Assembly: GCA_964535955.1 (NCBI GenBank)
Contig: CAZHVK010000004.1
Location: 128,636 to 148,635, forward strand
Source of the DNA: an uncultured Methanosarcinales archaeon
Lineage (GTDB): Archaea > Nanobdellota > Nanobdellia > Woesearchaeales > CAXGTL01
Length of the DNA: 20,000 nt
Direction of reading: 5' to 3'
In this document: in pieces, positions 1 through 20,000 of the stretch
Layout: every line of letters starts with the position of its first letter
Numbering within the stretch: position 1 is the first letter of the stretch
Program-made: the position numbers and the translations under genes
Notes under the pieces: model-generated
Told to the model about the DNA's origin: nothing
Seen by the model: only the letters and a program-made list of their open reading frames with translations
Databases searched by the model: none

Positions 1-6
1 TATCAT

Positions 7-1016
7 TTAACCACTACATAAACTTATACTGTTCAAGATATTCTTTTAAACAGAATTTACAGATTGCCTCTACTTTACCTTTTCTTGAATTTTCTAAAGC
101 TTCTAGGTAGTCTGTTCTTTTTCTTACATGTATTGCTAATGGAGCAAGTTTCTTGTACATCAAAAGCCAACAAAGAACCAATCTCCCCACCCTTCCATTA
201 CCATCAACAAAAGGGTGTATTATCTCAAATTGTGCATGTGATTGAAAAGCAACCTCAAAATCATTTATTTTCTTAAAACCTTGTTTTATCCATCTTAACA
301 ATGTTTCCATCCTTTCTTTGATAAATAAATAAGAGGAAGTATAAACATCGCCTACATAATTCTGAACTTTTTTGTATTTGCCTAATGTTTCATCAGATTC
401 AATATCTTTGTTTACTAGTTTGTGAAGTTCAAACAGATCTTTGTGCTTAGGTAATCTCTTATGATTAGCTTCAACATAGTTCCATGCTTTTAACAGATTA
501 TCTGCCATATGGAGTTCTTTTTTCTTATGACCTTTTGGAACAGTATCTTTGAATAAGTAATTGAATGTTTCTTTGACTGTCAAGGTAGAACCTTCTATTG
601 CATTGCTGTTTGATATGAATATACTTAAGAATTTCTCTTTTTCTTTTTGTTTTGACACTTTGTCTAATTCTTTTATATATCTCTTGTATGTGTCTGAAGC
701 TTTTTTTAGTCTATTATGGTCTTGGTAAGATAAAGTATCTTTGTATTCTTTAAGTATCCAGTCTTGTTTACTGTATGAGTATTTCATACATTCAAACTCA
801 TCTTTGGTTATTGGTCTCTTTTTTCCAATATATTTTATAGTCTTTTGTATTACTTTGTTTTTTTTTCTTATACTATGTACTAGATAAAGATATTCATTTC
901 CATTGATCTTCTTTGTTACTATGCTTACCATGAAAGATATTAACCACTACATATATTTAAATCTTTCGTCATAAAATATAAAATAATAAGAAATGCAGAT
1001 GAATTTAACCACTACA
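7..1016. repeat. Three direct copies of TTAACCACTACA (7-18, 940-951, 1005-1016)
   Basis: Exact 12-mer seen three times. Copies at 7-20 and 940-953 match over 14 nt and flank the Fic gene. Confidence 0.85.
14..931 (-). CDS. Fic family protein (class II, AMPylase) with N-terminal basic beta-rich putative DNA-binding domain
   Basis: Canonical Fic motif HPFVDGNGRVGR. Inhibitory-helix motif SNAIEG lies N-terminal to it. TTTAAATA box about 22 nt upstream of the ATG. Confidence 0.93.
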   Translation of the reverse strand: MVSIVTKKINGNEYLYLVHSIRKKNKVIQKTIKYIGKKRPITKDEFECMKYSYSKQDWILKEYKDTLSYQDHNRLKKASDTYKRYIKELDKVSKQKEKEKFLSIFISNSNAIEGSTLTVKETFNYLFKDTVPKGHKKKELHMADNLLKAWNYVEANHKRLPKHKDLFELHKLVNKDIESDETLGKYKKVQNYVGDVYTSSYLFIKERMETLLRWIKQGFKKINDFEVAFQSHAQFEIIHPFVDGNGRVGRLVLCWLLMYKKLAPLAIHVRKRTDYLEALENSRKGKVEAICKFCLKEYLEQYKFM

Positions 1017-1024
1017 GTTCAATA

Positions 1025-1053
1025 TTTACCTAGCCCTTACCATATGAAACACT
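1025..1053. repeat. Repeat B copy 1; remnant of the 3' end of the 48-aa gene at 2834-2980
   Basis: TTTACCTAGCCCTTACCATATGAAACACT matches 2833-2861 at 27/29 nt. Confidence 0.9.
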
Positions 1054-1060
1054 ATTCACC

Positions 1061-1720
1061 TTATATCAATCTACTCCTATTGATAAACAATTCAAATTTA
1101 CAACCAAGTGAACTTGCAGCTCTTTTGCAAGCAATCATTCTTTCTAGAAAAATCTCAAAATATTCCATGACTGAAGCTATTTTTTTATCAGTAGTTAAGC
1201 TTAGCCTGATTGTTTTCTTTTTCTTATTAACACTTAGTTTTGAGGATTTAGTAGCATAATTAACCCTGTCATGGATGTCAAGATCCATTGTTTTTACATT
1301 CCTAACCCTGGACCTTCTAACATCTGATTTATCAGCAATGATCACAGCTGCTCCTAAAGCATTAACAGGATCACCTTGTGTTTCATGATGATTTCCAATT
1401 GCTGTTGTTATTCTTATTAGCTCTTCTACTCCAATATCTCTATGAAATATTGAATAAACAATTAAAGCAGATGATTGAGCATGTTGGTGTCTGCTAACAA
1501 TATTGCCTATATCATGAAGATATCCTGCAATTGCTGCTAGTTCAGCACCTTGTTTTGAATAATTAAGTTTTAGTAATATATCCTGTGCTCTTTTTGACAC
1601 TATTTCAGCATGTTTAAATCCATGCTCTGTTATACCTACTTTTCCCATGTATTTATCGCTCTTTGTAAGAAGCATCTTTACTTCAGGAATCTTTTTTATT
1701 TCATTTAATGTTAGTTTCAT
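1061..1720 (-). CDS. HD-domain metal-dependent phosphohydrolase
   Basis: Motifs EH...H, GYLHDIG, NHHE and ADKSD. AGGTGA RBS before the ATG. Confidence 0.9.
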   Translation of the reverse strand: MKLTLNEIKKIPEVKMLLTKSDKYMGKVGITEHGFKHAEIVSKRAQDILLKLNYSKQGAELAAIAGYLHDIGNIVSRHQHAQSSALIVYSIFHRDIGVEELIRITTAIGNHHETQGDPVNALGAAVIIADKSDVRRSRVRNVKTMDLDIHDRVNYATKSSKLSVNKKKKTIRLSLTTDKKIASVMEYFEIFLERMIACKRAASSLGCKFELFINRSRLI

Positions 1721-1783
1721 TTTGTATCACCTTTTTATGTATTTATGTTTATAGAATTTATAAGAGTTTTGGTTTATTCTAAT
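1712..1783 (-). promoter_or_regulatory. Repeat C copy 1: intergenic scaffold (stop codon, TATA, RBS, ATG AAA CTA)
   Basis: Homologous to 3413-3484. Core 1753-1783 versus 3454-3484 matches at 29/31 nt. Confidence 0.85.
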
Positions 1784-2238
1784 TTTTCTAATATCTTTTT
1801 CTTAAGTAGATTAATGTAAACATTTAATTGCAATTCTATTTCTTTAAAATCATTATAACTAACTGGCTGGCCATAATAATTGATCCCATTTCTTTTTGTT
1901 CTAATTTTCTCAAAGAATTCCCAGCTTAATTCTAGTTCTGGATGTTTTATGCATAAGTATGCAAACAAACATTGGTGGTTCAGAGATTTTATTTTATCAA
2001 ATCTTATGAAAGCTTCTACAAGTTGTCTCAACACATCATAATAATTTCTAAAGATTATACTCCATCCATAACTCTCTTTAGGAGTCTTTTTAATTAATTG
2101 TTGTATTACTTCAAGACCTGCCACCGAGATATTTAACATAGTTTTAATTTTATCTAAATCAATTTTCTCCATAAATATAAACATGCCATTTTGTTCGCAT
2201 TTATTAAATATTTCCTCTTTAGTTTTTTCTTTAGGCAT
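1774..2238 (-). CDS. HEPN-domain protein (putative toxin of the MNT-HEPN pair)
   Basis: Helical protein with YY..LR...EA, NH and RNGINY (R-x4-Y variant of R-x4-H). Overlaps the MNT gene by 8 nt. Confidence 0.75.
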   Translation of the reverse strand: MPKEKTKEEIFNKCEQNGMFIFMEKIDLDKIKTMLNISVAGLEVIQQLIKKTPKESYGWSIIFRNYYDVLRQLVEAFIRFDKIKSLNHQCLFAYLCIKHPELELSWEFFEKIRTKRNGINYYGQPVSYNDFKEIELQLNVYINLLKKKILEKLE

Positions 2239-2779
2239 TTAATTTCACCTCGAAGAAATTTATCTCACCTTTAACAAGATGACCTTCTATAATGTTTCCT
2301 ATTAATCCAGGACCCATCTTCTTTAAATCTCTTTTATTTTTTGCAGTAAATAACTGTATCTCTCTATGCAGTTTTAATTCATATTTCCCTAACTCAAAAT
2401 CATCATCATCACCATATATAAACAAATCAATATCACTTTCTTTGTACCAGTCTGATCTTGCCATACTTCCGAATATAATAACAGTTTTTGCTTTTTTTAG
2501 TGATAGTAGATGGTTTAGAAAACCTGTTTTATAGAATTGCTGTAATGTGAAGAGTTTTTTTCTATTTCTGTATGAGGGGTGTTCATAATTGCTAATATAA
2601 TAAGGCATTTTTCCTTTTTCTTTAATTCTTTTTATTATATTTTCTTTTATTAATCTTTTTAACCAATTATTTGTTTTATCTCTACTTACCTTACTTTGCT
2701 TTAATATATCTTTAAAATACCAATATTTGGTAGGTTGGTTAAAGAATAGTTCTAGTATTTGGTATTCTTTACTTCTCAT
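2231..2779 (-). CDS. Winged-HTH + minimal nucleotidyltransferase (MNT) antitoxin
   Basis: IIFGSMARSD...SDIDLFI is the Pol-beta NTase signature. The N-terminus resembles a wHTH domain. Confidence 0.88.
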   Translation of the reverse strand: MRSKEYQILELFFNQPTKYWYFKDILKQSKVSRDKTNNWLKRLIKENIIKRIKEKGKMPYYISNYEHPSYRNRKKLFTLQQFYKTGFLNHLLSLKKAKTVIIFGSMARSDWYKESDIDLFIYGDDDDFELGKYELKLHREIQLFTAKNKRDLKKMGPGLIGNIIEGHLVKGEINFFEVKLNA

Positions 2780-2781
2780 AT

Positions 2782-2802
2782 TAGTACCTATAATAGGGAC
2801 TA
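2782..2802. promoter_or_regulatory. Palindromic operator between the TATA box and the MNT start
   Basis: TAGTACCTA-TAA-TAGGGACTA is an inverted repeat with one mismatch, next to a minus-strand TTTAAATA box. Confidence 0.65.
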
Positions 2803-2832
2803 TTATTTAAATCTTTTGGTTTTGTGGTTAGC

Positions 2833-2861
2833 TTTACCTAGCCCTTACTCTATGAAACACT
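2833..2861. repeat. Repeat B copy 2
   Basis: 27/29 identity with 1025-1053. Confidence 0.9.
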
Positions 2862-2980
2862 GGTTTCTTTCTTTTTGTATGTTGCCAGCATCTTTTCTTG
2901 AAAGTTCTTCTGTCACATTTTCCATATTTTTTATAGTTTTTGCATCTTACTCCGCACTTGTGTGCTTTTTTCTTAGCCAT
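2834..2980 (-). CDS. Small basic Cys/His protein (48 aa), possible zinc finger; not in the ORF track
   Basis: Manual translation MAKKKAHKCGVRCKNYKKYGKCDRRTFKKRCWQHTKRKKPVFHRVRAR*. GAGGTGA RBS 6 nt upstream, directly after the lipoprotein stop. Confidence 0.75.
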   Translation of the reverse strand: MAKKKAHKCGVRCKNYKKYGKCDRRTFKKRCWQHTKRKKPVFHRVRAR

Positions 2981-2995
2981 GATTATTCACCTCTT

Positions 2996-3421
2996 TTATT
3001 CACATAATGAACATAATTCTTCAGTCATTGGTTCTTCATGTCTACAATAACTTTCAAAACCTTTTTCACAAAACTCTTCAACTGTTTTGAAGTTTGATTT
3101 ATCTTTACCTATACAATCTTCACAATTACAAGGATTTTCTTGTTCTTCACATACACCATTGCCACAGTTAATACAAGTACCTACTGGATAACCAGACATT
3201 AGTCCTGTGTCATAACACTTATCTGCAACAGATATACTAGTATCATGTCCAGACTCCCATTCAGTCAATCCTTCACAGCATGTTTCAGGATGTTCTTCTT
3301 TGTATACAACTGAGAATCTTTCACCTTCTTGTGCACAGTCTGCTGTTATTATTCCAGCTGGTCTTGTACAACCACTCAGAACTAATATTGATATTATTGT
3401 TAGTATTATTAATAGTTTCAT
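2996..3421 (-). CDS. Cys-rich acidic lipoprotein, hypothetical
   Basis: Start MKLLII after a GAGGTGA RBS. Hydrophobic signal with LSGC lipobox. CGNGVC...CNCEDC repeat-like motif. Confidence 0.8.
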   Translation of the reverse strand: MKLLIILTIISILVLSGCTRPAGIITADCAQEGERFSVVYKEEHPETCCEGLTEWESGHDTSISVADKCYDTGLMSGYPVGTCINCGNGVCEEQENPCNCEDCIGKDKSNFKTVEEFCEKGFESYCRHEEPMTEELCSLCE

Positions 3422-3484
3422 AAGTATCACCTCTTTACACTATTTATATCAACAGAATTTATAAAAGCTTTGGTTTATTCTAAT
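3413..3484 (-). promoter_or_regulatory. Repeat C copy 2
   Basis: Same 72-nt span as 1712-1783, from the ...LE* of the upstream gene to the MKL of the downstream gene. Confidence 0.85.
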
Positions 3485-4299
3485 CTTTTTTTCTTTTCAG
3501 GCTCTTTTAAATAATTTTCATCAGAAACAATTGTTTTGCCTAACCTTTTTTCAATATCTTTTCTAGTTGCACCTGCAACATCACCACCATCTTTTGCATC
3601 TTTTTTCAAACTAGGAAATTTTTCAGAATCTTTCTCTTTAGTAAACTTTGTAGTAGTTGCTTCACCAAGCATAGTAAGAACTAATTCCATGTCATCCATA
3701 TGATCTCTTAGGTTATGATGTTTTAAACCTTTAAAGTTTTTATATTCAGATGGAGTCATATTAAAAGTTGCTTTGCTGATTTCTGCTGTTAATATTGAAA
3801 AATCATTTGGCTTTTTTACTCCTCTGTTTCTCCATTCATCTGTTAATTCATCTCTTATTGCAATTCCTCTCACTCTTTTCTCTATCCATTGATCAGAATA
3901 TCCTTTTAATTTGTATAATGTTTTCATACGTTTTTGTGCTAATTCAGGATTTTCTATTTCTTGTACTCTTTCATAACCAACCTTAGCAAGCCACCTTTTG
4001 AATGGTTCTGCTTTTTTAGACGGTATTGATTGAACTAATCTAAAAGCACCCCTTGTAGAAACACAATTAAGCTTCTGCATGCCTCCTGATGTTTTTATAG
4101 GAAGGGGGGTGGCAATTTGCACCCACCCTTGTGAAAAGCCTTCATCTCTCCTTCTCATATCTTTTAAATAACCAGAAGGATTAACACTATCTGTTAAAAC
4201 TGCAATAATATCAACAGCAACAAACCACCATTCATCATTAAACCAAGTTCTTCTAATCTTATTTCCTTGAAATATAACTAATGCTTTATCTTGATCCAT
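3475..4299 (-). CDS. BRO-N domain protein (phage antirepressor-like / DinD-like C-terminus)
   Basis: IRRTW..EWWF...DIIAVLTDS, RLVQSIPSKKAEPFKRWLAKVG and NLRDHM motifs. Confidence 0.88.
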   Translation of the reverse strand: MDQDKALVIFQGNKIRRTWFNDEWWFVAVDIIAVLTDSVNPSGYLKDMRRRDEGFSQGWVQIATPLPIKTSGGMQKLNCVSTRGAFRLVQSIPSKKAEPFKRWLAKVGYERVQEIENPELAQKRMKTLYKLKGYSDQWIEKRVRGIAIRDELTDEWRNRGVKKPNDFSILTAEISKATFNMTPSEYKNFKGLKHHNLRDHMDDMELVLTMLGEATTTKFTKEKDSEKFPSLKKDAKDGGDVAGATRKDIEKRLGKTIVSDENYLKEPEKKKRLE

Positions 4300-4314
4300 T
4301 TAAACCACCTTGTA

Positions 4315-4465
4315 TATATAGAAAGTACTTCTCCTTTATAAATCTCACGCGCATCTGACCAGTGACCAGTGAGAACCTTCTAAGAAGCTGTATTGCTAGG
4401 ATTAAAGTGTCTAAGGTCAGTGGACATGTGTTTTTGAGATGTCTAGTGAGAAATGTTTAGAAGCT
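4315..4465 (-). promoter_or_regulatory. Repeat D copy 1: promoter region with multiple TG(A/T)CCA(G/C)TGA boxes
   Basis: Tandem TGACCAG-TGACCAG-TGA at 4356-4372, inverted copy GTCAGTGGACA at 4416-4426 and degenerate copy near 4440. Homologous to 17584-17670. Confidence 0.75.
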
Positions 4466-4470
4466 TTGCT

Positions 4471-4851
4471 TTATAACAAATACCTATCCAATGTATGACA
4501 TTTTCTTATTAAACACTTCATCACTATTGGATCATTCTCAAGTTCTTGTCTTGTATCTTTGGTAGCAAGGTCAACAACTGCACTATATACTGGTTCCTTT
4601 CCTTGTGAGCCAAAAGGAATTCCTCTAGAATCAACATAATCTTGTTCTGCATCTAATAATGTTTGCATTGCTACAGCTTCTTCTTGTCCTGACTTGTTAC
4701 CTAAGATAATGTTTCTTGTTGTTAAATATTCTAGCATTTTTATTGCATCATATGCTCTTTTTAGTATTTCATCTGTTTTAATTAAATCTCTTAATGTTGT
4801 TACATCTTCTGGTTTGTCTAGGTTAAAGGTTTGCATTTTGTATTTTATCAC
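4471..4851 (-). CDS. Hypothetical protein
   Basis: 126-aa ORF with normal soluble-protein composition. The start may be the ATG at 4836. No recognised motif. Confidence 0.6.
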   Translation of the reverse strand: MIKYKMQTFNLDKPEDVTTLRDLIKTDEILKRAYDAIKMLEYLTTRNIILGNKSGQEEAVAMQTLLDAEQDYVDSRGIPFGSQGKEPVYSAVVDLATKDTRQELENDPIVMKCLIRKCHTLDRYLL

Positions 4852-4967
4852 AAATCTATCATTTTACATTAGTCTATCAGAATGTCTTTTTTTAGTATTT
4901 GGAGTGGAAGGAAGTATTTAAAGGTTTTGTCCTAATCTTTATATACTTCCATACCTTCCCCTTTATC

Positions 4968-5492
4968 ATGAACCTAGAAATCATAAACAAAGACATAACA
5001 ACCTTAGATGTAGATGCAATTGTGAATGCAGCAAACTCAGGATTATTAGGTGGTGGAGGAGTAGATGGAGCAATACACAGAGCAGCAGGACCAAATCTTA
5101 TTGCAGAGTGCAAAGAGATAAGAGAAAAAACCTATCCAGAAGGATTACCAACAGGACAAGCTGTGATAACAAAAGGATATGATCTCAAAGCAAGACATGT
5201 TATTCACACAGTTGGTCCTGTTTATGGTAAAGGTAAATTGCCATCTAAATTACTTGCAGATGCTTACATCAACTCATTAAATCTTGCAGAACAACATAAT
5301 CTAAAGTCAATAGCATTTCCTGCTATAAGCACAGGAATATTCAGTTATCCAAAGAGAGAAGCTGTTAGAGTAGTAAAGGAAGTTATGGAAGAATATGATT
5401 TCAAATCCTTGGAAAGAGTAATACTTTGTTTCTATTCTAAAGAAGATATGGAGATTGCAGTGGGAGTGTTTAAGGAAGAGGGTATGTGTTGA
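4968..5492 (+). CDS. MacroD/YmdB-type macrodomain (O-acetyl-ADP-ribose deacetylase / ADP-ribosylhydrolase)
   Basis: DIT..DVDAIVNAANSGLLGGGGVDGAIHRAAG, VIHTVGP and AFPAISTGIFSYP. TTTATATA at 4938-4945 supports a leaderless start at 4968. Confidence 0.95.
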   Translation: MNLEIINKDITTLDVDAIVNAANSGLLGGGGVDGAIHRAAGPNLIAECKEIREKTYPEGLPTGQAVITKGYDLKARHVIHTVGPVYGKGKLPSKLLADAYINSLNLAEQHNLKSIAFPAISTGIFSYPKREAVRVVKEVMEEYDFKSLERVILCFYSKEDMEIAVGVFKEEGMC

Positions 5493-5533
5493 GGTTGTGT
5501 AAGTGGGTATTGAAGGGTTTTGTGAATATTTTA

Positions 5534-8032
5534 TTACAATTCTTCTCTTTTGATAAAATCCTTTATTTCAGTTACAAACTTACTTTCAGAACCTTTCTGA
5601 GTATACATAATAACTTCTTCTTTTGCTCTTGTTACAGCAACATAGAATAATCTTCTTTCTTCTTCTTCCCTTAATCCATCATTGTTTTCAATTGCAGGCA
5701 TAAATATATCTGGATTTTCTAGTTCACAAGGGAAACCATATAGTCCTTTATCAACATTTAAAACAATGACTACTTTTGCCTGTAATCCTTTGCTTCTATG
5801 AACTGACATAAACTTAACACGGTTAGGCACTTCCTTATGTGATTCAGTTATAATTGGAATTCTTAACTTTTTAGCATAATCAATAATAAATCTCCAGATC
5901 ATTTTATTTTCACTAGCAATCCTCATTAAAACTAAAAAATCATCATATGAACACCCTTTTTTATGCATTTCATTAATTTTTTCTAAACAATTTTTTGCGA
6001 TTTGTTCATAATATTTTAAATATTGATATTTATTAGAAGAATAAACCATAATTGGTCTTTCAGTTTCCTTCAGTTTAGGATTGCCGGGTATTGTTTTTTT
6101 TAATATTTGTCCTTTGTTATGTTTAATTATGTGTGCTCCTACATTCACAACTGATTTTATACTTCTATAATTTTTTGTTAAGTCAGTTCTTACTGGATGT
6201 GGGAAGTATTTTTTGAAATTTATAAAATAATCCAGATTAGATCCTGCAAAACCCATAATACTTTGCCAGTCATCACCAACACAGAATAATTTACATTTAG
6301 AATTCTTATTCATTAATTCATTAATTAGTTCATATCTTTGTGCACTGATATCCTGAAATTCATCTACAAGTATATGATCATATTCATTATTATATAACTT
6401 TTTATATTTTCTTAAATAATCTACTGCTTTGTTTATCATGTCTGAGAAATCAATATAATTATTCTTTTCAAGACCTTTTTGGTATTTATTATATATTGTA
6501 TTTGCAATCTTTGCAAATGCTATTTGTTTTTTTGACCATTTTTCATTTTTTAATCTTTTTTCTATATCTTGAGGATATAATCTATATGTTTTTGCAATGA
6601 CAACAAATCTGGAAATGTTCATTGAGATTTTCTTTACAAACTCTTTACAATCGTTCCAAACACGTTTAACTAATTCTTCATAAGATATATTTTCTAAATT
6701 AAATTCTTCATTAGGTTTTGTCTGTTTTAAAGCAGTGATAAACCTTTCTTTTAATATTTCATGAAAATTTCCATTTTCATAGTCTGCTTGAGAGGTTTCA
6801 AATAGTGTTTTTTCATTTAATTTATATTTTTCTTTTTTAATATTCATATTTTTAGTATATTCTTTAGTAGGATTGTCTCCAGAAAACCATTCAGGAACTT
6901 TTCCATTCTTTCCTATTGCCCAATGTTCAAGATAGAGATCATATTCAGGAAAATAAAAATCAGGTTTTGGGATATAATCTGTACCATCTTCTTTTTTGTA
7001 TTTCATCCAATTAGCAGGATTTTCATATATTATCTTGATTCTTTTACCATTTAAATTATGTATTATAAAGAAATTCATAATTTTCCTTTCAGCTTCACTT
7101 TTTACTTTTGTTCCATCTAAAGCAGTATATGTTAGGTTTCTTTGATACTTATAGAATTCTTCTTTTTTCTTAAAATCTGTTTTCTCTTTTATAACTTCAT
7201 CATCTTCAAAGTGCTTCATAAAATTTACAATTGTGTTTTGGAATGTCTTATTTTTAGCTGATTCTTTATTGAATAATGATTGGATATATATTTGGTATTT
7301 TCTATCTGTTTCATATTCTAATTTAGGAGCTTTAAGTCCTTTAATTTTAGAAGTATCTTTGAGTATTTTATTGCCTAAAGAATGGAATGTTCTTATTTCT
7401 ACATCTATATTGTATCTTTTCTTTAATCTTTCTTTCATTTCATTAGCAGCTTTTGTCTGAAAAGCTAAAGCTAAAATTCTTTTTGGTCTAATGTCATCTT
7501 TTCTTTTTATAAGATAAGCAATCCTCGTAATCAGAACTTCTGTTTTTCCAGATCCTGCTCCTGCAACAACTAAATTATGTTTGTCATCAGTTATTATTGC
7601 TGTCTGTTGGTCATCATCTAGTGTTAAATCATGTTTTTTGAATAAATCCTTGTATTTTATTTTCCTTTGTATTATAAAATTTAGATTATATATTAATATT
7701 TTTCCTTCATAGTCTCTTAACTGTTCTAAATTAAATTGTAGATTGGATTTTAATTTTGAATTCCAAAAGAAATACCAAGGAATCTTTGTTTTGTTTTGGC
7801 CTTTTCTCACTAAATCCTGGAAATCTATTTTATCATCATATATTAGATAAGTGTCTTTCTTTAGGAATTTCTTCCATTCGGTTTCAAATAATTTTATTGC
7901 ATTCTTAGAATTTTTTAATATTTCATGTTCTTTTTTTCTTAGAAATCCTGTTCCATTAAAATATGGAAGAAAAAATCCCATGATAATTAGGAGAATCATG
8001 CTCATTGTGAATATGATTATTCCAGTTATCAT
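5534..8032 (-). CDS. UvrD/helicase IV-like SF1 helicase with N-terminal TM helix and inserted PD-(D/E)XK-like domain
   Basis: Walker A AGAGSGKT, LVDEFQD, VGDDWQSI, NYRS, SVHRSKGL and EERRLFYVAVTRAK. Insert KSEAE...YE...PDFYFPEYDLYLEHW. Probable start at 8032 downstream of a TATA box. Confidence 0.92.
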   Translation of the reverse strand: MITGIIIFTMSMILLIIMGFFLPYFNGTGFLRKKEHEILKNSKNAIKLFETEWKKFLKKDTYLIYDDKIDFQDLVRKGQNKTKIPWYFFWNSKLKSNLQFNLEQLRDYEGKILIYNLNFIIQRKIKYKDLFKKHDLTLDDDQQTAIITDDKHNLVVAGAGSGKTEVLITRIAYLIKRKDDIRPKRILALAFQTKAANEMKERLKKRYNIDVEIRTFHSLGNKILKDTSKIKGLKAPKLEYETDRKYQIYIQSLFNKESAKNKTFQNTIVNFMKHFEDDEVIKEKTDFKKKEEFYKYQRNLTYTALDGTKVKSEAERKIMNFFIIHNLNGKRIKIIYENPANWMKYKKEDGTDYIPKPDFYFPEYDLYLEHWAIGKNGKVPEWFSGDNPTKEYTKNMNIKKEKYKLNEKTLFETSQADYENGNFHEILKERFITALKQTKPNEEFNLENISYEELVKRVWNDCKEFVKKISMNISRFVVIAKTYRLYPQDIEKRLKNEKWSKKQIAFAKIANTIYNKYQKGLEKNNYIDFSDMINKAVDYLRKYKKLYNNEYDHILVDEFQDISAQRYELINELMNKNSKCKLFCVGDDWQSIMGFAGSNLDYFINFKKYFPHPVRTDLTKNYRSIKSVVNVGAHIIKHNKGQILKKTIPGNPKLKETERPIMVYSSNKYQYLKYYEQIAKNCLEKINEMHKKGCSYDDFLVLMRIASENKMIWRFIIDYAKKLRIPIITESHKEVPNRVKFMSVHRSKGLQAKVVIVLNVDKGLYGFPCELENPDIFMPAIENNDGLREEEERRLFYVAVTRAKEEVIMYTQKGSESKFVTEIKDFIKREEL

Positions 8033-8099
8033 TTTAGTTGTTGGTAGGACATTTAGGTTTATAAGCATCATATGTGGTTTTATAACTTATTCATTTTTA

Positions 8100-8306
8100 T
8101 CACCCTATGTAACTAAGAGGATCTGAGACTTTTTCATCAGGACTTTCTTTTTTTGCATCCTGTTTGGAAGTTCTTAATAATGATTCTGCATTAATTATGT
8201 CTATATTTCCATCCTTTGTCATTCCTATTGTAAACACTGTCGTATGATTTCCCATACTCTTTTTGATATCATGCAATTTTTTTTCAAGGTTTATTTTCTT
8301 TGGCAT
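8100..8306 (-). CDS. Small hypothetical protein (68 aa; 74 aa if started at 8324) downstream of RHH-like gene 1
   Basis: GAGGTGA RBS before the ATG at 8306. Directly follows the stop at 8326. Confidence 0.7.
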   Translation of the reverse strand: MPKKINLEKKLHDIKKSMGNHTTVFTIGMTKDGNIDIINAESLLRTSKQDAKKESPDEKVSDPLSYIG

Positions 8307-8325
8307 TTTTTTCACCTCAGACATC

Positions 8326-8619
8326 TTAATATCTTCTTTTCTTAGATTTATGCTGCCTTTTCCTTCGCTTTATGAATTTTCTGCCTCTTTTATTTTTCCT
8401 GTAAACTCTCTCACCATAATCCCTTACTTTATCCTCTTCTGGAATTTCATTGGGTTTGGGCGGCACATATCCTAATTGTTTAAGTGCTTCATTCACTACT
8501 TTAGTAATGCTTAAATTATTATTTAATATAAACTTATTTTGACTTGGAGCCAATCTTATATTAACTCTTATGCTCTTTCTTTCTTGTGTATTTGTGTTTT
8601 GAACCTTTTGTATATCCAT
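8326..8619 (-). CDS. RHH/CcdA-like DNA-binding protein with Arg/Lys-rich tail (paralog 1)
   Basis: RVNIRLAPSQNKFILNNNLSITKVVNEALKQLG gives a strand-helix-helix pattern. GAGGTGA RBS before the ATG at 8619. Paralog at 10576-10887. Confidence 0.72.
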   Translation of the reverse strand: MDIQKVQNTNTQERKSIRVNIRLAPSQNKFILNNNLSITKVVNEALKQLGYVPPKPNEIPEEDKVRDYGERVYRKNKRGRKFIKRRKRQHKSKKRRY

Positions 8620-8641
8620 TGTATTCACCTCATACTTACAG

Positions 8642-8708
8642 TGTACGTACAAGTATATAAATATTTCGGTGTTTGAGTCTATAATTGGATGAGAATAGAG
8701 AATTACAA
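8642..8708 (-). promoter_or_regulatory. Repeat E copy 1: TGTACGTACA palindrome + TATA/BRE + conserved upstream block
   Basis: Perfect palindrome at 8642-8651. 8654-8708 matches 10973-11027 at 48/55 nt. Confidence 0.88.
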
Positions 8709-8778
8709 TAATAAAATAAAATTAATCAATGTAAAAAACATAGACTTTTTATATTAGTTAACCATATCTTCTTCTAAG

Positions 8779-9468
8779 ATGATTAAAGAAATTCAAGGAA
8801 ATCTATTTGATTCAAAATGTCAAGTAATTGTAAATACTGTGAATTGTAAAGGTGTGATGGGTAAAGGTATTGCTTTAGAATTCAAGTATAGATATCCAAA
8901 GATGTATGAGAAATATGTGGTTGATTGTGAGAAAGGTACAATAAAACCAGGAGTATTGACGCTTTGGAAGGGTTCCAGACCTTGGATCTTAAATTTCCCT
9001 ACTAAATTAGATTGGAAATTTCCCTCAAGAATAGGATTCATTGAAAAGGGATTAGAATCCTTTGTGAAAAATTATAAGAAATGGAACATTAAATCTATAG
9101 CATTCCCTAAATTAGGTACACAACATGGAAAATTAGATTGGAAAGATGTGAAAAGATTGATGTATCAATATTTAGAACCACTAAATGACCTAGAAGTATA
9201 TATTTGCCATTTTGATCCTAATTCTAAAGATCTTCTTTTTGAAAAATTAAAAATAATGACTAAGAGTTTCAATCTTGATGATTATATTAGTGAAATAACA
9301 TTAACTAAATCAGCTGCAAATCTGTTATATAATTATTTAAAAGAGAAAAAAATCAAAAATATGGTTGAGTTACAAAAAATAAAAGGGTTTGGAGAGAAAT
9401 CCATTGAAAAAGTGTATGAATTCCTGAGAAATGGGAACAAATCAAAACAGACCAAGCTTAATTATTAA
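8779..9468 (+). CDS. darG: DarG-like macrodomain antitoxin (DNA ADP-ribosylglycohydrolase) with C-terminal helix-hairpin-helix
   Basis: VNTVNCKGVMGKGIALEFK, ILNFPTKLDW (catalytic Lys position) and SIAFPKLG. C-terminal LQKIKGFGEKSIEKV is HhH-like. Confidence 0.82.
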   Translation: MIKEIQGNLFDSKCQVIVNTVNCKGVMGKGIALEFKYRYPKMYEKYVVDCEKGTIKPGVLTLWKGSRPWILNFPTKLDWKFPSRIGFIEKGLESFVKNYKKWNIKSIAFPKLGTQHGKLDWKDVKRLMYQYLEPLNDLEVYICHFDPNSKDLLFEKLKIMTKSFNLDDYISEITLTKSAANLLYNYLKEKKIKNMVELQKIKGFGEKSIEKVYEFLRNGNKSKQTKLNY

Positions 9469-9477
9469 ATAAATGCA

Positions 9478-10341
9478 TTAGGGAAATTGTTTGAATGTAA
9501 ACATTCCAGAATCAACTTCTATTTTAATATTTATGTCTAATTTAGTCATAATTTCTTTTAATTTGTTTTTGATTGATTCTGTTTTGGTGATTATCTTTTT
9601 AAAGTATTTTATGTCTATTTTTGGATAGACAAGAAATTCAGAGCATAGTTTTCCTTTTATTGTCATATCATTATAATCATATATTTCTTTCTTTAATAGT
9701 TCCCAATCTAATATATCAATATCATCAAGATTTGTATAATCCTCTGCATCATTTCTAGCCATATTACCATCCGAAAAACAGAACTCCTTACTTTCATTTT
9801 CTATTATGTTTGGATTTATGACAATTATTATAGCCTTCTCCTGTTTCTTCTCAATCATCTTATAAGTCGTATGGTTTTTGGGTCTAAAATATAGTGGGAT
9901 CCTATCATGTACATCACGTCTTCTTTTTTGTACTTCAGGATTTGACATATCAACAAATGGAATCTTCCTTTGCAGAACTTCATTACGAGATAAAATGCCT
10001 AATCTTAAGATGCTTTCAATATTTCCTATTGCAACAAAATAATAAAGGGATTTCACATAAGAATAAAATTTTTCCCTTTTTTCCTTTTTTATTCTCTCTT
10101 TTTCTTTTGCCCTTTTTATTTTCTCTTCTTCTTTTCTTTTTCTTATTGCTTCTTCTCTCTTTTTCCTATTTTCCAAGTCTTTTGCTTTCTTATTCTTGAG
10201 AATGAGTTTTATCTCTTTAGTCTCAGAATCATCACAATCATTTAAGCAAAAAGGACAGTACCAATAACCTTCAATGTACAACATAGAATTCATGGCTTCA
10301 CATTTAGGACATTTAGTTGGTGATTTCTCTTCGATCTTCAT
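9478..10341 (-). CDS. darT: DarT-like (DUF4433) DNA ADP-ribosyltransferase with N-terminal Zn ribbon and charged helix
   Basis: NIESILRLGILSR, EVQKRR, IPLYFRPKN, FSDGNMA and SEFLV (catalytic Glu). CPKC...CPFC at the N-terminus. Confidence 0.85.
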   Translation of the reverse strand: MKIEEKSPTKCPKCEAMNSMLYIEGYWYCPFCLNDCDDSETKEIKLILKNKKAKDLENRKKREEAIRKRKEEEKIKRAKEKERIKKEKREKFYSYVKSLYYFVAIGNIESILRLGILSRNEVLQRKIPFVDMSNPEVQKRRRDVHDRIPLYFRPKNHTTYKMIEKKQEKAIIIVINPNIIENESKEFCFSDGNMARNDAEDYTNLDDIDILDWELLKKEIYDYNDMTIKGKLCSEFLVYPKIDIKYFKKIITKTESIKNKLKEIMTKLDINIKIEVDSGMFTFKQFP

Positions 10342-10373
10342 ATTATGGTTGGGTGATAAAATAAGTATTTAAA

Positions 10374-10598
10374 TTACCACCAACTGTCCTCTTTATGTGC
10401 TTTATGATGTGCTTTTTGATTCTTAAACACCCATAAGTTTGAAGGTTTATTATTTGATTTCCTTCTATTTATATGATGTACTCTTTCAGATCTTCTTAAA
10501 GGTCTTCCTAATTTCTTTGCAGCAGACCACCTATGTACTGATCTTCCCGAATCTGAAAATCTTCTATATCCTTTTTTATCTGTGTATGTTTTTGCCAT
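10374..10598 (-). CDS. Small HNH endonuclease (74 aa)
   Basis: VHRW.A...LGRPL...VHHINRRKSNNKPSNL...H..AH. GGAGGAG RBS. Overlaps the upstream RHH-like gene by 23 nt. Confidence 0.85.
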   Translation of the reverse strand: MAKTYTDKKGYRRFSDSGRSVHRWSAAKKLGRPLRRSERVHHINRRKSNNKPSNLWVFKNQKAHHKAHKEDSWW

Positions 10599-10887
10599 TT
10601 TTATGTCTCCTCCTATCTTTTGCATTTCTTCTTTGTCTTCTTACATTACCTTTGCCGCCTCTTCCATGACCTCTTGATTTTCTGGGGCCATATTCCTCTG
10701 CTATTTTTTTGATTTCTTTAGAATTAGGTGTTACATGACCTAACTCATCAAGTGCTTTATCAAAGATAGCTTGAACTGAAATCTCATTATCATCAATAAA
10801 TTTCATTTGTGATGGGTAAAGTCTTATATTAGCTCTACAAATTCTTCTTTCTCTTTGAGGTAAATTTTTTACATCTTCTAATTTCAT
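10576..10887 (-). CDS. RHH/CcdA-like DNA-binding protein with Arg/Gly/Lys-rich tail (paralog 2)
   Basis: RANIRLYPSQMKFIDDNEISVQAIFDKALDELG aligns without gaps to paralog 1. AGGTGA RBS before the ATG at 10887. Confidence 0.72.
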   Translation of the reverse strand: MKLEDVKNLPQRERRICRANIRLYPSQMKFIDDNEISVQAIFDKALDELGHVTPNSKEIKKIAEEYGPRKSRGHGRGGKGNVRRQRRNAKDRRRHKNGKNIHR

Positions 10888-10910
10888 ATATATCACCTTT
10901 TATGTTTTTA

Positions 10911-11027
10911 TGTACGTACAAAGAGCATACAATTGGTATGCCACTAGTATGTAATTAGTAAGTACTAACTAATATATAAACTTTTAGGTGTTTTAGTATA
11001 TAATTGGATGAGAATAAAGAATCACAA
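10911..11027 (-). promoter_or_regulatory. Repeat E copy 2, with about 50 extra nt between operator and TATA
   Basis: TGTACGTACA at 10911-10920, inverted repeat GCATAC-N5-GTATGC at 10925-10941 and conserved block at 10973-11027. Confidence 0.88.
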
Positions 11028-11096
11028 CAAGAATGAACCTACCACCATTCAAACAAAACTTGTGTTGTTATTTTTGGTATGTGGGGTTAGCTTCAA

Positions 11097-13481
11097 TTAA
11101 TACTTTCTAGACTTCTTACTAACCCACAAAATAAATAATACAATTAAATACATCAAAGACGCCCCTAGATTAAAAATATACAAAACTAGAAATATAATTA
11201 AATGAATTCTGTGTTTATAAGACATTTTTTTAGATTTATATGAATAATATAATAATCCCCATGAAGCAAGCATTACTATAATGTTTTTTGTAAACAAAGA
11301 TAAGAGAATAGTAAGCCCTATTATTATCTGTTTTTTATTTATATTTGAAACATTTTTTTTGTCATGTTTTATATTAGATTTCATTTGATGGTTTGCATTT
11401 GCTTTTTTTAATTTCTTTTCCTGCACTAATTCTTGAAATTTATTAATATGTACTTTTTCTTTTAATTCCTCTTTTTCAAGAGCTTTTTTGTATTCTTCTT
11501 TTTTTTCTCCACATTTTCTACAATAGAAATCAAGAAAAGTTAATTTTGCACCGCATTTTAAACACTTTGTTCTATCTTTTTTTATTCCTTTCTTTTTTTT
11601 ATAATAAGGAATTACTTTATTAATACAAAAAGTGATTAATCCAAAAGAAATAATTAGAATAACAATAAGAATAAGAACATTCCCCCAATTAAGATTATCA
11701 TTATACCCATATCCAATATGATTACATTCATAATTTTTTAAAAAACTAGTCTCAGGCATTCCACAATCAACACAACAATTCAATTGTGTTTCACCATCTT
11801 CACATTGGCCATTACCACATTCTCTAACAATAAGACCTTTTGATAATTCCTTTGTAAAAGAAACAATTTCATCTTCAAATTCATAAGTAATTGTTGCAGA
11901 TAATGATGTTTCTCCAGTACTTTCACCTAATAAATCTATAGTAATAGAATTAGCATTTTTAGCTCCAATAGTAGAACTTGAACTGCATTGATTTCCAGAA
12001 CAAAAATCAGCACCAATACTTGATGATGAAAAACTTGCACCTGTACCTTTATTAATTGTGAACTTGACAAACATATCATCATTTAATTTATTATTTATAC
12101 TTAATGTCAATTTAGTTTCTTCACCTTTTTTCACATTAGCTTTTGTTAAAGAAAGTTTCATATTTATTGGATCAAAACATTTTCCTTTATGACATAGTCC
12201 TTCTTTACATTGAAAATCACAAGAACAAGGTTCATTATCATCTAAATTACCCATTTTAACACATTTTTTTAAAGGTTTACAGGAACTATAACCTTCATCA
12301 CAACCACATTTACCATTTTGACAATAAAGATTTTTCATTAAACAATTAGTGTGTTCTCTTGATGTTTCTTGTTTAATTCCTGTGCATGTGGATGTGGCTA
12401 GATTACATTTTCCATTAATATAAGATCCTTTTTGCATTACTTTTTTAGAATCAGGAGAACAAAAAAATTCGTCAATCCATCTTGATGATTCACTGCAATG
12501 TTCATCATTATAACATTCAACACATTCATTTGTCAGAGTATTACAATAATTGCTTCCACAATCATCATCTTCTATACATCTTACACATGTATGGCTCTTA
12601 GGACTGCATCTTCCTTCAACACAATGTTCATCTGTTCCACAATCAAAACATTGTCCTAAATAACAATGTTTACCATCAGGACAACCTAAGTCTTTACAAC
12701 ATGTTTGTTGTGTTTCACCAGGATCAATCATACCATCACCACAATAATATTTGTAACATCCTTTAGAATCTCCTATTTCTAGATCACATCTTTGGTCTCT
12801 TCCACATCCACATTCACTTGCTGCAGTTTGACAATTTTCTCCTATATTAACATCACACTGCCCATTACCTAAACAATTAGAAACTTTACAATCTTTTGCA
12901 CATGAAGAACATTCACCAGATTCGCATTTTCCATCTCCGCACTTATTTATACATTCTCCATTTACACATGCTTGATTATTATGACACTTTACATCTTCTG
13001 GACATGAACTGCATGTTTCACCTTGATTTATTATATTATTACCACATTGTTTTACACATTCATGATTGATACAGGTATGTTCAGCAGGGCATTGTATGTT
13101 TGGACAATATCCATAATCAAAAGTATATGGAAAGTCTAGATCAGAACTTGTTTTGCCATATTCATCATTATAATTCCATTGAGCAATAAAATTAATATTA
13201 TCAGAACCTTTACCAGAACTAGGTGCATAATATAAAAAATTGCAGATATATTCTATTTTGTCTCCAGTGTTAGTTACAGTTTTAGGAAATCCTTGATCCA
13301 AGTTATTTGTGCATTCAAATTCTGTAATAACATCAGAACTCTGAAATGTAATTTTTTGTTCATAACCATATGTTATCCCATAGTCAACATATCCATCTGG
13401 TGGTATTGGTTCATATGCTGATATTAATGGTAGAATAACTAATAATATTAATAGATTTATTATTAGTTTATTGATTTTCAT
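11097..13481 (-). CDS. Large Cys-rich cell-surface membrane protein
   Basis: Signal peptide, repeated CG(D/N)GxC...ET...C..DC units, beta-rich Ig-like segment, TM helix, CLKC..CRKC Zn ribbon and further C-terminal TM segments. Confidence 0.88.
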   Translation of the reverse strand: MKINKLIINLLILLVILPLISAYEPIPPDGYVDYGITYGYEQKITFQSSDVITEFECTNNLDQGFPKTVTNTGDKIEYICNFLYYAPSSGKGSDNINFIAQWNYNDEYGKTSSDLDFPYTFDYGYCPNIQCPAEHTCINHECVKQCGNNIINQGETCSSCPEDVKCHNNQACVNGECINKCGDGKCESGECSSCAKDCKVSNCLGNGQCDVNIGENCQTAASECGCGRDQRCDLEIGDSKGCYKYYCGDGMIDPGETQQTCCKDLGCPDGKHCYLGQCFDCGTDEHCVEGRCSPKSHTCVRCIEDDDCGSNYCNTLTNECVECYNDEHCSESSRWIDEFFCSPDSKKVMQKGSYINGKCNLATSTCTGIKQETSREHTNCLMKNLYCQNGKCGCDEGYSSCKPLKKCVKMGNLDDNEPCSCDFQCKEGLCHKGKCFDPINMKLSLTKANVKKGEETKLTLSINNKLNDDMFVKFTINKGTGASFSSSSIGADFCSGNQCSSSSTIGAKNANSITIDLLGESTGETSLSATITYEFEDEIVSFTKELSKGLIVRECGNGQCEDGETQLNCCVDCGMPETSFLKNYECNHIGYGYNDNLNWGNVLILIVILIISFGLITFCINKVIPYYKKKKGIKKDRTKCLKCGAKLTFLDFYCRKCGEKKEEYKKALEKEELKEKVHINKFQELVQEKKLKKANANHQMKSNIKHDKKNVSNINKKQIIIGLTILLSLFTKNIIVMLASWGLLYYSYKSKKMSYKHRIHLIIFLVLYIFNLGASLMYLIVLFILWVSKKSRKY

Positions 13482-13593
13482 ATAAAATATCCCCTATTCA
13501 GGGGATTAATTATATATATATAAAGATATCTGTGAGGGATTATAATATAAGGTTGGAAACATTTATATAACTCAACAACATTCAATCAATAAA

Positions 13594-14112
13594 ATGCCAG
13601 GATACAAAGAACATTTGTTTACAGGATTTGTTACAGCAGGAATTATAGTTGCAATACTTCATTTTTTATTCCATTTAAATTTAATTGACGCAAATTTATT
13701 AACAACATTAGTAGTTACTACTTTAATATTTAGCGTAATATCTGATATAGATCATAAATCTTCAAATATCAGTGGATTTTTGCATTTTTTTTCAATATTA
13801 GCTGTTATTGCAATCATTGCAGATATAATTCCCTTTAATTTTTCTTCAACTTTAATACTACTTTCTTTATTGGGATTAGAAATCTATCATTGGAATTCTG
13901 CAAAAAACAATTGGGAACACCGACAGTTTCCACATTCATTGACTTTTGGTTTGTTTGCTTTAGTTGTATTGTTTTTGATCACTTTCTCATGGATAGCAGT
14001 AATTATTGGTGCAGTTACTTTTTTATCTCATATAGTTATTGATGATTATTTTGATCAAGCTGTGGAACAAGATAAGAAGTTTTGGAGATCAGTTATTTCT
14101 AGGTTGAAGTAG
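13594..14112 (+). CDS. Membrane-bound metal-dependent hydrolase (YdjM/DUF457-like)
   Basis: MPGYKEH, SDIDH, HRQFPHS and SHIVID motifs within multiple TM helices. Confidence 0.85.
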   Translation: MPGYKEHLFTGFVTAGIIVAILHFLFHLNLIDANLLTTLVVTTLIFSVISDIDHKSSNISGFLHFFSILAVIAIIADIIPFNFSSTLILLSLLGLEIYHWNSAKNNWEHRQFPHSLTFGLFALVVLFLITFSWIAVIIGAVTFLSHIVIDDYFDQAVEQDKKFWRSVISRLK

Positions 14113-14262
14113 TTCACTTCCTAACCTTCTCATCCATTGTAACATTGTTTTTATCTTTCCATTCTGTCTGGGTGTTTGTGGTTGTTGGTGATATTATTAC
14201 TTTAGTTAGATTGTAATAAATCTTCAGCAATATTTAAATATAAATCTTGATTCCTTATATAT

Positions 14263-15357
14263 ATGGGAACAAGACGTGGCACATTATTGGAAAGAAATAT
14301 CAGAAAGATATTCAAGCTTGCAGGCTTCAAAACTAAACATCAAGTTAGAATCAAAGGTTATGAAATAGATGTTCTTGCAGAAACAGATAACTTAAAAATT
14401 ATAATAGAATGTAAACATTATGAACATTCTCCTATTGTAGTGAGAAATTTAATTCATCAGTGGGATAGTAAAAACAAGGAAATCAAAGCAGATAAGATTT
14501 TATTAGTAATATATGGGGTTGAAATTACCCCTTATGTCAAAACTTTAGCTAAGAAATATGATATAAGTATTTGGGATAAAAAGGATGTAGAGGATTACTT
14601 GGATTATGTTATTGAACACAAAAAAGAGGCAAAGACTAAAATATTAAAAGTTTTAAAGTTAAAACTTAAGAAAAAGGAAAAAGTAAAAATTGAGGAAGAG
14701 GAGGAGGAGGATTCAGAGGAGTCTAGAGAACTAAAAATAGTTAAAAAATATAAGAATGAAATTAATAGTTATAACGATGGTCAAACAATGTTTATAATAG
14801 GAATTATTTTGTGTTTCTTTATTCCAACCATACTTCTTCCAATTGCAGGTATAGTTTTAATAATAATTGGTTCTAATAAAAAGAAAGAGATAAAGGAAAA
14901 AATTCCTAGAATTGAAGAATATGTTAAACTTAAGAAGGATCTAAGCAGAGAAGGCATAAAATTTGTTTCAGATTCTTCAAAAGTAGAAGAGGATTTTGAA
15001 GAAGATGAAGATGATGAACATTCTGAAGAAAGAATGGAAATAAGAAGATTACTTATGCCTGAAAATACTATTATATTTAGAGATTTGCCTGAAGAAGCAA
15101 TATTAGACATAAAAATATTAAGAGAAGATTGTAGAAAAGCAATTTCTGCATTTAAAAGGGTATATAATTCTTCTGAAGAAGAACATTATAGTTTATCCCG
15201 TTTTGAAATAGAACTGAATAAAGTTTCCCGCGATTTTGCAAATATTTTGGGAAAAAATAATAAAAAATATGATGATTTTGAAGATCAAGTTTTCGAAATC
15301 AAGAGAAAATATGCAAATAAGATAAAAAGAATCATTGAGAAGTATAAAGATGATTGA
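14263..15357 (+). CDS. Mrr_cat-like restriction endonuclease domain fused to a TM hairpin and a helical C-terminus
   Basis: G..LE..I..IF...GF, EIDVLA and IIIECKHY form a PD-(D/E)XK core. Hydrophobic stretch MFIIGIILCFFIPTILLPIAGIVLIIIG. Confidence 0.85.
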   Translation: MGTRRGTLLERNIRKIFKLAGFKTKHQVRIKGYEIDVLAETDNLKIIIECKHYEHSPIVVRNLIHQWDSKNKEIKADKILLVIYGVEITPYVKTLAKKYDISIWDKKDVEDYLDYVIEHKKEAKTKILKVLKLKLKKKEKVKIEEEEEEDSEESRELKIVKKYKNEINSYNDGQTMFIIGIILCFFIPTILLPIAGIVLIIIGSNKKKEIKEKIPRIEEYVKLKKDLSREGIKFVSDSSKVEEDFEEDEDDEHSEERMEIRRLLMPENTIIFRDLPEEAILDIKILREDCRKAISAFKRVYNSSEEEHYSLSRFEIELNKVSRDFANILGKNNKKYDDFEDQVFEIKRKYANKIKRIIEKYKDD

Positions 15358-15380
15358 CTGGAGCTAAGTTATGAGTCTAG

Positions 15381-15779
15381 ATGGTAGATAATCTAACTAA
15401 AGAACAAAGAAGAAAATGTATGTCCAATATTACAAGTAAATGGACTATACAGGAGAGAAAGGTTCATAATTTTCTAAAAGGAAATAAGATTAAGCATAAA
15501 ATGCATCCTAAGTTAATTGGAAATCCAGATATTTTATTAACCAATACAAATACTGTTGTTTTTCTGAATGGTTGTTTTTGGCATAAATGCAAAAAATGCT
15601 ATAAAGAACCAAAAACTAAAAGGAAATATTGGATTCCAAAAATAGCAAATAATGTAAAAAGGGACAGAAAAAATACAAAACTTCTTAAAGAACATGATTT
15701 TAACATACTTAAGATATGGGAACATGAGATTAAAGAGAATTTTGAAAAAACTTTAAATAAAATAATAAAAAATGGCTGA
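15381..15779 (+). CDS. vsr: Very short patch repair endonuclease
   Basis: DNLTKEQRRKCMSNI, GNPDI, FLNGCFWH, YWIPKI..N..RD and IWEHE. Adjacent to a C5-MTase. Confidence 0.95.
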   Translation: MVDNLTKEQRRKCMSNITSKWTIQERKVHNFLKGNKIKHKMHPKLIGNPDILLTNTNTVVFLNGCFWHKCKKCYKEPKTKRKYWIPKIANNVKRDRKNTKLLKEHDFNILKIWEHEIKENFEKTLNKIIKNG

Positions 15780-16611
15780 AGAACTTACAAGAAAAGAAGC
15801 AATTGAATTTTTAGACATTCCTGAAAAACATTTTAATAATTATTTTAAAAACAGCAAAGAAATCAAAGGGTTTAAAAAGAAGAATAGGTGGTATTTCAAT
15901 AAAGACCAATTAGTCGAATGGAATAATCTTAGAAATCAAAGAACAGTAAAACTTACTCTTTCCGAATATGAAAAATGTTTTGAGTTTGCTATTAAAATGG
16001 CTTATAGTACTAGAGCAAGCCATGGTACTGGAATCAGAGGAGTAAGAAGTGAAGTTCAAATGGCTGACGATTTTATTTTAGGCATTCTTGCTGAACATGG
16101 TGTTCAAAAACTTTTAAAAGAAATATTTAATGTTAAAATAAAACTAGATTTAGAAGTTCACCCAAGTCATATAACTCCACAAGATTTTGATGGAATATAT
16201 GATCAAAATGGAAGAATCAGAAAGGTAAAAATAGGGGTTGCAGTGAAGTCAAGCAAAGTAAAAAGTTGTTTTAATGTTATACCACCAATAGAATATGAAA
16301 ATGATAATCGGAAATCTGAAGTTTATATTTTTGTAAGGGTTGGTCTTCCATCAGATCATCTTTTTAGAATATTAAGGGACCATTCTTTTTTTAAAAATGT
16401 GGCAGAGTTTCTCGAAAAATCAGAAGGATTTAGGAAAATTAAAGAATTAAAAGAGATTCCAATTTGGATCTGTGGATTTTCATACATTAAGGAGTTAGAT
16501 AAAGTAGAAGAAATTCCTGGTCAGGAGTTTAATGGTCATAGATATGTGAAAAGTGTTGCAGAAATGCATAATTCAAATAAAGATTGGTTAGATTTAATAA
16601 AGAAACTTTAA
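15772..16611 (+). CDS. Putative Type II restriction endonuclease with N-terminal excisionase-like HTH
   Basis: LTRKEAIEFLDI...RWYFNKDQLVEW is HTH-like. GILAE...PQDFD...VAVKSSK is nuclease-like. Located between vsr and the MTase. Confidence 0.7.
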   Translation: MAEELTRKEAIEFLDIPEKHFNNYFKNSKEIKGFKKKNRWYFNKDQLVEWNNLRNQRTVKLTLSEYEKCFEFAIKMAYSTRASHGTGIRGVRSEVQMADDFILGILAEHGVQKLLKEIFNVKIKLDLEVHPSHITPQDFDGIYDQNGRIRKVKIGVAVKSSKVKSCFNVIPPIEYENDNRKSEVYIFVRVGLPSDHLFRILRDHSFFKNVAEFLEKSEGFRKIKELKEIPIWICGFSYIKELDKVEEIPGQEFNGHRYVKSVAEMHNSNKDWLDLIKKL

Positions 16612-17558
16612 TCTCCTAATACTCTTTTAATCTCTTTTGCAATTCTCTCAATAACTGGAACAGTAACACTATTACCAGCTTGTTTATATAATTTTGAATC
16701 AGAAATTTTTGGAAGTTTAAAACTCTTTGGAAACCCTTGTATTAAAAAACACTCTTTAGGGGTCAATTTACGAATCCCTTTGTTATCTACAATTAGGGGC
16801 ACATTATGGCCACCAGTACCCATGTTTGCAGTCAATGTTGGTACCACTCCTTTTTTATTAGCTCTAACATATCTTCTTCGCCACTGGTACACTGTTTTTC
16901 TACTTTTAATTTGATTTTTTATTCTATTATATAACGGTTTTCCTTCATAATAATATTTTTCCTGCACATTCTCTTCTAAAAAGTCTCTAAAATTAAGAGT
17001 TAACTTTATCTCATTAGGAAATTCAAAATTTTTAAAATGATTCTTATTTAAAAAACCCACAATAAAAATCCTTTCTCTATTCTGAGGGATATTTCCATGT
17101 AGCATGCTGTTAAGAACTTTTGTTTTCACATGATAACCTAACTCTTCAAGAGTTTTTTTAATTATTCTGAATGTTTTTCCTTTATCATGCATTTTTAAAT
17201 TTTTGACATTTTCAAGGAATATAATCCTAGGTTTTCTTTCTGAGATTATATCTGCAATTCTAAAAAATAAATTTCCTCTCCCTTTTTCATCATTAAAGCC
17301 CTTTTGATAACCCGCAATACTAAATGCTTGACAAGGAAAACCCCCTAATAGTATATCAAATTCTGGGAGAGATTTAGTCTCTAATTTATTAATATCTTCT
17401 ACTGAAAGAGAAATACTATTAAAATTTAAATCATAGGTCTTTTTACAGCTATAATCAAAATCATTTGCAAAAACAGTTGTAAACCCAGCATTTTCAAATC
17501 CAAGTCTTATTCCACCAACTCCTGCAAATAAGTCAAGTGTTCTAAGTTTTTTTTTCAT
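16608..17558 (-). CDS. dcm: DNA (cytosine-5) methyltransferase, Bsp6I-like (GCNGC-type, from recalled similarity)
   Basis: LFAGVGG, GFPCQ, ENV, QNRERIF and YKQAGNSV motifs. TRD YQWRR.YVR.NK..V.PTLTANMGTGGHNVPL. Confidence 0.96.
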   Translation of the reverse strand: MKKKLRTLDLFAGVGGIRLGFENAGFTTVFANDFDYSCKKTYDLNFNSISLSVEDINKLETKSLPEFDILLGGFPCQAFSIAGYQKGFNDEKGRGNLFFRIADIISERKPRIIFLENVKNLKMHDKGKTFRIIKKTLEELGYHVKTKVLNSMLHGNIPQNRERIFIVGFLNKNHFKNFEFPNEIKLTLNFRDFLEENVQEKYYYEGKPLYNRIKNQIKSRKTVYQWRRRYVRANKKGVVPTLTANMGTGGHNVPLIVDNKGIRKLTPKECFLIQGFPKSFKLPKISDSKLYKQAGNSVTVPVIERIAKEIKRVLGD

Positions 17559-17583
17559 CTTCCCCTCATTTTTTAACTTTATC

Positions 17584-17670
17584 TATATAGTGAGTTTCCT
17601 TTATATATAAATCTTACGAATGTCCAGTGACCACTGACAAAGAAGCTCTCTATTGGCTTAATTTAAGTGT
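17584..17670 (-). promoter_or_regulatory. Repeat D copy 2 upstream of the MTase
   Basis: TATATAG..TCCTTTATA..AAATCT.ACG..TGTCCAGTGACCACTGAC..AGAAGCT..TATTG..AAGTGT is colinear with 4315-4410. Confidence 0.75.
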
Positions 17671-17675
17671 TTGAA

Positions 17676-17930
17676 TTAACAAAAACCAATTACTTTAAAC
17701 AAAAAGCCCAAAATTATCAAAAAAATGCTTGTTGGTATAGATAAAACAAAACCAAATTTTTTCAAAGGCATATAAAAGGCAAGACCAAAAACAATCCACA
17801 AAACTAAAAATAACATTCCTAATCCAATTATATTTAAACAAAATTTATTAATTGAAAGTAATATTAATCCAAATATTATTAAAACTAAAACAAACCACCC
17901 TAACGGTCCAAAAGCTTTCTTATTTTTCAT
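17676..17930 (-). CDS. Small membrane protein (84 aa, about 3 TM)
   Basis: GAGGTGA RBS before the ATG at 17930. MKNKKA-FG N-terminus followed by hydrophobic helices. Confidence 0.75.
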   Translation of the reverse strand: MKNKKAFGPLGWFVLVLIIFGLILLSINKFCLNIIGLGMLFLVLWIVFGLAFYMPLKKFGFVLSIPTSIFLIILGFLFKVIGFC

Positions 17931-17941
17931 ATTTTCACCTC

Positions 17942-19396
17942 TTAAATTAACTTCCCCAACTCCCTCACAATCCAAACCATACCCTCAGTATCCAAACAAC
18001 AATACTTAAGCAGATTCTCCCTGATATCTTTTTTGGGTGGAAGGTCTATCTCTGGGGTGGTGTTCTTCTCATTAATTTCCTTAATATGACTATAGAAATA
18101 CAAAGCACTTGCATCAGCACCATTAGCAATCTCTAATGAAGAATATGATTCACCAGTTACTGCAGGCAACACTTTCTTAATTGAATATGAACCTTTCTGA
18201 CTAGGATTGTAATAATAATACTTACGAAAGACATCAGCTAAATCAATAATTCGATCTAAAACACCAGTAATCCATTTTTCCTTAGGAAAATCTTCTAATA
18301 ATTTAGTCAAAACATTTATCTCAAAGGATTTGTTAAACACAACCACACTACCTTTACCTTTTGTATGTTTCTTAAGAGATTTCAATAACTCAGGCCTAGG
18401 ATCTCCACCAGAAGAAAGGAACTCATAATGTTTAACAGAACCTTTCTTAGGCTGAACATGAACAGAATACTGAAAAGCAATCTTTTGCCAAGGTCTACAT
18501 TTATCAAATATAGGCACAGCAGTATCAAAAGTCTCAAAATCCAGATGACAAAGTGGATATTTCAACAATTTTAAGAACTTTTTAACTTCTTTTTTAGAAA
18601 CAATAACTTTATTCTTCAAACTAGCTTCTAATATAACTTTATCCTTAGCACTTAATTCAGTACCTTTAGGAATATCCTCAAGCTTAACAATTCCTTGGTG
18701 GAAAAGTTTCCAATACAATCTCCAATTAGTCAACAACAAAACATTATTCTTAGGTAAACCACTATAACAATCAGATTTCATAGAACATTTGTAAGGTTTA
18801 TTACAATTCTTAGATATAGTGATAGGCGGCTTATCACCTTTCATAACCTTAAGATAATGTTTACAATTCTCTTCAATCCTATCAACTAAATTAACCTTTT
18901 CAGTAACTTCTTCAATTACACATAACTTCTTAGGATTAATCTTACCTTTTTTAACAAACTCTTTATTCAAATACAATACAAAACATTTATCAACAACTAA
19001 GCCAGATTTCTCTAACACATACTTCTGAAATGCTAGATCAGGTATGTGTTCAGGCTTTTGTTTAGTAGAAGCTTTTATTTCATACAGATTCCATTTAGAA
19101 CCATTAGGTTCAAGAACATCTGCTCTTAAGAACAAATCATCTACTTTAATACCAGCTTCAAATATTGTCTTTCTCTTACCAATTAATTCTTTAGTCTTTT
19201 CAATATTATCATTAAACTCTAATTCACCTAGATCAACACCTTTAGGAAAGAGTTTATGTGCATATGCTTCAAACTCATGTCCTTGGCTTAGCCTTTGTTT
19301 ATCTGAAATACTTTTCTCAGGCAATAGTTTCCTAGAACTAAGCCAAAGTAGTCTAAGGCATTGTTGTCCAGTCATGTATTTTGATTTGGTTAGCAT
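17942..19396 (-). CDS. DUF2779-like protein: Cas4-like PD-(D/E)XK domain + RNase H/DEDD-like exonuclease domain
   Basis: LTKSKY..G.QC..LLW, ADVL...YEIKAST, C..PY.C.....C, LDFET, FQYSVH, SYSIKKVLP and YC.LDT. TTTATATA about 25 nt upstream supports the start at 19396. Confidence 0.85.
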   Translation of the reverse strand: MLTKSKYMTGQQCLRLLWLSSRKLLPEKSISDKQRLSQGHEFEAYAHKLFPKGVDLGELEFNDNIEKTKELIGKRKTIFEAGIKVDDLFLRADVLEPNGSKWNLYEIKASTKQKPEHIPDLAFQKYVLEKSGLVVDKCFVLYLNKEFVKKGKINPKKLCVIEEVTEKVNLVDRIEENCKHYLKVMKGDKPPITISKNCNKPYKCSMKSDCYSGLPKNNVLLLTNWRLYWKLFHQGIVKLEDIPKGTELSAKDKVILEASLKNKVIVSKKEVKKFLKLLKYPLCHLDFETFDTAVPIFDKCRPWQKIAFQYSVHVQPKKGSVKHYEFLSSGGDPRPELLKSLKKHTKGKGSVVVFNKSFEINVLTKLLEDFPKEKWITGVLDRIIDLADVFRKYYYYNPSQKGSYSIKKVLPAVTGESYSSLEIANGADASALYFYSHIKEINEKNTTPEIDLPPKKDIRENLLKYCCLDTEGMVWIVRELGKLI

Positions 19397-19437
19397 ATAG
19401 ACTAAAGAACACGCCTCAAATATATAAATCCTTTCCC

Positions 19438-19497
19438 ATATATCACAATAATTAATTATATAAACCACCTCATTCTCCAAATCCACAAAACGAGGTG
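19438..19497 (+). promoter_or_regulatory. Repeat F copy 1: promoter block followed by GAGGTG RBS
   Basis: 19438-19465 matches 19944-19971 at 27/28 nt. Confidence 0.85.
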
Positions 19498-19564
19498 AAC
19501 CAAACTAACAACCATAAAATGCCCAAACTGTAAGACAGAGATAAAGATTGGAATATATAGAGAG

Positions 19565-19729
19565 ATGACAAAACAAGAGATATCTAAGAACACACAAGCA
19601 AGATTAAAACATAAGTTCTCTGATTTAGAGGATTATGAAAAGAAATACTTGCAACAACTACTTAATGAAGAAAGATATAACAGAAAATTATTCCAAAAAG
19701 TGATAAAAGAATTTAGTGAAAATGAATAA
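19565..19729 (+). CDS. Small hypothetical protein (54 aa from ATG; frame open from 19499 with a CPNC motif); not in the ORF track
   Basis: Manual translation MTKQEISKNTQARLKHKFSDLEDYEKKYLQQLLNEERYNRKLFQKVIKEFSENE*. The stop overlaps the next ATG. Confidence 0.6.
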   Translation: MTKQEISKNTQARLKHKFSDLEDYEKKYLQQLLNEERYNRKLFQKVIKEFSENE

Positions 19730-19940
19730 AAACAACAAAACAAAAACAAAGGATTTAACTAATTTACAAACCAAGATCTTAGCAGATGTAGATGATGAAC
19801 TCTACTTATTAAAAAAGAGAATACAATCAAAGTTTGACTTAACATGGGCAAAAGCAAGAGATTCTGTAAATGAATCAATTGCTAGATTATGTTGTGATTG
19901 TTGGAATAAAAGAAAGATGTATGGTTGTGGTAAAAAATAA
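19722..19940 (+). CDS. Small hypothetical protein with C-terminal Cys cluster
   Basis: ORF overlapping the previous gene by 8 nt, ending LCCDCWNKRKMYGCGKK. Confidence 0.6.
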   Translation: MNKNNKTKTKDLTNLQTKILADVDDELYLLKKRIQSKFDLTWAKARDSVNESIARLCCDCWNKRKMYGCGKK

Positions 19941-19943
19941 CCA

Positions 19944-20000
19944 ATATATCACAATAATTAACTATATAAACAAGCTATAATTCCAAAAACTAAAGAGGTG
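19944..20000 (+). promoter_or_regulatory. Repeat F copy 2: promoter block + RBS for a gene beyond the window
   Basis: ATATATCACAATAATTAACTATATAAAC followed by GAGGTG at 19995-20000. Confidence 0.85.

Follow-up and report, generated by a model that had tools for sequence, protein, structure and literature searches.

The locus described here was probably built by duplication of a resident promoter and its capture of imported genes, with modules coming and going through homologous or microhomology recombination, a reading to which we assign a probability of about 60%. The window, i.e., the whole stretch of DNA that we analyzed, comprises 20,000 nt (GenBank GCA_964535955.1, contig CAZHVK010000004.1, forward strand, 128,636 to 148,635) from an uncultured marine Methanosarcinales archaeon (GTDB Nanobdellota; Nanobdellia; Woesearchaeales; CAXGTL01). 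We refer to this 1.49-Mb genome as G000, to the window's contig as C4, and to a congeneric sister species that also holds the promoter repeat, B, as G002. The minus strand carries, in this order, geneA, BRO, B1, lipoprotein, a 48-aa ORF (the tail of which is C1), MNT, HEPN-like, B2, HD, C2, and Fic (Table 1). The surroundings are those of a defence island, with Fic, BRO/PDC-S13, MNT-HEPN, DarT with a macro-domain gene, Mrr, Vsr, a C5 methylase, and a UvrD-like helicase (Pfam and PADLOC). The defence modules of the two coexisting sister species differ at repeat-bounded junctions, and the locus suggests how a small-genome archaeon may express imports, namely by duplicating a promoter and leader and placing a new ORF behind them. 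It is a small, clean case in which promoter capture, and the turnover of islands through recombination, can be tested for DPANN archaea.

Table 1. Features of the locus (positions are those of the window, unless prefixed by the contig).
Feature	Position	Strand	Description
geneA	4471..4836	-	orphan ORF, 121-126 aa; upstream member of the block common to G002; 2 protein-database clusters only
B0	4449..4473	-	first ~25 nt of B in decayed form, right behind the geneA stop; TATA box spoiled
BRO regulatory module	4300..4448	-	dyad and direct repeats, then TATA-like box
BRO	3475..4299	-	BRO-N domain; candidate defence gene; absent from the G002 locus
B1	3413..3488	-	last 4 codons and stop of BRO, BRE/TATA-like core, RBS (AGGTGATAC), ATG and two lipoprotein codons
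Lipoprotein (cargo 1)	2996..3421	-	Cys-rich; signal peptide and ..LSGC lipobox-like motif by translation; absent from the G002 locus
48-aa gene	2834..2980	-	basic, Cys-rich; RBS GGTGAATA at 2985-2992 in front
C1	2833..2861	-	last 9 codons and stop of the 48-aa gene
MNT + HEPN-like pair	1774..2779	-	MNT 2231-2779, HEPN-like 1774-2238; TATA box of its own; not in the G002 locus
B2	1712..1787	-	last 4 codons and stop of HEPN, BRE/TATA-like core, RBS, ATG and two HD codons
Tract identical in G000 and G002	1194..1736	-	543 nt: 3′ part of B2 and first ~175 HD codons; no difference between 1193 and 1737
HD phosphohydrolase (cargo 2)	1061..1720	-	Pfam HD 2.5e-7
C2	1025..1060	-	GGTGAATA, then the final 9 codons of the 48-aa gene with its stop; apparent second-copy relic, interior lost
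Fic	14..931	-	PADLOC SoFic/PDC-S04; own promoter
C3	C4:128481-128519		apparent third relic of the small gene, just outside the window, beyond Fic

The repeats and the genes they accompany

A preliminary description of this DNA had reported a minus-strand unit, consisting of an expression segment (B), a cargo gene, and a trailing segment (C), that occurs twice. This unit is real: B1 and B2 align with 67/84 identical positions and two gaps, C1 and C2 agree at 27/29, and the junctions are bridged by contigs from independent runs. Against the whole genome, the B1/B2 match (82% across 76 nt) has an E-value of 1.5e-13 and the C1/C2 match one of 1e-5, both far beyond chance. G000 holds three B copies at no more than 6/36 mismatches, all on one strand and within 12 kb, and the next best matches have nine mismatches; to these can be added the decayed B0, and G002 carries two. 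The third G000 copy, B3, lies 10 kb away and precedes an unrelated membrane-protein gene. Altogether, B copies stand ahead of unrelated genes: the small gene and those for the lipoprotein, for HD, and for a DUF4190-like protein. B was found in only two of the 401 genomes of the order that were searched (G000 and G002), and pattern scans with the B core gave 0 matches in metagenome and viral contig collections.

Within the B core, 24 of the 36 positions are invariant across all five copies, the TTATAAAT box among them, while the other 12 vary freely. For the lipoprotein and HD genes, B with its BRE/TATA-like and RBS elements is the sole upstream region. Archaeal core promoters have their TATA box about 25-30 nt ahead of the transcription start. 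The ATG of B3 lies 29 nt past the start of the TTATAAAT box, which is leaderless-mRNA geometry, and G000 encodes TBP, in a search in which only archaeal control genomes were otherwise positive. Judged by its sequence, B reads as a lineage-specific archaeal core promoter with a short leader and RBS, and would presumably be active as such. The orthologous copies B2 and Bb (31/36 alike) are no closer than paralogous copies (28-32/36), and the duplications are therefore likely to be old and held by selection, which would fit a shared regulated promoter as well as a recombination substrate. Neither B nor C has inverted-repeat arms, which sets them apart from MITEs and IS-derived repeats with their terminal inverted repeats and target-site duplication, as does the small number of B copies (three). 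An Rfam scan of positions 1-6000 at E<=1 returned sub-threshold chance matches only.

Repeat C is the tail of a real 48-aa gene, rather than a site. Compared with G002, the small gene has 10 nucleotide differences but only one amino acid change (R25K), which indicates that it is a real gene under purifying selection. It has no relatives in the protein database outside its own cluster. C2 is best described as the relic of a second copy of this gene; C2, C3, and a fourth fragment are all on one strand and within 5.2 kb, and C3 and the fourth fragment match different parts of the gene. The C2 of G000 is far nearer to C1 (27/29) than to the orthologous relic in G002 (22/34, counted by hand), which calls for an additional step, be it gene conversion or rapid decay of the G002 relic. 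GGTGAATA follows the stop codon of both cargo genes and occurs 83 times in the genome, counting both strands.

The inserted genes come as portable modules that carry control regions of their own and are found in many relatives. BRO (Pfam Bro-N, 3.8e-12; PADLOC PDC-S13, 3.2e-107) has homologues with 55-73% amino acid identity in the loci of seven relatives, and its regulatory module is present in seven copies in G000 (69-86% identity) ahead of different genes and is also matched in other genera. The MNT-HEPN module (Pfam NTP_transf_2/Polbeta; PADLOC PDC-M05A, 3.3e-15) is also carried by G026, G021, and G008 at 65-69% nucleotide identity. The lipoprotein has no family match in Pfam, PADLOC, or NCBIfam; its homologue in another genome, G001, adjoins FKBP and sits behind a different promoter. 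HD belongs to a large family, the named members of which are bacterial: all 8000 candidates scored had E<=1e-5, and among these the nearest match outside its own cluster is 61% identical. GeneA matches nothing in Pfam, PADLOC, or NCBIfam and has no relatives in the protein database outside its own clusters.

It had also been claimed that homology runs a few codons into the non-homologous ORFs on either side of B. Both BRO and HEPN end in ..TTAGAATAA (LE and stop) and both cargos start with ATGAAACTA (MKL), and among a crude set of 1150 ORFs, only three end in TTAGAATAA and 11 start with ATGAAACTA, such that pure chance seems an unlikely reason for homology to reach into the coding parts. Within the upstream ORFs, the similarity covers 9-14 nt; this, too, is rarer than chance, and junction microhomology explains it only loosely. 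We nevertheless considered, and rejected, a grafted LE-stop tail: BRO homologues end in ..KKKRLEKK, ..KKKKLESKDES, and similar, and HEPN homologues in ..EKLKE, ..KKLRD, and ..AKLK, so LE is native to both. The MKL start of HD is native to its family.

Comparison with the sister species

The G002 locus reads geneA-B-small ORF-B-HD, and lacks BRO, lipoprotein, MNT, and HEPN. Its first site is empty, with the RBS-ATG of B directly on the small gene. Identity between the two species amounts to 87% (nucleotide level) for geneA (G002:C9), 90% for the small gene, and 98% for the HD block; across 20 kb, no other window content is common to G002. Given a background identity of 82-91%, the identical tract listed in Table 1 shows a recent exchange of HD between the species; one end of the tract lies inside B2.

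The breakpoints between G000 and G002 lie either within B or just behind it, in the RBS-ATG stretch. Short direct repeats of resident sequence flank all three differences: ~30 nt of B in one case, 10-18 nt of RBS-ATG in another, and 8 nt in the third. In the aligned junctions, BRO is flanked by B0 and B1, the lipoprotein gene by AAAGAGGTGA..ATG, and MNT-HEPN by ACCAAAA. B0 itself was identified by junction alignment beside the intact G002 copy, Ba, and homology to G002 stops at 4452. Either insertion in G000 or deletion in G002 could have produced the differences, B being known from these two genomes only.

Two proposals in the preliminary description bear on this comparison. The idea that genes are exchanged at short conserved junctions holds insofar as gene content differs in G002, breakpoints fall in B or RBS-ATG, and HD has been exchanged; dedicated cassette machinery is unsupported. 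The suggested survey of B copies in the genome and its relatives yielded a third copy in G000, two in G002, and a gene order that is not fixed; B was found in 2/401 genomes.

We envisage the following course of events. The state common with the sister species is geneA, B, small gene, B, HD, and small-gene relic. To reach it, the unit of promoter plus small gene would have been duplicated. An imported HD gene, whose family is mainly bacterial, would have come to lie behind the promoter of the second copy, the small gene that it displaced decaying to its RBS and tail; this would amount to promoter capture. BRO, with its own operator and promoter, would then have been imported between geneA and B, the lipoprotein ORF between the RBS-ATG of B and the small gene, and MNT-HEPN between the small gene and the second B. 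The flanking repeats may have been left by homologous or microhomology recombination, in which a circle was inserted or a segment was looped out.

Relation to known systems

Integrons combine an adjacent tyrosine recombinase (IntI), attI, and Pc with cassettes that bear attC, an imperfect palindrome that folds as single-stranded DNA. The locus resembles them in having a putative resident promoter, promoterless ORFs behind it, and content that varies between relatives. It differs in having no integrase, folded attC-like site, or array; just two cargos are known, and three of the inserted modules have their own promoters.

Defence islands gain and lose genes via recombination between flanking homology or short direct repeats. 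Here too, coexisting relatives carry different modules, and one of the genes is almost the same in both species, but the homology arms are a 36-75-nt promoter and RBS-ATG stretch, rather than conserved core genes. Integrative elements can accrete in tandem at the 3′ end of a target gene, which the intact small gene and the partial 3′-end copies behind it call to mind; unlike such accretion, there is no integrase, one relic keeps an RBS, and the relics match different parts of the gene.

Promoter reuse ahead of unrelated genes is a described phenomenon, outlined for putative mobile promoters by Nijveen, Matus-Garcia, van Passel 2012 (PMC3575422), where the threshold given is an identity of 80% or more over a minimum of 50 nt ahead of non-paralogous genes, sampled from -150 to -50. 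B, at 82% over 76 nt ahead of cargos with different Pfam content, reaches that level of identity, although the -150 to -50 window is not applicable to it. As in the cases outlined there, highly similar upstream DNA precedes non-paralogues in one and the same genome, recurs in a related species, and has no known mobile element attached. In contrast to them, B comprises a putative archaeal core promoter and leader (-68 to +9), and is accompanied by relics of the gene it first served and by a sister genome with empty and filled sites. The locus reveals no new mechanism; it looks like ordinary promoter reuse, with genes gained and lost through general recombination, rather than a novel machinery for cassettes.

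Alternative explanations and assembly support

In the alternative that we rank highest, though still as unlikely, B is kept alike by its role as a shared regulated promoter, and gains and losses are unrelated to B and adjoin it only since intergenic insertions survive. The pattern of 24 invariant and 12 free core positions, and orthologues that are no nearer than paralogues, agree with regulation alone. Other island promoters are also better preserved than their genes: repeat D1 (8643-8714 / 10962-11033) is 82% identical at the nucleotide level ahead of paralogues with 39% amino acid identity. (D1 was examined as a second case like B, and was rejected as such because the downstream genes are paralogues.) Regulation does not account for three indels that are all bracketed by duplicated pieces of B or its RBS-ATG, nor for an inter-species identical tract that starts inside B2, and a decayed B0 makes sense as an insertion by-product, not as a product of regulation. 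A bolder view, for which we hold out little hope, is that B with its RBS-ATG and the small gene form a recombinase-free "expression dock" of DPANN-type archaea, at which foreign ORFs (including bacterial ones without an archaeal promoter) would be captured codon-precisely at the RBS-ATG and passed between coexisting species, the promoter and small-gene tail providing the homology arms. In that case, the protein encoded by the small gene, which is basic and Cys-rich, might be the regulator of B. Serial site-specific integration at the 3′ end of the small gene, with C1, C2, and C3 as att duplicates and MNT-HEPN-HD and Fic as decayed islets, would explain why the intact gene has two partial 3′-end copies downstream of it on the same strand, separated by accessory genes. 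We regard it as improbable: no integrase lies in or beside the islets, C2 keeps the RBS of the small gene (GGTGAATA), which is unexpected of an att duplicate, and C3 and the fourth fragment match different gene segments, as expected of relics of whole copies. A tRNA search with ARAGORN was negative for the window and an 18-kb flank, which is weak evidence against a tRNA-derived att site, given that the program finds only six tRNAs genome-wide.

More doubtful again is a dedicated cassette-capture platform, in which B and its RBS-ATG would dock promoterless ORFs (lipoprotein, HD) via a site-specific, integron-like enzyme encoded elsewhere. Two unrelated complete ORFs do occupy the same frame of B, RBS, ATGAAACTA.., stop, GGTGAATA, and small gene or relic, the first site in G002 is empty, and the counts of ATGAAACTA starts (11/1150) and of GGTGAATA (83) lend some weight to the match. 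Against this, the Pfam scans of window ORFs found no integrase, and a search for tyrosine recombinases (PF00589) found none on C4; the five matches in the genome are on contigs C25, C10, C7 (two), and C6. Six strands of B1, B2, C1, and C2, folded as DNA, gave minimum free energies of -0.5 to -3.8 kcal/mol and z-scores of +0.93 to -0.97, i.e., no attC-like hairpin potential. Furthermore, only two cargo instances are known, B was found in no more than two of the 401 genomes and in none of the metagenome or viral contigs scanned, and the HD family natively starts with MKL. These results agree with the earlier remark that no attC or integrase is visible; the likeness to integron logic drawn alongside it is unsupported. 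Least credible of all is an assembly artefact, in which a chimera of two coexisting populations created false repeats. G002-type contigs do occur in the same samples as the G000 form, and contig breaks fall inside shared modules (e.g., 1077-1106 and 2877-2906). Nevertheless, contigs of run X1 span 1-1106, 1077-2906, and 2877-3796 without a single difference, and between them they bridge all of the B and C junctions in the G000 arrangement. In X3, a different sample from the same study, one contig (1071-2800, three other letters) bridges the C2/HD junction, B2, and C1, and another (3112-3518, 0 differences) bridges B1. By contig depth, the G000 form (~12) also exceeds the G002-type joint (5.8).

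Turning back to promoter capture with recombination-driven turnover, junction variants had been proposed as a means of catching such exchange in progress. No B1 x B2 joint (~1700 nt skip) or C1 x C2 joint (~1800 nt skip) was found among the contigs of four runs; contigs drop rare variants, and absence from the population is not implied. The alternative joints that were seen among metagenome contigs bear the alleles of G002 itself, and therefore come from the coexisting sister species, rather than from excision in the G000 population. Three other contig joints, 989->2325, 2649->5700, and 4032->4324, have sides of 30 letters or fewer and were set aside.

Repeats B and C in a defence island

The window forms the final 20 kb of contig C4 of the source genome (G000; 1.49 Mb, 30% G+C), and its neighbourhood is a defence island. 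Besides the genes in the table, it encodes a macro-domain protein, a UvrD-like helicase, DarT with an adjoining second macro-domain, HNH, Mrr and Vsr proteins, a C5 methylase and a DUF2779 protein. A macro-domain gene (8779-9468, plus strand) faces the DarT gene (9478-10341, minus strand; Pfam DarT, 1.5e-38), and together (8779-10341) they resemble a DarTG-type pair, here in archaeal DNA. A 47-nt direct repeat with 81% identity (19435-19481 and 19941-19987) lies near the contig end.

Features of the locus and related elements elsewhere in the genome (plain coordinates refer to the window)
Feature	Coordinates	Strand	Remarks
geneA	4471-4836	minus	orphan
BRO-upstream module	4300-4448	minus	
BRO-N gene	3475-4299	minus	PADLOC PDC-S13, 3.2e-107
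B1	3413-3488	minus	repeat B
Cys-rich lipoprotein	2996-3421	minus	
48-aa basic Cys-rich ORF	2834-2980	minus	tail is C1
C1	2833-2861	minus	tail of 48-aa ORF
MNT nucleotidyltransferase	2231-2779	minus	PADLOC PDC-M05A; overlaps HEPN-like gene
HEPN-like gene	1774-2238	minus	overlaps MNT
B2	1712-1787	minus	repeat B
HD hydrolase	1061-1720	minus	
C2	1025-1060	minus	repeat C
Fic	14-931	minus	PADLOC SoFic/PDC-S04
48-aa gene relic, QHTKKQFHRVRAKK and stop	C4:128481-128519	same strand	downstream of Fic
48-aa gene relic, CWQHIKRNK	C4:126440-126472	same strand	
Further BRO-upstream module copies	C3:135937-136053, C25:5001-5146, C7:1556-1619, C6:4587-4703, C20:5382-5450, C2:111224-111343		

The duplicated scaffold of the preliminary description is real: B1 and B2 share 67 of 84 aligned positions, the alignment having 2 gaps (82% over 76 nt against the whole genome, E 1.5e-13), and C1 and C2 share 27 of 29 (E 1e-5 against the genome). 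The G000 arrangement is not an assembly artefact, because contigs of independent metagenome runs bridge its junctions, those of run X1 spanning 1-1106, 1077-2906 and 2877-3796 with 0 differences and one of run X3 spanning 1071-2800.

A fuzzy genome search with the 36-nt core of B returned three copies (0, 4 and 6 mismatches; the next best has 9), each of them minus-strand on C4 and all within 12 kb. The third, B3 (C4:120670-120703), precedes a gene for a DUF4190-like membrane protein, at 29 nt from its ATG. Of 401 genomes searched in the order, two had the pattern (≤2 mismatches): G000 with 3 copies and G002, a sister species of the same genus, with 2. Metagenome and viral contig collections gave no match. 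In B, AAA(C/G)CA precedes an invariant TTATAAAT, and ~30 nt further come the RBS AGGTGATAC and the ATG; 24 of the 36 core positions are invariant across the five known copies. In B3, the start of the TATA-like box is 29 nt from the ATG, the spacing of a leaderless transcript in archaea. A TBP gene is present in the genome, and among control genomes only archaeal ones match in the same search. From this layout, we infer that B is a core promoter with its leader.

B3 also falls in a second variable spot beside the island (L041 7470-16421, i.e., C4:119469-128420), where the gap between FKBP and DUF1846 measures 357 nt in G002 versus 7 kb in G000. Besides B3 and the DUF4190-like gene, the extra DNA contains a gene resembling DUF2268 proteases and several orphans.

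Repeat C, in turn, is the 3' end of the 48-aa gene (its final nine codons plus the stop), not a site. That gene is real, since 10 nucleotide changes in 147 nt relative to G002 give one amino-acid change (R25K); the protein database contains no relatives outside its own cluster. C2 joins the RBS of the 48-aa gene to its own tail, and is therefore a copy of this gene without its interior. After the stops of both cargo genes, the lipoprotein and the HD hydrolase, stands the 8-mer GGTGAATA, which occurs 83 times in the genome (both strands counted), so chance is an unlikely reason for finding it immediately ahead of the tail in C2.

Proposed promoter capture, and exchange between species

The best explanation, to which we assign a probability of roughly 0.6, is duplication of a promoter and capture of genes behind it, with recombination-driven turnover of modules in the defence island. 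In the simplest history, a unit of promoter and small (48-aa) gene would have been duplicated; HD would then have been placed behind the promoter of the second copy, where the small gene decayed. The HD family is very large (8000 of 8000 candidates scored at E≤1e-5), its named matches are bacterial, and the gene is complete at both ends (homologues start, e.g., MKITLNEIKK); HD would therefore seem to have been imported and to have required a promoter of archaeal type. Among the 8000 candidates scored, its nearest relative outside its own cluster is 61% identical.

In G002, the order is geneA, B, small gene, B, HD and a decayed remnant of the tail of the small gene; the locus lacks BRO, the lipoprotein, MNT and HEPN, so gene content around B and C differs between the two genomes. 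No other part of the 20-kb window was found near the G002 locus, and of the preceding 18 kb just two core genes, so the surroundings of the common block differ between the genomes. As the block is common to both, the second B and the relic behind HD either predate both species or passed between them. Recent recombination of HD between species, with one end in B, follows from a tract of 543 identical nucleotides (1194-1736) that starts 16 nt before the HD ATG inside B2 and runs into the gene, versus 82% identity for FKBP, 87% for geneA, 90% for the small gene and 91% for DUF1846; past the tract, there are 5 differences in the next 133 nt, and 12 in the 35 nt after the HD stop.

Each gene-content difference is edged by direct repeats of resident sequence. 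BRO, which has its own control region of roughly 130 nt, is flanked on the left by B0, a decayed copy comprising the first ~25 nt of B right after the geneA stop (4449-4473); the right-hand flank is B1 in full. The single B of G002 at this site has first bases in common with B0 and an RBS in common with B1. The lipoprotein ORF is flanked by AAAGAGGTGATACTTATG and AAAGAGGTGAATAATCATG, whereas G002 has a single stretch of this kind, immediately adjoining the small gene. MNT-HEPN, whose TATA region matches that of MNT-HEPN modules in other families, is flanked by two ACCAAAA copies. These repeats would fit insertion of circles by homologous or microhomology recombination at all three places; the identical pattern would result if the other genome had lost a segment by looping-out, so each difference may reflect either insertion in G000 or loss in G002.

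Alternatives to promoter capture

The preliminary description had proposed cassette-like exchange of unrelated genes at short conserved junctions, by integron-like logic. Exchange at junctions is supported in part, by the repeat-flanked edges of the differences from G002 and by the end of the HD tract inside B2. Promoterless ORFs placed behind a putative resident promoter, as at B, would recall the working of integrons, but their defining features are missing: there is no array, no tyrosine recombinase on C4 (the genome's five are on C25, C10, C7 and C6), and B and C as single-stranded DNA fold no better than shuffled sequence (z-scores +0.93 to -0.97). No terminal inverted repeats were found at B or C.

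Excision products were likewise considered. Alternative joints exist, of 2980 to 4464 in run X1 (depth 5.8 versus ~12 for the G000 form), X7 and X8, and of 1736 to 2833 in X7, but their contigs carry exactly the alleles of G002, at the same depth; they therefore represent the sister species, and the two species coexist. A contig in X7 and X8 (window 75 and 1707) joins a Fic-like 3' end, through 26 other letters, to HD from codon 5. This makes three arrangements; here, in a third organism of the same community, HD stands right behind a Fic-like gene and without B. HD and Fic adjoin in G000 too, in reversed order.

Similarity was also said to reach into unrelated ORFs. The likeness itself stands: BRO and HEPN both end in TTAGAATAA (3 of 1150 crude ORFs have such ends), geneA of G002 also ends in LE before its B, and starts with ATGAAACTA number 11 of 1150. 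A grafted tail is rejected, however, as RLE belongs to the BRO family itself (ends such as KKKRLEKK and KKKKLESKDES in homologues) and KLE nearly matches the ends of HEPN homologues (EKLKE, KKLRD, AKLK); the start is native to HD, and a lipoprotein homologue in another relative, G001, starts MKR. We read the common ends as junction microhomology, or partly chance. The G001 homologue (L053, i.e., G001:C61, 250-940) adjoins FKBP, has a different promoter and is seemingly split into several short ORFs.

Similar promoters and putative portable control regions

Highly similar promoters before unrelated genes are described as "putative mobile promoters", with >4000 families in prokaryotes and a means of spread given there as unknown (PMC3575422); B reaches the identity threshold stated in that source. 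What the present locus adds is a relic of the promoter's first gene, and a sister genome in which sites can be compared as empty and filled.

The lineage seems to make habitual use of portable control regions. The module upstream of BRO (~130 nt) has 7 copies in G000 with 69-86% identity, laid out as a dyad of a 12-nt half-site, further half-site copies and a TATA-like box, and the stretch is also matched in several other genera. The genes behind the copies differ; judged from the flanks, they look like KilA-N-like, integrase-like and other genes. Fic carries two GTAGTGGTTAA boxes, found in a distant relative as well. The genome has just 4 copies of TGTAGTGGTTAA, two upstream of Fic (1005-1016 and 940-951, one between TATA box and ATG) and two downstream (7-18, over the Fic stop, and C4:128598-128609, just outside the window). 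The upstream pair, with its 65-nt spacing, also precedes the Fic homologue in G035, and is probably the operator of Fic. A 72-nt repeat with 82% identity (8643-8714 and 10962-11033) precedes two small paralogues (8326-8652 and 10576-10896). Their proteins are only 39% identical; conservation is thus higher in the control region than in the genes.
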